From a virus, in IMG/VR virus record IMGVR_UViG_3300025647_000019, positions 1 to 64,000 of that record: a stretch of 64,000 nucleotides of DNA. One strand, 5' to 3'. Below the pieces are notes generated by a model. The model ran no database searches and had not been told where the DNA came from. It saw only the letters and a program-made list of their open reading frames with translations. Within the stretch, counting starts at the first letter, position 1, and the number at the start of each line of letters is the position of its first letter. Positions 1 to 64,000 of this stretch are shown here, in pieces. The position numbers and the translations under genes were made by a program.

Positions 1-559
1 ACTGGTCTGGAGAGATTCGGCAAATGCATGGTCTGGTGAAACCTTATCATTGGTTACAGCACACTCTGGTTTAACTGATCTTCAAACAAGTCCAGAAGAA
101 AATACAGATCATGACGGAAGATATGTTCCAGTATTTTCAGCAGAAACTCCTGCATCCCCTACTCCATATTCTGGAATGTTGTGGTATGATACAGATGAAA
201 CTGCTCCAGCAACAATTGCAAAACAAAATCATAAAAAAATAATATATGTTTCAAATCCAGTTTCTGGAAATAGTTTCCCAGCATTGTCTGTTCCCTTTGA
301 TTGCACAATAACAAGAATAACCCATGTAGTTGATTCTGGAACTTGTGTATTTAATTTACAAGAAAGATCAGAAACAACACCTTGGGTAGCTGGAAACGAT
401 ATATTTACTAGTAGCGAATCTGCAACAACAACAATGTCTGCTTGCACATCTTTTGCAGACGCAACTTTATCAGCAAATACTTGGTTACATTTTTCAGCGA
501 GTTCGGTATCATCATCTCCAACTGGATTATGGATCGGGATAAACTTTACGGAGGATTAA
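1..559 (+). CDS. Tail fibre/RBP adaptor-like protein, 5' truncated by window edge; paralog of 2213..2890
   Basis: Frame open from nt 2 (LVWRDSANAWSGETLSLVTAHSGLTDLQ), matching the paralog; PASP..GMLWYDT motif; ends INFTED. Confidence 0.7.
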   Translation, partial: LVWRDSANAWSGETLSLVTAHSGLTDLQTSPEENTDHDGRYVPVFSAETPASPTPYSGMLWYDTDETAPATIAKQNHKKIIYVSNPVSGNSFPALSVPFDCTITRITHVVDSGTCVFNLQERSETTPWVAGNDIFTSSESATTTMSACTSFADATLSANTWLHFSASSVSSSPTGLWIGINFTED

Positions 560-563
560 AATA

Positions 564-785
564 ATGGCTTATACGACTAATACACAAAGTGCCGCATATC
601 AAAATTATCTTGAACAATTGCAAACCATTTATGGATTGATCAGAACTAATTATGCCCCAATTGTGAATAGAATGAATAAAGAGCAATTAATTCAGTTATA
701 TCAAAACGATCCAATTTTTAAAGAGGTTATTGATATGGCAAGACAAATAAATTCATTAGCAGATAAGATTGGAGTAGATTTATGA
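564..785 (+). CDS. Hypothetical 73 aa protein
   Basis: ORF with GGAGG RBS, tightly packed in the operon. Confidence 0.6.
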   Translation: MAYTTNTQSAAYQNYLEQLQTIYGLIRTNYAPIVNRMNKEQLIQLYQNDPIFKEVIDMARQINSLADKIGVDL

Positions 786-1174
786 TTTCAAATAAGAATT
801 TTTCAAGGAACCCAAATCCTGATGTTGGATCAGAAACCGAATTTGAAAGATGTAATTTTTCTCAGTCTGAGCCAGTCTTTGATGATCCTGATTGGGTTGG
901 AGTTCCAATTTTAACTGGTCAAGGACCATGCATATTTACAAATTGTAATTTGGTTAATTGCGAACCTCCTGCTGGAAGCATAATGATTAAATGCAATACA
1001 ACAATTAGACGAACTAAGGTTCAGACTGATTCGGATGTTTTAACACTTGATGGTGTTGATATCGTGACCCCAATTTATCACGATATAATTTATGGAAGAC
1101 AAACAGATGCTGGTGTGTATGAATATCATCCAACTCCAGTGGAGATTCCGAATAATGATATAGATGAGGTTTAG
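782..1174 (+). CDS. Hypothetical protein with Cys-containing beta-helix-like motifs
   Basis: ATGA-type overlap with previous gene; FERCNF and IFTNCNLVNC motifs. Confidence 0.55.
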   Translation: MISNKNFSRNPNPDVGSETEFERCNFSQSEPVFDDPDWVGVPILTGQGPCIFTNCNLVNCEPPAGSIMIKCNTTIRRTKVQTDSDVLTLDGVDIVTPIYHDIIYGRQTDAGVYEYHPTPVEIPNNDIDEV

Positions 1175-1176
1175 TA

Positions 1177-2205
1177 ATGGCGACAGTCTACGTTAACAAC
1201 CAAGCAACTGGGGGAGCAGATGACGGCAGTTCGGAAGCCGATGGGTTCCTGACCATTGATCAGGCAATGAATTGGGTAACTACTGCTGGCACTGGCCCGC
1301 ACAAGATTTGGGTCAAGGGTGGGACGGACTACACTGAAACCGTGACCATTGACACCGCTGGTTCGTCAAATGGCTGGATAGATGTCGAGGGCTACAGCTC
1401 AACCACGGGAGACGGCGGCAAGTTTACGATTGATGCAGAAAGCTCAAGACCAAATTGTTTAACCATTTCCGGCATCGGTCAAGCTTACTATCGAATAAGG
1501 AACGGAATTTTTGAGAGGGCCACGAACACAGGTGCTGGTTGCAACACACAGAGAATTTTATTTCAGGACTGCGAGGCCAACAATAACGCCGTGGGTGGGT
1601 TTTTCATTGGATATGACTCAGCAATTTACGCCTGTAGTGCAGATGGAAACGGGGGTCGGGGGTTTCAGACTGGCGGGGCGAGAGCATGGGTGGCGTTTTG
1701 CGTTGCGTCGAATAATGGTGATCACGGTTTTATGACAACGAACGTGCTGTTCTGCAAAATGTTGTCTAATGCTGGTTCTGGCAACTATATGGGTGGCGGC
1801 ATCTTTGTCAACAACACTATCGACGGCGATGCCCAGGATACGGATTTCGGAATCACATATGGTGGAATACCACCCGTTTTGATAGCGAACAATATTTTCT
1901 ACGATTGCACGACAGGAATTGATACCACCAATCCTGGTTCATACGAGGTCGTGATCCGCAACAATTTGCTCAACTCCAACACCACTGATTATAACACAAC
2001 CGTGCCTTCATCGGAGCAGGGCTACGACATCACTAGTGCCCCCGACTTCGTAGACGAAGTAAACGGAGACTACCGCCTGAACACAACCAGCCCCGCTCGC
2101 AACGCAGGAACTGATGCATCTGGAACATCTGGCAACGGCATGGATATCGGGGCACATCAATCAGAAGACGAAGGTTCAGGAACCAGAATAGTAATGGCAG
2201 GATAA
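1177..2205 (+). CDS. Right-handed parallel beta-helix protein, putative tail spike/receptor-binding protein 1
   Basis: N-terminal TVYV..G.DDGSS; xNxGxG and NNIF rungs; C-terminal DYRL...SPA.NAG...DIGA. Confidence 0.7.
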   Translation: MATVYVNNQATGGADDGSSEADGFLTIDQAMNWVTTAGTGPHKIWVKGGTDYTETVTIDTAGSSNGWIDVEGYSSTTGDGGKFTIDAESSRPNCLTISGIGQAYYRIRNGIFERATNTGAGCNTQRILFQDCEANNNAVGGFFIGYDSAIYACSADGNGGRGFQTGGARAWVAFCVASNNGDHGFMTTNVLFCKMLSNAGSGNYMGGGIFVNNTIDGDAQDTDFGITYGGIPPVLIANNIFYDCTTGIDTTNPGSYEVVIRNNLLNSNTTDYNTTVPSSEQGYDITSAPDFVDEVNGDYRLNTTSPARNAGTDASGTSGNGMDIGAHQSEDEGSGTRIVMAG

Positions 2206-2212
2206 GGAAAAT

Positions 2213-2890
2213 ATGGGTAATTTAAAAATATATAATGGTTCAGAATGGGTTAATATAGCGGCGGCACATACTCATGATCCTTCCGTCACTGGAAGCATCC
2301 TATCTGGCGGTTCAACAGACGGTCAAGTTCTGGTTTGGAGAGATTCTGCCAACGCTTGGAGTGGGGAAACACTTAATCTTGTAACATCTCACTCTGGTCT
2401 GACAGATTTACAATCAAACCCAGAAGAAAATTCAGACCATGATAATCGATATTTAGCCGCTGTTCAATCTGGTACTCCCACACTTCCAGCTTCACCAGTC
2501 ACTGGTCAATTATGGTATGATACAGATGCAGTTGCAACTGGATCTTCAATAAAACAAACTCATAAAAAAATGTTATATGTAACAAGTCCGGTTGCAGGGG
2601 ATGAATTTCCTCTGATGACAGTTCCATTCAATTGTACAATAACAAGAATTTCATATATGGTGGATACTGGAACATGTGTTTTCAATTTAGAGGAAAGACC
2701 TGAATCTGCTCCATTCACAACTGGAACAAATATATTCGGAAGTGATGAGACTGCATATTCTGCTGTTTCAGCAACAACAACATTCAGTAATGCCACATTA
2801 GATGAAAATGATTGGCTTTACTATTCAGGGGTTTCAGTTTCAGGAACTCCAACAAAATTAGTAATTGGCGTAACTTTTACAGAGGATTGA
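2213..2890 (+). CDS. Tail fibre/RBP adaptor-like protein 2
   Basis: N-terminal GNLKIYNGSEWV; GQVLVW and GQLWYDT fibre motifs; paralogous to 1..559. Confidence 0.7.
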   Translation: MGNLKIYNGSEWVNIAAAHTHDPSVTGSILSGGSTDGQVLVWRDSANAWSGETLNLVTSHSGLTDLQSNPEENSDHDNRYLAAVQSGTPTLPASPVTGQLWYDTDAVATGSSIKQTHKKMLYVTSPVAGDEFPLMTVPFNCTITRISYMVDTGTCVFNLEERPESAPFTTGTNIFGSDETAYSAVSATTTFSNATLDENDWLYYSGVSVSGTPTKLVIGVTFTED

Positions 2891-2895
2891 TATAA

Positions 2896-3939
2896 ATGGC
2901 AACTTATTATGTGGACAATGTAACTGGTGACGATGGAAATAGTGGAACTGGAACCACTGAAGCTTGGGCAACAATTTCTCATGCCGCAAGTGGTCTTTCT
3001 ACTGGCGATCATGTTTACATTAAGGGTGGAACAGATTATGATGAAACTGTAAATGTCAGTGCATATGGGGATTCCAATGCATATAATATTTGGGAGGGAT
3101 ATACAACAACTCCAGGTGATAATGGAAAATTTGTAATACAAGGGTCTGCATATACAAATTGTCTAACATATTCGACAACTTCTAATATTAGAACCACATT
3201 TAGAAATATGGTTTTAAAAGGTGCCCAAGATCACGGTTTAACCATGACAACTGCTTGGGCCCAATCTCGTATGTCTTTTGAAAATTGTGATTTTATTGAT
3301 AATGGAAATTATGGTGTAAGTTCAATAAATAATAATATTGCATTTATTGGATGTAGTTTTACGGGAAATACTGGCGATGGGGTTAGAGTAAATGAAGGTT
3401 ATTTTGTAAGATGCAAATCTCAAAATAATGGTGGACATGGATTTTATTGCGGCCGAGGATCTATTGAATACTGTATTTCAGTTGGGGATTTATATGCAAT
3501 GTACAATGGTAATGGTCCAATAACAAATTGTACGATAGATGGAGTTGATGGGACCACATATTATGGATTACAAATTGCACCTGATGCTGTTTGTATTGGA
3601 TTAAATAATAATGTTTATGGTTGTGATTGGGGAGTGTATAATAATACCTATAATTCGTCATATATTATTCCAATTAATTATGTTGAAGGAAATAACATTA
3701 ATGATTCAATAGTTAGCGGATATTCAAATATATTGCAAAGATATAAAGATTTAAATGTTGACGTTGCTCCAGGATTTACCGATGAAGTTGGTGGAGATTA
3801 TACTTTAGCTTCGGATAGTGAATGTATAAATGCAGGAGTTGATTTTGGTGGATCTGGATCCACAGTTGGAACAGACATCGGAGCGTATCAATCTCAAGAT
3901 GAAGGATCTGGACCTTCTCAAATAATTATAACTGGATAG
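2896..3939 (+). CDS. Right-handed parallel beta-helix protein, putative RBP 2 (paralog of 1177..2205)
   Basis: ATYYVD..TGDDGNSG; IKGGTDY.ETV; DYTL...S.CINAG...DIGAYQSQDEGSG. Confidence 0.7.
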   Translation: MATYYVDNVTGDDGNSGTGTTEAWATISHAASGLSTGDHVYIKGGTDYDETVNVSAYGDSNAYNIWEGYTTTPGDNGKFVIQGSAYTNCLTYSTTSNIRTTFRNMVLKGAQDHGLTMTTAWAQSRMSFENCDFIDNGNYGVSSINNNIAFIGCSFTGNTGDGVRVNEGYFVRCKSQNNGGHGFYCGRGSIEYCISVGDLYAMYNGNGPITNCTIDGVDGTTYYGLQIAPDAVCIGLNNNVYGCDWGVYNNTYNSSYIIPINYVEGNNINDSIVSGYSNILQRYKDLNVDVAPGFTDEVGGDYTLASDSECINAGVDFGGSGSTVGTDIGAYQSQDEGSGPSQIIITG

Positions 3940-3949
3940 GAGAAATCTT

Positions 3950-4366
3950 TTGGGTGTTTTAAAAATATATGATGGTTCAAATTGGGTTGAAGCTTTACCT
4001 TCAACTGTTGGTTTATCCCAATCTATAACTTGGGATACAAAAGCTACAACTTTAAGAGCAACCAGATCTGATGAAAATGTGACCCTTTATTATAATCCAG
4101 TTGTTATGACTGCTGTGAGTGCCCATACGGTTTGTGTTGGAACTTCTCCTTCTGTTACTTGGGAATTGAGATATGGAACTGATAGATCTGATTATACTGG
4201 AGGAACATTATTAGTAAGTGGAACATCAACAAGTACAACTTCAATTGAACACACAGACATTTCAACTTCTCTTCCCGCTGGCAATATGGTTTGGTTAACA
4301 ACAACTGCAACAGGTGGAACCTCTGTTGATGAATTTCATTTCACAATGAGTTATAGCGGAGTTTAA
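3950..4366 (+). CDS. Short adaptor-like protein 3
   Basis: TTG start after AGGAG; N-terminal GVLKIYDGSNWV; C-terminal beta domain weakly similar to adaptors 1 and 2. Confidence 0.6.
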   Translation: MGVLKIYDGSNWVEALPSTVGLSQSITWDTKATTLRATRSDENVTLYYNPVVMTAVSAHTVCVGTSPSVTWELRYGTDRSDYTGGTLLVSGTSTSTTSIEHTDISTSLPAGNMVWLTTTATGGTSVDEFHFTMSYSGV

Positions 4367-4369
4367 TAA

Positions 4370-7300
4370 ATGGCAACAGCAATATCTAATTGGGTTGAAT
4401 TAGCATCAATAAGTGGAAATTTAACTGAAGATTATTATCTTGTTAATGATCTTGATTCTTCTACATCTGGATATTCTGGTATAGGGGATAATTGGCAACC
4501 AATAAGTGGAGCTTTTGGTGGAAGTTTAAATGGATCTGGATATAGTATTTCAGATTTAATTATGACAGGATCTTCAGAAGATCAAAATGGTTTATTTAAA
4601 TATATAAATGGTGGAACAGTTCAAAATTTAGCCATTTTAGATATTAGTCTCCTTTCAACGCACAGTAGAACTGGGGCTATTGCTGGTATAACAAGTTCTT
4701 CTTCAATAATTGAAAATTGTTATGTGACTGGAAAGCTATCAGGTTATACTGAAACTGGTGGTGTTGTTGGATTTGTATGGCAGGGGACAAAAATTTCAAA
4801 TTGCTATTCTAGTGTTGATGTTTTTGGGAGAAATGAATCTGGTAGTGTTGGTGGATTTGTTGGAAATATATCAAATGTAACTGGAAATCAGATCTTTAAT
4901 TGTTTTTGTATTGGTTCTGTTGATGCAACATATGCTCATGGAGGATTTGCTGGTCAAATTGGTGGAGAAAATGTAGAAATATCTGGTTGTGGCTGGTATA
5001 ATTTTTCTGGAAATCCAGATTATGCAATTGGAACTGATACTGGATATACTCTTGATTATGAAGAATCAGATGCATCTGTTTTTTATACACACAATCATCC
5101 AGTTTATACTGGATGGTCATTCACTGGTTCTTCTCCAACTTGGTTTGAAATTTCAGGTTCAACTCCTGTTCTTGCTTCTGATTCTGGATCTGCAATTTGG
5201 AACATTTATAATTGGACTGATCTCGCTGATATAAGTAATAAATTAGATTATACATGTGTTTTACAAAACAATATTTCTTCAGCAACAACTGATTATGTTG
5301 GACTTGGAGATAGCTGGGTTCCAATTTATAATGGAACATCTTATTTTTCAGGAGTATTCAGTGGACAAGGATACACAATTTCAAATTTACGATCAACTTG
5401 GGATTCTGGTTATGGATATTTTGGATTCTTTAGACAATTAGATGGTGCAACAATTGAAAAGGTTGGATTTGAAGATGTTATATTTACTCCAATCCATGCT
5501 CAAGGTGTTGGAGTAGTTGCTGGATATATGGGGACAGATACTACTATTTCAAATTGTTATTGTGAAGGATCATTAACTGGAATGTCATATGCTGGTGGTA
5601 TTGTTGGAACAATTGTTTCATATACAAATTTTATTAATTCATATGCAAATGTAAATGTTCATACAACAACTTCAAATTCCGCTGGATTAATTGGAAGAAT
5701 GCCTGGAAATTATAATGAAATTATTAATTGTTTTGCGGCTGGAGATGCAACATCAGTTGGACAATCAGGTGGACTTATTTCAGAAGGTGGAAACCCTGGA
5801 ACAAATAATATTGAAAATTGTGGATGGTATTCATCAAGTACAACAGAAGCAATTTATGCATGGGCTAATTTGTCGGGAAGTGTAACATATGAAACAACAG
5901 ATATCTCAGATTTCTATTCTCATAATTATGGAGTTTATACTGGTTGGACATTTACTGGCTCAAGTCCAATATGGTTTGAACATGTAGATTCTCTTCCTAC
6001 ATTCGAAACATCTAATTACTGGACCATTTGGAATTGGACAGATATGCAAGATATGAACAATAAACTTTCATACAGTGGATATCTTCAAAACGATTTATCT
6101 TCTGCAACAACTGATTATTCCGGTATTGGAGATGATTGGGAAGCAATAGGTCATACAAATTCTCCAACATATTTTACTGGATATTTTAATGGACAAAATA
6201 ATTCTATTAGAGATTTGGTGTGTTATATGGGTGCGTCAAGGTGGGGATTTTTTGGATCAATTGATACTGGAGCATATGTAGAAAATCTAGCTATTAAGGA
6301 TTCATATTATAGAGATTCAATCGGATTGCAATATTTTGGAATATTTGTTGGAAGATTGGCTGGAGCAGTTAAAAATTGCTATACTCAAAACATACACATT
6401 AAAGGTTATACCAGAGTAGGTGGTTTTGCTGGATACTGTACTGGCACTGCTGATGCTGAAAATTGTTATTCCGATTGTCTTGTATTATCAGATGGGTATT
6501 CTGTTGGTGGATTTGCTGGATATATATCAAATGGAACAAATATTACAAATTGTTTTTCAACAAGTGAAGTTTTAATAACTGGTGGATCTGGAATAAATTT
6601 CGGTGGATTTGCTGGTGAAGATTTTGGTGGCGTTATAACAAATTGTGGTTGGTACTCTTCAACAACAACTGATGCTATATATGCAATTGGAAATACTTCT
6701 GGATCCGTAACCTATGAGACAACAGACAATACTGATTTTTATACTCACAATTATGAATTTTATACTGGTTGGACATTTACTGGTTCTTCTCCTGTATGGT
6801 ATGAAACACAAAATAATTTGCCAACACTTCAATCTTCTTTATATTGGACAGTTCATAATTGGACAGATTTAACAGAACTTGAAAACAAATTGTCATATAG
6901 TGCATACCTTCAAAATAATATTTCATCAGCAACAACTGATTATGTTGGTATAGGAGATGATTTTACTCCAATAGGAAGATCCGATCCATATTTTAATGGT
7001 GTATTTGATGGAGAAGGAAATAGTATTTCTGATATAATAATCAATTATAATTCAAGTGATGTTGGGTTAATTGGAAGAATTATTGGTGGTACAGTTAAAC
7101 ATCTTGGAATAAAAAATATTGATATAACTCAAACATCAAATTCAGACGGTAGAGTTGGTGGCCTAGCTGGTGGTGCTGGTGGATCTTCAACTGTTGAAAA
7201 TTGTTTTATTGAAGGACAAATTGATGCATATGGAAATGCAGTTGGAGGGTTAATTGGTCAAGCATCTTATACAGATGGAGTAACAATTAATAACTGTTAT

Positions 7301-8632
7301 ACAAATGTTAATATTTTAAATGGTGCAACTGGAATTGGTGGAGTTATTGGAATTGTTGGATCATCTGATGTTTCAGTTAATAATACATATACAGTTGGTG
7401 CTGTTACTGGAACAACCCATGTTGGAGCATTTATAGGATTAAGAAATGCATTTGCATCATATTCAAATTGTGGATGGTATAACTTTTCTGGAAATCCAGA
7501 CAGTGGTTTTGGTTCGGCACCAACCGATGATTCAGTAGATACTTGGTCTTCAAATACATTATCAGATTTCTATCCACATAATTACGGGGTTTATTCAGCT
7601 TGGACATTTACAGGTTCTTCTCCTGTATGGTATGAATCATTAACAGCACTCCCAACCCTTACACCATCTACAAATTGGTACATTTATAATTGGACGGACC
7701 TTCAAGATTTAAACAATAAATTATCATATAGTGCTTACTTACAAAACAATATTTCTTCAGCTACAACTGATTATGTTGGTATAGGAGATGATTTTACTCC
7801 AATAGGAGGACTTGACCATGGGCTTTTTTTAGGAATATTCAATGGTAACGATTATACTGTTTCTGATTTAATTATCAATTCAACTTCTGACAGGGTAGGG
7901 TTAATTGGTCAAACCAATGAAACTATTTCTAATGTTGGACTCATTAACCCGAATATCACCACAACAAGTGGAAGATATTGTGGAGGAATTGTTGGATATA
8001 TCGGCACTGGAGGGTATGTTACAAAATGTTTTGTTTCGGGGGGATCAATTACGGCAAACCAGGGTACTGTCGGGGGAATTGCAGGAACAAATTATTCTTC
8101 TTTAAGAATTGATAATTGTTATGCTGATTGTATTGTGAGAGGCCCGGCTAGTGTTGGGGGAATTGTAGGGACTGCTGGGGAATTGCGAAATTGCTATTTT
8201 GCTGGGACTGTACAAAGAACATGGGGTAGTAATTCAACATTTGGGGGAATAGTTGGTACATTAAATTATAACAATATGTATAACTGTTTTTCGGTTGGAG
8301 ATATTGATGGTGGGAGTTATCCAGATCGATGTGGTGGAATTGCTGGAACATTTGTAGGAGCATCATTTATACACTGTGGTTGGTATTCTAGTTCTACAAC
8401 AGATGCTGTTTATGCATTAGGTTCAAGTTCAGGATCCGTAACCTACGAAACAACAACTGAATCCGACTTTTATGATTCAGGATATGGACCTTATACTGGA
8501 GGATCGTACACATGGGATTTCTCAACTCCAATTTGGTATGAATGGACAAACGATCTTCCAAAGTTTACAGAACAAGGAATTATTACAGGGCCGATATATT
8601 TAGAATATGCAAGGATATTAACAATTTCATAA
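4370..8632 (+). CDS. 1420 aa GLUG-motif beta-helix repeat protein (five ~280 aa units), putative adhesin/RBP
   Basis: Many GGxxG...I.NCY motifs; five units starting xNWxDL...NKL. Confidence 0.75.
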   Translation: MATAISNWVELASISGNLTEDYYLVNDLDSSTSGYSGIGDNWQPISGAFGGSLNGSGYSISDLIMTGSSEDQNGLFKYINGGTVQNLAILDISLLSTHSRTGAIAGITSSSSIIENCYVTGKLSGYTETGGVVGFVWQGTKISNCYSSVDVFGRNESGSVGGFVGNISNVTGNQIFNCFCIGSVDATYAHGGFAGQIGGENVEISGCGWYNFSGNPDYAIGTDTGYTLDYEESDASVFYTHNHPVYTGWSFTGSSPTWFEISGSTPVLASDSGSAIWNIYNWTDLADISNKLDYTCVLQNNISSATTDYVGLGDSWVPIYNGTSYFSGVFSGQGYTISNLRSTWDSGYGYFGFFRQLDGATIEKVGFEDVIFTPIHAQGVGVVAGYMGTDTTISNCYCEGSLTGMSYAGGIVGTIVSYTNFINSYANVNVHTTTSNSAGLIGRMPGNYNEIINCFAAGDATSVGQSGGLISEGGNPGTNNIENCGWYSSSTTEAIYAWANLSGSVTYETTDISDFYSHNYGVYTGWTFTGSSPIWFEHVDSLPTFETSNYWTIWNWTDMQDMNNKLSYSGYLQNDLSSATTDYSGIGDDWEAIGHTNSPTYFTGYFNGQNNSIRDLVCYMGASRWGFFGSIDTGAYVENLAIKDSYYRDSIGLQYFGIFVGRLAGAVKNCYTQNIHIKGYTRVGGFAGYCTGTADAENCYSDCLVLSDGYSVGGFAGYISNGTNITNCFSTSEVLITGGSGINFGGFAGEDFGGVITNCGWYSSTTTDAIYAIGNTSGSVTYETTDNTDFYTHNYEFYTGWTFTGSSPVWYETQNNLPTLQSSLYWTVHNWTDLTELENKLSYSAYLQNNISSATTDYVGIGDDFTPIGRSDPYFNGVFDGEGNSISDIIINYNSSDVGLIGRIIGGTVKHLGIKNIDITQTSNSDGRVGGLAGGAGGSSTVENCFIEGQIDAYGNAVGGLIGQASYTDGVTINNCYTNVNILNGATGIGGVIGIVGSSDVSVNNTYTVGAVTGTTHVGAFIGLRNAFASYSNCGWYNFSGNPDSGFGSAPTDDSVDTWSSNTLSDFYPHNYGVYSAWTFTGSSPVWYESLTALPTLTPSTNWYIYNWTDLQDLNNKLSYSAYLQNNISSATTDYVGIGDDFTPIGGLDHGLFLGIFNGNDYTVSDLIINSTSDRVGLIGQTNETISNVGLINPNITTTSGRYCGGIVGYIGTGGYVTKCFVSGGSITANQGTVGGIAGTNYSSLRIDNCYADCIVRGPASVGGIVGTAGELRNCYFAGTVQRTWGSNSTFGGIVGTLNYNNMYNCFSVGDIDGGSYPDRCGGIAGTFVGASFIHCGWYSSSTTDAVYALGSSSGSVTYETTTESDFYDSGYGPYTGGSYTWDFSTPIWYEWTNDLPKFTEQGIITGPIYLEYARILTIS
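6932..7807 (+). repeat. 45 bp identical direct repeat (6932..6976 and 7763..7807) in GLUG unit junctions
   Basis: acaactgattatgttggtataggagatgattttactccaatagga occurs twice. Confidence 0.9.
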
Positions 8633-8642
8633 AGGAGAAAAA

Positions 8643-9116
8643 ATGAATTTAGTAGCTTACTTTACATCTGGTGGAACTCCAGCAACTGGACTTTCACCAA
8701 CCATTTCTATTTGGGGAGTTGATGGAACTTCTTATGGAAGTGGTTTATCAATGTCTGAAGTTGCTGGTGGTTTTTATAATTACAATTACACTGGTTACGA
8801 TTATACCGTTGATTATGTTTTCAGAGCATATGAATCTTCACTACCAACAGCAGAACAATATGTTGTTGCGACAAACGAAGCAGATTCAATGAACACACAA
8901 GGAATAACAAAACAAATCCTTGGATTGAGCCAAGGAAACTTCGTTATGAAAAATCAAACATATGATGCAAATGGAAGACTTTTGACTTCAAATATGTATA
9001 CATATGAGAATGCGGCTGATGCTAATTCTGAAACAAATCCAATTCATTCATATTATATAGTTTCAACATATGATGTGAATGGAAACTTGACAAATTATAA
9101 AGTTACAGAAATCTAA
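8643..9116 (+). CDS. Hypothetical, probable virion protein
   Basis: AAGGAG RBS; context at the end of the fibre module. Confidence 0.55.
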   Translation: MNLVAYFTSGGTPATGLSPTISIWGVDGTSYGSGLSMSEVAGGFYNYNYTGYDYTVDYVFRAYESSLPTAEQYVVATNEADSMNTQGITKQILGLSQGNFVMKNQTYDANGRLLTSNMYTYENAADANSETNPIHSYYIVSTYDVNGNLTNYKVTEI

Positions 9117-9118
9117 TC

Positions 9119-9676
9119 ATGGCTTTAAATCCACATGCAGTTAATCTTGCGACAAAAGGAAGATTAGGAGTTGCAACTGTAACTGCTACTCGTGGAATTA
9201 TACCAGAAGTAGATCCAACAAATCCAGATAGAAATTTTTGCGATTATCCACATGCTGTTAATGTGGCAACCAAAGGTAATTTGTCCGATGCTCATATAAC
9301 TGGTGTTAAGGGTAAGATTCCAAAGATTTGCGACCTTACGCCTCCAATTCCAGGATATTGTGATTATCCTCACGCAGTTAAATTGGCAACAATGGGAAGA
9401 CTTGGCGCAACGGTTGGAACTGCAACAAGAGGTCGAGTATTAAGAATCTGTATTGAAGAATTCCCAGTAAGAACCACTGGGCCTGGAAGGCGTGGGTTCA
9501 GAAAAGAAGAAGAGAAAAAGAAATGTATTCGAATTACAGTATTTGCTTATGGTGAAAAGTTTGTATCTGAACATTGTGTTGAAAAGGATAGAATCGTTAA
9601 AGCTTCAGATGTTGAAGTCAGAGATATTGGAAATAAAAAGATTTCCATAAAATTAAAAGGAATTAAAAAATCATGA
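9119..9676 (+). CDS. Hypothetical protein with three PHAVxxATxG repeats
   Basis: Repeats visible in translation. Confidence 0.55.
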   Translation: MALNPHAVNLATKGRLGVATVTATRGIIPEVDPTNPDRNFCDYPHAVNVATKGNLSDAHITGVKGKIPKICDLTPPIPGYCDYPHAVKLATMGRLGATVGTATRGRVLRICIEEFPVRTTGPGRRGFRKEEEKKKCIRITVFAYGEKFVSEHCVEKDRIVKASDVEVRDIGNKKISIKLKGIKKS

Positions 9677-10104
9677 GAGAAGCTATAAAAGTGGCGTTGA
9701 TTAGTGCAATTGTATTTCTGATAGTTTCAGTTTTCGCAAACTGCTACGCACAATCATATGATATGGATCCAGAATATTATTTAAAAAATGAAAAACACTC
9801 TGGAAATTTCATTGCCTTTTCCAATATGGATTTGTGTGGAACATCATTGGGAAAGTTTTGTAATTTTAGTTTTCCAAACGAAGACCATAGGTCACATGAC
9901 CACACCTTTGTCATAAATGATCATGACCTAACCATTTATTGCTTTCAAAGAGACTTCGACAATGTTCTCAGATTGGTAAGTAGGCGTTATGGATTTTTCG
10001 ATGATTCATTTAATTACATAATAATTGAAGGAAAGGTTTACACAAAAGTAGAAGATAAAACATCCTTTCCAGGATGTCCAGTTCCATTGGGCTCAAAAAA
10101 ATAA
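9673..10104 (+). CDS. Secreted hypothetical protein
   Basis: Hydrophobic N-terminus ending ANCYA/Q. Confidence 0.55.
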   Translation: MREAIKVALISAIVFLIVSVFANCYAQSYDMDPEYYLKNEKHSGNFIAFSNMDLCGTSLGKFCNFSFPNEDHRSHDHTFVINDHDLTIYCFQRDFDNVLRLVSRRYGFFDDSFNYIIIEGKVYTKVEDKTSFPGCPVPLGSKK

Positions 10105-10110
10105 AAATTC

Positions 10111-10142
10111 TTGACACTCATTTTATTTTGGTGTATATTTAT
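10111..10142 (+). promoter_or_regulatory. Sigma70-like promoter of hsp20, overlapping an ATATTTAT motif
   Basis: TTGACA 10111-16, 17 nt spacer, TATATT 10134-39. Confidence 0.65.
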
Positions 10143-10153
10143 TCGTGATAGAG

Positions 10154-10759
10154 CAAATCGCCTGTCCAATTAGATCAATTTGACTAACAGAAAGGAGCCA
10201 ATCATGGCACACAAAAGTCTAATTCAATGGGTAAACACATTTAACACTTCATCAACCTCTGGAGAACCAACTTGGTATTATTGGGACACTACCAATCTTC
10301 CAGTAGCAAATGACTATTTTCCAAGGTCTATTGAGAAGCAAATTGACGAGGCTTTCAATAAGCTTTGGGCAAATCGAAGCAATCCAATTATCAAGGATGA
10401 TGCAAAGCTTCCGAAGACGAACATCTATGAAGATGAAAGTGGATTGGTTATTCAAGCATTCGTTCCGTTTGTTCAGCCAGACGGAGATGAACTTAAGGTT
10501 ATTGTTGATCCTACGACAAATTCTATCAAGATTGAAGTCGAAGCACATCAACCAAAAGAAAAGCGAGAATACTATTTGAATGAAGTCAGCAGAACATCAT
10601 TCAAGAGGTCTTTCGCAATTGATAAAAAGTTCGACACAGATATTGCTACTTGCGATCACAAGGATGGAATTTTAACAATCAAGGTTCCATTTGAAGATGG
10701 AAGCAAAAAGCATACAATTTTTGAAATTACAAATGACTAAAAAATAGACAGGCGATTTG
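10154..10759. repeat. 13 bp perfect inverted repeat flanking hsp20 (10154..10166 and 10747..10759)
   Basis: CAAATCGCCTGTC / GACAGGCGATTTG. Confidence 0.9.
10204..10740 (+). CDS. Small heat-shock protein (Hsp20/alpha-crystallin family)
   Basis: P.TNIYE..; SFKRSF; DGILTIKVP; AAGGAG RBS before ATG 10204. Confidence 0.85.
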   Translation: MAHKSLIQWVNTFNTSSTSGEPTWYYWDTTNLPVANDYFPRSIEKQIDEAFNKLWANRSNPIIKDDAKLPKTNIYEDESGLVIQAFVPFVQPDGDELKVIVDPTTNSIKIEVEAHQPKEKREYYLNEVSRTSFKRSFAIDKKFDTDIATCDHKDGILTIKVPFEDGSKKHTIFEITND

Positions 10760-10764
10760 ACTCA

Positions 10765-10798
10765 GGGGCTTGCATTCCGCAGGCCCCATATTTTTTTG
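10765..10798 (+). terminator. Intrinsic terminator
   Basis: GGGGCTTGC-attcc-GCAGGCCCC followed by T-run. Confidence 0.75.
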
Positions 10799-10906
10799 TT
10801 AAAACCCCCCATTAAAGTACATTTTTTTGAGCTAGATTCAACAATAATATCAAATATAGACCACAATATAGGGCCCATATTTTTTTGGGAAAAATTGAAT
10901 TTTTTA

Positions 10907-10950
10907 TATACTTTTCTGGGCCTTTAAGGTATAATGTACTTAGTTAAAAA
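10907..10950 (+). promoter_or_regulatory. Early sigma70-like promoter
   Basis: TATACT-17-TATAAT followed by GTTAAAA. Confidence 0.65.
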
Positions 10951-10976
10951 CACATTCCCTTTCAAGGAGACCTACA

Positions 10977-11219
10977 ATGTTCGGAACTCCCTACAAACAC
11001 AAAATGCTCCGGCTCGGACAGATTGTTGTTCCTGAGTGGGATATGGGTGGAAAGTATAAGATCGTTGATAAGTTTCCGGGAGTTCCCGGTTGGGATTGTG
11101 ACAGATACACCATCGTTGATTGCAATACCGGTGGAACTCATTACGGAGTTCGTGACAAGGATCTGATGACCCGCAAGGAAGCTAAAAAGTACTTCAATTC
11201 TTTCTCCCACGGTTGCTAA
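10977..11219 (+). CDS. Hypothetical early protein
   Basis: AAGGAG RBS, first gene after promoter. Confidence 0.65.
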   Translation: MFGTPYKHKMLRLGQIVVPEWDMGGKYKIVDKFPGVPGWDCDRYTIVDCNTGGTHYGVRDKDLMTRKEAKKYFNSFSHGC

Positions 11220-11230
11220 AGGAGCCTCCA

Positions 11231-11386
11231 ATGTTAAAATTTCAGACTCAGCGCGATTATCTGATTCTTTTTGATTCAGAAACCAACAAGGTTCTCAAGA
11301 GCGAAAAACTTCCTACTTCCGGTTCAACTATCATTGCTGAAACCAAACTCCGAGTTTGGGCAAAGCGAAATCATTTCGAGGTTTAA
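11231..11386 (+). CDS. Small hypothetical protein (51 aa, not in ORF track)
   Basis: AAGGAG RBS; MLKFQTQRDYLILFD...RNHFEV. Confidence 0.6.
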   Translation: MLKFQTQRDYLILFDSETNKVLKSEKLPTSGSTIIAETKLRVWAKRNHFEV

Positions 11387-11388
11387 AA

Positions 11389-11769
11389 ATGTTCATTCTG
11401 ACCAAGACCGAAGCTCAGACCTTGATGGTCAACCATATGTTCGAAGCTGTTTCCACGGTTGGTGAAGATATTCATCTGGTTGCCTCACAGATTCTGTTTC
11501 AGGCTGTTCGTGATGGTGACATTCCTTCCAGTTCTCCCGATGCCCTTGAAGCTGTTGAGATTGAGATTTCCAATGCTGGTGGCGTTCGCCAGTGGCAGTG
11601 CGACAATACTCACGTTCTTCGCGAAGAACGTGTCAAGCGTCACAAGGAAATCAAGGATATGATGACCGCTCGTAGGGCTGAACTTTCCCGTGCTATGGAA
11701 ATCAGTCAGGAAGAAATGGAAAAGAAGGCTATTGAACTTATCAATAGAACTTGGGATGGTGAAAAGTGA
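11389..11769 (+). CDS. Hypothetical early protein
   Basis: GAGG RBS, ATG 11389, biased codon use. Confidence 0.65.
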   Translation: MFILTKTEAQTLMVNHMFEAVSTVGEDIHLVASQILFQAVRDGDIPSSSPDALEAVEIEISNAGGVRQWQCDNTHVLREERVKRHKEIKDMMTARRAELSRAMEISQEEMEKKAIELINRTWDGEK

Positions 11770-11975
11770 ATAAGGTGAATACAATTTCTAGACTCTGTGA
11801 TTTAACAGCAAAGGTTGCCGAATTTTATGATTGGACAAAGCAAGCGGATTGCTTTTGTGAAGTTTCTGTTTTTGAACACATGAGTACCCATGATGATATT
11901 ATCGCATTTATTGAAACTGCGGTAAAGGAAAAGATTGAACGTGAAAGGGATGATCCTTTTCACGTTCGAATGTGA
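11766..11975 (+). CDS. Hypothetical protein
   Basis: GTGA overlap with previous gene. Confidence 0.55.
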   Translation: MNKVNTISRLCDLTAKVAEFYDWTKQADCFCEVSVFEHMSTHDDIIAFIETAVKEKIERERDDPFHVRM

Positions 11976-11986
11976 AAAGGATAAGA

Positions 11987-12088
11987 ATGATGGTAAAAAT
12001 GCGATGGTTTGCTGATGACAACAATTGGAATATCGTTAAGATAATCTTTGTTGGAATTTTGATTCTTGTTGCCGATGGTCTATTTTAG
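11987..12088 (+). CDS. Small membrane peptide (33 aa, not in ORF track)
   Basis: AAGGA RBS; IVKIIFVGILILVADGLF hydrophobic segment. Confidence 0.4.
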   Translation: MMVKMRWFADDNNWNIVKIIFVGILILVADGLF

Positions 12089-12098
12089 GAGTTGAAAA

Positions 12099-12275
12099 AT
12101 GAATGACAGAGAATTGAGAATCGCCGCTTTTTGCGCTCTTGCTGAAATCAAAGAAATTTGTTTATGTGATCAGTATAACAATCAAAAGATTCAGGCAATT
12201 GAAAATGTAATTAGAAAAACAAATGATAAATGTTGGGACATTATCAATAAGTCTGAATCGGAGGTAAAAAAATGA
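12099..12275 (+). CDS. Small hypothetical protein (58 aa, not in ORF track)
   Basis: AGGAG RBS; ATGA overlap with next gene. Confidence 0.55.
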   Translation: MNDRELRIAAFCALAEIKEICLCDQYNNQKIQAIENVIRKTNDKCWDIINKSESEVKK

Positions 12276-12673
12276 ATAGTTACACTTTGCCCGCTGGTCG
12301 ATATTATGTTGGAGACCCTTGTTATGTCTTTGATTGGAATTGGGTCGAAGTTCTGTCAAACACTGATTTTTTCAGGAAGTATCCAGAAGGAGAATATGCT
12401 GAAAAGATTTGGGGACATGACACCAAATGGGGTGATGGTTGCTATTACGATGAAAATTGGAATATGTATCCCGTAGATGCTGGTCTAATTGGAGTTGTCC
12501 ATGAAGATCTTTGTGAAAGTGAAGGCCACGGAAAATGGGTTACTTTCGAAAAACCCTTTGATTGTGGTTGGGATGATGAAAATGGAACCATCATAATTGG
12601 ACACATTCGAATTAAGACAGATCTAGATGAAGAAGATCGTTGTTGGAATTATGATGATGAAGAAGAGGATTAA
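12272..12673 (+). CDS. Conserved-type phage hypothetical protein
   Basis: G.YYVGDPCY...GDG.Y...PVDAGLIG pattern typical of phage accessory proteins. Confidence 0.65.
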   Translation: MNSYTLPAGRYYVGDPCYVFDWNWVEVLSNTDFFRKYPEGEYAEKIWGHDTKWGDGCYYDENWNMYPVDAGLIGVVHEDLCESEGHGKWVTFEKPFDCGWDDENGTIIIGHIRIKTDLDEEDRCWNYDDEEED

Positions 12674-12675
12674 AA

Positions 12676-12894
12676 ATGTTTGAAATTGGATTTCTCGTAA
12701 AGGTCGAACACCTTTCCAACCATGGAAAGAATCGTATCAATGAGCATGGTGCTGTTTGGGAAGTTGAAAAGATTTCACCTTCCAGTATTCTTCTGAAGTC
12801 TACCGATGGAGAAGATTACAGGCGATGGTTTGATTTCAATATGGATAGGGACTTTGCTATTGTTGATGTTCTCACAATTCCTGAAGGAGATTAA
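12676..12894 (+). CDS. Hypothetical protein
   Basis: GAGG RBS, operon packing. Confidence 0.6.
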   Translation: MFEIGFLVKVEHLSNHGKNRINEHGAVWEVEKISPSSILLKSTDGEDYRRWFDFNMDRDFAIVDVLTIPEGD

Positions 12895-12895
12895 A

Positions 12896-13135
12896 ATGAA
12901 TTACAAATCTCGCAGACCCAATCACATTAGGGAATATCTGTCTTCAGCAGATTATCAAATTTATTCCACTCAATGTCCTGAAGCGGCATTGACAGAAATG
13001 AGATTTTTAATGTTTCATTTTATGGAAAAATATGAAGAAGCCCAGAAGGAAATTCGTGAGTTGATAAAGAAGGACAATAGTCTTAGTAATGACTTGATGA
13101 AAAAGGGTTATTTCAGTAGGGGAGGGTGTCGATAA
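12896..13135 (+). CDS. Hypothetical protein
   Basis: AAGGAG RBS before ATG 12896. Confidence 0.55.
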   Translation: MNYKSRRPNHIREYLSSADYQIYSTQCPEAALTEMRFLMFHFMEKYEEAQKEIRELIKKDNSLSNDLMKKGYFSRGGCR

Positions 13136-13136
13136 A

Positions 13137-14144
13137 ATGAAAACCATACTTTTAATTCTTAGCATATTCATTCTTGGTGGATGTGAATTAGAATATGGTT
13201 CAGAAAACAACACACTAGCAAACCCAATTCCTGAATGGGAACCAAGGGAATTCATTCGTGATGGTGACTATGGAATGGTTGATTTTGCTTTGGTGAAAGA
13301 CAACTCAAATCTGTATCATATAATTGGAATTGATGCATCTGTTGGACATCCTTGGAACCCTGAAAACTATAACAATCCTTATGGGTTTGTTCACGCAATT
13401 TCAACTGACCTTGTGAATTGGACAGAGGTTGATTCTATTATTGAACCACTTCGAAATAATTTCAATTACATTTGGGCACCAGATATTATGGAGATTGATG
13501 GAGTATATCATATGTGGTATACTGGTGTTCAGGTTCAGAATGACCCTGCTCAACATAGAGAGTTTGTTGTTCACTCAACATCAACTGACCTTTATGAATG
13601 GTCTGAACCTGAAATTGTTATGGATGGTTTTGATGATCCGAAAGACCTTATCAAGTGGGGCGATGGATCACCTTGGGCTAATGACTTGCGTGACCCACAT
13701 GTATTCACCTATATGACAACTGAATTGGGAAATCCTATTTATGGAATGACTATTTCCGTTCGAACAAATTCTGGTGATATGGGAATCGGCCTTGCTATTT
13801 GTGGAAGCGACCAAGGAGTTCCAGATAACAATTGGCAACTTTTGCAAATTCTAAATGAAACAATTGGAACTGGTGTCGGTGTTGAGTCTTCAACAACATT
13901 TAAATATGACAATAAGGATTATCTATTCTGGACAACTTGGGGATGGGCAGAACCCGAAAAGATTTGTATTTCAGTTGATGGAGAATTGAAATATGAAATT
14001 CCTAAAAAAGCATGTGAAATTTTAAAGGACGATGGTGAATATATCTTTGCTTGGTTAAGGGTGAATGATAATTATATTGGAGGATTTGATATTAAAATTG
14101 AAACAATGTTTTTCGAAGAAGAATTTCCTTACTTCCAAGAATAA
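13137..14144 (+). CDS. Lipoprotein, five-bladed beta-propeller glycoside hydrolase (GH32/GH43-like)
   Basis: Lipobox LGGC; HAISTDLVNW, WAPD, STDLYEW, RDP and VES motifs. Confidence 0.75.
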   Translation: MKTILLILSIFILGGCELEYGSENNTLANPIPEWEPREFIRDGDYGMVDFALVKDNSNLYHIIGIDASVGHPWNPENYNNPYGFVHAISTDLVNWTEVDSIIEPLRNNFNYIWAPDIMEIDGVYHMWYTGVQVQNDPAQHREFVVHSTSTDLYEWSEPEIVMDGFDDPKDLIKWGDGSPWANDLRDPHVFTYMTTELGNPIYGMTISVRTNSGDMGIGLAICGSDQGVPDNNWQLLQILNETIGTGVGVESSTTFKYDNKDYLFWTTWGWAEPEKICISVDGELKYEIPKKACEILKDDGEYIFAWLRVNDNYIGGFDIKIETMFFEEEFPYFQE

Positions 14145-14169
14145 TGATATTTATCATTGGAGGTAAAAA

Positions 14170-14532
14170 ATGAAAAAGTGGATATTTATGGTTTTTACTT
14201 TTGTGGTTGTTATCTTACTTTCTGGTTGTAATAAATCCCCTTGTAAAGATTATGTACCAGGATCAATTGAAACTGGAAAAGTAAAGATCGCATGGACACC
14301 TCCAGAAAACAACACCCAAGATTTAACATATATGGTGCAATTATCAGAAAATGGTGAAGACTATTTTACAATAGGTTCTACCACAGACACATTTTATGTT
14401 TTGGATACAACTATGATTGACTATTGCAATTCGTATAGAGGCAGAGTTTATGCTGTAAATTCGTATGGTATATCTGGCCCTTTTTCGAGACAATCAAGAC
14501 CTTACACTCCAGTTCCAAACATAGAAAAATAG
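14170..14532 (+). CDS. Lipoprotein with fibronectin type III domain
   Basis: Lipobox LSGC; WTPP...Y.V...Y..RV.AVN..G.SGPFS. Confidence 0.7.
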   Translation: MKKWIFMVFTFVVVILLSGCNKSPCKDYVPGSIETGKVKIAWTPPENNTQDLTYMVQLSENGEDYFTIGSTTDTFYVLDTTMIDYCNSYRGRVYAVNSYGISGPFSRQSRPYTPVPNIEK

Positions 14533-14542
14533 GAGGAATGAC

Positions 14543-14905
14543 TTGAAAAAATTATTTTTAGGAATTATAATTGGAGTTCTTATCTTAGCTGGGACAGCTT
14601 TTTCACAGACAGTTTCATCTGTGAAATATACTTGGACTGCACCAACTGAAGGTTCTCCAGCAGTTGAATACACAGTTGAATATCGTGTTGATGGTGGAAA
14701 CTGGATTGCTGGTGGAACTGCACCCACAACTGAATTTACGTTTTTGAATGTTTTCGAATTTTTCAAAACTTATGAGGTTAGGGTTGCTGGTGTGGATATT
14801 ATAGGAAGGCAGGGACCATTTTCCCTAGTTTCTGACCCATATATGCCAGACCAAGGACCACCTGGAACACCAGGACAGCCAATTATTGTTGAAGTTATCG
14901 AATAA
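14543..14905 (+). CDS. Secreted fibronectin type III domain protein
   Basis: AGGAGG RBS, TTG start, signal peptide (TAFS/Q); WTAP...Y.V...YEVRVAGVD...GPFS. Confidence 0.7.
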   Translation: MKKLFLGIIIGVLILAGTAFSQTVSSVKYTWTAPTEGSPAVEYTVEYRVDGGNWIAGGTAPTTEFTFLNVFEFFKTYEVRVAGVDIIGRQGPFSLVSDPYMPDQGPPGTPGQPIIVEVIE

Positions 14906-14911
14906 CATAAT

Positions 14912-14942
14912 TGGGGGAAATTAATTTTTCCCCCAGATTTTT
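14912..14942 (+). terminator. Intrinsic terminator
   Basis: TGGGGGAAA...TTTCCCCCA followed by T-rich tract. Confidence 0.6.
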
Positions 14943-14943
14943 A

Positions 14944-14990
14944 TTTACATTTTTATTTTCTTATGGTATTATTAGGTCTGTCAGTTAAAA
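14944..14990 (+). promoter_or_regulatory. Early sigma70-like promoter
   Basis: TTTACA-17-TATTAT followed by GTTAAAA. Confidence 0.65.
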
Positions 14991-15014
14991 CTTTTTAACT
15001 AGGAGATTCTAAAA

Positions 15015-15188
15015 ATGACCATTCAAGAAAGCCGGAAGCAATTGGAGATTATTCAGAACTTGATTAAAAGCCAATTTCCAGATGCTAAGGTCGATGAACT
15101 CGGCAGACCTATTCTTCAATATACCGATGCCCAGAACCGAACGTGGTGGGTTAAGGTTGACCAAATTTTTACCCCGGAGAAATCCTAA
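15015..15188 (+). CDS. Small hypothetical protein (57 aa, not in ORF track)
   Basis: AGGAG RBS; MTIQESRKQLEII...FTPEKS. Confidence 0.6.
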   Translation: MTIQESRKQLEIIQNLIKSQFPDAKVDELGRPILQYTDAQNRTWWVKVDQIFTPEKS

Positions 15189-15299
15189 TGAACAAGTATT
15201 TTAAGAATAATGAGCTTTTGAAGGAAATTCAACGCAAGGAACGCAAGAAAAAGCAAATCGAACGCAAGAAAAGGGATAAGAAAAAGGGAGATAAGAAAC

Positions 15300-15527
15300 G
15301 TGCCCAATTCCGAGATTAAAAAAATAGTTTTAGCTTATTTGGAAGGTCGGCCAGGTCATCTTCATACTACTTGGGAATATGAAAAACATATTTCATATGT
15401 AAATAACAGCGGAATAATCGAATTTAATTATATGGGAACTAGGTATATTGCACTTTATACAAGAACTGGGCCTTTACATAAGGGGGCCGATGATATTTTT
15501 AACGTTAATTATGTTGAACCTTTTTAA
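15300..15527 (+). CDS. Hypothetical protein
   Basis: GGGAG RBS, GTG start. Confidence 0.45.
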   Translation: MPNSEIKKIVLAYLEGRPGHLHTTWEYEKHISYVNNSGIIEFNYMGTRYIALYTRTGPLHKGADDIFNVNYVEPF

Positions 15528-15536
15528 GATTTTTTA

Positions 15537-15581
15537 TTTACTTTTTAATTTAGCTAGGGTATAATTGTCCTAAGGTTAAAA
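15537..15581 (+). promoter_or_regulatory. Early sigma70-like promoter
   Basis: TTTACT-17-TATAAT followed by GTTAAAA. Confidence 0.75.
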
Positions 15582-15607
15582 AACATCAAATCTGAAAGGT
15601 AAAGCAA

Positions 15608-16564
15608 ATGACACAGGTTGAAATCAAGTCGGGTCTTTTCTATTCCCAAGAAATCAACGGCTCTTTCCCCCTCGCTAAGGAATATGTTAACTGTCATACT
15701 TCGAAGAAAGACGGTTACATTTGGATCATCCGCGATTCGAAGCAGATCAAGGTTCACGTGGGTCGAAACGATTTCAACATCATCACTGCTGAATCCCTGA
15801 AGTCCGATGCTGAGATTTCTCAGGAAATTGAGGATCGCTTCACTGTCATGGAAACTCTGGTCGATGGCGTTATCAATCGTACGATCAAGACAATGATTCT
15901 CTCCGGTGCTCCCGGTATCGGTAAGTCTTTCACCGTTGACGAAAAGCTGATGAAGGCTAAGCGTGAAGGTAAGATCCGTTTCAATTGTCTGACCGGTTCT
16001 TGTACTCCCATCGGTCTTTATCTCCAGCTCTGGAATCACCAAAATGAGGGCGATGTTCTGGTTCTGGATGACATTGATTCGATTTTCAATGATCAGGAAT
16101 CTCTGAACCTTCTGAAGGGTGCTCTGGATACTGGTCGTACTCGTCAGATTTCTTGGATGTCCGCTTCTAGCTTCCTTCGGGAAGAAGGTGTTGACAATAC
16201 CTTTGAATTCAAGGGTACGGTTATTTTTATCACCAATATGAATTTTGATGAAATGATTGAGAAGGGTACTAAGCTTTCTCCTCACTTCGCCGCTCTGGTT
16301 AACCGAGCTGTTTATCTCGATCTTGGGATTCACTCGACCCGAGAGATCATGGTTCGTATCAATCAGGTGGTTCGGAATACTACTATGCTCGAGGATCTTG
16401 GGGTTTCCAAGATGCATGCTGATGAGATTATGGATTGGATGGATTCTCATAAGGAAACTCTCCGGTCTCTTTCCATCCGCACTATCCTTCAGCTGGCTAG
16501 CTTCATCAAGACCAGCCCCCGTAGCTGGAAGATGATTGCCGAAGCTACAATGATCAAGAGGTAA
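15608..16564 (+). CDS. AAA+ ATPase (resembles T4 NrdC.10-like phage ATPases)
   Basis: Walker A GAPGIGKS, Walker B VLVLDDID, sensor FITN. Confidence 0.8.
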   Translation: MTQVEIKSGLFYSQEINGSFPLAKEYVNCHTSKKDGYIWIIRDSKQIKVHVGRNDFNIITAESLKSDAEISQEIEDRFTVMETLVDGVINRTIKTMILSGAPGIGKSFTVDEKLMKAKREGKIRFNCLTGSCTPIGLYLQLWNHQNEGDVLVLDDIDSIFNDQESLNLLKGALDTGRTRQISWMSASSFLREEGVDNTFEFKGTVIFITNMNFDEMIEKGTKLSPHFAALVNRAVYLDLGIHSTREIMVRINQVVRNTTMLEDLGVSKMHADEIMDWMDSHKETLRSLSIRTILQLASFIKTSPRSWKMIAEATMIKR

Positions 16565-16576
16565 AGGAGCAGTAAA

Positions 16577-16798
16577 ATGGGAAATGAAACACACGGTGCC
16601 GATCCTATTGTAATGAATCATTTGGATGATGCATATATAGCACTTCAGAAAGCAGCATCGGCATGTAAATGTAGCGATGTAAAGGCTGTTAGAGATGGAA
16701 TGGTTATCAATTCTATTTGGGATGCAGAGGACATGGTTACATCGATAATGGATGAACTGTTTGATATGGAATATGATGAAGAAAGAAGGAAAAAATGA
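16577..16798 (+). CDS. Hypothetical protein
   Basis: AAGGAG RBS. Confidence 0.6.
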   Translation: MGNETHGADPIVMNHLDDAYIALQKAASACKCSDVKAVRDGMVINSIWDAEDMVTSIMDELFDMEYDEERRKK

Positions 16799-16935
16799 AA
16801 AAGAAATATGAAAAACCTGAAGTAAAGTCAGTTGAAGTTAAGCTAGGTGTATTTGGCGAATATGGTCGCCATAGACCTGACCATGATGACAATGGGAACC
16901 ACTTTGGATGGTTCAAGAAATTCGGAGGAAAATAA
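16795..16935 (+). CDS. 46 aa peptide with RiPP-leader-like N-terminus (not in ORF track)
   Basis: ATGA overlap; MKKKYEKPEVKSVEVKLGVFGEYGRHRPDHDDNGNHFGWFKKFGGK. Confidence 0.6.
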   Translation: MKKKYEKPEVKSVEVKLGVFGEYGRHRPDHDDNGNHFGWFKKFGGK

Positions 16936-16936
16936 A

Positions 16937-17131
16937 GTGTCTCGCATTAAAGAAATCGAAATTGAAATTGCTGAAATTGATCATGAAATGGGAACTTTGA
17001 AGGCAGAGTTATCAGAAGAATTTGACGAAGATAGGATCAGTTGGTATTTAGCCGAAATTGCAATGCTTGGTGATGAAAAAATTGCTTTGCTCGAAGAACT
17101 TCACCATCTAGAAATTGAAGGAGAATTTTAA
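16937..17131 (+). CDS. Small acidic coiled-coil protein
   Basis: GGAGG RBS before GTG 16937. Confidence 0.55.
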   Translation: MSRIKEIEIEIAEIDHEMGTLKAELSEEFDEDRISWYLAEIAMLGDEKIALLEELHHLEIEGEF

Positions 17132-17337
17132 TGGATTTACATGTACCTGAAGCAAGATTTCTTGCTCTTATTCCTCAAAGGTTTTTAAGAGACGCTATTC
17201 AAAATGGAATGAATAGAAATATCACAGAAACAAAGGAAAGAAATCGCAGACAAGACTGGGAAAAGAATTGGATTGGAAATCCTCAGTATGGGCCTTGGTC
17301 AATGTTGCTTGGTTTTAGTCGAAAGGCAAGGCGATGA
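17131..17337 (+). CDS. Hypothetical protein
   Basis: AAGGAG RBS, TAATG overlap. Confidence 0.55.
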   Translation: MDLHVPEARFLALIPQRFLRDAIQNGMNRNITETKERNRRQDWEKNWIGNPQYGPWSMLLGFSRKARR

Positions 17338-18026
17338 TTGATTGTGGAGGAACTTGGTGTTTTGATATAAATTGTGTATCATGTTGTCCACATCATCATT
17401 ATACGGAAAGGGAACTTTCCCTTTCAACTCAATCATTGAAAGAAGCAGTCATTGATGAATTAAATGCTGAAATTGAATTGGCAAAAAACACCCCTGTTCC
17501 TGAAGAATTGTGGGGAAATAAATTTTTTTGGGATACAAAATATCATTGTTGGTCGTTACTGAGTTATCCAAACCATCATTTTACAAAAAAAGAACATATG
17601 GAAAATCCAAAATGGGACAAATATATTGAAAAATATGAAAAACATATGGCAAGTCCTGAAATGGCAAAATACAAAAGATGGGCACAAATTGACATGAAAG
17701 AACGTGACGATGATGAAATGGAAAGGTTCGTAAAAAGAATGAATGATGATATTCGAAGGTGCGGATGTGGAATAACAGATCAAAAGGAAACAGACCCAAT
17801 AAATCATCCATCACATTATTGCAATCGTTCAATGGAAGCAATTGACATTATTGAAATGTGTATATCAATTGAGAAAAATCCAATGGTTGCTTATAATATG
17901 AGCAATGTCCTCAAGTATTTGCTCAGGTTCAGGGATAAGGGCAAAGACCTAGAGGATCTTCAGAAAGCCCGCTGGTATCTCAATCGTATGATTGATAAAG
18001 TCGGTGAAGAAGTGTCCCCAGATTGA
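17334..18026 (+). CDS. DUF3310 (T7 gp1.7-like) domain protein with N-terminal extension
   Basis: DPINHPSHY..EAIDII..NVLKYL.R...KG..EDLQKARWYL. Confidence 0.75.
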   Translation: MIDCGGTWCFDINCVSCCPHHHYTERELSLSTQSLKEAVIDELNAEIELAKNTPVPEELWGNKFFWDTKYHCWSLLSYPNHHFTKKEHMENPKWDKYIEKYEKHMASPEMAKYKRWAQIDMKERDDDEMERFVKRMNDDIRRCGCGITDQKETDPINHPSHYCNRSMEAIDIIEMCISIEKNPMVAYNMSNVLKYLLRFRDKGKDLEDLQKARWYLNRMIDKVGEEVSPD

Positions 18027-18147
18027 CCTGTACTCAACGTAAACCCAAGGCCCTTTATGATAGGATGTCCAAAAAAACGCGCGCTTATACACACGTATAG
18101 GAGCTCATTATGTATATGTAAAATAATAACTTAGCAAAATTAAATTA

Positions 18148-18181
18148 AATGGGGTAGAGGATCAACTTTTCCCCATTTTTT
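18148..18181 (+). terminator. Probable intrinsic terminator
   Basis: AATGGGG...CCCCATT plus T-run. Confidence 0.5.
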
Positions 18182-18182
18182 A

Positions 18183-18225
18183 TTTACTTTTTTATTGGTT
18201 TTTAGTATAATATACATAGTTAAAA
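18183..18225 (+). promoter_or_regulatory. Early sigma70-like promoter
   Basis: TTTACT-17-TATAAT followed by GTTAAAA. Confidence 0.75.
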
Positions 18226-18249
18226 CAGAATTTTTACAAGGAGTTATTC

Positions 18250-18576
18250 ATGAATAAGCGAGTCAAGACCAACCGGATCCAGTGGGTGAATACTAACATC
18301 CACCCCTCCGAGATTCCGGCCTTTGCAGCATGGGATGGCGTGACGGTCCTTGGTATTTGCACCGTTCTGGATCGTCTTCTTGGTAAGAACAATTTCAAGG
18401 TTCCTTACAATTATCGTCTTGATTGGGAAACCCGTTCCAAGATCCTGATGGATTGGTGCGAGAAGTTCAATGTTTCCTATTACGCTGCTCCTCGTGAAGA
18501 ATTCTTTATTGGCCGAGGAATTGATCAAGCTCTCATGGACCACAATGCTTTCGTAGTTGTTGAAGATCTTTCTTAG
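18250..18576 (+). CDS. Hypothetical early protein
   Basis: AAGGAG RBS, biased codons. Confidence 0.65.
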   Translation: MNKRVKTNRIQWVNTNIHPSEIPAFAAWDGVTVLGICTVLDRLLGKNNFKVPYNYRLDWETRSKILMDWCEKFNVSYYAAPREEFFIGRGIDQALMDHNAFVVVEDLS

Positions 18577-18588
18577 GAGGAAAGTAAA

Positions 18589-18819
18589 ATGACTTTGTAT
18601 GGACGTTATCTTCACTGCCGTAAGGTTATCGTTTCAATGCAGGATTTGATTACTGAATTGGATCGAATGCTCAAGAATTACAGTTTCGGAAATGGTAATT
18701 TTGATCTGGATCGAATGTGGGAACGAAGGGAAAAGTATTCCGAAATGCTTGATATTTTGGAATCCGAATCTCACTATTGTGAACTGATCATGGAATATAA
18801 TCAGGATCATTCCTGGTAA
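18589..18819 (+). CDS. Hypothetical protein
   Basis: AGGAGG RBS. Confidence 0.6.
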   Translation: MTLYGRYLHCRKVIVSMQDLITELDRMLKNYSFGNGNFDLDRMWERREKYSEMLDILESESHYCELIMEYNQDHSW

Positions 18820-18829
18820 GGAGAGAGAA

Positions 18830-19027
18830 ATGAAAGACCTAACTAAAAAGTTTATTCAGGAAATTGCCTTTATTGATTATGGACTTACTGGTTCTTGTGG
18901 AATTGAGTTTGAATGGTTTCTTCGAGGTGAAAGAAAAAAGATTATTGATATGATCGAATTCTTTGATCTCGATAGGAATGAGATTGAGCGGGAAGCTAAG
19001 AAACTTCAGATGCAGAAAGTTGGTTAA
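18830..19027 (+). CDS. Hypothetical protein
   Basis: AAGGAG RBS. Confidence 0.6.
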   Translation: MKDLTKKFIQEIAFIDYGLTGSCGIEFEWFLRGERKKIIDMIEFFDLDRNEIEREAKKLQMQKVG

Positions 19028-19029
19028 AA

Positions 19030-19257
19030 ATGACTATTCAAGAATATTATGATATGCTGGAAAAGCACGATTGGTATTATTGTTTCTCTGATGACCATCG
19101 TTATTGGGTTGCTGGTGAACGTAGCATCAAGGAACTGAGAAGACTTGCTGATGAACATGGTGAAGCTTTCTACACTTTGCTTGAAGGATTTTTTAATCAC
19201 CATTTCAGTGGAAAGCCTTGGGGAAATGAACAGGCTCCTAAGCCAGAAAGGCCATAA
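19030..19257 (+). CDS. Phage hypothetical protein
   Basis: HDWYY.FSDD.R.W pattern common in phage small proteins. Confidence 0.65.
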   Translation: MTIQEYYDMLEKHDWYYCFSDDHRYWVAGERSIKELRRLADEHGEAFYTLLEGFFNHHFSGKPWGNEQAPKPERP

Positions 19258-19259
19258 CA

Positions 19260-19373
19260 ATGCTTACCTTTTTAGGAAAACTCCCGTGGTTGATTGTCTG
19301 GACAATCGCAATTATTATTGCTATTCCATTTTATATTCTTTCTGTCATTGTTAAGATATTTACTCTTAACTGA
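19260..19373 (+). CDS. Small membrane peptide (37 aa, not in ORF track)
   Basis: MLTFLGKLPWLIVWTIAIIIAIPFYILSVIVKIFTLN fills the gap between two genes. Confidence 0.4.
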   Translation: MLTFLGKLPWLIVWTIAIIIAIPFYILSVIVKIFTLN

Positions 19374-19386
19374 TAGGAGATCAACT

Positions 19387-19707
19387 ATGAAAGATCTAAC
19401 ATTAAAAAATGCTCCCCCAATTATCTCTCATTGGATTATCAAATATGATGACGTATTTGAAATGCCACAATATATTCAAGGGAAATTGGTAAACGATTAT
19501 AACGGATTTAAAGCAAAAGAAAATATTATACTGGATAATCTAATAGGAGTTGATCTTGGAAAAATCCCCCGAGCATATACTACAGACGGGGAAACGTTTT
19601 TATTAGCTGGTAAAGGGAGAAGAATGTTTTTAGTAGAAAATATTCCCCCTGATAATTGGCTTTTAGAGTCAGATGATTTAGATGAAGACTTGGATTCGGA
19701 CATTTAA
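19387..19707 (+). CDS. Hypothetical protein
   Basis: AGGAG RBS before ATG 19387. Confidence 0.55.
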   Translation: MKDLTLKNAPPIISHWIIKYDDVFEMPQYIQGKLVNDYNGFKAKENIILDNLIGVDLGKIPRAYTTDGETFLLAGKGRRMFLVENIPPDNWLLESDDLDEDLDSDI

Positions 19708-19722
19708 TCAAAGGTTATTAAA

Positions 19723-20259
19723 ATGATTAATTCACTAAAGGTAGACGGGATCTTAAGAGAACGTTCTTCTAAGACTTTACTTACTGGGGATTATTCCGAA
19801 ATTGAAATTCAATGTTATGAATGTGGGATCTGGAAATCAGTAAAAAAACTTACAAATGAAATGATCACTGAAAAGTTTTTCTGTGGTTCTTGCAAAAGAA
19901 AAAACAAAGCTCCCAAAAAGAAGATCACAAAAAAGAAAACTACCAAAGCAAAAAAATGGAAGAATCAATTTCCAGAAAATTGTCCCCATAAAGCATTTTT
20001 TGGATGCAAAGTGGCCAATCAATGCCAGGGTTGCTATTATAATCCAGATAAAAAAATTGCTCTTATGCCAAAATATGGAATTCCCTTTGAACCCGGTGAA
20101 AAGAAAAATACTAAGGAACATTGGTTTTATGGGGATAAAAAACATTCAGAAAAAGCATTGGGTTTACTAGAAGAGATAAAATCGGGGAAGGGATTACTTA
20201 AAGGGGGAGCTAGATCCCACTTTAAATATGCTCGAAAAAAGTATGATGAAGATGAATAA
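19723..20259 (+). CDS. Basic Cys-rich (zinc-binding) protein
   Basis: CYEC, CGSC and CQGC motifs; Lys-rich linker. Confidence 0.6.
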   Translation: MINSLKVDGILRERSSKTLLTGDYSEIEIQCYECGIWKSVKKLTNEMITEKFFCGSCKRKNKAPKKKITKKKTTKAKKWKNQFPENCPHKAFFGCKVANQCQGCYYNPDKKIALMPKYGIPFEPGEKKNTKEHWFYGDKKHSEKALGLLEEIKSGKGLLKGGARSHFKYARKKYDEDE

Positions 20260-20264
20260 TTTTA

Positions 20265-20299
20265 TTTACTTTTTGACTTAAATACTGTATAATATACAG
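20265..20299 (+). promoter_or_regulatory. Early sigma70-like promoter with palindrome over the -10 box
   Basis: TTTACT-17-TATAAT; CTGTAT-AAT-ATACAG at 20285-99. Confidence 0.7.
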
Positions 20300-20341
20300 G
20301 TCACAATAAAAATGGTTAATTTACAAACCGGAGGTTACATA

Positions 20342-21208
20342 ATGGAAACTCAAACACAGACGATCACTGAGCCCGTATTGGATATGGGTGAACGTGGAAC
20401 TCCAACTGAACACATGGAAGCTTATCAATTTACCGTTAGGGAAGAAGAACTTACTACTCCCTCGGGCTTGATTGTTCCCGGGAAGAGGGCGATCGTTCGG
20501 GAAGACACTGAAGAGGTTATCGGTACTGTTGGATCTCACTATAAGGTTCTCACTCATGCCGAAGCTTTGGATCCTATTATTCGCAATTTGGAAAGTCGGG
20601 GACTTAAGACCTTCAAGAGAGTTAATCTCGTTGATGGTGGAGCTAAGATGTTCGCTAACATCTATTTCCCCGGTGAAGAATTTGAAGTAGGGGATCATAG
20701 CAATGATTCGGTTTGGCCTGGCGTATCAGTAGTTAATTCTCTGGATGGTTCTTTGAAGTATCGTCCCGAAGCTACTATTTATCGTTTGGCTTGTACTAAC
20801 GGTATGAGAATCCCGATGAAGATGGCTGGATTTTCGGCTATTCATTCTAAGAATCAGGACTTTGAATCTATTGTAGAAAAGATCCTGGCTTCTATTTCTG
20901 AAGGTTCTCATTTTCATACTTTCCATCGGATGGCTAATATCGGTCGACCGGCCGATACTATTGAGCTTCAGATTGATCAGATTCTTGAAGACAAGAAGTC
21001 TACCTTCCCCCGTCGATATAAGGATCTGGTTATGGCGGAAATCGCTAAGAATACCAATATCCGATTCAACACTATTACAGTTTGGGATATCTACAATGCT
21101 TTCCAATCTGTAATTGAGCATCACATGATTCGGGAAAAGGGTAAGGTTATTCGAGGACGGGCTCTGGAAGAAGATCTTTTCAAGTACTTCAGTACAGTTG
21201 CTTCCTAA
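20342..21208 (+). CDS. DUF932-family phage/plasmid protein
   Basis: VRED...IG.VG..Y, NSLDGS and RLACTNG motifs; GGAGG RBS. Confidence 0.75.
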   Translation: METQTQTITEPVLDMGERGTPTEHMEAYQFTVREEELTTPSGLIVPGKRAIVREDTEEVIGTVGSHYKVLTHAEALDPIIRNLESRGLKTFKRVNLVDGGAKMFANIYFPGEEFEVGDHSNDSVWPGVSVVNSLDGSLKYRPEATIYRLACTNGMRIPMKMAGFSAIHSKNQDFESIVEKILASISEGSHFHTFHRMANIGRPADTIELQIDQILEDKKSTFPRRYKDLVMAEIAKNTNIRFNTITVWDIYNAFQSVIEHHMIREKGKVIRGRALEEDLFKYFSTVAS

Positions 21209-21230
21209 AAAATCTTAAATATTTAAACCT

Positions 21231-21258
21231 AAACGGGGACTTCGGTCCCCGTTTTTTT
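21231..21258 (+). terminator. Intrinsic terminator ending the early region
   Basis: AAACGGGGAC-TTCG-GTCCCCGTTTTTTT. Confidence 0.9.
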
Positions 21259-21287
21259 GTGTAGATATATTAAAATAATTATATTAG

Positions 21288-21295
21288 ATATTTAT
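21288..21295 (+). promoter_or_regulatory. Putative late promoter motif ATATTTAT
   Basis: Recurs upstream of late genes (14147, 30739, 38873, 38833 on minus strand, 55160, 60777). Confidence 0.5.
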
Positions 21296-21315
21296 TTAGG
21301 AAAAAGGAGAAAAAA

Positions 21316-23058
21316 TTGGGCATTAAAAAGGGAAGTTCTAGATTAACTAAAAAGGAAATGTATTCTGAGATATTAAAATGCACAAAGTCTTGTGAATACT
21401 ATCTCCAAAATTATGGTAAGGTTTATAATGCAAAAAAGGGGTATGTTCCTTTTAATCTTTATGAATATCAAAAAGAAGGTTTAAAGGACTTCCAAAATCA
21501 TCGATTCAATATAACTCTTAAATCTAGACAAACGGGACTTTCAACTTTAGCTGCAGGATATATTGCTTGGATGGTTTGCTTTTTTCAAGCAAAAGAAATA
21601 GTTATTGTTGCAGACAAACAGGATAATGCTCAAGGATTTATTAGAAAGGTTAAAACCTTCATTAGAAAATCTCCACAATGGATGGTTCCAACTATCACTT
21701 CAGACAATAAGAAAAGTTTAGAATTTGGGAATGGTTCTCGAGTATCAGCCCAAGCAACAACTGCAAATGCAGGACGTTCTGAATCTTTATCTTTATTAGT
21801 AATCGATGAAGCTGCAATTATTGAATCTAGTAAAGTTGATGATCTTTGGGCTGCAGCTTTTCCAACACTATCAATGGGGGGGTCTGCTTTAATTATTTCA
21901 ACACCAAAGGGTGTTGGAAATTTTTATCATAAACAATGGTTGAATGCTATAAATAAAGAATCCGATTTTAATCCGATTGTTATTCACTGGACACAAAATC
22001 CTATTTATGCAAAAGATTTAGAATGGAATTGTACAAGTCCCAAATGTGGGAAAAAACAGGAAAAAGAACATATTTGGGACGACAAATGTGAATTCTGTGA
22101 TGAAAAAATAATGCCTACTTCTCCTTGGTATGAAGAGCAGAAAAAACAACTTGGAGATCCCCGAAAAGTAGCCCAAGAATTAGATATGAACTTTTTGGGT
22201 TCTGGTGATAATGTTATCCTTGAAGAGCACCTCAATAAAATGGAAAATAAATACGTCAAACCCCCTATTAGAATTTCGGGATTTGATAATAATTTATGGA
22301 TTTGGGAAGAACCAATAGAGAACGAGGAATATTTAATAGTAGGTGATGTGGCAAGAGGTGATGGTCAAGATTATTCTGCTTGTCATGTAATCAAATTATC
22401 CAATTTGGAACAAGTTGCCGAATACAAAGCAAAACTACCACCGGATTTATATGCAAAGTTTTTATATAAATTGGGCGAAGATTATAATAAGGGATTAATG
22501 GTAGTTGAAGCAAATAGTATTGGATATGCAACTTGTTTAAAATTGCAAGAAATGAAATATCCAAATCAATTTTATTCCATGAAGGGGCAATTTAATGCTA
22601 GGAATAAAAAAAAGCTAGAGAGAGCTTTTAGGGATAAGGAAAATATGGTTCCAGGATTCCAAACAACTTCGGCATCCAGACCATTATTAGTTTCACAATT
22701 AGAAGAAGACGTTAGAAATTTAAATATTAAAATTCATTCGATAAGAACTGTAAATGAATTGAGAACGTTGATCTGGAATAATGGAAAACCAGAAGCAACG
22801 GCAGGATATAATGACGATTTATGTATTTCTTTAGGGATCGGATTATTAGTAGTAGCTACGACATTAAAGGACATTACAGATTCGAAATTATTATTGGAAG
22901 AAACTCTAAAAGGAATATCGAATAATTATACAGAGGCAGATGAAGTAATTGACAATTTAAATATGTCAATAAAGAAAAACCAACACGGAGTAAATCCATG
23001 GGTTATGACGAATTCACAAGGGCAAGAAGAAGATATTTCTTGGCTTATAAAAAAGTAG
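21316..23058 (+). CDS. terL: Terminase large subunit (T4 gp17-like)
   Basis: Walker A KSRQTGLST, Walker B LLVIDEAA, STPKG, nuclease DVARGDGQDYS and YNDDL. Confidence 0.92.
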   Translation: MGIKKGSSRLTKKEMYSEILKCTKSCEYYLQNYGKVYNAKKGYVPFNLYEYQKEGLKDFQNHRFNITLKSRQTGLSTLAAGYIAWMVCFFQAKEIVIVADKQDNAQGFIRKVKTFIRKSPQWMVPTITSDNKKSLEFGNGSRVSAQATTANAGRSESLSLLVIDEAAIIESSKVDDLWAAAFPTLSMGGSALIISTPKGVGNFYHKQWLNAINKESDFNPIVIHWTQNPIYAKDLEWNCTSPKCGKKQEKEHIWDDKCEFCDEKIMPTSPWYEEQKKQLGDPRKVAQELDMNFLGSGDNVILEEHLNKMENKYVKPPIRISGFDNNLWIWEEPIENEEYLIVGDVARGDGQDYSACHVIKLSNLEQVAEYKAKLPPDLYAKFLYKLGEDYNKGLMVVEANSIGYATCLKLQEMKYPNQFYSMKGQFNARNKKKLERAFRDKENMVPGFQTTSASRPLLVSQLEEDVRNLNIKIHSIRTVNELRTLIWNNGKPEATAGYNDDLCISLGIGLLVVATTLKDITDSKLLLEETLKGISNNYTEADEVIDNLNMSIKKNQHGVNPWVMTNSQGQEEDISWLIKK

Positions 23059-23064
23059 GGAATA

Positions 23065-24888
23065 ATGGCAAATTATAGAGGAACATCTAGAAATGCAATG
23101 GGATTGAAATCAAAAGAGATTTTTGATATTGGTTCCGGGAGATTAAGCGATAGTAGCATAGACCTTCCAGGTAAATTATCAATTCTTATTAAAAGAGGCT
23201 TAGGTCAAAAATATATAACTGATCCTGAAAAATTAGATGCTCCGACATTAAAAAAGCATCAATCCTTTCTTGATGATCAATTTGCTAAACTTTCTTATAA
23301 TCAATATATTCAAACCTTAAATTTAGATGTTGATCGTCGTAAGAGTATTAATGATTTTAGAAGCATGGAATATACACCAGAGATTTCTTCTGCTCTTGAT
23401 ATTTTTGCTGATGAATGTACTACTCTAAATCAAGAAGGAAAAATTCTGAATATTATTACAGATCAAGAACGAATTCAAAACGTTTTAACAAATTTATTTG
23501 AAGAAATTTTGGATATTGATCATAATCTTTGGTATTGGATTCGTTCAATGTGTAAATTCGGGGATCATTTTTCTGTCTTAGATGTTCGACCCGGAAAAGG
23601 TGTTGTTGGATTTTTAGATATGGATCCTCTTGATATTAAAAGAGAAGAATCATATGATGGATCTATTAATTCTGTAAAATTTAATTGGGAAGAATATGAT
23701 ACACAATTTGCTGCTTGGCAAGTTGCTCATTTTAGATTAACTGATGATCAAAAAAGACTTCCATATGGAACCTCTGCATTAGAATCATCAAGAATGATTT
23801 GGAAACAATTAACAATGGCTGAAGATGCAATGATGATCTATCGCATCAGTCGTGCTCCAGAAAGAAGAGTATTTTATATTGATGTCGGAAATATTGATCC
23901 AGCGGATGTTCCTGAATATATCCAAAAAATTAAAAACACAATTAAAAGAGCCCCTCAAGTGGATCAAAACACTGGAAATATAAATCAAAAATATAATACA
24001 ATGGCAATTGATGAGGATTTTATTATTCCTCGTCGTAATGAAAAGAATTCAGAAATTGATACATTGGCCGGGGCATCAAACTTAGATGAAATTGCTGACA
24101 TTGAATATATGCAAAAGAAATTATTTGCTGCTCTTAAAGTTCCAAAGGCATTCTTGACTTATGATGAAGATATTAATGCTAAGGCAACATTATCAAATGA
24201 AGATGCTCGCTTTGCTAGAACAATTAATAGAATTCAACAAGCAGCAATTACAACTTTAACCCAAATTGCTATTACACATTTATTTGCTCTTGGTTTAAGA
24301 GACAAAGATCAGCTTATGTCTTTTTCCCTGGAGCTAACTAATCCTTCTTCACAATCCGAGCTTCAGAAATTAGAAATTCTAAGTGAAAAGGCAAGTACTT
24401 TTGATTCCCTTTGGGATGAAACAACTTTATCCCCCGTATCATGGGCATGGGGAATGGAAAATATTTTTGAGTTCTCAAAAGAAGAAATGAAAAAGATTCT
24501 TGAACAACAATATCTAGAAGGTAAAATGAAATTAGAAATAGAATCTGTTTCACAACCAGAAGCTCCTGAAATGGGAGAAGAAGAAGGAGGGGGAGGATTT
24601 ACTTCCGGTGGACAAGATCTTCCAGATCAACCCCCAGAAGGATATGAATATCAAGATGCTGAAACTGGTGAAACAGTATCAGAGATGATAGATAAATTAT
24701 TAGCTATAAAGAGTGCAAAGAGGGAAAAGAAACCGCTTTATTCCTCACATAAATTAATCAACAGTGGAAGATTGAATTCTCAGAATCCTGTAAATTATAT
24801 CCACGAAATGGAAGATCTTACTGTTGAAAAAATTGATGCTTTAAAAAATAAATCAGATATACCTAATTTTAAAAGGTTAAATGATTAA
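23065..24888 (+). CDS. Portal protein (T4 gp20-like)
   Basis: EDAMMIYRISRAPERRVFYIDVGN; EDFIIP; ALKVP. Confidence 0.92.
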   Translation: MANYRGTSRNAMGLKSKEIFDIGSGRLSDSSIDLPGKLSILIKRGLGQKYITDPEKLDAPTLKKHQSFLDDQFAKLSYNQYIQTLNLDVDRRKSINDFRSMEYTPEISSALDIFADECTTLNQEGKILNIITDQERIQNVLTNLFEEILDIDHNLWYWIRSMCKFGDHFSVLDVRPGKGVVGFLDMDPLDIKREESYDGSINSVKFNWEEYDTQFAAWQVAHFRLTDDQKRLPYGTSALESSRMIWKQLTMAEDAMMIYRISRAPERRVFYIDVGNIDPADVPEYIQKIKNTIKRAPQVDQNTGNINQKYNTMAIDEDFIIPRRNEKNSEIDTLAGASNLDEIADIEYMQKKLFAALKVPKAFLTYDEDINAKATLSNEDARFARTINRIQQAAITTLTQIAITHLFALGLRDKDQLMSFSLELTNPSSQSELQKLEILSEKASTFDSLWDETTLSPVSWAWGMENIFEFSKEEMKKILEQQYLEGKMKLEIESVSQPEAPEMGEEEGGGGFTSGGQDLPDQPPEGYEYQDAETGETVSEMIDKLLAIKSAKREKKPLYSSHKLINSGRLNSQNPVNYIHEMEDLTVEKIDALKNKSDIPNFKRLND

Positions 24889-24928
24889 TATTTTATTATA
24901 GCTAAAAATATCTTTAGGAGATTTAATA

Positions 24929-25735
24929 GTGAATTTTGGAACAATTTTAAACTCAATGACAAAAAAATGTATACTTCTTGTAATGGAAGGTAATGAAAAA
25001 GAATCTAAAGGTTTAGCTAAAGATTTTATTTCTTATGTGAATCTTAAACCGGTACTTAGAGATCAGTTTAAAGTATATCATAATTTAAATGAATCTTATG
25101 TTAACGGAATGGATTCTGCTCAATTATTTGTCACTGAAACCATTAATACATTAAAAAAATATTCCTTCGAAGATATTAAAATCTATAATGCTTTATTAGA
25201 AACAAAATTCAATCCTAAAAAAACAAAATCAACAGATATAAATTACCATATAGCTCGGTTAATCAAATATACTACGAGTGAAGATGATTTAGATGTGCAT
25301 TCATATGTTGAGTCTCTCAAAACAATAACGGAACATGTACAAATAATAAAAAATGATAAAAAACAATTAAGCGAAATTTCTAATAGTGAATTGGCCAACA
25401 GCTCTTTGAAGTTTCTTGAGCCAAAACACGTTATTAAGGTTGCTATTAAAAAATTCAATAAAGAATATTATTCAAAGTTAGACGAAAATGATCGAAAGAT
25501 TTTTAATATTCTCAGAAACAATAATAAATCTAAGATCAATGAACTATTTAACAATCAAATAAAAGAATTGGATAATTTAATGGATAATATCCAAAAAATG
25601 GATATTTTAGATGCCGAATTATCCAATAAAGTGCAGGAAAGTATAGAAATTCTTAGCAATGAGTGCACGTCTAAAAACATTTTAAATGCTTATGAATTAT
25701 TAGAAGAGCTTAGGAGTTTAAATGAAAAAGTCTGA
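24929..25735 (+). CDS. Hypothetical protein, head module
   Basis: Long ORF with AGGAG RBS between portal and protease. Confidence 0.6.
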   Translation: MNFGTILNSMTKKCILLVMEGNEKESKGLAKDFISYVNLKPVLRDQFKVYHNLNESYVNGMDSAQLFVTETINTLKKYSFEDIKIYNALLETKFNPKKTKSTDINYHIARLIKYTTSEDDLDVHSYVESLKTITEHVQIIKNDKKQLSEISNSELANSSLKFLEPKHVIKVAIKKFNKEYYSKLDENDRKIFNILRNNNKSKINELFNNQIKELDNLMDNIQKMDILDAELSNKVQESIEILSNECTSKNILNAYELLEELRSLNEKV

Positions 25736-26183
25736 ATTAAAAAATCTTATCAAAGAATGTTATCGGGAATTGAACGAAGGAAAAAACAATTGGGAAAATA
25801 TGAAACAATGGTGGAAAACCGATATTTCACCAGAAGAGAAAAAATATCTTGCAAAAAAATTAAAATTGTCTACAATAAATTATAAAGATATGAAACCCGG
25901 CGATTGGTCGACATTAATGAATAAATATTATAAAAAGAATTATGTTAACGAATCTATAAATATTGTTCAAGAAGCAGAAGTTGATACTTGGCGATTTGAA
26001 GCAGCACATGGAAAAAAACCTAGAGGTAATGGAGGATGGTATTTTACAAAAACAAATAAAGATATCGACTTTCATACCGATAGAGAAGGCGTTGATTATG
26101 TAATGGTTCGAGGACAATTTACAAAGGCTTGGAAAGAAGCCGCAAGAAGACTAAATGCTGCAATGGTCTGGGCTCAATCATAA
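25722..26183 (+). CDS. Putative internal head protein with MKKSELK leader
   Basis: MKKSELKNLIKECYRELNE; internal VNE/VQE sites. Confidence 0.6.
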   Translation: MKKSELKNLIKECYRELNEGKNNWENMKQWWKTDISPEEKKYLAKKLKLSTINYKDMKPGDWSTLMNKYYKKNYVNESINIVQEAEVDTWRFEAAHGKKPRGNGGWYFTKTNKDIDFHTDREGVDYVMVRGQFTKAWKEAARRLNAAMVWAQS

Positions 26184-26194
26184 AGGATTTAAAA

Positions 26195-27331
26195 ATGGAT
26201 CGTAATGAATTAAAAAAATTAATTAGAGAATGCTATCAAGAATTAAATGAAGAAAGAGAAAGAAGAAAGAACTTTAAAGATTTAAAAGTTGGTGATTTTT
26301 TTTATTTAATGAATGATCCTGATAAGGCAAAGTTAATCAAATCCAGCCCTACAAAATATAAAGTGGATGGAAAGGGAATGGAATATCCATTAAAGCCAAC
26401 TGCATCTGTTATTATTAAAGAGTGCTATATAGAATTAACTGAAGCTCGTAAATCCCATGTTGATAAAGTTGGGGAAAAATACAGGGTTAATATTGAAACT
26501 GTAGATGGCAAAAAATTTAGAGGTAAATGGAAAGATTTTAATTCTGCTTATGACGAACTTGGCGCAGTAGTTAAACAGTTGGCTATAAAGGGCGGAGTTT
26601 GGGATAAGAAAGAAGCACAAATTGCTGATCCCAATTATTTTAAATTCAGATTTATTGAAGGAAATATGGACAGAGTAAGATATCCTTGGAGTGCGTTATA
26701 TAATAAAGGAATAACAAAAATGAATAAGGGTGTCAAGCCAAAAAGACAAAAAGAAATTGATAAAGCTTTAGGTGAGTCTATTATTAAAGAAGGGTCCTTT
26801 GGCCCAGGAACAAAGGTTAAAGCAAATCTTAAAGATAAGAATTGGAAAGCAGAAATTGGGGCTATAGAAAATAAAAATCGTCCTGAAGCAATATATATAA
26901 CTTTGTCCTCATGGGTTAAACCAAAGCTTTCAGTTTTAAATGCGAAATCAGTTGCTACTAGTGATCCCGATTCTGTTGCTAAAGTAGCAATGATAGAATT
27001 TAAAAAAGAGATTGATATGATGAAAAGAAAATTCAGGGATTGTTTTGATGATAAATTTTTTGATCCTGGTAGTATTATATTTACTTATGACATTGCAGCT
27101 GAACAAGCTCGTGCAGGGAAAAGTCAATTTATTGAATTTGAATTTAATATTGATACAGTAAATGATATTGATCATAATGGGGATCCAGTTCAGAGTAAAG
27201 ACGGAAAAATGAATACTATCCCTTTTAAAGACTTTGTTAAACCTACTGAAGCTGCTATTAATAAAATTCTAGGCTCACAAACTTTTGATCCTAAAAAATC
27301 TAGGGTTCAATTTTCAAAGACTAAAGGATAG
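26195..27331 (+). CDS. Putative internal head polyprotein with leader
   Basis: AAGGA RBS; MDRNELKKLIRECYQELNE; internal IIKECYIELTE and IIKE. Confidence 0.6.
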   Translation: MDRNELKKLIRECYQELNEERERRKNFKDLKVGDFFYLMNDPDKAKLIKSSPTKYKVDGKGMEYPLKPTASVIIKECYIELTEARKSHVDKVGEKYRVNIETVDGKKFRGKWKDFNSAYDELGAVVKQLAIKGGVWDKKEAQIADPNYFKFRFIEGNMDRVRYPWSALYNKGITKMNKGVKPKRQKEIDKALGESIIKEGSFGPGTKVKANLKDKNWKAEIGAIENKNRPEAIYITLSSWVKPKLSVLNAKSVATSDPDSVAKVAMIEFKKEIDMMKRKFRDCFDDKFFDPGSIIFTYDIAAEQARAGKSQFIEFEFNIDTVNDIDHNGDPVQSKDGKMNTIPFKDFVKPTEAAINKILGSQTFDPKKSRVQFSKTKG

Positions 27332-27334
27332 AAA

Positions 27335-27928
27335 ATGAATAATCGCTGCGTAATTTCTGAATGGTATGAATTAGATTTAAGTCCCGAATTGATTGAAGAA
27401 TCAGTTAAAGACCCAACTAAGCCTTTACTTATTCAGGATAAATTACTTCAAAAAGCAAATACAAAAAATCATAACGGACGTATATATCCGAGAGAAGTCT
27501 TGTATAGAGAAGCAGAAAAATATAAAGAAAAAGTTAAAATGAGAAGTGCTATGGGGGAATTAGATCATCCAGATTCACCAATTGTTGAATTAAAAAACGT
27601 TTCTCATTTAATAACTGATATTTATATGCGTGGCGATGAGGTTAGAGGGACTATTGAAGTATTGAGTACTCCACCTGGCCAAATCCTTAAAAATCTCATT
27701 CAACAGGGTGTAAAAATCGGGATTAGTTCACGAGGGATAGGATCACTTCAAAATGAAGGTGGTCAAAATATTGTTCAAGATGATTTTGAATTAATTGCTT
27801 TTGATGCAGTTAGTTCCCCCTCTACTCCTGGCGCATTTTTAGTTGAAAGTTTACAACATGAAATCGATAGATATAATAACTTGAGGAATATTCTGCACGG
27901 AATACTTAAAGACAAATATTTTAATTAA
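27335..27928 (+). CDS. Prohead core protease (T4 gp21-like)
   Basis: NHNGRIYP, GELDHP, VSH, GISSRG.GS, D.V..PS motifs. Confidence 0.92.
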   Translation: MNNRCVISEWYELDLSPELIEESVKDPTKPLLIQDKLLQKANTKNHNGRIYPREVLYREAEKYKEKVKMRSAMGELDHPDSPIVELKNVSHLITDIYMRGDEVRGTIEVLSTPPGQILKNLIQQGVKIGISSRGIGSLQNEGGQNIVQDDFELIAFDAVSSPSTPGAFLVESLQHEIDRYNNLRNILHGILKDKYFN

Positions 27929-27940
27929 AGGAGAAGCCAA

Positions 27941-29161
27941 ATGGCTAAAAAGAAAACAATTATTAACGATGCATTGGTAACTTTAAAAGAAGTAGAAGAA
28001 GCTGCCTTTGATAATGCAAAAGATATTATGATTGAGGCCTTTGCGCCAGCAATGACAAAATTTTTCAAAGAAGCCATTGATGGTGAATTCGGAGATGAGG
28101 AAGAAGATGAATTCGAAGTCGATGATGAAGAATTAGAAGAAGGAACTGAGCATGATTCAGGTAAGGAACCTGATGCAGGTCGTGAAGATACTGATGCCTC
28201 TGGTGAGGAATTAAATGAAGAAAAGGAAGACGATGGTCTTCCTGGTGACCAAGAAGAAATTGATATTGATGATGATGGAGATGTCGATGCTGAAGATCTT
28301 GCCAATTTAAGGGCAGGAAAAAAAGATGACGACATTAAAAATGAAGCATTATCAATTAATGTTTCGGAAGCAGATGAAGACGAAGATGAAGAAGATCCAG
28401 AGCATGAAGCTGGGGAATCCGATGAGGAAGAAGCAGCAGAAGAAGATGCCGAGGAAAAGGGTGAACCAGAACCAGATGATGATGATGATGATGAAGGTTC
28501 TGAATCAGATGATGATTCAGAATCGGATCTGGAGATTCCAGATGAATTATTTGACGATTCGGAAGAAGAAGTAGATGATGATATGGAAAAAGACGATATT
28601 GAATTAAGTGACGATTTAGACGAGGAAGATGATGAAGAACTCGACCTTGATATTGAAGATGACGAGATCGATGATCTCGAAGCCACTGATTCAGACGAGC
28701 TCGAAACTGATGATGAAGAAGAGGTAGAAGAAGGCCTCTACATTCGTAAAGAAGGCGAATTTAAAAAGATTACTCCTGAAGAGTATTTAAACATCCGTAA
28801 GGGCGAATTAGAAGAAGAAAATGAGAAACTCACTAAAGCAATTGGTGCCCTACAAGGTCAATTAAAAGAGACTCATTTATTCAACGCCAAACTTGCTCAT
28901 GTAAATAAACTGTTCGCAACTGGTGAATTTACTAAGCAGGAAAAAACAAAATTTGTTGAACAGATTGACGAATGTGAATCAATCAAAGAAGTAAAAGCTC
29001 TTTATGAATCGACGATCAAGGAATTGAAGAGGGATATTAATCCTCTTGATGACTTCCACGCCGTTCTTAGAGAACACAGAAATAGACCAAAATTGGAAAA
29101 TGTTTTTGAATCACCTGAAATGATTCGCATGAAGCGAATGGCAGGTATGGATAAAACATAG
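27941..29161 (+). CDS. Acidic prohead scaffolding protein
   Basis: Very D/E-rich, C-terminal coiled coil, lies between protease and capsid genes. Confidence 0.75.
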   Translation: MAKKKTIINDALVTLKEVEEAAFDNAKDIMIEAFAPAMTKFFKEAIDGEFGDEEEDEFEVDDEELEEGTEHDSGKEPDAGREDTDASGEELNEEKEDDGLPGDQEEIDIDDDGDVDAEDLANLRAGKKDDDIKNEALSINVSEADEDEDEEDPEHEAGESDEEEAAEEDAEEKGEPEPDDDDDDEGSESDDDSESDLEIPDELFDDSEEEVDDDMEKDDIELSDDLDEEDDEELDLDIEDDEIDDLEATDSDELETDDEEEVEEGLYIRKEGEFKKITPEEYLNIRKGELEEENEKLTKAIGALQGQLKETHLFNAKLAHVNKLFATGEFTKQEKTKFVEQIDECESIKEVKALYESTIKELKRDINPLDDFHAVLREHRNRPKLENVFESPEMIRMKRMAGMDKT

Positions 29162-29170
29162 GAGAATAAA

Positions 29171-30667
29171 ATGAGTGAACTACTTAGAAGCGGTAAGGTT
29201 GGTAATATCCAGGTCAAACAACTCCAAGAACAACGTGAAACTGTTATTAAGCGTTGGGAACAAACTGGATTATTAGAAGGTCTTACTAAAGAAAAGAAAA
29301 ACATCATTGCTCAGCTTATGGAAAATGAAGCTGGACATTTGATGACGGAAGCAAACAACGAATTAAGCAATATTGCTGGATTCGACATTGCTGCATTCCC
29401 GATGGTACGTCGTGTATTCAGCAGACTATTGGCAAATGATATTGTATCAGTTCAGCCATTAAACCTTCCTTCTGGATTGTTATTCTACATTGATCATCAA
29501 GTTGGTACTACACAAGGTCACGCTCCAGCAGCATGGCAAAGTGTTTATGATGCCCACTATGACAATGGTGGATATGGATACAGTAGGGGTGCTGCAACTT
29601 CAAATGCTGAAGCATTAGTTGCAACAGGTACGGTTAATAGCGATGGTCAAATGACTTTAGCTTACTCTGGTGGAGTTGAAGGACTTTCTTCATTACAAAT
29701 CCAGGATGACGGTGGAAACACTCTTTACTTTACTATTGATCCACAAAGTTGGACAGATGATTTCTTTGCCAACAATCAGATCGTAGTTAAGGTTAAAACT
29801 GCTGAAACTATTACTGGTGGTACAATTGGTCTTTCAGCTAGAACTGTTTGGAATAGTTATGCCGATCTTGAAGCTAATTCAGCAATGACTGAAGTCAAGT
29901 TAGTCGTAACTAGCACAACCGTGTCAGTTAGCTCACGTAAGATGAAAGCTCACTGGACTCCAGAATTAGCACAAGACCTTGCAGCATACCACAGTGTTGA
30001 TGCTGAAGCAGAACTAACTGGATTGCTTTCCGAGGAACTTGCCGCTGAAATTGATCGTGAAATTATTCGCGACCTAATCAATGTAGCTGCATTCCAGGAT
30101 CAATGGAATTACAGTAGATCTGCATCAAGTGTGCGTGTTGATGGTGTAACTGTTTCACCTGATACTGCATCTGGATATGTGACACAAAAAGAATGGAACC
30201 AGACATTGATCACTAAGATCAACAAAGTTTCAGCAGCTATTCATAAGGCAACTCTACGTGGTGGAGCCAACTGGATCGTATGCTCAACTGAAGTTGGATC
30301 TGTCTTAGAAGATCTTGAAAAGTTCCACGCAGTAAACAAGGATGACGACTTCCAATTCAATATGGGTATCGAACAAATCGGTAGTCTAGGAAGCCGCTAT
30401 ACTGTTTACAAGGATCCTTATTTACCACAAAGCGTCCTGCTTATGGGTCATAAGGGCTCAAGCTTCATGGATACTGGATATGTGTATGCTCCATACATTC
30501 CATTCCAGTTGACTCCAGTTGTTCTTGATCCGGACGATTTCACACCTCGTAAGGGTATCATGACTCGTTACGCTAAGAAGGTAGTTAATAACCGCTACTT
30601 TGGTTTAATTAGAGTCATTTTCCCAAGCGAATATGATATCATTCATCAAGATCAAATTCCAAGTTAA
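29171..30667 (+). CDS. Major capsid protein (T4 gp23-like)
   Basis: VSVQP...PSGL.F; RKMKAHWTPELAQDL; AEIDREI; YAPYIP; GIMTRY. Confidence 0.95.
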   Translation: MSELLRSGKVGNIQVKQLQEQRETVIKRWEQTGLLEGLTKEKKNIIAQLMENEAGHLMTEANNELSNIAGFDIAAFPMVRRVFSRLLANDIVSVQPLNLPSGLLFYIDHQVGTTQGHAPAAWQSVYDAHYDNGGYGYSRGAATSNAEALVATGTVNSDGQMTLAYSGGVEGLSSLQIQDDGGNTLYFTIDPQSWTDDFFANNQIVVKVKTAETITGGTIGLSARTVWNSYADLEANSAMTEVKLVVTSTTVSVSSRKMKAHWTPELAQDLAAYHSVDAEAELTGLLSEELAAEIDREIIRDLINVAAFQDQWNYSRSASSVRVDGVTVSPDTASGYVTQKEWNQTLITKINKVSAAIHKATLRGGANWIVCSTEVGSVLEDLEKFHAVNKDDDFQFNMGIEQIGSLGSRYTVYKDPYLPQSVLLMGHKGSSFMDTGYVYAPYIPFQLTPVVLDPDDFTPRKGIMTRYAKKVVNNRYFGLIRVIFPSEYDIIHQDQIPS

Positions 30668-30685
30668 TAACTAGGAATTAATCTG

Positions 30686-30715
30686 AATGGGAGATCTTCG
30701 GATCTCCCATTTTTT
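30686..30715 (+). terminator. Intrinsic terminator after capsid gene
   Basis: AATGGGAGATC-TTCG-GATCTCCCATTTTTT. Confidence 0.9.
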
Positions 30716-30771
30716 ATGAACTTAGATAAATAATTTTAATATTTATTAACACAATGAATGGAGTCCATTAA

Positions 30772-31869
30772 ATGGCCAATTATATTTCTACTGACCCCGA
30801 AGTAACGGGGATGACAGATTATATTTCTTCTATGCTAGGGGCACCGGTTGTTAACGTTGAATTAGTTGCATCCCAATATACTCATGCATTTAATACAGCA
30901 ATCGAAGAATATAGTAATTATATTAATCAGTGGGCAATTAAATCTCATATTGCAAATGCTCTTGGTCTTCCTTCTTCACAAGATTTTACTCTTAGATGGG
31001 TATCTCAAAATTTTGAGTTTGCAAAATCCTTTTCAAAAGCATATTCCGAACAAGTAAATGTTGGTGGCGAAGTTCCCGTAAGGAAAGATTATATAACTTT
31101 AGCTAATGATAAACAAACATATTATCTTCCAAATGATAGACAAATAATAGATGTTATGTGGCATGAACCTGTTGCTATTAATCGATACCTAATTGATCCG
31201 AATACAAATCCAGCTTGGGTAAATCAAGAATTTGGCTGGGCTTATATGGGATCGTCACTTCAATATGTAGCTCCAGTTTCATTTACAATTCAATTATCAA
31301 ATGCAACTGAATTGAGATATAGAACATTGCGTGGGGATTTTTCATATACTGTAAGACCTGCTCCGGCCGATGCTACAAGAACCGGAGATGACTATACAGG
31401 AGTAACAACAAATGCTGTTTCAATATATCCAGTTCCAACAGGTCAGTATGTTGGAGATAGAGTCTGGTATTTTTATAAACTAAATGAAGACCTTAATGCC
31501 TATGCAAATCAGCAAGCTGGAGATTATATTTCAAATCCAGGAACAATGCCAATTGATGAAATACCTTATTCGGCATTTAATTCAGCATCAAAAAGATGGG
31601 TTAAGCAATATTCACTAGCTTTGGCAAAAGAAATACTTGGAAGAATAAGATCTAAATTTAGTGAATTACCAATTCCCGATGCTACAGTAACTTTAGATGG
31701 AGATACTTTAATATCTGAAGCTCAACAAGAAAAACAAGATCTAAAAGAATATCTTCTTAATGAACTTGAAGCAATGGACATTGGAAAGCTTATTGCTGAC
31801 GATGCTGATGCTGCAGAAAATATTAATAGGTCATTAAGTTTTAATCCTGGAGGTCTTTTCATTGGCTGA
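30772..31869 (+). CDS. Neck protein (T4 gp13-like)
   Basis: LGAPVVNVEL; WVKQY.LALAKEILG.IRSKF; VTLDG. Confidence 0.8.
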   Translation: MANYISTDPEVTGMTDYISSMLGAPVVNVELVASQYTHAFNTAIEEYSNYINQWAIKSHIANALGLPSSQDFTLRWVSQNFEFAKSFSKAYSEQVNVGGEVPVRKDYITLANDKQTYYLPNDRQIIDVMWHEPVAINRYLIDPNTNPAWVNQEFGWAYMGSSLQYVAPVSFTIQLSNATELRYRTLRGDFSYTVRPAPADATRTGDDYTGVTTNAVSIYPVPTGQYVGDRVWYFYKLNEDLNAYANQQAGDYISNPGTMPIDEIPYSAFNSASKRWVKQYSLALAKEILGRIRSKFSELPIPDATVTLDGDTLISEAQQEKQDLKEYLLNELEAMDIGKLIADDADAAENINRSLSFNPGGLFIG

Positions 31870-32344
31870 CGGACTACCTATTTGGTTTAATGATGAAGAA
31901 TTCACCCTTTTTAAAAATTTAGGGAGAGAACTAGTTGAGACATTAACCAATCAGCATTTTATTTTATATTCGATTTCATATGGGGAAACCTCATCAAATC
32001 TTTATGGGGAATCAAAACATAAAGTATACTCTGCTCAAACAAAAGTAATAGGAAGAATTCAAATTGTGGATTCTGATATTGTTGAACAGGGGGGAGTAAG
32101 ACGTATGGCCAAAGGCGATATGACTGCCTGGGTCTATGATGATCATCTCGTCGAATTGGGATTAAGTATTAAAGTTGGGGATTTTATTGGCTTTGAAGGA
32201 AAATTTTATGAAATATATGATGCAGGATATAATCAAGATGAAATAAATAGAAAACTTGGTGTAGATAGAGAATATTATCATGAAATAAAAGCTAAAGTTA
32301 TCACAGACGACATTTTTAAATCCATTGAGGGAGATTTTGAATAA
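31862..32344 (+). CDS. Head closure/neck protein (gp14-like)
   Basis: NLYGES..K, GDFI...FYEI; position after gp13-like gene. Confidence 0.6.
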   Translation: MADGLPIWFNDEEFTLFKNLGRELVETLTNQHFILYSISYGETSSNLYGESKHKVYSAQTKVIGRIQIVDSDIVEQGGVRRMAKGDMTAWVYDDHLVELGLSIKVGDFIGFEGKFYEIYDAGYNQDEINRKLGVDREYYHEIKAKVITDDIFKSIEGDFE

Positions 32345-32580
32345 TGGAAAAAGATGAATTAAAAGAATTAATTAAAGAATGTATTCTTGAAGAAGCATAT
32401 TGGGTATCAAGAGATTCAATTGTTAGATTAATGAATGAAATTGAAAGACTATTAGATGGCACATATGAAGATGCTGTTATGGGATGGGCAGAAAAAACAA
32501 GTGATAATGTACTTAAAAAATATGTAAAAAGCTTTTCTGAAGTTAAAACTGCATTAAAAGATATGCAAAAATATACATAG
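32344..32580 (+). CDS. Putative internal head protein with leader
   Basis: MEKDELKELIKECILEE. Confidence 0.6.
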   Translation: MEKDELKELIKECILEEAYWVSRDSIVRLMNEIERLLDGTYEDAVMGWAEKTSDNVLKKYVKSFSEVKTALKDMQKYT

Positions 32581-32589
32581 GAATAAATA

Positions 32590-33006
32590 ATGTATAAACT
32601 TGACATAAATAAAGGCGATATAATCCTTCGTGGAAAATATAGAAATAAAAAAGAAGTTGTTAAAACCTTTGGTCACGATGATAAAGGCCAACCAACAATA
32701 AATGGAAAGAGAATTCTCAATTTTAACATTGAGAAATTATTGCCTAAGAAAGAGATTAAAGAGATAATGAAAAAATCAGAATTAAAAGAACTAATTAAAG
32801 AGTGTCTTCTTGAAGAAGAATATTCTAAGCGAACTGTTGAATCATTCGCCGAAGATATTTTCTTTGAAATCTATGAAATTGGAAAATCAAATGGATACCC
32901 AGTTCAAGAACATGGATTTTTAGAAGAAACATATAAAGCATTGGTTAAGTATATCAATAAAAAGCTTAAACAAGGCAAGATAAGTAGAGGTGGATTTGGT
33001 AGATGA
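32590..33006 (+). CDS. Putative internal head protein with internal MKKSELK motif
   Basis: MKKSELKELIKECLLEEE in frame at 32767. Confidence 0.55.
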   Translation: MYKLDINKGDIILRGKYRNKKEVVKTFGHDDKGQPTINGKRILNFNIEKLLPKKEIKEIMKKSELKELIKECLLEEEYSKRTVESFAEDIFFEIYEIGKSNGYPVQEHGFLEETYKALVKYINKKLKQGKISRGGFGR

Positions 33007-33329
33007 AAAAATCAGAATTGAAAACCCTCATAAAGGAATGTTTTCTTGAACTTCAAGAAGACCGTCTTCTTGAAGAATATGACGATCCTTCATTAGCATA
33101 TTCAAAAAAAGAGCTAAAGAGTATCTTAAAAGATATTGATCAAATTTGGAAGCTAATATCAAGAATGGATAAATCAATAAAGGGAGCATTTAGACCGGGA
33201 CAAGCTGGAACGACATTACAATGGGATAAATTGTATGATACAGTTGGAAGTAAATATTTTGAATCAGTAAGATATGCTCTTGAGGATTTTCAAGAGTCCG
33301 TTAAAAAAGCTTTAAAGGAAATTAAATGA
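33003..33329 (+). CDS. Putative internal head protein with leader
   Basis: MKKSELKTLIKECFLELQE. Confidence 0.6.
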   Translation: MKKSELKTLIKECFLELQEDRLLEEYDDPSLAYSKKELKSILKDIDQIWKLISRMDKSIKGAFRPGQAGTTLQWDKLYDTVGSKYFESVRYALEDFQESVKKALKEIK

Positions 33330-34051
33330 AAAGATTTCCTCCAGGATATCAAGCGTCAACACTTGAAGAACCCGAATGGTTTAAAGATCCGAATCCATTA
33401 CAAACTCAACAAACTTTTTTTCCGATAGCAATAGGATTGGAAGATATTGATCAAGGGGTTATGGATTGGTTTGTGGAAAAAGAAATAAAAATAGATGGAA
33501 AAAATGTTCCTGTATTTTTCTTAACTCCTGAAAAATGGGCTGAATTTAAACACAGTTGGACATATACTGATCAAAATCATAACATTAAATTTCCATATAT
33601 AACTGTGAGAAGAACTCAAGCTCCTAGATTATCTCAAAATCCAGTTAAAGGTCGTGTTGTTAATCCTAGAAAATTTACCACTTATAAGATTCCATATTAT
33701 GATAATAATGGAATGACATACAAATTTTATAAAGTTCCTCAACCAATAAAAGTTGAATTGGAATATGAAATTAGAGCTTTAACTCATTACATGACGGATA
33801 TTAATCAGATAAATGAAGCATTTTTACGGCATTTCGCGAGTCTACATTCATATTTAAATATACAACAGCACTATATGCCAATGAAGATCGAGAATGTCAG
33901 TGATGAATCTGATTATACTACGGATCTTAGTGAGGAGAGGATTATCCATACCCTCTATACTATTACTGTGCAAGGGTACCTTATCGATAAAGAAGAGTTT
34001 GAAGAAAAAATTGGGCTTAAAAGTACTACTGTTAGTATAACAGAAGCCTAA
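33326..34051 (+). CDS. Tail completion/sheath terminator protein (gp15-like)
   Basis: VPV....PEKW, P.I.V.R, P.....YE motifs; precedes sheath gene. Confidence 0.6.
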   Translation: MKRFPPGYQASTLEEPEWFKDPNPLQTQQTFFPIAIGLEDIDQGVMDWFVEKEIKIDGKNVPVFFLTPEKWAEFKHSWTYTDQNHNIKFPYITVRRTQAPRLSQNPVKGRVVNPRKFTTYKIPYYDNNGMTYKFYKVPQPIKVELEYEIRALTHYMTDINQINEAFLRHFASLHSYLNIQQHYMPMKIENVSDESDYTTDLSEERIIHTLYTITVQGYLIDKEEFEEKIGLKSTTVSITEA

Positions 34052-34078
34052 CATAAGAATTATGAAAGAGAGAAAATA

Positions 34079-36298
34079 ATGGCAGAAATATTTGTTTCTC
34101 CGGGCGTATATGTTCGCGAGAGAGATTTTTCCTACTATGTATCAAGTGTAAATGAATCTTCATTAGCATTAGTAGGAGAAACAAAAAAGGGTCCAGCATT
34201 TTTACCTACAATGATTTCTAATATTTCAGAATTTAAAGAAATCTTTGGTAACTTAGATCCAAATAAAATTCTAGGCTACTCAGCTAAGAATTATTTTAAG
34301 TATGCAAATCGAGCATATGTAACTAGAGTCTTAGGAAGCGATTCTTTAAGAGGGACAAATAACATTCTTGCTATTGTTTCTTCTGGGGCTTCTCCAGTTG
34401 TATTAGCAACATTCCTTTGCTCTGGGGCTCTTCAAGTTAACATTACAGGATCAAGTACATCTTTAGATGCTGATTCAACTTTCTATATGAATATAGGGGG
34501 GGTTTATAGTGGTAATGTAAGCTTATCAGATGCTAATTCCCCAGTATATGTAGAAACTTTATTCCCAAGAACGAATACTGTAAATGCTACAACTATTGCT
34601 TTACAACATGTATTCCCAATTCAAACTGACGGTCTTCTTGTAGCAACTGGAACTTCAAGTTGTGTTACTGGAACTACTTTAACTGATGGGCCATTTGATG
34701 TAGAAGGATATCTTGCAGCTTCAACTCCGATGATTGTTGGTAATACAGTTGATGCAACAAATGCTGGAACTAGTTTGTTCACAGTAACCACTATCAGTCA
34801 TGGACAAGAAGCTAATAAAGACGTAAAAATCACTATTGAAGATATTGATACTGGAAATACGACATTCAGTCTTGGCGTTCGTCAATTTAGTGATACAAAT
34901 GAAGCTCCGATCTATCTTGAAAAGTTTACTCAACTTTCAATGGATCCAACAAATACAAACTATATTGCAAGAGCAATTGGTGATAGTAGAGATGGATCTG
35001 GGGATTATGCTCAAGTTTCAAAATACATATATGTTACTGTTGAAGCTGGAGCCCCAGCAACGGCTCTTCCATATGGATTCAATGGAGTTTCTGCACCTTG
35101 GAGTGGACAAACTGGATTCCCACAATGGCCAATGGACAAAACTTATGTAACAACTACTTCACTTAAGAAACAGATTTTAGGATTAAATTTTGATGCTATT
35201 GATCCAGATCATATTATGGGTGGTTGGTCAAGTTCATGGAATATTGGAGCATCTTCAGATAAAACTCTGACAGGATTCCACTTGAATACTAGTTCAAATG
35301 CTACTTTATATCAAGTTCCAACTGTGGATTATATTCCATCAGGTAAAACTTATATGAAGTTTGGTGTACCTCTATTGGGAGGAAATGATGGTTGGGTACA
35401 AAGTGCTCAAACAAGATATACTTTATCTGGAACACCAACTGATTCTCTTGTTGCTTCATATCAAACTGCATTTGATCTTATTTCAAGTACAGAAGATTAT
35501 GATATCAACTTACTAGCAGTACCTGGTGTTGCTTTTGATAATACTATTGGTCAGAATGCTATTGCTCTTGCAGAATTAAGAGCTGATACTTTCTATGTTG
35601 GAGATTTCCCAAGTAACTATACCACAGTTGCTGGAGCAGCTAATGTTCCTTCAAATTCTAGTATTGATACAAACTATGCTGCAACATATTGGCCATATGT
35701 CAAGATTTATGATTCTGATAACATGCAAGACGTAATGATTCCTCCAACCCCACAAGTGTTGGAAGCCATTGCTTATACCGATCAAGTTTCTTACCCATGG
35801 TTTGCTCCAGCAGGAATGAACCGTGGATTATTAACTGATGTTATCAAGACTCAATATAAATTAACTCAAGACGATCGGGATGATCTTTATACTAATAAGA
35901 TCAATCCAATTGCTACTTTACCTGGACAAGGTTATGCTGTTTGGGGTCAAAAGACTCTTCAAACTAGAACAACAGCCTTGGACAGAATCAATGTAAGAAG
36001 AATGCTTCTTTATATTGAAAAAGTAATTGCTGGAGCAAGTCGTTATCTTGTATTCGAACAAAATGATTCTAAAACTTGGGATCGTTTCAAGAATATGGTT
36101 CAACCAGTTCTCGATCGAGTTAAGATCAAACAAGGACTATATGACTTCCGTGTAAAAATGGATGAAACAACCAATACTCCAGATATGATCGATCGTGGTC
36201 AAATGGTTGGAGAAATTTATATTAAACCAACAAAATCAGCAGAAGCAATTCTGATTAACTTCAACATTATGCCAACTGGTGCAGTGTTTGAGGAATAA
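34079..36298 (+). CDS. Contractile tail sheath protein (gp18-like)
   Basis: SPGVYVRE.D; PWFAPAG..RG; WGQKTL...ALDRINVRR; FEQND. Confidence 0.95.
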   Translation: MAEIFVSPGVYVRERDFSYYVSSVNESSLALVGETKKGPAFLPTMISNISEFKEIFGNLDPNKILGYSAKNYFKYANRAYVTRVLGSDSLRGTNNILAIVSSGASPVVLATFLCSGALQVNITGSSTSLDADSTFYMNIGGVYSGNVSLSDANSPVYVETLFPRTNTVNATTIALQHVFPIQTDGLLVATGTSSCVTGTTLTDGPFDVEGYLAASTPMIVGNTVDATNAGTSLFTVTTISHGQEANKDVKITIEDIDTGNTTFSLGVRQFSDTNEAPIYLEKFTQLSMDPTNTNYIARAIGDSRDGSGDYAQVSKYIYVTVEAGAPATALPYGFNGVSAPWSGQTGFPQWPMDKTYVTTTSLKKQILGLNFDAIDPDHIMGGWSSSWNIGASSDKTLTGFHLNTSSNATLYQVPTVDYIPSGKTYMKFGVPLLGGNDGWVQSAQTRYTLSGTPTDSLVASYQTAFDLISSTEDYDINLLAVPGVAFDNTIGQNAIALAELRADTFYVGDFPSNYTTVAGAANVPSNSSIDTNYAATYWPYVKIYDSDNMQDVMIPPTPQVLEAIAYTDQVSYPWFAPAGMNRGLLTDVIKTQYKLTQDDRDDLYTNKINPIATLPGQGYAVWGQKTLQTRTTALDRINVRRMLLYIEKVIAGASRYLVFEQNDSKTWDRFKNMVQPVLDRVKIKQGLYDFRVKMDETTNTPDMIDRGQMVGEIYIKPTKSAEAILINFNIMPTGAVFEE

Positions 36299-36309
36299 TT
36301 TAACATAAT

Positions 36310-36338
36310 GGGGAGTTTTCGGACTCCCCTATATTTAG
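36310..36338 (+). terminator. Hairpin after sheath gene (weak U-tract) adjoining an ATATTTAG motif
   Basis: GGGGAGT-TTTCGG-ACTCCCC. Confidence 0.5.
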
Positions 36339-36346
36339 GAGAATAA

Positions 36347-36649
36347 ATGAAAAAGTCTGAATTAAAAGAAATTATTAAAGAATGCATTCTTGAAGAAGCT
36401 AAAGAAGAAGATGATGCTCAATTTGACTATGGATATTTGGCTGATGTTTTTTCGAATATATGTTCATATGGAATTGATAAATTCGGAAATAGAGAATTAA
36501 AAAGCGAATACGATGCCCGTTTTAAAGTGAAGAGTATTGACAGTGTAGGGGGATCTGGGGCTGGCTCAAAGTCTGCACTTAATGTAAAAGTATCTACCCC
36601 AAGGGGAGATAAAGTAATTAAGATAGAAATAAAAGCACCAAGAAAATAA
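36347..36649 (+). CDS. Putative internal head protein with leader
   Basis: MKKSELKEIIKECILEE. Confidence 0.6.
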   Translation: MKKSELKEIIKECILEEAKEEDDAQFDYGYLADVFSNICSYGIDKFGNRELKSEYDARFKVKSIDSVGGSGAGSKSALNVKVSTPRGDKVIKIEIKAPRK

Positions 36650-36670
36650 AACAAATAAGGAGTTATTTAA

Positions 36671-37474
36671 ATGAGCGATTTACATGATCCTGGCAAAATG
36701 AAGCCAGCAGGTTCTTCGGTAGATTTAGAAATGGCTTTTGATGTGATAAGTTTACCTTCAAAAGGATTAGTTTATTCACCAGAATCCAAATTATATAAAA
36801 AAGAAACACTTGAAATAAATTATCTGACAGCAATTCACGAGGATATTTTAACTTCTCCAAATTTAATTCAAACGGGGTTAATGATTCCAGTTTTATTAAA
36901 ATCCGTTATTCGAGACAAACAGATTGATGTAGATGAATTATGTTTGGGAGATCGAAATACAATTCTTATTTGGTTAAGATCTACAGGATATGGTTCTGAA
37001 TATCCGGTTAGATTAAATTGTGTGGATTGTGGAGCAAATTATACTTATGAATTTGATTTATCTAAACTGGATATAAAAGAATTAGAAGCTAAGCCTGATG
37101 ATAATGGTTTATTCGAATTTACTTTACCAGTTAGTAAGAAATTAATTAAATTTAGATTTCTAAATAGTAAGGATGAAAAAGAAATTAATGATATAGTATC
37201 TTCTAAGAAGAAAAAGCTTGGAAATAAAATTAATAATAGTCTTTCATTAAAGATGTTCAGAATAATTCAAGAAGTTGAAGGAAATGAAGATCGAGGATAT
37301 ATTAGATCTTTTACTGAAAGTATGCCTGTAAAAGACGCCAAAGAATTCCGAAAATATTTGCAGGAAATAGAGCCTGGAGTTGTTATGAAACAAGAAGCTA
37401 AATGCTCTGAATGTGGATCTATCCACGAGGAGGTTGTGCCTATTCAGGCGAGCTTTTTTTGGCCTGACAGCTGA
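36671..37474 (+). CDS. Baseplate hub/tail assembly chaperone (T4 gp26-like)
   Basis: LPSKG..Y, EDIL, DR..ILI.LR...YG, two CxxC, ends FFWP. Confidence 0.7.
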   Translation: MSDLHDPGKMKPAGSSVDLEMAFDVISLPSKGLVYSPESKLYKKETLEINYLTAIHEDILTSPNLIQTGLMIPVLLKSVIRDKQIDVDELCLGDRNTILIWLRSTGYGSEYPVRLNCVDCGANYTYEFDLSKLDIKELEAKPDDNGLFEFTLPVSKKLIKFRFLNSKDEKEINDIVSSKKKKLGNKINNSLSLKMFRIIQEVEGNEDRGYIRSFTESMPVKDAKEFRKYLQEIEPGVVMKQEAKCSECGSIHEEVVPIQASFFWPDS

Positions 37475-37649
37475 GCATAAACAATATTTCTATGAGGAAT
37501 TATTTAGTTTAGCATATTATGGGAAAATAAGTATTTCAGAAGCTCAGAGAATGCCTATTTATACAAGACAATGGTTTATTCAAAGAGTAAAAAAAGAACT
37601 AAAAGAACTAAAGAAAAAACAAGATCAAGCTTTAAAGGGTAAAAAATGA
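37452..37649 (+). CDS. gp51-like C-terminal extension, probably reached by frameshift
   Basis: Overlapping +1 frame FFGLT...E...MPIYTRQWF; no evident ATG or RBS of its own. Confidence 0.6.
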   Translation, partial: AFFGLTAEHKQYFYEELFSLAYYGKISISEAQRMPIYTRQWFIQRVKKELKELKKKQDQALKGKK

Positions 37650-37972
37650 AAAAATCAGAATTGAAAGAGCTTATTAAAGAGTGTATTTCAGAATTAAATG
37701 AAGGTAAAAAATATATTGAACCTGAGGATCTTTCGGAATTTGTTCGTGAAAAAAATATATTTAAAAAAATATATGGAAAGGATTTTCAATGGTCCGATAA
37801 AATTGAAAGAGATGGAATAGGAAAATCTCAAGAAAAGAAAATGGAAAAATGGATTATGAATAAAACGGATCTACCTGAAAATCCCAAAAGATATGACCCC
37901 GATAATTGGGAAGATTATTTTATGCAATTTTGGGAAGATTTTTATTATCGTCAAAACCCCGACTATCTATAG
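37646..37972 (+). CDS. Putative internal head protein with leader
   Basis: MKKSELKELIKECISELNE. Confidence 0.6.
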   Translation: MKKSELKELIKECISELNEGKKYIEPEDLSEFVREKNIFKKIYGKDFQWSDKIERDGIGKSQEKKMEKWIMNKTDLPENPKRYDPDNWEDYFMQFWEDFYYRQNPDYL

Positions 37973-37984
37973 AAAGGAAAAATA

Positions 37985-38203
37985 ATGGGAATTTACAAAT
38001 CAGGATTAAGCGTATGGCAAAGAAATAGAGCTAAACTTCCAGCGGATCATGCGGGAGATAAAGAAGTAATTGGGGGAGAAACTCCCGGTAAATACTTAGG
38101 GGAAAAAGAGACCCCTCCTGCTCCTGAACCTGCACCAAAAGCTGTCGTAGAGGAAAAAAAAGAACCAGTAGCTAAGAAAACTACTCCTAAGACCAAAAAA
38201 TAA
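37985..38203 (+). CDS. Small Pro/Lys-rich hypothetical protein
   Basis: AAGGA RBS. Confidence 0.55.
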   Translation: MGIYKSGLSVWQRNRAKLPADHAGDKEVIGGETPGKYLGEKETPPAPEPAPKAVVEEKKEPVAKKTTPKTKK

Positions 38204-38229
38204 TTAAGGGCTTATACTTTACCCTTAAT

Positions 38230-38267
38230 AAAAAAAAGAGCTCTTATAATTCAAATAAGAGCTCTTT
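38230..38267 (-). terminator. Terminator between convergent genes
   Basis: A-run, then AAAGAGCTCTTAT-N7-ATAAGAGCTCTTT. Confidence 0.75.
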
Positions 38268-38285
38268 AATGTTGTTTGTTTTTAA

Positions 38286-38774
38286 TTAATAAGCTAGGAT
38301 TGCTCTATCATATCTTATAGATACACTAATATCAGTTAAATCATCAGATCCATGATCTAGATCCCCAAAATCTACAGAAGTGATCATTGCTCCATAGATG
38401 ACCCATTTTTCAACTTCTTCACCAGCTGGATCTAAGATTTTCAGAGAAAGATTCTTTTTATAATTGGTAGCATATCCCATTTTACCAGTTGAATATTCAA
38501 CGTGTTGTCTAACCCATTCCATTACCTTTTGGGAAGTAGAAGGACCAATGACATCAATAAATTTAATGTCCATTGATTCCCACTGTGTTTTACCAGCAAC
38601 CCAAGATGTAGTATTCATATAATCAATTTGTTTTTCTGCAATAGTTAATTTTGGTCTTGCAGCAACTTGAACCATCCATTCTGCAAAATCTAAGTCAGCA
38701 GGGAATTCAAGTATAAATCTATTTTTTCTTTTAGGTTCCAGGTCAACTGGAATTGGTCTCAACATTTCAGCCAT
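38286..38774 (-). CDS. Tail tube protein (gp19-like)
   Basis: EPKRKNRF; RP; W..M...F.D; V.EW; YKK...LDP.G..VE.W...GA......FG.LD. Confidence 0.88.
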   Translation of the reverse strand: MAEMLRPIPVDLEPKRKNRFILEFPADLDFAEWMVQVAARPKLTIAEKQIDYMNTTSWVAGKTQWESMDIKFIDVIGPSTSQKVMEWVRQHVEYSTGKMGYATNYKKNLSLKILDPAGEEVEKWVIYGAMITSVDFGDLDHGSDDLTDISVSIRYDRAILAY

Positions 38775-38832
38775 TATAGTTCTCCTTTATTCAATCTTAT
38801 ACCTCTTAGGGTATTTTTATTTCTTATCAATT

Positions 38833-38880
38833 ATAAATATGCACAACAATTTTTTGTTCTTGAAGTTACAAGATATTTAT
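38833..38880. promoter_or_regulatory. Divergent pair of putative late promoter motifs
   Basis: ATATTTAT on minus strand (38833-40) facing the tube gene and on plus strand (38873-80) facing the tape measure gene. Confidence 0.55.
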
Positions 38881-38904
38881 TCATATCTAACAAAAGGATT
38901 AAAT

Positions 38905-40989
38905 ATGGCTGATAATAATATTATGAGCAATCAAGAGAATTTTTTAAAGGGATTTTCTAGTTCCGTAACTAAAATGAGTGGAGCTATAGCTTCTTTTGTA
39001 GCAGGAGTTGATGCTTTTAATAGTGGAAATTTTGAATTTGTTAGTATGTTAGAAAAATGGGGAAAAACTTTTTCATTTACTAATATAATTTTAACTCTTG
39101 AAAAAATGACCCGAGAATATAATGATGCTCGTCTTGAATTAGCTAAAACTTTTGGTGTTTATGGTGAACGAAGAACTGGATTGATGAGCATCCTTCAAGA
39201 TGAACGACAAGAATTTATAAGATATGGAATAGGATTAAATGAATCTTTAGAAACAACTCTAGCTTTATCAGATAAATTTGGCTCTATTGATTTTGTTACT
39301 TCACAGCAAGGTTTAATTTCAACAACAGCTTTAATATCCAAATCATTTAATGTTTCTGCTGAAGCTGCTGCAGAATTAACTTCCCAATTTGCCTTATTTG
39401 CCGGTAGAGATGCTTTAGAAATCAAAGATACTATGGAATATATGGCAACAATGGCTGATGCAGCTGGAGTTTCTACTTCTGCTGTATTTGAAAATATGAA
39501 AAGTGCTGCTAATGTCATGTATCTTTTCAATCTTCAAGGGGCTAATGCAGATAAAAAAATGGCAGATCTAGCAGTATTTGCTACTGGAATTGGTTTAGAT
39601 CTTGGTTCTGCAACTACAGCTTTAAAAGCTATGAGGGATCCCATGAATGCTATAAAAGCTTCGGCTGAATTAGCTAGAGTGGGAATTATGACTACGAGTA
39701 CGGAATTAATGTCCATGTCTTTTGGAGGACCAGAAGCTCAACAATCAGGTTTGATAAACCTTCTTTCCCAATTACAAGGATTTGATCCTGCAATCCAAGC
39801 ACAACAATTTGAAGTAATTGCGGATAAATTGGGACAATCTCCGGAACAAATAGCTAAGTCCTTTGAAAGAATGGAAAAAGTTGGATTTAATAAATTAATC
39901 GCTGGTGATGCTGAAGCTCTTAAAGAATTAGAAAACATGGCAGAAGCAAGTATGGGATTTACTGCAAGATTAGATGCTTTAATGAAGAGTTTATTTACAG
40001 CATTAGATCCTATTGCTACAATGGTTTTCCCTGCTTTAGATGCAGTTTTTAAATGGCTAGCAGAACATGTTAAAATTACTAGGGGAATAGCAATAGCAGT
40101 TACAGGTATATTTTTACTTCAAAAAAGTCAAGCAGTTAGAAAAGCCGTTGGAGGAGCATTTTCGGGAGCAGCTCAAACCTTATTATTAAAAGGAATGGAT
40201 CAAAGGGGGGGAACTGGATCTGTTTCGGGATGGTTAGCTGATAGATTTTTTCCTGCTGCTTCTATATCAGCACCTTCAACCCCTTCAGCACCAACTACAC
40301 CGGGCGGTCCGGGTTTTGGGGGTATTACAGGAAAAGACCTTATGCAAGGAGCAGCAGGAGTATTAATAATGGCCGGAGCATTATTTGTTATGGCTAAATC
40401 TTTTCAAGAATTTGAAAAATTAGATAATGGTTGGGAAACATTTGGTTTAGCCGCAGCTTCAATTGCTGCTCTTGGATTAATAACTGCTGGATTAGGTTTA
40501 ATTGCTACTCCATTAATGGCCGGAGGAGCAGCTTTAGCTGCTGCTTCTGTCGGATTTGCCGTTTTTGGATGGGCAATGGGAATTTTTTCTAATGGTATTT
40601 CACCTTTATTGGGATATGGAGAAGATTTAGCTTTAATTGGAAAAGGCCTTATGAGTATATTTGGGGCTATAGCTTTAATGCCTATTGCTACAGTTGGGGG
40701 ACTTATAGGTAGCATTTTCGGCGGAACTTCTACAATGATTCGTCCATTAGAAGAACTTTTACAATTTGCACAAAATGATTTAACACCACTTAAAGAGTTA
40801 GGTGAAGTTCTAACTAAAATTAGTCTAGCAATGGAATCAATTTCAGATTCACAATTATCAGGACTTCAAGCCGATATTAATACTGCCGGTCGAGGTGGGG
40901 GAGTACCATTACAAAATAATATTCGAATTGATTTAGATGGTAGAAAATTATGGGATAGTATGTACGAATCAAAAGCAGGTAAGAAATAA
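38905..40989 (+). CDS. Tape measure protein
   Basis: Ala-rich helical with hydrophobic A/G segments; C-terminal IDLDGRKL; tail module context. Confidence 0.75.
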   Translation: MADNNIMSNQENFLKGFSSSVTKMSGAIASFVAGVDAFNSGNFEFVSMLEKWGKTFSFTNIILTLEKMTREYNDARLELAKTFGVYGERRTGLMSILQDERQEFIRYGIGLNESLETTLALSDKFGSIDFVTSQQGLISTTALISKSFNVSAEAAAELTSQFALFAGRDALEIKDTMEYMATMADAAGVSTSAVFENMKSAANVMYLFNLQGANADKKMADLAVFATGIGLDLGSATTALKAMRDPMNAIKASAELARVGIMTTSTELMSMSFGGPEAQQSGLINLLSQLQGFDPAIQAQQFEVIADKLGQSPEQIAKSFERMEKVGFNKLIAGDAEALKELENMAEASMGFTARLDALMKSLFTALDPIATMVFPALDAVFKWLAEHVKITRGIAIAVTGIFLLQKSQAVRKAVGGAFSGAAQTLLLKGMDQRGGTGSVSGWLADRFFPAASISAPSTPSAPTTPGGPGFGGITGKDLMQGAAGVLIMAGALFVMAKSFQEFEKLDNGWETFGLAAASIAALGLITAGLGLIATPLMAGGAALAAASVGFAVFGWAMGIFSNGISPLLGYGEDLALIGKGLMSIFGAIALMPIATVGGLIGSIFGGTSTMIRPLEELLQFAQNDLTPLKELGEVLTKISLAMESISDSQLSGLQADINTAGRGGGVPLQNNIRIDLDGRKLWDSMYESKAGKK

Positions 40990-42146
40990 TGAAAAAAATT
41001 CCTTGGACAAAATATAATGAATATGTTGGACAATCTAGACTAAAAAGTAAAATAGACGAGATTAATAAATTTGAATCTACTTATGATATCACTGCTGAAT
41101 CAGAAAGAGAATATGAAAGACAAAGGGCTTTGAATAAAAGTAATGCAGTAAAAAATGCTGTAGAAGCTCTTTATGAAAAAGGAGCAACGGCAGTAGAGAA
41201 TTTTGCATTTAATAGTGCAAAATCTGTTTTATTTGGTGGAGGACAAATTCCGGGAATTACGGGAAGTCTTCCCGATGCTTCTACTCTTCTTCCCCCAAGA
41301 GCAGTTGGACCACTTGAAGAAATGCCTTATGCAACTTTATTTACTGATTCAATTATGCTTCAAAATGTAGTGTCAAAAACAATGATAGCTGCTGAGCATA
41401 GACTCAAAGCTAAATTAGCAACACATAAAACAGCTGATGGAATTGCTCCAAACAAATGGTATAAAGAACCTGGACTTCAATCTCCAGCAGATTTTTTCGA
41501 TATAAACAGATTTACTTTTGCTATTCGAAATAAAGCATATACATATACAACTGTAAATCCTCCCCCGGGAGTATATCAAGATCCAAATGGAATATATCAA
41601 GCATTTCCTGCATATATTAAAACTTTTAATGAAAATCTTGGAGCTACTTGGGATGCAGTTCATTTTATAAATGCAACTGAAGACAAATATATTTATCAAA
41701 AAGGGGATAGAAGTTTTACTCTTGAGTTTATTTTATTTGCAACTCATGCCTCAGATTTAGAAAGTTCAACAATTGAACTTGAACAAAGTAGAACTAATAA
41801 TGCTATGGGGATTCCAGATATAAAATTTTATAGTTTGTTTAGTGCTTATGAATTGGAATTTGCTTTGGAATTTTTAAACAAATTAATAAGACCTAAAATT
41901 GTAAATGATGTTATAACTGAAGTTCCTTTCTGTGAGTTAACCCTTGGAAATATGTTCAATAAGCAAAAATGTATTTTCGATGGGGTTTCCTTAAATTATG
42001 ATCTACTTTGGGATTTGAATATGGAAAGTCCCGGCTATTTAAAACCTAAAATGGTTGAAGTTACTTTAACCGGTAAATTCCTTCATGACAATCCTTCTAC
42101 AGATACAAGATATTATGCTATTAATTCGAAGGCGGTATCCTCTTGA
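40989..42146 (+). CDS. Baseplate/tube initiator-like protein
   Basis: AYI..F.E....W.....Y....RSF.L.F; P...LTLGN; follows tape measure. Confidence 0.55.
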   Translation: MKKIPWTKYNEYVGQSRLKSKIDEINKFESTYDITAESEREYERQRALNKSNAVKNAVEALYEKGATAVENFAFNSAKSVLFGGGQIPGITGSLPDASTLLPPRAVGPLEEMPYATLFTDSIMLQNVVSKTMIAAEHRLKAKLATHKTADGIAPNKWYKEPGLQSPADFFDINRFTFAIRNKAYTYTTVNPPPGVYQDPNGIYQAFPAYIKTFNENLGATWDAVHFINATEDKYIYQKGDRSFTLEFILFATHASDLESSTIELEQSRTNNAMGIPDIKFYSLFSAYELEFALEFLNKLIRPKIVNDVITEVPFCELTLGNMFNKQKCIFDGVSLNYDLLWDLNMESPGYLKPKMVEVTLTGKFLHDNPSTDTRYYAINSKAVSS

Positions 42147-42391
42147 TTAACAAATATAAATCAAATATCGATTTTACAAAAAAAATAAATAGAAGAGAAA
42201 CAGATGTTTATATCGAAATAAATGATCAAGATAGGTTTGATCGTATTTCATATAGAGCGTATGGGGATCCTCAATATTGGTGGTTGATTCTTCAAGCAAA
42301 TGGATATCAAATTGAATTTGATGTTGAAGCGGGAGAATTAATTCGAATTCCATATCCCTTATCTGCTGCTTTATCTGATATAGAGGTTTAA
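42143..42391 (+). CDS. LysM-like baseplate wedge protein (gp53/GpX-like)
   Basis: DR.D.IS...YGDP.YWWLI..AN...G..IRIP. Confidence 0.75.
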   Translation: MINKYKSNIDFTKKINRRETDVYIEINDQDRFDRISYRAYGDPQYWWLILQANGYQIEFDVEAGELIRIPYPLSAALSDIEV

Positions 42392-42392
42392 A

Positions 42393-44120
42393 ATGAGAAT
42401 AGAAGGTCTCTTAAATTCTTCGTATGTTCGACTATGGTATACTAATCCCGACTTAGATCAAGAAAATAAATATATCATTGGAACTGATCCTGAAAGACCA
42501 GTAAAAAGTAGAATTGAAACTCTTGGAGGAGGAATTAAAGATTTCACTGTTAAAGTGGAAGGTCAAAATATTATAGTTTCTACAGTATTTGTTGTTCCCT
42601 TTCAAACTTTAAATTTATCCCAAGATCCAGATTTGAATAATGAAATTGAAAATTTATTTAATTTGAATAATACTTGGGGAGCTCAACTCGGAAGAGGTGA
42701 GAAAAATGATTTTTGTTGGATTCCAAATTTAAGAGTTGGTGAATCCCAAATTGAATATTCAACAAGTATTAGAGGAATTGAAATTTCTTTAACTCTTCAT
42801 GGGGCTCTTTTTTCTCTTTTGAATTATATTAAATTATCCAATCTAAAAAAATATGATATACAATATGGGAGAAATTCTTTTTCTGAAGATAATTTAATTG
42901 ATCCTTCCTTAGGATTTATAACATTAAGAAATGTTGTAACTGCTATTTTGAATTCTTGTAAAAGATATATTGCTTTGTCTTCAGCAGAAAGATTGGCTAT
43001 TAATGACCCAACCTTTGTACCTCCTCCAATTATTGAAACTCCTGATTTACCTTTCTTTCAGAATGAAAATGTTCCTTTACCCCCTGGTGTAGAACTTCCT
43101 CCTGCTCCGCCAATTAATTCGGAGAATTTACCAGCAGATCAATTGGAAAAATTAAGGGTATATGAAGAGGAAGATGCAATATTAGGGGCTACTCCTGATT
43201 TAATTCCTTCATTTTCTGATTTAAGAAAAATTATTGTAGCAAAAACCCCTGAAGAAGGATTAGAAGTTTATAATAAATCTTGGAATGGAAAATTAATTAA
43301 AACAAATAATCTTAAAAAGCTTTATGAAGAATTAAGTGCAAATGATAGAACTTCTGTTCAAGCTTATTTGTCAGCTTTATTAAATGAAAAAGCTTTACAA
43401 ATGGTTCCTGCTCCCCAAATTTCAGTTAAAAGGTCCGGACTGTCTATATTAGTAATACCAATTGGGGCTATTCAGGGAGCCGGGTTTTCGGAATTTGAAG
43501 TAAAAGAAGATGGTCAAATTTCAGACAAATATAATAGTTCAGATTATTCAGATGAATATTTTAATTTACAAAAGGTCGGAAATGTGGTATTATCAGTTCA
43601 GGCTAGTACAAATAAAGGTGAGCAAACTCTTGCTTCAATCTCTCAAGCAAAAAGACTGGCTGAAAATGATGCAGCAGATCAAGAACTTAGTATTTACAAT
43701 TTCTTAGAAAAAACTTCTAAAGAGATTACTGTTGAAATGATCGGAGCCCCAAAATTAACTTATTATGATAATGTTAATATAGAATTTTTGAGTTCGGTTT
43801 TTACTGGTAACTATAAAATTATTTCTTTCACTCATAAAGTAAATGGAAACCAATTTACAACTGAATTCGAAGCTATCAGGCTTGAAAAAGGAATTTCATC
43901 TTCTGCAAATAATGCTGCCGCAGATGAAATTTCAAAGGAAAAAAGAAAAAAAGAATTTGAAGAAGGATTAAATTTCTTTGAAAGAATGTTTGGAAAGTTG
44001 GATACCTCAGAAATAAATATTATCCCTGAGGGTCAAACAATGACAGAAGCAGCAGAACAACTTAGAAATGAGACTGGTTCGGGTTTACCTTATAATCGGT
44101 GGAGAAGAGATTCGAATTAA
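42393..44120 (+). CDS. Baseplate hub protein (GpD/gp27-like)
   Basis: MIGAP.L...V......G.Y.I....H......FTT. Confidence 0.55.
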   Translation: MRIEGLLNSSYVRLWYTNPDLDQENKYIIGTDPERPVKSRIETLGGGIKDFTVKVEGQNIIVSTVFVVPFQTLNLSQDPDLNNEIENLFNLNNTWGAQLGRGEKNDFCWIPNLRVGESQIEYSTSIRGIEISLTLHGALFSLLNYIKLSNLKKYDIQYGRNSFSEDNLIDPSLGFITLRNVVTAILNSCKRYIALSSAERLAINDPTFVPPPIIETPDLPFFQNENVPLPPGVELPPAPPINSENLPADQLEKLRVYEEEDAILGATPDLIPSFSDLRKIIVAKTPEEGLEVYNKSWNGKLIKTNNLKKLYEELSANDRTSVQAYLSALLNEKALQMVPAPQISVKRSGLSILVIPIGAIQGAGFSEFEVKEDGQISDKYNSSDYSDEYFNLQKVGNVVLSVQASTNKGEQTLASISQAKRLAENDAADQELSIYNFLEKTSKEITVEMIGAPKLTYYDNVNIEFLSSVFTGNYKIISFTHKVNGNQFTTEFEAIRLEKGISSSANNAAADEISKEKRKKEFEEGLNFFERMFGKLDTSEINIIPEGQTMTEAAEQLRNETGSGLPYNRWRRDSN

Positions 44121-44135
44121 AAGGGGGATTATCCC

Positions 44136-44879
44136 ATGGTTATTTGTAATATTGTTTATGACAAGAAAGACGATTGTCTTCAGAAGTATCTTGATCTTCC
44201 ATTTATTAATGCTGCAGATAAACATTGGAAAGTTAAAAGAAATATTCCAACGCTAATTTATGGATTTAAATTAGCAAAAGAATTATATCCAAATGAAATT
44301 GATCCTCATAATAATTGCATCAGAACTAATGGTCTTTTAAATTGGTCGTATAGCATTGAAGAATTTGAAAATAAATGTTGGCTTGATTCTTGGATTACAC
44401 AATCCATTGAAAAACATTTAAGGTGTGTTCCGAATAATATTGATGTTATTTTTAATAAATCTTTTGAATTGAAAGCTTTTTTGGAAAAAATAGATCCTTT
44501 TCCTCTTGTCCATGCAGGTAAACATGAAATTTACATTGCAGAAAAAAGGGATTGGGATAATGCTTGTATTATTCATTCCTTTCAAATGGACAATCTGACT
44601 TATGCTGGAATTGATCCAGAAACTTTCTATTACGAATTGTTGAATTATTTCGAAAATAGATGTGTAGTTCTTTCTACAAATGACATTGATTTTACTAGAA
44701 TAAAAAATACTCCGATCTCATTTCAAGATTTATCTTTGGCTAGTCAAAATGAATCTATAGATATTCAAAAGATAATCAGAACATTTTCTTCGTTTATTCC
44801 TCTTTCAAAAGAAATGGTTCTTACTTATTTTCTGAAACATGACCTTTATTCTAAGACCCTTTTTCACAGTTTTTTATGA
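44136..44879 (+). CDS. Hypothetical protein preceding PolA-like gene
   Basis: ORF with GGGGG RBS; PTLI.G motif. Confidence 0.55.
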   Translation: MVICNIVYDKKDDCLQKYLDLPFINAADKHWKVKRNIPTLIYGFKLAKELYPNEIDPHNNCIRTNGLLNWSYSIEEFENKCWLDSWITQSIEKHLRCVPNNIDVIFNKSFELKAFLEKIDPFPLVHAGKHEIYIAEKRDWDNACIIHSFQMDNLTYAGIDPETFYYELLNYFENRCVVLSTNDIDFTRIKNTPISFQDLSLASQNESIDIQKIIRTFSSFIPLSKEMVLTYFLKHDLYSKTLFHSFL

Positions 44880-44922
44880 TTTAAATCTTTGTCCATACTA
44901 TAGTCCGTAGGAAAGAACTAAA

Positions 44923-45867
44923 TTGAGTACAGACAAAAAAAATGAAGAAAAACATATGGTTTTTAAGGAGAACGTATCAATGAATGATACCAAAAGACAT
45001 TATGATAGATTAATTGCTGCTTCTAAGGCAGAACAGATCTTGGGTAAGAGTAAAATTTATGTAAATGTCCCGGCTTTGAAGATCATAAATAAGCTTAGAC
45101 CAACAAAAGAACGAAATCAATATCTGATTAATTCTATTGATACAGGATATATTCAAACCAAATATAGTTCTAAAGATAAGATTACTGCTAGGATGTTTAC
45201 TACTCCCGGGAATTTAAATCTAATCACTCTTTCAGATGAGGATATTTTAAATTGTATTGTTTCAAAATATGGAAGAGAAGGTATTTTAGTTGAATTGGAT
45301 TTTAAACAATTCGAACCGACAATTATGTCAAAGCTTATAGGATACTCATTTGATGGGGACATTCACACAATAGTAAGTAAAAAATTAAAAATGACTCGTA
45401 ATGATGCTAAAATATTAAACAATGCTTATTTTTATGGAGCATCAGAAGAAACTATCAACCAAAAATTTTATGTAGGGGGGGATATAAAGGATTATCTTGA
45501 TATGATGGAGGACTTTAATAATGCAAAAGATAAATTTTTAGAACCCCATTTAGAAATGTATGAAAAAAATGGATATATTATTAATCCTTATGGAAGAAAA
45601 GTGTTTCCAAGAGAAAAAAGAAATATATTTAATAACATGATACAATCTACTGGTTCTGATATCCTGATTGATACTATCATCAAATTAAATCAAGAAAACT
45701 TAAATGTAATCTTACACCGATTTGATTCTTTATTTTTTGATTTAAAGAAATTAAATATATATTTAGAATTAGAGGAAATAATTACTATAATGACTGAGAA
45801 TAATTATAACTTAGAGGTCTCAGTTTTAGTGGGAAAGAATTTAAATAAACTTAAGAAACTCAATTAA
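44923..45867 (+). CDS. Short family A DNA polymerase catalytic domain
   Basis: TAR; motif A ELDFKQFEP; GDIH; motif B R..AK..NNAYFYG; NNMIQST; motif C RFDSLFF. Confidence 0.75.
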   Translation: MSTDKKNEEKHMVFKENVSMNDTKRHYDRLIAASKAEQILGKSKIYVNVPALKIINKLRPTKERNQYLINSIDTGYIQTKYSSKDKITARMFTTPGNLNLITLSDEDILNCIVSKYGREGILVELDFKQFEPTIMSKLIGYSFDGDIHTIVSKKLKMTRNDAKILNNAYFYGASEETINQKFYVGGDIKDYLDMMEDFNNAKDKFLEPHLEMYEKNGYIINPYGRKVFPREKRNIFNNMIQSTGSDILIDTIIKLNQENLNVILHRFDSLFFDLKKLNIYLELEEIITIMTENNYNLEVSVLVGKNLNKLKKLN

Positions 45868-45870
45868 AAT

Positions 45871-46266
45871 ATGAAATCAATACTTCTATTGTCGTTTATA
45901 AACAAAGACCAAATCTATTTAGCATTAGATAAAATATCCGAAACTTTAAATATAAAAAAAAGTCAAATTTTTGTATTTAAAATCCAGGATACTGAAGAAT
46001 TGATTGTAACTTATAATTTAAATCCAAATTATACCAATATTAAATTTAATTCAATTTGGCCAAATACTATTTCTATTCACAGAAAAAAACAAACTAATAC
46101 ATTATATTCTTTAAATGCTATGAACGAACTTATTAAGAAAAAAAATGGTGGGGTTTTTAAAAAAGAATATGCTCTTCATTGGGAAGATTTTAAAAATTCT
46201 TTAATGATAATTAAAAACGGGAAACTTAAAATTCTAAAAATTCAACTTGTCAAAATAAACCAATAA
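45871..46266 (+). CDS. Hypothetical protein in replication module
   Basis: TYN...NTISIHRKKQTNTLYSLNAMN. Confidence 0.6.
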   Translation: MKSILLLSFINKDQIYLALDKISETLNIKKSQIFVFKIQDTEELIVTYNLNPNYTNIKFNSIWPNTISIHRKKQTNTLYSLNAMNELIKKKNGGVFKKEYALHWEDFKNSLMIIKNGKLKILKIQLVKINQ

Positions 46267-46273
46267 AAAAAGA

Positions 46274-46312
46274 TTTACAAATTCCAAACAACGTGTTAAA
46301 ATAGGGCACGTT
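46274..46312 (+). promoter_or_regulatory. Sigma70-like promoter of SSB with inverted repeat around the -10 box
   Basis: TTTACA-17-TAAAAT with TGn extension; AACGTG...CACGTT. Confidence 0.6.
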
Positions 46313-46382
46313 TACAACAGTGGTAATATTGCCACAACTCAACGTACAGCGATCAGCGGTACAACTTTATAGGAGGTCCAAT

Positions 46383-47183
46383 ATGGACATAAAAGCACTC
46401 AAAGAAAAACTAAACAAACTTCAATCTCAAAACAAAAGCGGCGGATCAAATATTTTTCTTAAGCAAACTGAAGAGCCACAGATGATTCGAATTCTACCTT
46501 ATCCTCACAATCCGGATAAAGATCCATATATTGAAATCTATTGGCATTATGATATTGCTGGCTATAGATCTATTTTCTGTCCTCAGGAAAATCTTGGCGA
46601 GCCATGTCCCATTTGTAAATTGTCAGCAGAATTTCTTTCAATGGGAGGAAAGGAAAATTGGAAGATTCATAAACAACTAGAAGCAAAAATTCGTACTTAT
46701 TCCCCCGTAATTGTTCGGGGTAGAGAAGAAGAACTAGGGGTTAAGCTTTATGGTTATGGTGTACAAATTTATGAGGATCTCTTGACTACTTCAGTTGAAG
46801 AAGGGGATATTGCAGATCTTAAAACTGGTCACGATTTAAGTGTCAAGCAAATTCCAGTTGGAGCGCCAGGAAATGACACTACTTATCCAAAGCCTATTTG
46901 CAAGGTTCAATTTAAAGAATCACCAGCACTTGAAGACACTGCTCTTTTGAAAAAGCTTTTGAAGAGTATTCCTGATTATAAGGAGGATCGAGAAGCCTTT
47001 CCCCTTATGACTTATCAAGAGCTATCTGAAATTGTAAATAAGCTTAAAACCGAAGAAGATGAAAGTTCCTTTGAAGATGATATGGATGATGTTTTTGAGG
47101 AAAAGACTGAAAAGCCTAGTACCTCAGTTAAAGCTTCAACCGTTGATATTGATGAACTTGATGCTCTTCTAGAGGAAGATTAA
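46383..47183 (+). CDS. Single-stranded DNA-binding protein (T4 gp32-like)
   Basis: IRILP, H...CP....GEPCPIC zinc site, acidic tail; AGGAGG RBS. Confidence 0.82.
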   Translation: MDIKALKEKLNKLQSQNKSGGSNIFLKQTEEPQMIRILPYPHNPDKDPYIEIYWHYDIAGYRSIFCPQENLGEPCPICKLSAEFLSMGGKENWKIHKQLEAKIRTYSPVIVRGREEELGVKLYGYGVQIYEDLLTTSVEEGDIADLKTGHDLSVKQIPVGAPGNDTTYPKPICKVQFKESPALEDTALLKKLLKSIPDYKEDREAFPLMTYQELSEIVNKLKTEEDESSFEDDMDDVFEEKTEKPSTSVKASTVDIDELDALLEED

Positions 47184-47185
47184 TA

Positions 47186-47527
47186 ATGACTAAAAAAGAT
47201 AACATCAAGATAATTCGCGGAAGTGGATTTAAAAGTCTTGATGGATCATTAGTTTCGGTTATTTCTATGGGGGATGACGGTCGATCGACCGTCGTTCCCT
47301 ATGGTATTGAATGTGTTCCTATTTCTATAGATTCAAGATGTTTGCAGGATGTTGATATCGATAAAACTTTTTCATATACATTTGAAATTTTAAAATATAA
47401 TTCAGATGGATCTGGTTATGAAGAACAAAAGTTCTATAAAATTGAAAAAGCTTTAAGAGATGTTCCTTTAAACACCATTATTGAATACTTAGAAACTCAC
47501 CTTAAACCAATATTAAAGTTGGAGTAA
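47186..47527 (+). CDS. Hypothetical protein
   Basis: GAGG RBS, operon packing. Confidence 0.55.
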   Translation: MTKKDNIKIIRGSGFKSLDGSLVSVISMGDDGRSTVVPYGIECVPISIDSRCLQDVDIDKTFSYTFEILKYNSDGSGYEEQKFYKIEKALRDVPLNTIIEYLETHLKPILKLE

Positions 47528-47529
47528 AT

Positions 47530-48657
47530 ATGGTAAAAAAAGAAGATTCTTTTGAAGACGAAATGATTGATGCTTTATCGTCTTCATTTAAGAAACAAAG
47601 TTCAAATGCCAAGGCATCTTATTTGTGGCAATCATCTTCAAACATTAAAGATTATATTTCAACGGGAAATCCTCTTTTAGATATGTGTTTATCTAATAAG
47701 CCCAATGGGGGTTTACCAGTTGGAAGATTGACAGAAATATCAGGAGGGGAAGGTGCTGGTAAAACCTTACTTGCATCTTATGTTTTAGCCAATACTCAGA
47801 AAAAAGGGGGTATTGGAATTTTTATTGATACAGAGCATGCTGCATCAATGGAAGTTTTAAAAGAAGTTGGGGTTGATACTGATAAATTAGTATATGTCCA
47901 ATGTGGCTGTGTTGAAGAAGTTTTTGCTGCTATGGAGACTATTGTTGGAAAAATTGTGGCATCAGGAGCAGGAAAAGAAAGACCTATAACCATTGTTTGG
48001 GATTCAGTTGCAGCCACTTCAACAAAGGCAGAAGTGGAGGGTGATTATGATCAACAAACTATTGCTATGGCGGCTAGAGTTATATCTAAAGGACTTAGAA
48101 AGTATATTCCTCTTTGCAGTGCTCATAATGTTTGCTTGGTATTTTTGAATCAATTAAGAACTAATATTAGTAGTTTTGGGCATGCTGAAAAATTCACGAC
48201 CCCCGGAGGAAAAGCAATTCCATATCATGCTAGTATTAGATTGAGACTTTCTCATTATAAAAAGATCAAAGATCCTAAAACAAAGGATGAAATTGGGCGA
48301 GAAATTAAATGTGAAGTTAAGAAAAACAAAATTGCTCCCCCTATGAGAACAACATATCATACGATTCGTTGGGGTTCAAAACCTGGTGCATGGTTTGATA
48401 TTGGTGCTACTCTTTGGGAAGCGGGAATTACTTCTGGACTGTTTAATAAAATTTCAGCTCAAAAATATGGATTTATAACTTCCGAAGGGGAAGAACTTGA
48501 ATTTACAAAAAAGGTTTTTAATGATCTAGTTAAAGATAAAAATTTCTACAATGAAGTGGTTAGATTATTAGAAGGATATTATATAATTGGACCGGATAAT
48601 GCTCCAGATCCAGATGAACTAATAAAAGAAGAATCAGATGAAGACGAAGGGATTTAA
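47530..48657 (+). CDS. recA: RecA/UvsX-like recombinase
   Basis: ISTG..LD; GGLPVGR.TEI.G.EGAGKT; FIDTEHA; DSVAA; NQLR; TPGGKA; KNK.APP. Confidence 0.92.
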   Translation: MVKKEDSFEDEMIDALSSSFKKQSSNAKASYLWQSSSNIKDYISTGNPLLDMCLSNKPNGGLPVGRLTEISGGEGAGKTLLASYVLANTQKKGGIGIFIDTEHAASMEVLKEVGVDTDKLVYVQCGCVEEVFAAMETIVGKIVASGAGKERPITIVWDSVAATSTKAEVEGDYDQQTIAMAARVISKGLRKYIPLCSAHNVCLVFLNQLRTNISSFGHAEKFTTPGGKAIPYHASIRLRLSHYKKIKDPKTKDEIGREIKCEVKKNKIAPPMRTTYHTIRWGSKPGAWFDIGATLWEAGITSGLFNKISAQKYGFITSEGEELEFTKKVFNDLVKDKNFYNEVVRLLEGYYIIGPDNAPDPDELIKEESDEDEGI

Positions 48658-48659
48658 AT

Positions 48660-48884
48660 ATGACAAACTCAAACAAAAACCACAATTTTTTAGTTACATT
48701 AAAAATGGATGGAAAGATTATTGCAACACGTAACACGACTGTTACTGAATATAATGACAATGTTATATATTCTTTGAGACTAAATCAGCTCATGAATGAA
48801 ATGTCTGATTTAATTGTTGAAGCTCTTAAAGATAAAAGTATAGATGAAGCCCATCGTCTTCTTAAGAAGGGACAATACAGTTGA
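48660..48884 (+). CDS. Hypothetical protein
   Basis: ORF in operon. Confidence 0.55.
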   Translation: MTNSNKNHNFLVTLKMDGKIIATRNTTVTEYNDNVIYSLRLNQLMNEMSDLIVEALKDKSIDEAHRLLKKGQYS

Positions 48885-49894
48885 AAAAACGAAGAATAGT
48901 TCTAATAGACTATTACAATCTCTTTATAAGAAATTGGCAAGTTTGCCCTTTGACTGATGAAAATGAAGAGCATTTTGGGGCAGTCGTTGGTAGTTTAAAT
49001 TCTATTAAATCCTTTATCAAGAAAACAAATCCCACTGATGTATTCGTTATAACAGACGGGGAAAATGCTGCATTACGTAGAAAAATGATGATGAAGGAAT
49101 ATAAAGCTAATAGAAAAAAGGAATGGGCCCGAGGAGCTTGTCGGGCCTATGACTTTTTAAATGAACAAGATCAAAAAGACAATTGGACATTTCAGAAAAG
49201 AAGACTAGATGAATATCTTTCTGTCTTGCCTATAAAAACTATTTCGATTCCATATCTTGAAGCAGATGATGTTATAGCTCAAATTTCTAATGTAATGAAT
49301 AATGAGGAAACTCAAATAGTAATTTATTCATCAGACGCTGATTATCAACAGCTAATAAATGAAAATGTTTTTTGTTATAATCCCATCACAAAAAAATTAT
49401 TGAATGAAGAGAAATTTTTTAAGAAACACGGCATCCCGCCATATAATTATATCTATCTAAAGTGCATCCAAGGGGACGCTTCAGATAATGTTACAGGAAT
49501 AAAAGGAATTGGTCCTAAAACTCTAATAAAAATGGTACCGGAAATAGTTGATACAAGAATAGATTCAATTCAAGATTTTTTAGAAATATGTCAACATGCA
49601 ATTGATAGTGGATCTAAAGTCTATACAAAATCAATGCTGAATAAATTCAAATTATTGATAGAAAATGAAAGTAAATTACAATTAAATTATAATATAATGC
49701 AATTATCAGATGTTGATATTTCTCAGCAATCTAAGGATTTAATAAATCGGGTTATTGAAGAAGATGTTACACCCTTTAGTAAAACTAAATTAAGAGCTAT
49801 GTTTTATAATGATGGAATGTATAATAACGTAAAATATCTCACTGATTGGTCAACTATGTTTAGTAAATTAACATTATATGGGAGAAATAAATGA
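48881..49894 (+). CDS. 5'-3' exonuclease/flap endonuclease (T4 RNase H-like)
   Basis: LID..N; YKANR; EADD; SSD.D..Q; GD.SDN..G..GIGPKT. Confidence 0.9.
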   Translation: MKKRRIVLIDYYNLFIRNWQVCPLTDENEEHFGAVVGSLNSIKSFIKKTNPTDVFVITDGENAALRRKMMMKEYKANRKKEWARGACRAYDFLNEQDQKDNWTFQKRRLDEYLSVLPIKTISIPYLEADDVIAQISNVMNNEETQIVIYSSDADYQQLINENVFCYNPITKKLLNEEKFFKKHGIPPYNYIYLKCIQGDASDNVTGIKGIGPKTLIKMVPEIVDTRIDSIQDFLEICQHAIDSGSKVYTKSMLNKFKLLIENESKLQLNYNIMQLSDVDISQQSKDLINRVIEEDVTPFSKTKLRAMFYNDGMYNNVKYLTDWSTMFSKLTLYGRNK

Positions 49895-50757
49895 AAAATA
49901 AAATCTTAGTTTTTTTAAATAGTTATGACGGGGGAACTTTTTTGGGTATGTTGATATTAATAATTTGTCTTTTGTTTTATCATAACTGTTCAGCTCAAGA
50001 AATATCAGGGGATCTTTCAATCTTGGGAAATATTGATGTTACAAATAAAAGCGAAGATCCAAATTCCCATTTACAATATTTTGGGGGAACATTAGATTCC
50101 GATAATGCTTTTGTTTCAGCTTCAATGGACAGTACTGAAACTTTAAAATTACGAGAAGCTTATATTAAGTTTAATTATGACGGATTATTAATTCATATCG
50201 GTAAAGTTGCTGTTCCATTTGGTTATATGAATTTGGATGATCCGTCAACTAGCGTATTTATTTTGTATCCTCGAAAAGATTATCGTGACTATGGTTTACA
50301 TTTATCTACTATGTATGATATAGTAAAGTTTGAAGGGGCATATATTGATCACGCCAATTATAGCATTAAATCAAAATTAATATTATTGGGCGGGGGAGAA
50401 GTTATATCGATAAGTTATGCAAATAGTGAATATTTGAAGGAGTTAATACTTAATAATGAATTTTATTTTTCCTCCCTATTATTCAATATGTCGAATGTAT
50501 TAGAATGGTGTCCAGATAATGGTGATTTTTGGATCAGATCAGTATTTGCCCCGGGCATATTTGATGTCTTAGGTTTAACATTAGGATATTATCATTTAGA
50601 TTATATTGAACAAACATTACAAGATTATGATTTAACTGGTGATGCTTGGACTTATGGATGTTATTTGGATTTTTCAACCCATGCAACTGTATCAACAGAA
50701 TGGGTCTTTGGTGAAAGTATTAATAAACCAACAGTTAAACTTGTTGCAAAATTTTAA
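49891..50757 (+). CDS. Putative outer-membrane beta-barrel (porin-like) protein
   Basis: Signal peptide (CSA/QE); LREAY, IGK..VPFG; alternating beta strands; C-terminal Phe (KLVAKF). Confidence 0.55.
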   Translation: MKNKILVFLNSYDGGTFLGMLILIICLLFYHNCSAQEISGDLSILGNIDVTNKSEDPNSHLQYFGGTLDSDNAFVSASMDSTETLKLREAYIKFNYDGLLIHIGKVAVPFGYMNLDDPSTSVFILYPRKDYRDYGLHLSTMYDIVKFEGAYIDHANYSIKSKLILLGGGEVISISYANSEYLKELILNNEFYFSSLLFNMSNVLEWCPDNGDFWIRSVFAPGIFDVLGLTLGYYHLDYIEQTLQDYDLTGDAWTYGCYLDFSTHATVSTEWVFGESINKPTVKLVAKF

Positions 50758-50766
50758 GAGGTAAAA

Positions 50767-52212
50767 ATGACCAGTTTTGAAAAGTTTGGAGAAAACTTTC
50801 AATCTAAAATTATATATCATTTGGTAACTGATTCTGATTTCGCTATTCAAGTTCTGGAGATTCTAAAGCCAGAATTTTTTAGTCAAGAAAACCATAGAAC
50901 CATAGCTCAATTAATTATGAGATGGAATGAAAAATATGGAACAATACCTTCTTTCGAAAATCTAAGAACTCTGTTAGCAAAATTATATAAAGAAGATGAA
51001 ATTTTATCCGAATATATGACTTCGTTAGTTTCTGATATTGAGTTTAAAACCAACTTACTTGATAAAGCTCATGTTATAGATGAAACAGTGGAATTTTGTA
51101 AGCAACAAGCATTTAGAAATGCTATTTTTGAATCCGTTGAATTAGTTAAAAAAGAAAAATACGATGAGATTTATTCTATCTTTCAAAAAGCAATGGTTGC
51201 AGGAGAAAAGAAAAATATTGGTCACGATTATTTCCACGATATGAATAAAAGAGTTATGGAAAGAAGATTTCCTATAGCTACAGGGTTCCAAATGCTAGAT
51301 CCAGTTATTTCCGGTGGATTATCGGGAGGAGAATTGGGTCTTATTTTAGCAGGAACTGGTATTGGTAAATCTATGATTTTAGTTCATCTTGCTGCTGAAG
51401 CATATAAGCAAGGTAAAAAAGTTCTTTACTATACTTTAGAACTATCAGAAAAAATAGTAGGACTTAGAATTGATTCAAAGATTGCAGGAATTCCTTTATC
51501 AAGTTTATTAACAGATATTGATGGTGGATTGAGAAACAGAATCAAAAATGAAATCACTAAAGAAAGAAACAAACATCAGATTAAACCAGAATTAATAATC
51601 AAGAATTTTCCAACTAAAACAGCTTCAATTCAAACATTAAATAATCATTTACGAATGCTAGAAAATAAGGGTTTTATTCCTGATATTATTTTTGTTGATT
51701 ATGTTGATCTTCTTAGACCAACTAATAGATATGGGGATAAAAGATTTGAGCTTGAAAGCTTAACTGAAGAATTAAGAGGGATGGCTGGAACTAGAGATAT
51801 TCCTTTATGGTCAGCTTCTCAAACAAATAGAGAAGGCTGGGATACTTCAATAGTGGGATTAAAAACAATTTCAGAATCAGCAGCAAAAGCATTCGTTGCA
51901 GATTTAGTTATATCAATTGGTCGATCACAAGCTCTTGTTGATGAGGGAAGAGCTTGCTATTATATTGCAAAGAGTAGATTGGGTCCCGATAAACTTCCCT
52001 TTACGGGAGAATTTGATACTTCATTAGTCAATTTTACAATTGATTCGGAAGGTTTTGATGAAGAAGAATTAAGAGAACAAGATCGTAGATTTGCAATGAA
52101 TAGAGCAGTTGAAAGGGTTCAAAGTCAAGCCCCAACTGAAACTTCAAACAATAATTTAAATGAGATCTTAAGAACATTGGATATGAATATAAGTAATGGA
52201 GATACAGAATGA
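50767..52212 (+). CDS. Replicative helicase (DnaB/T4 gp41-like)
   Basis: AGTGIGKS; YTLELS; VDYVDL; SQTNR. Confidence 0.9.
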   Translation: MTSFEKFGENFQSKIIYHLVTDSDFAIQVLEILKPEFFSQENHRTIAQLIMRWNEKYGTIPSFENLRTLLAKLYKEDEILSEYMTSLVSDIEFKTNLLDKAHVIDETVEFCKQQAFRNAIFESVELVKKEKYDEIYSIFQKAMVAGEKKNIGHDYFHDMNKRVMERRFPIATGFQMLDPVISGGLSGGELGLILAGTGIGKSMILVHLAAEAYKQGKKVLYYTLELSEKIVGLRIDSKIAGIPLSSLLTDIDGGLRNRIKNEITKERNKHQIKPELIIKNFPTKTASIQTLNNHLRMLENKGFIPDIIFVDYVDLLRPTNRYGDKRFELESLTEELRGMAGTRDIPLWSASQTNREGWDTSIVGLKTISESAAKAFVADLVISIGRSQALVDEGRACYYIAKSRLGPDKLPFTGEFDTSLVNFTIDSEGFDEEELREQDRRFAMNRAVERVQSQAPTETSNNNLNEILRTLDMNISNGDTE

Positions 52213-54068
52213 AAAATCTTTCAAATGAAATACTCTCTGATATTACAGTTCACATGAAATATGCAAAATATGTGAGAGAAGAGAACAGACGAGAAACTTG
52301 GGAAGAGCTTGTGGATAGAAATAAGAAAATGCATCTTAAGAAATTTCCAGAACTTAAGGAGCAAATTGATTGGGCATATGAATTTGTTTATGATAAAAAG
52401 GTTGTGCCATCAATGAGGTCAATGCAGTTCGCAGGAAAGCCAATTGAAATTTCACCTAACAGACTTTTCAATTGTGCATACACACCCATGGATGATTGGA
52501 GAGCATTCCATGAAATCATGTTTCTTTTGTTAGGTGGTAGCGGGGTAGGATTTTCTGTTCAGAATCATCACATTGAACAACTTCCAGAAATTAGGAAACC
52601 GAATAAGAATCGCAATCGCAGATATCTTATTGGAGATTCAATTGAAGGTTGGGCAGACGCAGTTAAAGCATTGATGAAGTCTTATTTTTTTGGTGGGTCA
52701 AATCTTAAGTTTGACTTTTCTGATATTAGACCAAAGGGTGCAGAACTTGTGACCTCTGGGGGTAAAGCTCCAGGTCCACAACCACTAAAAGAATGTTTGG
52801 TTAAAATTAAAGGAATGTTGGAGGAAAAGGAAAATGGTGACCAACTCACATCAATCGAAGTCCACGATATTGTGTGTCATATTGCAGATGCAGTTCTTGC
52901 TGGAGGGATCAGGAGAGCGGCACTTATATCATTATTCTCCGCAGATGACGGGGACATGCTATCGGCTAAAGCTGGGCACTGGTGGGAACACAATCCGCAA
53001 AGAGGTCGTGCCAACAACTCTGCCGTCTTGGCCAGATCGAAAATTACTAGAGAATTTTTTATGGACTTGGGAGAAAGAATCGAAGCGTCAAATGCTGGAG
53101 AACCCGGAGTATTTTTCACAAATGACAAAGATGTTGGAACAAATCCCTGCTGTGAAATCTCCCTCAAGGCTAATCAGTTTTGTAACCTTACCGAAGTCAA
53201 TGTATCAAACGTGGTATCACAAGAAGATCTTAATGACAGAGTAAGAGCGGCAACAATAATTGGAACACTCCAAGCAACATACACAGACTTCCATTATCTC
53301 CGTCCAGTGTGGCAACGCACAACAGAGAAGGAAGCATTGCTTGGCGTGTCCTTAACTGGAATTGCCAGTAAAAGAATTTTTGACTTTGATCTCAAAGAAG
53401 CCGCAAAAAAGGCAAAAATGCTAAATGAGCAATTGTCCGCTGAATTGGGAATCAATCCAGCGGCAAGAATAACATGTGTCAAACCATCTGGAACCAGTTC
53501 ACTTGTATTGGGAACCAGTTCTGGAATTCATGCTTGGCATTCACCATATTACATTCGCAGAATTCGTGTTGGAAAGAATGAAGCAATTTATTCATATCTG
53601 TCTGAACATCACCCAGAACTCGTTGAAGATGAATACTTCAGCCCACATGATACGGCAGTTATTCAGGTTCCACAAAAAGCACCAGCAGAAGCTATCTATA
53701 GGACTGAATCTCCTATTGACTTGCTTGAGAGAATAAAATATATCAATAGAAATTGGATTCAACCCGGCCATAGAAATGGTATGAATAAACACAATATTTC
53801 TGCAACCATTTCAATCAAACCTGAAGAATGGATTGAAGTCTTCAATTGGATGTGGGATAATCGTGATTGTTATAATGGAATTTCTCTGTTGCCTTATGAT
53901 GGTGGATCTTACATCCAAGCACCATTTGAAGAATGTACAGAAGAAAAATATAATGAGATGTTCGATTCACTCACAAAAGTAAACTTAAAGAGTATAATTG
54001 AACACACAGACAATACAGACCTTAAGGGTGAAGTTGCCTGTTCAGGGGGAGCGTGTGAGATTGTATGA
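52209..54068 (+). CDS. nrdJ: Class II (B12-dependent) ribonucleotide reductase
   Basis: PSMR; FNC; GG.RRAALI; TNPCCEI; CNL; TCVKPSGT; C-terminal CSGGAC. Confidence 0.88.
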   Translation: MKNLSNEILSDITVHMKYAKYVREENRRETWEELVDRNKKMHLKKFPELKEQIDWAYEFVYDKKVVPSMRSMQFAGKPIEISPNRLFNCAYTPMDDWRAFHEIMFLLLGGSGVGFSVQNHHIEQLPEIRKPNKNRNRRYLIGDSIEGWADAVKALMKSYFFGGSNLKFDFSDIRPKGAELVTSGGKAPGPQPLKECLVKIKGMLEEKENGDQLTSIEVHDIVCHIADAVLAGGIRRAALISLFSADDGDMLSAKAGHWWEHNPQRGRANNSAVLARSKITREFFMDLGERIEASNAGEPGVFFTNDKDVGTNPCCEISLKANQFCNLTEVNVSNVVSQEDLNDRVRAATIIGTLQATYTDFHYLRPVWQRTTEKEALLGVSLTGIASKRIFDFDLKEAAKKAKMLNEQLSAELGINPAARITCVKPSGTSSLVLGTSSGIHAWHSPYYIRRIRVGKNEAIYSYLSEHHPELVEDEYFSPHDTAVIQVPQKAPAEAIYRTESPIDLLERIKYINRNWIQPGHRNGMNKHNISATISIKPEEWIEVFNWMWDNRDCYNGISLLPYDGGSYIQAPFEECTEEKYNEMFDSLTKVNLKSIIEHTDNTDLKGEVACSGGACEIV

Positions 54069-54538
54069 TATTTGATTTACCAAAAAACATGTTTCAACAC
54101 ATGACAAAGGTTGATACAAAAATCGATGATTCATTTTTTATTATTGATTCAATAGACAAGCAAATAGCAAAAGCAATAGATGAAGAATTTTTGAACTTAA
54201 TCGAAAGAGAGGAAAATAATATGGGAATGTACAGAAAGAAACCAGTCATTGTTGAAGCAATTCAATGGACTGGTGAGAATAAAGAAGAAATTATTGGTTT
54301 CGTTGATGGAAATGGATTTTTTGATCATAATGATCTTGTGATCAAAACCCTTGAAGGGAAACTCATATCAAAACCCGGGGATTATATAATCAAAGGTATT
54401 GATGGAGAATTTTATCCATGTAAAGAAAAAATATTCAATGAAACATACGAACGTGCCCATGGATATGAAATGGATATAACTGATGATTTCTTATCCCACG
54501 ATTATAATATGGATACAAAACCGTTTCGAAGCAGATGA
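54065..54538 (+). CDS. Conserved phage protein (YRKKP...TLEG...GDYII...GEFYPC family); start may be 54221
   Basis: Recognisable motif set; GAGG RBS before ATG 54221. Confidence 0.7.
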   Translation: MIFDLPKNMFQHMTKVDTKIDDSFFIIDSIDKQIAKAIDEEFLNLIEREENNMGMYRKKPVIVEAIQWTGENKEEIIGFVDGNGFFDHNDLVIKTLEGKLISKPGDYIIKGIDGEFYPCKEKIFNETYERAHGYEMDITDDFLSHDYNMDTKPFRSR

Positions 54539-54578
54539 CAAATAATTGATTAAGATTGGTTCAATCTAAGGAGTTATT

Positions 54579-54779
54579 ATGGGAAAACAAAAAAGTGCAA
54601 ATGAAATAAGAAATAACAAAGCAAAAAAAAGAGCCTCTAAAAAAAGAAAATATGCAAAACAACATAAAGAAAAGCTAAGAGCTAAAATGAACCAAAGAAG
54701 GGATTTTATTGAACAACTCCAAAATGAATATGTAAAGGAAATGGTGAAACGTTATGAAGAGAGCCAAAAAGAAAATTAA
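54579..54779 (+). CDS. Small basic protein
   Basis: AAGGAG RBS; K/R-rich. Confidence 0.55.
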   Translation: MGKQKSANEIRNNKAKKRASKKRKYAKQHKEKLRAKMNQRRDFIEQLQNEYVKEMVKRYEESQKEN

Positions 54780-55185
54780 AAGGAAACCGGTAAGATATCT
54801 TCGTAGAATAAAACCTGGTTATGTTAGAGAAGTTGTTACTTTAACCGAACAACTTAATACTGGTGATATTTTGGAATTTCAATATGGGCGTAAACAAAAA
54901 CCAGGTCAAGTTGGCGGCTGGAAAAATGATCCTAAACCAAAGCTTTTAGTTTTTTATGATGATAAGATAAAATATATCGAAGGAATAAATACTAATTACC
55001 TGAGCGATTGGTATTTAATGAGACTGAATAATATTTTAAAGAAATACCCAGGGATTAATGGCGAAGAGCTTTATGATATAGTTATGAGGAGTACCAAAGG
55101 TGCTGTTCAAAAAGGCTATAGAAAATATATCAGAGCAAGTGTTAAGAATCCCTTGAAGCATATTTATAAAGTCGAAGGGGATTAA
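54754..55185 (+). CDS. Hypothetical protein, possibly T4 gp2 DNA end protector-like
   Basis: G.I.EF.Y...DP.P.LL...GIN.NYL...YRKY pattern. Confidence 0.4.
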   Translation: MKRAKKKIKRKPVRYLRRIKPGYVREVVTLTEQLNTGDILEFQYGRKQKPGQVGGWKNDPKPKLLVFYDDKIKYIEGINTNYLSDWYLMRLNNILKKYPGINGEELYDIVMRSTKGAVQKGYRKYIRASVKNPLKHIYKVEGD

Positions 55186-55190
55186 ACGAT

Positions 55191-55985
55191 ATGAACGATA
55201 TGAACGAAATAACGTCAACATATATTTTATTTGGTAAATTAAAAATTGGATCTGAATTTAGAATGTTTAATGATCCTGATAATGCCATTCTTATTAAAAC
55301 TGGAAATAAAACATATAGAACAAGTAAATCAAAAGTTACATACACTCTTGATCCAAAAACAAAAGTGCAATCTATGGGGGCAAAGGGATATAAATTTGAT
55401 GAATCTTTTAATATACATTATCCATCACTTAAAAAGCTAGTCGATTTACAATACGATGATCCCCGCACGAAAGACAGCTGTACAATTGTCGCTGAAAAAT
55501 GCGGAAAGCTAAGAAAAGAAAATGGAGAAGTTATTGAGGGATCATATATTATGTATGAGGATTCTGAAATGAAAGGCAAATTTATCGCAGTTCATGTTTC
55601 AGATGCTATCAATGAAGAATCTGGAGAATCCGAAGTAAATGTTATCGCTATTGGTAATAAGAAATCTGTTCGTGAAAGAATGGGGTATAGGATTCGTAGA
55701 AATAAAAATCTTGAAGAGGGATTTAAACCTTATTTAGAAATACAATTAAATAATAAATTAAATGAAGTAAAAATTAACAAACAAAAAGTTCAAAATGCAA
55801 CTGAATATGCAAACAATTATGACTTTAAAAAATCTAGAAATTTTATAGGGATGTTACAGGGATACGGAATAAGCACAGAACCTGGATATGAATATACAAT
55901 TGATGATGCAATTGATAATTTTGATGAAAAAGATAAACAAATGTTTGTTAAAGATATGAAAAAATTTGGTTTTAAAGTAACTTAA
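55191..55985 (+). CDS. Putative multi-domain internal head protein
   Basis: Shares a domain with the 26195 protein; INE/LEE/LNE sites; ATATTTAT at 55160. Confidence 0.5.
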   Translation: MNDMNEITSTYILFGKLKIGSEFRMFNDPDNAILIKTGNKTYRTSKSKVTYTLDPKTKVQSMGAKGYKFDESFNIHYPSLKKLVDLQYDDPRTKDSCTIVAEKCGKLRKENGEVIEGSYIMYEDSEMKGKFIAVHVSDAINEESGESEVNVIAIGNKKSVRERMGYRIRRNKNLEEGFKPYLEIQLNNKLNEVKINKQKVQNATEYANNYDFKKSRNFIGMLQGYGISTEPGYEYTIDDAIDNFDEKDKQMFVKDMKKFGFKVT

Positions 55986-56032
55986 AATATAGAACGATTA
56001 ACCACATCCAGAGAGATGTAGATCGGAAAAAA

Positions 56033-56203
56033 ATGAAATACTATTGTGAGAAGTGTAAGGGATCTTACACTATTCCAGTAGGGGATAAACTAATCGAAAA
56101 AAATGATATTTGTAAATGTGGTGAGAAAGCTAAAAACTTTCAAATTACAGACAATATCATTTTTTTTAAGTTCCCCGAAAATATGATGCTAATTAGGGGT
56201 TAA
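56033..56203 (+). CDS. Small zinc-ribbon protein (56 aa, not in ORF track)
   Basis: MKYYCEKC...ICKCG. Confidence 0.5.
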   Translation: MKYYCEKCKGSYTIPVGDKLIEKNDICKCGEKAKNFQITDNIIFFKFPENMMLIRG

Positions 56204-56206
56204 TAA

Positions 56207-56235
56207 TTTACTTTAATAGGTTTTTGTAATATAAT
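56207..56235 (+). promoter_or_regulatory. Sigma70-like promoter
   Basis: TTTACT-17-TATAAT. Confidence 0.7.
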
Positions 56236-56260
56236 AGTTGAAACTAACTAGGAGGTTTTA

Positions 56261-56800
56261 ATGATCATTCATATGGAAGGCCCAGATCGTTGTGGTAAAA
56301 CCACAATTGCAAAATATTTGGCCAAGGTTTATAATCTAGAATATTGGCGATATAGTAATGTAGATGAAACATTAAGAAGAAATCCCGATCACTGGAAATA
56401 TATTCTACGATATTATTATTCTGAAATTCCTGAATTTGCTAAAATGCTAGAAAATCAAGGTAGTGGTTTAATTTTAGATCGAAACTATATCACTGAATGG
56501 GTTTATTCTAAATTATTTAAAAGAGATACATATCCCATTATTTTGGCTGACCTAGAAAGCCAATATGCAGAATTAGGAGCAGTTACCATTTATTGTACTA
56601 AAAAGAAATATGATGATTTTGAAGATGAGTTTGTAACAAAAAATCAGATTGATGAAATAAAAGAACTCTATGAAAATTATTTTTTGATCTTTTCTAAAAT
56701 GCCGGTTCTTTGGTTAGATACAACTAATGAGGATTTAGAAAAACAATTAGAAATTATTGATGAATTTTTAAAGGAGAATGTTAATGTGGATGAAAATTAA
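56261..56800 (+). CDS. Thymidylate/dNMP kinase
   Basis: EGPDRCGKTT; LILDR...TEWVY. Confidence 0.8.
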   Translation: MIIHMEGPDRCGKTTIAKYLAKVYNLEYWRYSNVDETLRRNPDHWKYILRYYYSEIPEFAKMLENQGSGLILDRNYITEWVYSKLFKRDTYPIILADLESQYAELGAVTIYCTKKKYDDFEDEFVTKNQIDEIKELYENYFLIFSKMPVLWLDTTNEDLEKQLEIIDEFLKENVNVDEN

Positions 56801-57206
56801 AAAATTAAATGGACGAGCAAAATTACCAACAAGAGCCCATTCAACTGATGCTGGTATGGATGTATATTCAATGAACAATGTTGTTATTGCTCCCGAGGGT
56901 GATTACTTATTTCCTCTTGGATGGGCTTGTGAAATACCAAGAAATTGGGCATTAATTGTAAAAGAAAAATCCGGTAGGGCTGTTAAAGATAAATTAGATG
57001 TTGGTGCATGTGTAATTGATTCGGGGTATCGTGGAGAAGTTCATGTTCACTTATTTAATAATTCAAAAATTCCCGTTGAAATAAAAGAAGGTGAAAAAAT
57101 TGCACAGATGCTTTTGGTTCCTTGTTGGTGTGGGACTCCAGAAGAAGTTGATGAACTTGATAATACTCCTAGGGGTTCAGGGGGGTTTGGATCTACTGGA
57201 TTATAG
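56784..57206 (+). CDS. dut: Trimeric dUTPase
   Basis: DAGMD; KSG; VIDSGYRGE; IAQ; RGSGGFGSTG. Confidence 0.92.
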   Translation: MWMKIKKLNGRAKLPTRAHSTDAGMDVYSMNNVVIAPEGDYLFPLGWACEIPRNWALIVKEKSGRAVKDKLDVGACVIDSGYRGEVHVHLFNNSKIPVEIKEGEKIAQMLLVPCWCGTPEEVDELDNTPRGSGGFGSTGL

Positions 57207-57215
57207 AACAAATTG

Positions 57216-57244
57216 TTTACATTTGTTGATAAGTGGTGTATAAT
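57216..57244 (+). promoter_or_regulatory. Sigma70-like promoter of PolB
   Basis: TTTACA-17-TATAAT. Confidence 0.65.
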
Positions 57245-57276
57245 TGTATTATATACCATTTTTATTAGGAGAGGTT

Positions 57277-59745
57277 ATGGCAAACACAACATATAAAATT
57301 TCTAGAATATGTTCTTCGTTTAATTATGGGAGATGGAATATCCATAAATTTGGCTATACTCCTAAAGGGGAATTTGTAAAAGTAAAGTCCGATTTTACTG
57401 ATTATTTTTATTTTAATTCCGAAGAAGTTTCAAATTTAATTCCCTTTAATAAATTAGATCAAAATGACTATGGGGATTATATGTCGGTTTATGGAAAACC
57501 GACTCGTAAAATTGAATACAGATCAATAAAAGAAAAAAATCAAGTTGTATCTCAATATCCTGAATCAGTATATGAAGCAGATGTTCCCCCCGAGTTTAAA
57601 TACCTTATGGAAATAAAACATGAATGGGCAGATTCATCTGAAAGACATATTCTATATTTTGATATTGAAACATGGGCAAAAGATATAAGTTCTACTCCAG
57701 AAAGACCTGATGCTCCCATCACTTCTATTCAGCTTTACTCTACTAGGTTTCAGAGATACTTTTTGTTTGCTTGGCATCCGGAAAAGACTTCGGATTTCTC
57801 AGTTCCTAAAATTCTCCAGAATGAAGAAGTAACTTATATCTTTAGTAAAGACGAACGTGGAGTAATTGAATCCTTTATTGCTTTTTTTGAAGAATATTCC
57901 CCAGATATTATATCTGGATGGTGGTCTGCTGGATTTGACTTACCATATATTCTTAATCGATGTTCCAGATTAAACATTGACTATAATCGTTTATCTCCAA
58001 TAGGAAAAGTAAATCACTATCAAAAAAAGGGAAACTGGAAAACCTATATCAGTGGTGTTGATCACATTGATATGCTTGAAGCAATAAAAGACATTGGATA
58101 TAATCTTCCAAATTATAAACTTGCCACTGCTGCAAAAGAAATCCTTCAAGATCCTGATATTGAAAAGCTTACTGAAGTTACTTGGGCAGATTGGATGGAC
58201 AATTTTGGGGGCTTTATAAAATACGGTCTTAGGGATGTCGAGATCCTTAAAGAAATAGATGAAGAACTAAAGATTTTTGACCTGTACTGCACGATTCAGA
58301 AACTTACAAACATTACTACGCTCGGTGAAGTTATGTTTAAATCGTCCGTTGTAGATAAGTTTATTTTGACTGAAAGCCACGGAGAATATGTTTTCCCAAC
58401 TCGTTCAACTTCATCTAGACAGAAATATATGGGTGCACATGTGATGGATCCTAAACCGGGTCTTCACAAGGATGTAGCTATTTTTGACTTTGCTTCGCTT
58501 TATCCAACATCCATTATGACGTTTAATATCTCTCCCGAGACTTTCATTTGCTCAGATAAGCAACTTGAAAGAAGAGGATTAACAATAGATGATGTTATCG
58601 AGAATTTAAACAAAAGAAACATTCCATTTATCGATACAGGATATGATACAGAACTATTTGGAAATAGATACTTGTTTTATTCTCACAGTCATAGATTGGG
58701 GATTTTTCCCAAGATCCTTAAAAAGATGTATGAAGAAAGAAAAGCAATCAAATCCGAAATGAGAAATGAATCTGATGAACATAAATTGAATACTTTAGAT
58801 AAGCATCAGCAAGCAATTAAATTGATTCTTAATTCTGCTTATGGTGCTTTAGGATTTAATTATTTTAGATTATATAAACCTGAATGTGCTGATTCTATTA
58901 CTTACTTTGCTAGACAAGCATTATATTTTGCCCAGGAAAGTTTGCAAAAAGAAGGAATGGAAGTTATATACCAAGATACAGACTCTGAATTTGCTCTTCA
59001 AAATGGGAAAACTGCTACCGAAATTAATATGTGGGTTGACCGATTCAATGGAAGTGAAGTTATTGAATTTGCTCAGCAATATAATAATGGGGAAATAGAA
59101 TCTTTTGAAGATTATCTTACTCTTGAAATGGAATATGAAAAAGATCTAGAAAGAATTTATTTCGGTTATGATGATAAATTAAAAATTGGTGTTAAGAAAA
59201 GATATTATGGGATTATTCGTAATTCCCGAAAGAAGTATATTCGGGGATTGAATATCATTCGAAAAGATACTCCAGAATTCCTAAAAAAGAAATTAGATGT
59301 TCTTTCTGAATTGGCAGTCAATGATGCTCTTCAGATAAAACATCTTGAAACAATCAAAAAATTGATAAAGCTTCAGGATCTAAAAAATATCGGAATAACT
59401 AAAGCATTTGGAAAAAGATTCGATGCTTATGATAAAACTCAGCCACAACATTTAGTTGCTGCTAAATGGGCAAATGAAATTTTAGGTTGCAATATAAACC
59501 ATACACATAATCCATATTTGTTTTATGTTATTTCAAAATGTGAAGATCATCTTCCCAAAGGAAAAAGAAATAAAGCAATTTGCTTACTTGAGGAGGATCT
59601 AGAAAAGGCAAAAACAAATCCGGATCTTTTCGAAATCGATTATGACATATATTTCAGAAAACAAGTATTAGATCAACTTGAGGAGTTTGATCTTATTCCC
59701 TCTGTTAAAAATGTTATTGCAGAATATAAGGAGAAAATGAAATGA
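57277..59745 (+). CDS. Family B DNA polymerase
   Basis: FDIET; FDLPY; DFASLYPTS; K.ILNS.YG; YQDTDS; KKRY. Confidence 0.92.
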   Translation: MANTTYKISRICSSFNYGRWNIHKFGYTPKGEFVKVKSDFTDYFYFNSEEVSNLIPFNKLDQNDYGDYMSVYGKPTRKIEYRSIKEKNQVVSQYPESVYEADVPPEFKYLMEIKHEWADSSERHILYFDIETWAKDISSTPERPDAPITSIQLYSTRFQRYFLFAWHPEKTSDFSVPKILQNEEVTYIFSKDERGVIESFIAFFEEYSPDIISGWWSAGFDLPYILNRCSRLNIDYNRLSPIGKVNHYQKKGNWKTYISGVDHIDMLEAIKDIGYNLPNYKLATAAKEILQDPDIEKLTEVTWADWMDNFGGFIKYGLRDVEILKEIDEELKIFDLYCTIQKLTNITTLGEVMFKSSVVDKFILTESHGEYVFPTRSTSSRQKYMGAHVMDPKPGLHKDVAIFDFASLYPTSIMTFNISPETFICSDKQLERRGLTIDDVIENLNKRNIPFIDTGYDTELFGNRYLFYSHSHRLGIFPKILKKMYEERKAIKSEMRNESDEHKLNTLDKHQQAIKLILNSAYGALGFNYFRLYKPECADSITYFARQALYFAQESLQKEGMEVIYQDTDSEFALQNGKTATEINMWVDRFNGSEVIEFAQQYNNGEIESFEDYLTLEMEYEKDLERIYFGYDDKLKIGVKKRYYGIIRNSRKKYIRGLNIIRKDTPEFLKKKLDVLSELAVNDALQIKHLETIKKLIKLQDLKNIGITKAFGKRFDAYDKTQPQHLVAAKWANEILGCNINHTHNPYLFYVISKCEDHLPKGKRNKAICLLEEDLEKAKTNPDLFEIDYDIYFRKQVLDQLEEFDLIPSVKNVIAEYKEKMK

Positions 59746-60065
59746 GAACACGTTGGGATGAATTAAGAAGAATGGCTGGAGGAATTAATATTCCAGGTCC
59801 AGAAAGAATGGGTAAAACCTTTGTTGAACTTTTTTGTCATTGTGATTTTGAACCTTTTGGTCGTGCCTCTGAAATGTGGGAATATGTTTGGACATTACAT
59901 TTTCCAGAAGCACCAAGAATGTGGAAATCAACAAAAGGTTGGGTTCAATCTCACACTCATCCATATGGAATGCAATTCAGGGGAAGATCAGTTGAAGATG
60001 TTATGAAACAAGCAGAAGATTTTTTTGGTGAATTGGAGAAACAAAATGACAGACCCAAGAAGTAA
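59742..60065 (+). CDS. Hypothetical protein
   Basis: AAGGAG RBS, ATGA overlap. Confidence 0.55.
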   Translation: MRTRWDELRRMAGGINIPGPERMGKTFVELFCHCDFEPFGRASEMWEYVWTLHFPEAPRMWKSTKGWVQSHTHPYGMQFRGRSVEDVMKQAEDFFGELEKQNDRPKK

Positions 60066-60594
60066 AGTTATGTGTGAATATTGTATGGACACACAAGTAT
60101 ATACTGCAAACCCAATGGACCCACCCCATTCGTGTCCATATTGTACACCAGCAGAAAATAGAGCAATAAGTTGGGATAGTATATGGATGGATCTTGCAAA
60201 GTCCATTGCTTTAAGATCAACATGTAAAACTCCAAATAGACAAGTTGGGTGTGTTATTGTATCATCTGATAATTCAAGAGTATTAGCTCTTGGATATAAC
60301 GGTTCAGCAAAGGGTGACGATAATTCTTGTGAATATGGAACTGGTCAAGCATTTAATAGTCGATGTACATGTATTCACGCTGAAATGAATGCTCTGACTA
60401 AACTTGACACAACGAATCCATGTGATAAGAAAATGTATTTAACATTGTCCCCGTGTGATGTATGTTGGAAATTGATTGTTAATGCTGGTATTAAGGAATT
60501 AATTTTCGATGAAAAATATGGAACAACTGGTGAAAATTTAAAGTATCTAACACATTTAGGAATTTTGGTGAGGAAATTTAATGGAGATTATTGA
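60046..60594 (+). CDS. dCMP deaminase with N-terminal zinc knuckle
   Basis: A.RSTC; VG.VI; GYNG; HAEMNA; PCDVC. Confidence 0.88.
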   Translation: MTDPRSKVMCEYCMDTQVYTANPMDPPHSCPYCTPAENRAISWDSIWMDLAKSIALRSTCKTPNRQVGCVIVSSDNSRVLALGYNGSAKGDDNSCEYGTGQAFNSRCTCIHAEMNALTKLDTTNPCDKKMYLTLSPCDVCWKLIVNAGIKELIFDEKYGTTGENLKYLTHLGILVRKFNGDY

Positions 60595-60790
60595 TATTAA
60601 AGAAAACAGATACCAAGTAATCCGAAAATATATAAATCCGGATAAAGAATTTATAGAGAAATTAAGTAAATTCTATAGAGAACAATATTCAGATTATGAA
60701 CTAATTAAAACAAGAAATAAAAATGAGTATCTTATGTGTCGATTGATACATAATTTGACTTTTGTAGAAGAGAATAATATTTATATATAA
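60581..60790 (+). CDS. Hypothetical protein
   Basis: GAGG RBS. Confidence 0.5.
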   Translation: MEIIDIKENRYQVIRKYINPDKEFIEKLSKFYREQYSDYELIKTRNKNEYLMCRLIHNLTFVEENNIYI

Positions 60791-60807
60791 GAAGGTTGAG
60801 AGGTTAA

Positions 60808-60990
60808 ATGAAAGTCACAAAAGACACATTAAGAGAATTAATAAAACAAGTAATAGACGAAATGTCTGATGATGAAATTATTACTTCAGAAATAGTTTCT
60901 AATACGACAGCAAACGTAGCTGGATATGATGGTCCTTTACAAAAAAAACCTGTAAAAAGGAAATTGAGTAAGAAAAAAGATAAGGATTAA
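60808..60990 (+). CDS. Small protein with divergent head-targeting-like leader
   Basis: MKVTKDTLRELIKQVIDEM; ATATTTAT at 60777. Confidence 0.5.
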   Translation: MKVTKDTLRELIKQVIDEMSDDEIITSEIVSNTTANVAGYDGPLQKKPVKRKLSKKKDKD

Positions 60991-60992
60991 TA

Positions 60993-61196
60993 ATGGAGTT
61001 TGCTGATCTGCTAATAGCAATATTTAAACAATATGGCGCCCCTGGACTTGCTATTGTTGGTGGGTTATATTATATAAAGGCTCTAGATTCAAAAATAGAT
61101 AGGTTAACAAATTTAACCTATAAAACTTTTGGTGTTATGCTTTCATTAGTTGATGACAAATTTAGAAGAGACTTAATTGATAAGGGAGATGATTAG
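60993..61196 (+). CDS. Putative holin-like membrane protein (YvrJ/BhlA-like)
   Basis: Single N-terminal TM (YGAPGLAIVGGLYYI) then coiled segment; upstream of endolysin. Confidence 0.5.
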   Translation: MEFADLLIAIFKQYGAPGLAIVGGLYYIKALDSKIDRLTNLTYKTFGVMLSLVDDKFRRDLIDKGDD

Positions 61197-61199
61197 GCA

Positions 61200-61808
61200 A
61201 TGTTATTATTAGATGTTGTTTTTATCGGGTCTATAGTTATTATTCTATTTATATTATTTAAAAAATTAAAGAAACAAAATAAAATATTAACACAAATAGA
61301 AAATCAATATGAAGGGACTCTTCTTTCGTTTGTCAATGACAATAATTTAGCGGAAGTCGATATTGATTTTTTAAATCCTGGAGATCTAAAAAAAAAATCA
61401 AGGGGAAATGAAGTAATAAGATTTGTTGGTGTTGACATTAATAAAGGATATGACTTTATTGAGGCTAAACACGAAAAGGGTTATATATTTGGACCCCACG
61501 TTCATCATAACTCAAGTGAATTTTTTTATGTAGTATCTGGGAAGATAAAAATCACCGAATGTAGTAGGGCTATAAAACAATGTGAAAAATGTAAAGGTGA
61601 TTGTGGATTATACGGGGGGAATGATAATGGATTTATTGATACCTTTATTTTAAATTCAGGGGACCATTACTTTTTAACTGCTGAAACTTATCATACATTT
61701 GAGGCATTGGAGGATTCATTTGTGATTGTTGTTACAATGCCGCCAATTGGAAAATTATATTTAGATCAATATAACATATACAATAAAGACGCTGTTCATA
61801 AGGGATAA
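61200..61808 (+). CDS. Membrane-anchored cupin-domain protein
   Basis: N-terminal TM; PHVH...EFFYVVSG and GD.......YHTF cupin motifs. Confidence 0.65.
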   Translation: MLLLDVVFIGSIVIILFILFKKLKKQNKILTQIENQYEGTLLSFVNDNNLAEVDIDFLNPGDLKKKSRGNEVIRFVGVDINKGYDFIEAKHEKGYIFGPHVHHNSSEFFYVVSGKIKITECSRAIKQCEKCKGDCGLYGGNDNGFIDTFILNSGDHYFLTAETYHTFEALEDSFVIVVTMPPIGKLYLDQYNIYNKDAVHKG

Positions 61809-61828
61809 TGCTGTTCATAAGGAATAAT
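61791..61828 (+). repeat. 19 bp tandem duplication (one mismatch)
   Basis: gctgttcataagggataat followed by gctgttcataaggaataat. Confidence 0.85.
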
Positions 61829-61833
61829 AAGTT

Positions 61834-62424
61834 ATGAATATTTGGGTATTTTTTGAAATATTTAATAGATTAAATAAAAGGCTTAGAAAACTTATGTCAA
61901 AAAACGAGATTGAAATACAAACATTAAAATTGGAAAGGAATCCAAGAAACCCCAATTGGGGTCAAAGAGATATTTCTTTGATAAATAAAATAATAGTTCA
62001 TCAAGAACTTGGAGAAGGAACAACTGAGCAAGTTCACGCATATCATATAAGTAAAGAATCACATTTAAAACCAGGTGTTGGAGCTCCGGCCATAGCATAC
62101 CATTTTACAATTGAAAAAGATGGAACTATATATAAAGTAAATGATCTTACAGATGTCACTTGGCATTGTGCAGGAGAAAATCTTCAAAGCATTGGAATAA
62201 TGGCTGTGGGAGATTTTGCATGTAAAGATAATATTAATGGAAAGGCCCCAACACAAGAGCAATTGAAATCTTTAAGATTATTGTTAAATTATTTAACCGA
62301 TAAATATATGATTCTTAAAGCTAATGTTTATGGGCATAAAGACTTTGGGAAAGAATCTTGCCCGGGATTTGTTTTATATGATTTTGTTCAAGATTATAAA
62401 AAAGAAAGCTTTAATGTAGTATGA
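61834..62424 (+). CDS. Endolysin, N-acetylmuramoyl-L-alanine amidase (Amidase_2); alternative start 61894
   Basis: IIVH; IAYHF.I..DG; WHC.G.N..SIGI; GH.D....CPG. Confidence 0.85.
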   Translation: MNIWVFFEIFNRLNKRLRKLMSKNEIEIQTLKLERNPRNPNWGQRDISLINKIIVHQELGEGTTEQVHAYHISKESHLKPGVGAPAIAYHFTIEKDGTIYKVNDLTDVTWHCAGENLQSIGIMAVGDFACKDNINGKAPTQEQLKSLRLLLNYLTDKYMILKANVYGHKDFGKESCPGFVLYDFVQDYKKESFNVV

Positions 62425-64000
62425 AAGTAAAATACCATAAATTTACAGGTAGTATGCCTATTATTTTTGTAGAGAGATTTTCAGATTTTGCTACAAAAAT
62501 AGGATGTCGTCGGGAAGAATTAGAAGAAGGAACTGAATTTGATGGTGGAAAATATTTTAGAACTATTGGATTTAAAGGATCTCCACTAAAATTTGCTGTA
62601 TTTGAAGACTCAATGATGAGAACTCTTTTTGGTACTAGACGAAATGATATAGTTGATGCTACCTTGGCAATGTATGTTTCCGAAAAGAAATATCCATTAA
62701 ACAGTAAATTATCAATGAATAATGCAATTAAAATGACTTTAGAAAATGATGCTCAAGGAGCATATAGAATTTTACAAAAAGTTTATTTGAATAAATTTAA
62801 GGTTGAGAATCCATATCACAAAATAGCTATTCAAGAAGGATTTATCAATGAAGTTCCAGATAAACATTTGAATGAACCCGGTGATGCTGAAAAATATAAA
62901 GATTCCCATACTCATGTTTCAGGGGGGGAAGGAAATCTTTATATGGTTGGAAAAATGCCACAAGAAAAGGCACAAGAAAAAGCAAAGAAACAAGGTGCCG
63001 ATGCTAAACTTGTCAAAGGAAAAATGGTTCCATTATCACCCGAGGAAAAAAAACCATTAGATGGTGATAAACAAAAACCCCAACAAGAACCAAAAGAGCC
63101 TAAAAAAAGAGAAGTTAAAATTGTCAAGACAGATACCGGAGAAGAAATCTCTCCTGAAGAATTACCGACTGATACAACGGGAAATGCCGAGCAAGAAAAA
63201 ACTGGGGGAGGTCAAATTACCCCTGACAAAGTATCAGACAAAAACTTTGATAATATGATTTCGGCAATTAAAAAGTCTGGGAATAAATCAAAGGAAATAG
63301 ATGAAGTAATTTCTCTTTTGGAAAAAGCAAAAAAAGGTGAACCAATTTCTACTGCCGAAGCTAAATTTATTGGACAATATATTCGACCAACTGAAAGCCC
63401 AAAAAATGTTTATATGACACATTCTCAAGTACCAGGAAACCCTCTAGAAGATTTTGGAAAAAAGGGTATTAAAAGAAACTATGATAAAATTGGAAACCCG
63501 ACATTAAATAGATTATTAAAACAACTTGGAATCCCTGAAGCAGTCCAAACCCTTACTGGTAGCTCTAAAATGAAACCAGAAAAAATATTCATAGATGAAA
63601 ATGGCGATACTAGAACAACAAAAGTTAAAATGGGGGCAGGATCTAAAGGACTTACTATCAATGGAAGAACTTTAAAAGAAAAGAAAATCCCCGATGGATC
63701 TAAATTTGTTGATTATTATCTTCAGCAAGGACTTTCTCAAGAAGAAGCTAAATCTAAAGCAAAAAATGCTATAAGAGCCTTGAAAAAGTATAATAAAGGG
63801 ATTGAATATTTCAGAAATGTTATTCAATCTGAAGGAACTGATGCTTTATCAACCATAGATATTATTCCAGGGGTTCATCCAACAACATCAGAAAATCGTA
63901 GAAAATTAATTGATAAAGCCATTGATGATACAGTATTAAAAATGGCTCAATTAACTGAAGGACATAATAAAGAAGAAATAATTAAAGGATTAGAAAAATT
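62421..64000 (+). CDS. Large hypothetical protein running off the window end (possible internal virion protein)
   Basis: ATGA overlap with endolysin stop; frame open as far as read (MKVKYHKF...); INE/LNE sites and K/E/P-rich linker. Confidence 0.6.
   Translation, partial: MKVKYHKFTGSMPIIFVERFSDFATKIGCRREELEEGTEFDGGKYFRTIGFKGSPLKFAVFEDSMMRTLFGTRRNDIVDATLAMYVSEKKYPLNSKLSMNNAIKMTLENDAQGAYRILQKVYLNKFKVENPYHKIAIQEGFINEVPDKHLNEPGDAEKYKDSHTHVSGGEGNLYMVGKMPQEKAQEKAKKQGADAKLVKGKMVPLSPEEKKPLDGDKQKPQQEPKEPKKREVKIVKTDTGEEISPEELPTDTTGNAEQEKTGGGQITPDKVSDKNFDNMISAIKKSGNKSKEIDEVISLLEKAKKGEPISTAEAKFIGQYIRPTESPKNVYMTHSQVPGNPLEDFGKKGIKRNYDKIGNPTLNRLLKQLGIPEAVQTLTGSSKMKPEKIFIDENGDTRTTKVKMGAGSKGLTINGRTLKEKKIPDGSKFVDYYLQQGLSQEEAKSKAKNAIRALKKYNKGIEYFRNVIQSEGTDALSTIDIIPGVHPTTSENRRKLIDKAIDDTVLKMAQLTEGHNKEEIIKGLEK

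Follow-up and report, generated by a model that had tools for sequence, protein, structure and literature searches.

A predicted branched receptor-binding fibre with two types of short-peptide joint in an uncultured T4-like aquatic phage

Receptor-binding proteins (RBPs) determine the host range of phages and, to our knowledge, the mounting of several of them on one virion is understood in only a few cultured phages. In T2-type phages, gp38 sits on the tip of gp37. The long tail fibre of T4 is composed of (gp34)3-gp35-(gp36)3-(gp37)3 (bioRxiv 10.64898/2026.03.06.709160). In the baseplate tripod of Lactococcus phage Tuc2009 (PMC4742702), the carbohydrate-binding accessory protein BppA has its beta-sandwich completed by a C-terminal beta-hairpin of BppU, a structurally solved case of trans strand complementation in a phage adsorption device. 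[quoted passage not shown]

The system described here, encoded at positions 1–8632 of a 64,000-nucleotide stretch of an IMG/VR virus record (IMGVR_UViG_3300025647_000019, positions 1–64,000; hereafter the window), would be a variant of these branched or serial RBP systems. Its source is an uncultured, T4-like, aquatic phage with T4-like head, sheath and hub genes, and the nearest cultured relatives of its capsid protein include Flavobacterium phage immuto and Microcystis phage Mel-JY01 (37% identity). Searches of 50,697 phage records with the region, A2 and BH2 (megablast and tblastn) returned no match to cultured or deposited phages, and the plug-type start defined below is absent from phage immuto. 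A first-pass annotation had described three modules, each composed of an adaptor and a beta-helix protein. All the motifs that it quoted are present where it placed them, and these features exceed chance, but small genes had been overlooked (module 1 holds two more conserved genes) and the third partner, although it does contain the RILTIS end, is a protein of the GLUG/Peptidase_M26_N repeat type and not a paralog of BH1/BH2.

The analysis shows which domains and folds the proteins of the region have and which of them are paralogs, and it also shows synteny and co-variation. The region is a portion of a single late operon, the product of which would most likely be a hetero-oligomeric, branched receptor-binding fibre whose parts are held together by two types of short-peptide joint; on the comparisons presented below, the prediction that fibre-to-fibre and enzyme-to-fibre peptide joints build this fibre has an even chance of being correct. 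In the following list, the plug is M-x-x-LKIY-x-G-x-x-W, the socket half is PASP..G.LWYDT, and Cdom is the name given here to a so far unnamed jelly-roll domain found C-terminally in phage fibres, for which a profile was built from 110 sequences.

2–559, + strand: A1, short fibre protein, 5′-truncated by the contig start
149–196, + strand: socket half of A1, PASPTPYSGMLWYDTD
218–556, + strand: Cdom of A1, C-terminal jelly roll (hmmsearch E 6e-44)
564–785, + strand: 73-aa protein, helical by inspection (39% identity to L012:7400-7612)
782–1174, + strand: 130-aa Cys-rich protein, CNF..CNL.NCE.PPGS..CN (identity 43% to L012, 38% to L025, 29% to L021)
1177–2205, + strand: BH1, 342-aa right-handed beta-helix protein without N-terminal anchor
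2179–2202, + strand: C-terminal tail of BH1, GTRIVMAG
2213–2890, + strand: A2, short fibre protein of 225 aa (P0001)
2213–2251, + strand: N-terminal plug of A2, MGNLKIYNGSEWV (hairpin at residues 5–14 in the model)
2483–2527, + strand: socket half of A2, LPASPVTGQLWYDTD (unpaired in the monomer model, pLDDT ~55)
2552–2887, + strand: Cdom of A2, 8-stranded jelly roll (pLDDT ~98; hmmsearch E 6e-46)
2896–3939, + strand: BH2, 347-aa beta-helix protein with likeness to monomeric polysaccharide lyases
3913–3936, + strand: C-terminal tail of BH2, PSQIIITG (model residues 333–347, pLDDT <50, disordered)
3950–4366, + strand: A3, 138 aa, TTG start, plug and divergent Cdom without socket
3950–3988, + strand: N-terminal plug of A3, MGVLKIYDGSNWV
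4010–4357, + strand: divergent Cdom of A3 (hhalign probability 98.2%, E 3.5e-14)
4370–8632, + strand: 1420-aa GLUG/Peptidase_M26_N-like protein with five ~275-aa repeats, candidate third cargo
8576–8629, + strand: C-terminal tail of the GLUG protein, GIITGPIYLEYARILTIS, relation to BH tails uncertain

The proteins formerly called adaptors, A1–A3, are short fibre proteins. A1 and A2, which form a paralog pair, consist of an N-terminal plug, a His-rich shaft, an internal socket half and a C-terminal jelly-roll Cdom. The earlier description of A1 can be completed, in that the N-terminus, which lies beyond the contig, is supplied by the full-length form P0002 (224 aa; plug MALLKIYDGTQWI); restoration of A1 by joining the contig ends was ruled out, as the joined ends give no complete A1, and the contig start falls within a stretch common to P0007, A1 and A2. 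A3 was correctly described as having the N-terminal half, at 3950, and lacking LWYDT. A2 and A3 are identical at 10 of their first 13 residues (87% over 38 nt), and the rest of the two cannot be aligned by BLAST. P0007, a 1154-aa fibre with 49% identity to A2 residues 16–225, carries a ..YAGMFWLDTG socket and a Cdom without a plug. The longest contigs that carry P0007, A2, BH2 and P0165, which is another BH paralog, are all 153,539 bp long; P0007 is probably on this same longer contig and is probably encoded upstream of the window. A role of A1–A3 as tail fibre assembly chaperones was ruled out, given that fibre shafts are present and that Cdom tips 1000-aa fibres. A sequence search of the PDB found no relatives of A1/A2 or of the L001 fibre, A1–A3 gave no match to Mtd_N (PF18454) at E ≤ 0.1, and a metagenome scan using the adaptor alignment returned nothing beyond distant shaft-motif matches.

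Cdom is widespread in phage fibres, with 560 relatives among cluster representatives; among the best 150 of these, proteins 123–2241 aa in length, it nearly always forms the very C-terminal end. Its identity across very different fibres is 35–48%, and T, G, T, N, R and G positions are nearly invariant. Structural likeness was found to the C-terminus of the phage 7-7-1 tail fibre, CBM36, CBM35, CBM6 and discoidin (Z 7–9.7), and the Atlas matches are unnamed viral clusters only. Some Cdom proteins have Mtd_N N-termini (P0006, 1.3e-8; Atlas clusters, 47–93% Mtd_N).

With 34% identity (E 4e-40), BH1 and BH2 form a paralog pair. The BH2 model (pTM 0.85) shows short strands stacked from residue 3 to ~304, as in a parallel right-handed beta-helix, and its nearest solved structures in Foldseek are Pel9A (E 1e-6, TMq 0.55), PL6 lyases and pectin methylesterases; the cut-off of Pfam Beta_helix (PF13229) is passed by the homologs P0155 and P0159, and BH1 and BH2 themselves give a weak DUF5123 match or none. 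A tailspike-type N-terminal particle-binding or anchor domain is absent, the helix of BH2 beginning at residue 3 (MATYYVD...), and all 36 listed members of the family are ~320–460 aa long with the same N-terminal start. Judged by their fold, BH1 and BH2 look like monomeric polysaccharide-lyase-like enzymes. The conserved terminal peptide of BH proteins lies at the C-terminus, and in BH1 and BH2 it comprises a disordered Gly-linker and an ending that can be summarised as [KR][IV][IV][IL]TG. The 1420-aa protein scores above the Pfam cut-offs both for Glug (47.4 against 20.5 bits) and for Peptidase_M26_N (43.7 against 27.7 bits), and its N-terminus had one weak match, in a Bacillus phage, among the 50,697 phage records. 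Its tail has weak similarity to the BH tails and does not match the strict tail pattern; the closest likeness is QGIITG, 14 residues from the end, instead of the RILTIS proposed earlier.

The enzyme-to-fibre joint is probably formed by the C-terminal tail of the cargo held by Cdom. The anchor-less cargo encoded just downstream of each fibre gene (lyase-like beta-helix proteins in the case of A1 and A2, the GLUG-repeat protein in that of A3) would carry a flexible linker and a hydrophobic C-terminal strand of 5–6 residues that would dock on Cdom by beta-sheet augmentation, yielding one enzyme per Cdom protomer. Of the 36 listed BH proteins, 16 have a C-terminus in which a Gly- or Ala-rich linker leads into a few hydrophobic residues and a final G or S (for example, KVVITG, TRKIIIG and GRVILTS in the family). 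A Cdom fibre gene lies just upstream at all BH loci with the linker-strand tail (L012/13, L014/19, L020, L064 and the window), and no such gene precedes BH homologs with other tails; those ending in ..ETSHVFAV come after fibres with a distant Cdom-related C-domain (hhalign 85%, E 7e-6). At L065, a 453-aa tail protein (phrog_5795) that the BH model does not match is encoded two genes past the Cdom gene and ends in ..EPRVILAG. All DNA retrieved for comparison contains 1346 ORFs with 100 aa or more, and 12 of these end in the tail pattern. For 11 of the 12, a Cdom ORF is located no more than 2.5 kb upstream; the exception is an L069 protein ending in ..YRVVITG with no Cdom nearby. At two of the four Cdom-centred loci (L066 and L067), the following gene has no clear tail. 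The earlier statement that each C-terminal domain captures one RBP tail has good comparative support in the kept adjacency, in the co-variation of tail and C-domain, and in the same tail on unrelated cargo. Part of this co-variation is phylogenetic, as the BH proteins that share a tail type are also most closely related to one another.

As in the KP32-type system, an anchor-less second enzymatic RBP is predicted to be attached to the primary RBP through a conserved peptide of short length. The KP32-type peptide, 29 residues long, is N-terminal and has a T4 gp10-like branching domain as its binding partner, whereas the candidate peptide here is C-terminal, has 5–6 residues and follows a Gly linker; in addition, a jelly roll at the C-terminus would serve as the socket, the cargo seems to be monomeric, and there are three or four copies of the unit. 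No Pfam or PHROG match to a T4 gp10-like branching domain was found in A1–A3 or P0007, in a profile comparison that is compatible with a similar fold. The proposed joint also resembles that of Tuc2009, in which a C-terminal extension completes the beta-sheet of a partner in a solved structure, but the folds and families differ, Tuc2009 has a single joint and no chain, and the PDB sequence search found no sequence relation between its proteins and those of the window.

The fibre-to-fibre joint, in which a plug completes a socket half, comes close to an even chance. The single-chain fibres L001 (PASPVDGQLWYDTDEARSGVTGALKIWNALTTQWV), L002 and P0012 contain ..P..G.LWYDT..G.LKI[YW].G..W in one piece, whereas in the window the halves are on separate proteins; the split reported in the first-pass annotation holds throughout the 94-kb contig, where the plug is confined to A2 and A3 and the socket half to A1 and A2. 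The ..P..G.LWYDT motif directly precedes Cdom in A1, A2 and P0007, and in each of these it would be completed by the plug strand pair of another fibre protein, such that short trimers would stack in gene order with a Cdom and an enzyme hanging off each node. When P0007 is counted as A0, three sockets (A0, A1, A2) correspond to three plugs (A1, A2, A3), the numbers being equal because P0007 supplies the third socket. The two physical contacts, the chain order, the stoichiometry and the location on the virion are inferred here.

Split gene junctions of this kind occur elsewhere: one gene ends in ..GDIWFDTTA and the next opens with MADLKIY, and at L050, L053 (two successive junctions), L055 and L079 the cut falls exactly at the hairpin turn, with the second gene having its own ATG and a different frame. 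Approximately 5 of ~15 plug-bearing fibre genes in IMG/VR are preceded by a gene ending in a socket. P0131, for which a viral scan gave no matches, contains the unit H..LTD...DHD.RY...P..G.LW[YF]D twice in one chain, each followed by collagen repeats and by no second half, and its socket halves, like that of P0007, have no visible partner. The relatives with Cdom and BH are single cassettes with N-termini of other types. The A2 model, in which LWYDT is unpaired, does not support a hairpin formed in cis by LWYDT with KKMLYV, the first strand of Cdom. In the earlier interpretation of the cassettes, tail capture gains comparative support, and the joining of adaptors by strand complementation is plausible from sequence comparison, with the hairpin-split junctions and matched counts in its favour and the partnerless sockets and the plugs after socket-less genes against it. 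As in T4 and T2, successive genes would encode successive fibre segments and the protein encoded next would bind the C-terminal fibre tip; unlike in T4, the joints would be split hairpin motifs and the links short, each with a side domain, and no homology to gp34–38 was detected (for gp34, gp35, gp36 and gp37, with Pfam/PHROG families at the thresholds used).

By the usual rule for phage RBPs, the N-terminus is conserved and the C-terminus is variable. A1–A3 could follow this rule if the LKIY strand were a generic anchor by which each attaches independently to the same type of site on the baseplate or a scaffold fibre; LWYDT would then be the mere end of a shaft repeat that binds nothing, and Cdom may still hold enzymes. 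Such parallel docking is unlikely, although M..LK[IV][YW].G..W opens many unrelated fibres after socket-less genes (L054, L059, L049 and L070-L078), the socket unit of P0131 occurs without a second half, and P0007 has a half motif without a plug. It has to contend with the exact equality of socket and plug numbers, with the visible 94 kb holding no further socket-like sequence, and with the genes of several phages being divided precisely between the halves, a pattern difficult to account for unless the two come together.

A further reading, which we consider improbable, concerns the other joint: Cdom would be a receptor-binding tip only, the BH and GLUG proteins would act as unattached enzymes, in lysis or as depolymerases, or be attached elsewhere, and the conserved tail would serve folding, capping or another partner such as the 73-aa/130-aa pair. 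The degree of Cdom conservation is unusually high for a receptor-binding tip, the tail type follows the Cdom type even on an unrelated cargo protein, and the BH proteins have no other anchor; these points weigh against the likeness of Cdom to distal knobs and carbohydrate-binding modules, its position at the distal end of long fibres, and the presence of the pair beside BH genes even without a visible Cdom (L025, L021). Finally, it is very improbable that the region reflects descent alone, that is, tandem duplication of a fibre and enzyme cassette with the shared ends as recombination points of no role in assembly. Two paralog pairs (A1/A2 and BH1/BH2), a contig break that falls where P0007, A1 and A2 have sequence in common, and the GC-richer surroundings of BH1 (41% over positions 1–2000 vs 34–38% over the following 6 kb) would agree with such an origin, but the plug of A2 and A3 has been kept although their remaining sequence is not alignable by BLAST, and the same tails and junctions are seen again in unrelated phages.

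The reading with both peptide joints can be widened to one in which Cdom and the Gly-linker strand form a general, portable socket and peptide pair with matched specificity types, combined with split-hairpin joints and a cassette-extensible fibre. This extension is tentative and on the doubtful side; with it, many uncultured phages may hang anchor-less monomeric enzymes on their fibre tips, and every added node may bring another enzyme or adhesin. If a 5–6-residue strand does mount an enzyme and a 13-residue plug does add a link, uncultured aquatic phages would gain or swap specificities cassette-wise, a large unnamed domain family would acquire a name and a role, and very small connector tags would be at hand for the laboratory mounting of proteins on phage fibres.

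The two additional genes of module 1 are also conserved beyond the window: the 73-aa protein is kept upstream of BH genes in other phages, and the 130-aa Cys-rich protein is kept immediately 5′ of BH genes.

The DNA under study comes from a single parent contig of 93,964 bp, of which it is the opening 64 kb; the two contig ends do not join. PHROG matches in this contig include the large terminase, portal, major head protein, sheath, baseplate hub and T4-type replication genes, and its capsid protein is closest to its counterparts in Microcystis phage Mel-JY01 and Flavobacterium phage immuto (37% identity); these matches point to an uncultured, distant T4-superfamily myovirus as the source. Positions 1–10,104 are densely packed with plus-strand genes whose junctions overlap or span a few bases and carry Shine-Dalgarno-like sequences, and within the region neither a promoter nor a terminator could be convincingly identified. 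The row begins as follows.

Fibre and partner genes at the start of the contig
2..559, +, A1, short fibre protein, 5′ end lost at the contig start
564..785, +, 73-aa protein, left out of the first-pass annotation
782..1174, +, 130-aa protein, likewise left out
1177..2205, +, BH1, beta-helix protein
2213..2890, +, A2, short fibre protein
2896..3939, +, BH2, beta-helix protein
3950..4366, +, A3, short fibre protein, TTG start, as in the cluster representative P0193
4370..8632, +, 1420-aa GLUG protein

All sequence strings quoted in the first-pass annotation were found in the window. Of the partners in its three modules of one adaptor (A1–A3) and one beta-helix protein, BH1 and BH2 are paralogs (34% identity, E 4e-40). 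It missed the two small genes, and the third partner is not a BH paralog: the GLUG protein contains five repeats of the GLUG/Peptidase_M26_N type, and its tail (..QGIITGPIYLEYARILTIS) bears only a loose likeness to those of the BH proteins. The contig starts within a stretch common to A1 and A2 (1–114 versus 2330–2442, 74% nucleotide identity), which is also present at the protein level in the fibre protein P0007, and this repeat is probably where the assembly was interrupted; the lost A1 N-terminus is supplied by the protein P0002 (identical tail), which begins MALLKIYDGTQWI. The GC content is 41% in positions 1–2000, which hold BH1, versus 34–38% over the following 6 kb. Farther along the row, a 185-aa protein (9119–9676) without a family match contains three ..YPHAV[NK][LV]AT[KM]G.L.. 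copies followed by a basic C-terminal part. At 10111–10787 the fibre gene row ends, as marked by an hsp20-like gene (10180..10740) that comes with a TTGACA-17-TATATT promoter-like site of its own and with a strong terminator-like hairpin.

A phmmer search of 1.84 billion cluster representatives identified 560 relatives; among the best 150 listed, almost all match A2 residues ~110–225 only, and this segment, termed Cdom, lies nearly always at the extreme C-terminus of proteins whose lengths range from 123 to 2241 aa. Many Cdom-bearing relatives are evident fibres with His-x-His or collagen shafts. In an AlphaFold2 model of A2 (110-sequence alignment), Cdom forms an eight-stranded jelly roll (pLDDT about 98), and the remainder is poorly defined except for a short N-terminal hairpin (residues 5–14). 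Structure searches matched phage knob, cement and baseplate domains and carbohydrate-binding modules (Z 7–9.7), Pfam lacks a model for Cdom and the ESM Atlas gave unnamed viral clusters only; as modelled, Cdom is a generic jelly roll without a decisive relative. By BLAST, A3 seemed unrelated; a profile of its five relatives, in contrast, matches the Cdom profile across A3 residues 21–136 (98.2% probability, E 3.5e-14). A1–A3 are thus short fibre proteins. A1 and A2 comprise an N-terminal plug (M-x-x-LKIY-x-G-x-x-W), a shaft, a socket half (PASP..G.LWYDT) and Cdom; A3, like the 135-aa protein P0041, comprises a plug and Cdom.

The BH family consists of stand-alone proteins of about 320–460 aa, nearly all of which start with MATYYVD or a close variant, and BH homologs pass the Pfam Beta_helix cut-off. 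In the BH2 model (pTM 0.85), the beta-helix starts at residue 3 and the last 15 residues are disordered. Among solved structures, monomeric enzymes lie closest (pectate lyase Pel9A, PL6 alginate lyases and pectin methylesterases), and the BH proteins have no tailspike-type N-terminal anchor domain. Sixteen of 36 listed relatives end in DIGA.QS.DAG, a Gly-/Ala-rich linker and a short hydrophobic stretch with G or S as its last residue (for example, KVVITG, TRKIIIG and GRVILTS); therefore, the linker plus hydrophobic strand noticed earlier is a recurrent family trait and not a coincidence. The 73-aa and 130-aa genes are also kept as BH gene partners in other phages. The former product is helical by inspection and the latter Cys-rich (CNF..CNL.NCE.PPGS..CN); the pair, upstream of BH1 here (564–1174), also lies upstream of BH homologs in the IMG/VR loci L012/13 and L025, and the 130-aa type occurs alone in L021. 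These small genes accompany BH homologs even at loci where no Cdom gene is seen, and their products may be BH-specific assembly factors.

A total of 37 IMG/VR loci with BH homologs were fetched, and all ORFs were scored by Cdom and BH HMMs. In these loci and a Cdom-centred scan, every BH with a ..[IV][IV][IL]T[GS] tail is immediately preceded by a Cdom fibre gene (L012/13, L014/19 and L020, and L064 from the Cdom-centred scan), and L012/13 contains the window's four-gene cassette again, with a Cdom fibre, 71-aa and 129-aa proteins and a BH protein. BH homologs ending in ..NKR[AG]GKQ have another neighbourhood, without Cdom, and those ending in ..GGETSHVFAV come after fibres with a C-terminal domain distantly related to Cdom (85% by hhalign, E 7e-6, same register). 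The L065 locus has, two genes after a Cdom gene, a 453-aa protein with the ending ..EPRVILAG; it matches PHROG tail-protein families and, at a limit of E 1e-2, gives no match to the BH model. In all fetched DNA, the tail pattern ends 12 of 1346 ORFs of at least 100 aa, 11 of which lie no more than 2.5 kb downstream from a Cdom ORF (exception, L069 8296..9591), counts that include some shared descent and several duplicate loci. The earlier proposal that the C-terminal domain captures the RBP tail thus gains from adjacency over deep divergence, from the matched divergence of both partners and from the unrelated L065 cargo, although part of the association is due to shared descent; physical Cdom–tail pairing is the best reading of these sequences.

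The second tail type, ..(LLMP)NKR[AG]GKQ, was observed in L015, L016/17, L022, L024 and L028 (contigs of about 10–57 kb), where the BH genes are flanked by ~500-aa and ~140-aa genes on one side and a large fibre gene on the other; it may be a further docking peptide with another partner. The L069 product, a 431-aa fibre-like protein, ends in ..AGAYRVVITG without a Gly linker and has no Cdom gene nearby; its strand may be part of the protein's own fold.

The plug–socket motif is unbroken in L001, L002 and P0012 (in the last, just ahead of Cdom), and the genes retrieved by IMG/VR pattern scans for M-x-x-LK[IV][YW]-x-G-x-x-W starts are almost exclusively fibre genes. The upstream gene stops just past the first motif half in four unrelated contigs.

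Split-motif junctions
L050: upstream end ..PVSPTKGDIWFDTTA (stop); next start MADLKIYNGTSWV
L053, junction 1: upstream gene with ..GDIWFVSDE..; next start MPTTDVSVFDGSEWV
L053, junction 2: upstream end ..AGDFFIETS (stop); next start MSNLKVYDGTSWI
L055: upstream end ..YYAGDLWIQPA (stop); next start MSNLKIY
L079: upstream end ..TGDIWIQI (stop); next start MAQLKVWNGSAWV

The downstream genes in L050, L053 and L055 have their own ATG in a different reading frame, a ribosome-binding site is present at the L050 and L053 junctions, and L080 comes close to this pattern. A gene boundary placed precisely at the hairpin turn is difficult to account for if the two halves do not come together in trans, as in the first-pass proposal of adaptors chained by the split motif. 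Since the socket in A1 and A2 precedes a ~12-residue linker and Cdom instead of ending the protein, its position suggests a branch point. Socket halves without a visible partner also occur (P0131), about two thirds of plug-bearing fibres have a preceding gene without a socket, and relatives with Cdom and BH pairs are single cassettes with other N-termini; the enzyme-to-fibre joint is better supported than the fibre-to-fibre joint.

L053 (3255–5508) contains a chain of three consecutive genes: ..GDIWFVSDE.. lies close to the end of the first, the second runs from ..VSVFDGSEWV to ..AGDFFIETS, and the third opens with MSNLKVYDGTSWI and has a Pfam Phage_tail_C tip at its end. In L055 (11930–13829), a 116-aa collagen-like stub ends in ..GDLWIQPA; 1 nt farther on lies a protein of 516 aa that bears a plug and an esterase/Peptidase_S9-like domain and looks like an enzyme mounted by its N-terminal plug.

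The gene arrangement in the window is real and non-random, and it is best read as encoding a multi-enzyme fibre that is branched, assembled in series and held by two peptide joints. The known counterparts of the proposed fibre among branched or serial RBP systems are the KP32-type, the T4 long tail fibre and Tuc2009, of which it is a new version. In the solved Tuc2009 tripod, the C-terminal hairpin of BppU completes the BppA beta-sandwich, a direct precedent for Cdom–tail pairing (PMC4742702). In the KP32-type system, a short terminal docking peptide can suffice for mounting an RBP (PMC13352976).

A further cassette may precede A1. P0007, a 1154-aa fibre, shows 49% identity to A2 residues 16–225, including ..YAGMFWLDTG and Cdom, and has a different N-terminus without the plug; P0165 is a further BH paralog. 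The longest contig of each is 153,539 bp, a figure shared with A2, BH2 and an A1 variant, and from these equal lengths we infer that all five lie on one contig. If so, P0007 and P0165 would form a cassette 0, in which case the first link would carry a socket only, the middle links both halves and the last link a plug only, giving three sockets for three plugs.

Follow-up and report, generated by a model that had tools for sequence, protein, structure and literature searches.

Co-varying complementarity between leader and 3' UTR points to a probable end-closing helix in a phage hsp20 mRNA with a predicted competing 5' hairpin

The predicted mRNA of a phage hsp20 gene carries complementary segments in its leader and in its 3' UTR, and in the four lineages that we compared these segments have co-varied, each lineage in its own way, while the geometry of their placement at the transcript ends has been conserved. 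Based on this comparison, we consider it likely that the long-range helix that they specify is a selected RNA structure, and we infer that it forms in vivo. The bases of its 5' arm can also fold locally into a hairpin at the very start of the RNA. Taken as a whole, we judge it on balance probable that this is a message with two alternative folds, closed at its ends and with a controlled lifetime.

Results

The phage and its hsp20 transcription unit

The window, that is, the whole stretch of DNA analysed (64,000 nt), corresponds to the first 64 kb of an IMG/VR virus contig of 93,964 bp with an estimated completeness of ~47% (CheckV). The contig contains T4-type terminase, portal, major head, sheath and family-B polymerase genes, and its source is an uncultured T4-like phage. 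Two protein matches hint at a Bacteroidota host: the closest cellular relatives of Hsp20 are encoded by Chitinophagaceae MAGs (L024 and L025, 27-31% identity), and the closest cultured match of the major capsid protein (window 29171-30667) is from the Baltic Flavobacterium phage immuto, at 37% identity. In contrast to this hint, the phage genes carry strong Shine-Dalgarno sites. The DNA of the window has been found unchanged in metagenomes of freshwater, estuary and marine origin dated 2017 to 2025, and the sequencing runs listed for the hsp20 stretch include no RNA run.

The hsp20 gene forms a self-contained unit on the + strand (10111-10798) that comprises a promoter, a 57-nt leader, the coding sequence and a 57-nt 3' UTR with a terminator. 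The TTGACA-17-TATATT promoter (10111-10139) recognised in the first-pass annotation, with TTGACA at 10111-10116 and TATATT at 10134-10139, holds up, matching the consensus at 11 of 12 positions, as does the promoter of L006, one of the relatives described below. No other site on the 93,964-bp contig matches TTGAC[AT]-N16-18-TATA[AT]T, so that hsp20 appears to be alone among its genes in having a host-type promoter close to the consensus. The leader alignment indicates that the -10 box, and the 12 nt that separate it from a GAGC motif, are kept in all four lineages, which places the predicted start near G10147. A second sequence, TATATTTA, was considered as a repeated phage promoter and rejected, as it has only two non-coding copies.

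The coding sequence (10204-10740, + strand) specifies 178 amino acids and belongs to Pfam PF00011 (E 4.1e-10) and PHROG 432. It is preceded by the Shine-Dalgarno sequence AAAGGAG (10191-10197), and the AUG is enclosed by a small hairpin, GCCA[AUCA]UGGC (H2; 10197-10208, + strand), with a predicted dG of -5.0 kcal/mol and a z-score of -2.6. L003, another relative, retains this structure with one compensatory C-G to U-A change that is tied to codon 2, and we tentatively regard the modelled H2 as a conserved AUG hairpin. The unit ends in an intrinsic terminator (10765-10798, + strand), in which a stem-loop (10765-10787) with a 9-bp stem, seven of its pairs being G-C, is followed by a T-run. A 24-nt direct repeat of 88% identity (AGGCCCCATATTTTTTTG... 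and AGGGCCCATATTTTTTTG..., window 10781-10804 and 10870-10893) is located in the 236-nt spacer downstream of hsp20, its second copy having no obvious stem.

Between the predicted start and the Shine-Dalgarno sequence lies a near-invariant element, the H1 box TTAGATCAATTTGACTAA (10170-10187, + strand), which had been noticed earlier as an imperfect palindrome before the ribosome-binding site. The palindrome is real: a 16-mer within it is identical in the window locus (W), L003 and L004, and in L006 UUC/GAA replaces UCA/UGA, so that both pairs are compensatory and the bulged A is kept. As an RNA hairpin, however, with the possible form UAG-A-UCA[AUU]UGA-CUA, it is only marginally stable, reaching about 0 kcal/mol by itself at 37 °C in the folding model; the box is therefore more likely a candidate recognition site for a bound factor. 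CIRCE, the operator of HrcA, is a 9-bp perfect inverted repeat, TTAGCACTC-N9-GAGTGCTAA. We rejected an assignment of the H1 box to this element, because the box is 18 nt long, has only the outer TTAG...CTAA in common with it and possesses unequal half-sites on account of its conserved extra A. Scans with leader DNA patterns identified no further relatives, 14 of the 15 matches to the 16-mer, and L042, being attributable to chance. The minimum free energy (MFE) model of W also pairs the H1 box with the last part of the coding sequence, but we rejected this second helix, since no complement was found by eye in L003 or L004.

Complementary arms at the two ends of the message

The long-range helix is composed of a 5' arm, GAG followed by a 13-mer (10151-10166, + strand), and a 3' arm, GACAGGCGAUUUG-A-CUC (10747-10763, + strand), which begins 6 nt past the stop codon and is separated from the terminator stem by 1 nt. 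The 13-mer, CAAATCGCCTGTC, occupies 10154-10166 and its exact reverse complement 10747-10759, and GAG (10151-10153) pairs with CTC (10761-10763) over the bulged A10760. Both these coordinates and the placement of the arms, just past the predicted start and between stop codon and terminator, agree with the first-pass annotation, and the two copies of the 13-mer are the only ones in the window or in the contig. The arms are likewise GC-rich relative to their surroundings, at 54% against 33.6% contig-wide. In models of the full transcript, each base of the 5' arm pairs with the 3' UTR with a probability of 1.0.

A 13-nt repeat is by itself unremarkable, given that the contig contains 14 exact inverted repeats of at least 13 nt within 3 kb, against 11.3 +/- 3.8 in block shuffles. 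Among pairs with both arms in the ~8% of DNA that is non-coding, the hsp20 pair is the longest in the contig at 13 nt, the runner-up having 10, and shuffling the 3' UTR gave a 13-nt match in 0 of 5000 trials. Within the W genome alone the repeat is barely beyond chance, and the decisive evidence is comparative. An outer perfect 12-nt inverted repeat (GCTCAAAAAAAT at 10091-10102 and ATTTTTTTGAGC at 10821-10832) brackets the whole unit including promoter and terminator, and none of 500 local shuffles reached 12 nt.

Lineage-specific co-variation preserves the pairing

Proteins related to this Hsp20 fall into about 20 clusters at 90% identity, and among these the DNA comparison covers four independent lineages, namely W and the complete loci L003, L004 and L006, which were found by protein-pattern scans of viral, metagenome and genome contigs and whose Hsp20 proteins each show ~46% identity. 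L005 is the same as L003, L007 is the same as L006 (0 mismatches in 739 nt), and L008, a relative of L006, comprises the 3' half only. The other matches from the protein-pattern scans were two distant Chitinophagaceae Hsp20 genes, and at E 1e-3 the cultured-phage collection yielded no relative by either DNA or protein.

Each of the three relatives has its own version of the pairing. In L003, GGGGCCTATCT (2643-2653) pairs with AGATAGGCCCC (3236-3246); in L004, GTGGAGCAAGATTG (48-61) pairs with CAATCTTGCTCTAC (647-660) through a helix that includes one G.U pair; and in L006, CCAAGAGCCTA-T-CCC (2829-2843) pairs with GGG-TAGGCTCTTGG (3430-3443). The helix thereby measures 13+3 bp in W, against 11-14 bp in the relatives. 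RNAduplex energies with shuffles were uninformative, being dominated by the GC-rich terminators, and we used instead the longest perfect match between 5' UTR and 3' UTR, comparing cognate with non-cognate combinations and with shuffled 3' UTRs. The cognate matches were 13, 11, 11 and 11 nt long for W, L003, L004 and L006, whereas all 12 non-cognate combinations gave 5-9 nt, and the observed match was reached by 0, 7, 5 and 4 shuffles per 5000, respectively. Furthermore, at least five leader columns (9, 11, 12, 13 and 19), which are paired in at least two lineages, hold different Watson-Crick pairs in different lineages, with column 13 appearing as C-G, G-C, U-A and A-U in the four. As the changes in these columns are matched in the partner, the most variable leader positions are the ones tracked by the 3' arm. 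Conservation and covariation in all three relatives compared thus lend support to the earlier proposal of a long-range RNA helix that joins the transcript ends.

As a negative control, the match test was applied to 15 cultured Kyanoviridae hsp20 loci (L027-L041, from cyanophages, one pelagiphage and one Methylophilales phage), in which cognate matches were 5-8 nt long, with a mean of 6.5 against a non-cognate mean of 6.7. That these loci lie at background indicates that the test is specific and that the helix belongs to this hsp20 lineage; a general feature of phage hsp20 genes was accordingly rejected, there being no cognate signal in the 15 loci, and a 5+4 bp match seen by eye in ACG-2014f is within noise. 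In six of the 15 cyanophage loci (ACG-2014f, S-SRM01, S-SM2, P-HM2, S-PM2 and S-N03), hsp20 lies directly downstream of regA, which encodes a translation repressor, with one small ORF between the two genes in S-SRM01.

The comparison also bears on the alternative that the repeat acts at the level of DNA, either as the ends of a mobile or invertible cassette, as the first-pass annotation had suggested, or as paired protein-binding sites. The arms flank exactly one gene, and W has the outer 12-nt inverted repeat as well, as such elements might. However, it is complementarity that is kept and not sequence, and the paired segment shifts from one half of the leader hairpin H0 (described below) to the other, covering its 5' half in L004 and its 3' half in L003 and L006, which would be intolerable for a protein site. 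In addition, orientation and rough synteny are common to all four lineages, and four DNA metagenome runs over the stretch, all of low depth, contained the identical sequence with 0 variants and 0 joints. The adjacent ORFs match no Pfam family, so that no recombinase domain is detected there, and L003 and L006 lack the outer repeat, which is confined to W. Finally, G.U pairs, which would be A.C on the opposite strand, are found on the sense strand only (in the helix extension of L004 and in H0 of W and L004). Since the arms also lie inside the predicted transcripts, these observations favour RNA over DNA, and we regard a DNA-level role as extremely unlikely.

A competing hairpin at the 5' end

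The bases of the 5' arm can form another structure, which was absent from the first-pass annotation. This hairpin, H0, is a local 5'-terminal fold of 7 bp, GAUAG-A-GC[AAAUC]GC-CUGUC (10147-10166, + strand), that begins at the predicted +1 and cannot coexist with the long-range helix. In transcripts modelled only as far as the stop codon, the MFE structure adopted by the 5' end is H0 in each of the four lineages, with dG values of -5.9 to -7.4 kcal/mol and z-scores of -4.3, -1.3, -2.8 and -4.9. All cells of the H0 alignment pair across the lineages, with two compensatory pairs and two G.U changes, the compensatory ones in L004 being G-C to U-A and A-U to G-C. For H0 and the H1 box taken together, every cell again pairs, four pairs having changed on both sides and two to G.U, and slid controls are 25-37% paired.

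The long-range duplex is far more stable than this hairpin (-23 to -30 kcal/mol versus -6 to -7 kcal/mol), and in full-length models of all four lineages, which are thermodynamic, leave aside ribosomes and kinetics and use predicted transcript ends, the probability of pairing with the 3' UTR is 1.0 and that of H0 is 0.0. In every case the segment paired with the 3' arm takes in some or all of the H0 loop, together with the 5' strand (L004), the 3' strand (L003 and L006) or both strands (W). The arm thus always lies over the loop, as expected for invasion through the loop.

Transcripts of small heat-shock genes include well-known RNA thermometers, such as ROSE and the leader of Synechocystis hsp17, and a temperature switch was among the functions suggested for the helix in the first-pass annotation. 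The phage transcript resembles these thermometers in that a structured leader precedes an hsp20-family gene and a weak hairpin, H2, lies over the AUG. In contrast to them, it has no Rfam match, cmscan against Rfam 15 with E up to 10 giving noise only and no family, and its predicted Shine-Dalgarno/AUG accessibility does not rise with temperature. Folding at several temperatures predicts that the long helix is fully formed from 15 to 45 °C, with a probability above 0.99. The predicted accessibility of the region from the Shine-Dalgarno sequence to the AUG is 0.19-0.47 whether or not the 3' arm is present, and it shows no trend between 10 and 37 °C; with the AUG held by H2, the modelled accessibility is 0.41-0.45 over the same range. 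The long helix was therefore rejected as a thermometer.

These models likewise allow a comparison with the hok mRNA of the hok/Sok system of plasmid R1, in which the ends pair (tac/fbi) and a metastable 5' hairpin forms before the 3' end exists (summarised in PMC9841398). As in hok, the modelled 5' end of the hsp20 transcript would pair with its downstream neighbour first (H0, in 4/4 truncated transcripts) and with the 3' end later (4/4 full-length transcripts). It is conceivable that hsp20 has a hok-like completion switch on translation, in which the closed full-length mRNA is either stored in an inert state or the only translatable form, H0 is the other state, and 3' processing or heat serves as the trigger. 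The layout, with an extreme 5' end that pairs either with the adjacent downstream region or with the 3' end, is that of hok (PMC9841398), and a small hairpin holds the AUG. In hok, however, closure sequesters the Shine-Dalgarno sequence, whereas the predicted accessibility of this region in hsp20 is unaffected by the 3' arm and by temperature. Moreover, neither arm touches the Shine-Dalgarno sequence, and the end of the 5' arm could form no more than 3 bp with the Shine-Dalgarno sequence, a match that is not conserved. Unlike hok, with its 3' trimming, antisense RNA and toxin, none of which is seen or predicted for hsp20, this is a chaperone gene without an antisense partner, and the promoter scan identified no strong antisense promoter within 10100-10800. 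A switch of this kind therefore appears unlikely.

Position of the helix relative to the transcript ends

In all four lineages, the 5' arm lies within the first ~22 nt past the predicted start. The distance from the 3' arm to the terminator stem is 1 nt in W, 2 nt in L003 and 1 nt in L004, so that the long-range helix and the terminator hairpin can stack. The distance from the stop codon to the 3' arm varies, being 6, 25, 11 and 15 nt in W, L003, L004 and L006, which suggests that opening by terminating ribosomes is not a conserved feature; in W, where the stop codon is 6 nt away, a terminating ribosome would disrupt the 3' arm for a short time. In the closed form, about 4, 10, 1 and 7 nt would be left single-stranded at the 5' end in the four lineages, and its protection of the 5' end itself would thus be non-uniform. 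H0 would guard the 5' end better than the long helix.

A stacked arrangement could in principle serve as a processing stalk, cut by RNase III or a similar enzyme in read-through RNA from upstream late genes to free a defined hsp20 mRNA, in the manner of rRNA leader-trailer stems. Such read-through RNA is plausible, as there is no terminator between the upstream gene and the hsp20 promoter, and the helix and the abutting terminator stem together amount to ~23-25 bp in W, L003 and L004. This sum assumes stacking, however, and the helix itself has 11-16 bp with a bulge, well under two turns (20 bp or more), which speaks against the RNase III stalk envisaged in the first-pass annotation. Given also that L006 is without a terminator stem and that the unit has its own strong promoter, we consider a stalk improbable.

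In L006 and L007, a terminator hairpin was not detected; immediately behind the 3' arm comes a T-run, ATTTTTTCTTT, and then the TTTACA-17-TATAAT promoter of the next gene (L006:3430-3480). The closure helix of L006 might substitute for the terminator stem. This arrangement, and the 1-2 nt between arm and terminator in the other lineages, would be consistent with a helix that is part of the termination signal, the nascent 3' arm and the 5' end either aiding the terminator hairpin or, in L006, replacing the terminator. Yet no known intrinsic terminator has a ~590-nt loop, and the time available for termination is probably too brief for pairing over such a distance. In addition, L008 has no T-run right behind its arm, and the idea is supported by a single lineage; we view a role in termination as very unlikely. 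A broader proposal of a completion switch on a non-toxin gene, in which H0 guards the nascent RNA and is replaced by end closure once the 3' UTR is made, and in which closure itself is the terminator stem of L006 and needs the RNA's own 5' end over a ~590-nt loop, also strikes us as improbable.

Discussion

We propose the following sequence of events. During synthesis, the first ~20 nt of the transcript would fold as H0. Once the 3' UTR had been made, the anti-H0 segment, located 1-2 nt upstream of the terminator hairpin, would invade H0 via its loop, and the product would be the far more stable 13+3 bp helix (11-14 bp in the relatives), by which the whole message is closed as a loop. This closing helix could stack on the terminator hairpin, and the closed form would keep endonucleases away from the leader and from the AU-rich 3' UTR, thereby setting the lifetime of the mRNA. 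Closure of the UTRs against the terminator is conserved, while Shine-Dalgarno accessibility and temperature response are unchanged, and for this reason our analysis favours decay control as the main role of the helix, a reading to which we would give slightly less than an even chance. T4-type phages shut off host-type promoters early in infection, and it is plausible that a stabilised message would keep the chaperone supplied later in infection. The two-state design of H0 and long helix may matter in further ways.

To our knowledge, helices between 5' and 3' UTRs have been described for only a handful of bacterial-type mRNAs (hbs, icaR, hilD and type I toxins), few of them with evolutionary support. 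[quoted passage not shown] The hsp20 transcript is similar in being a short monocistronic mRNA of less than 700 nt with a perfect helix of ~14 bp between 5' UTR and preterminator region and a Shine-Dalgarno sequence outside the helix. Both cases also combine long leader/3' UTR complementarity with compensatory change, which here takes the form of natural co-variation. Unlike the hsp20 arm, the 5' arm of hbs is preceded by two leader hairpins instead of lying at the very 5' end, and a competing hairpin has not been described for it. Furthermore, hbs belongs to the host and encodes an unrelated protein, and the effect of its helix on cleavage and half-life is proven, whereas the hsp20 helix is known from sequence and models. 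[quoted passage not shown] The hsp20 3' UTR likewise contains a segment that pairs with the leader of its own mRNA, but the Shine-Dalgarno sequence lies ~25 nt from the helix.

In the present case, natural co-variation supports a 5'/3' UTR helix in a phage chaperone gene, and this helix has a fixed position relative to the terminator and a rival 5' hairpin of a kind so far familiar from toxin mRNAs. If confirmed, the unit would provide a compact and portable model of ~650 nt, with its own promoter and terminator, for the way in which closure acts on mRNA lifetime, and perhaps on termination, during infection, as well as a candidate part for the stabilisation of synthetic mRNAs.

Elsewhere in the window, a GC-rich 9-mer inverted repeat (GGGCCTTGG at 17290-17298 and CCAAGGCCC at 18045-18053) flanks a 230-aa ORF (17334-18026). 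This pair may represent a second gene-enclosing helix, or chance, and its left arm possibly lies within a short upstream ORF.
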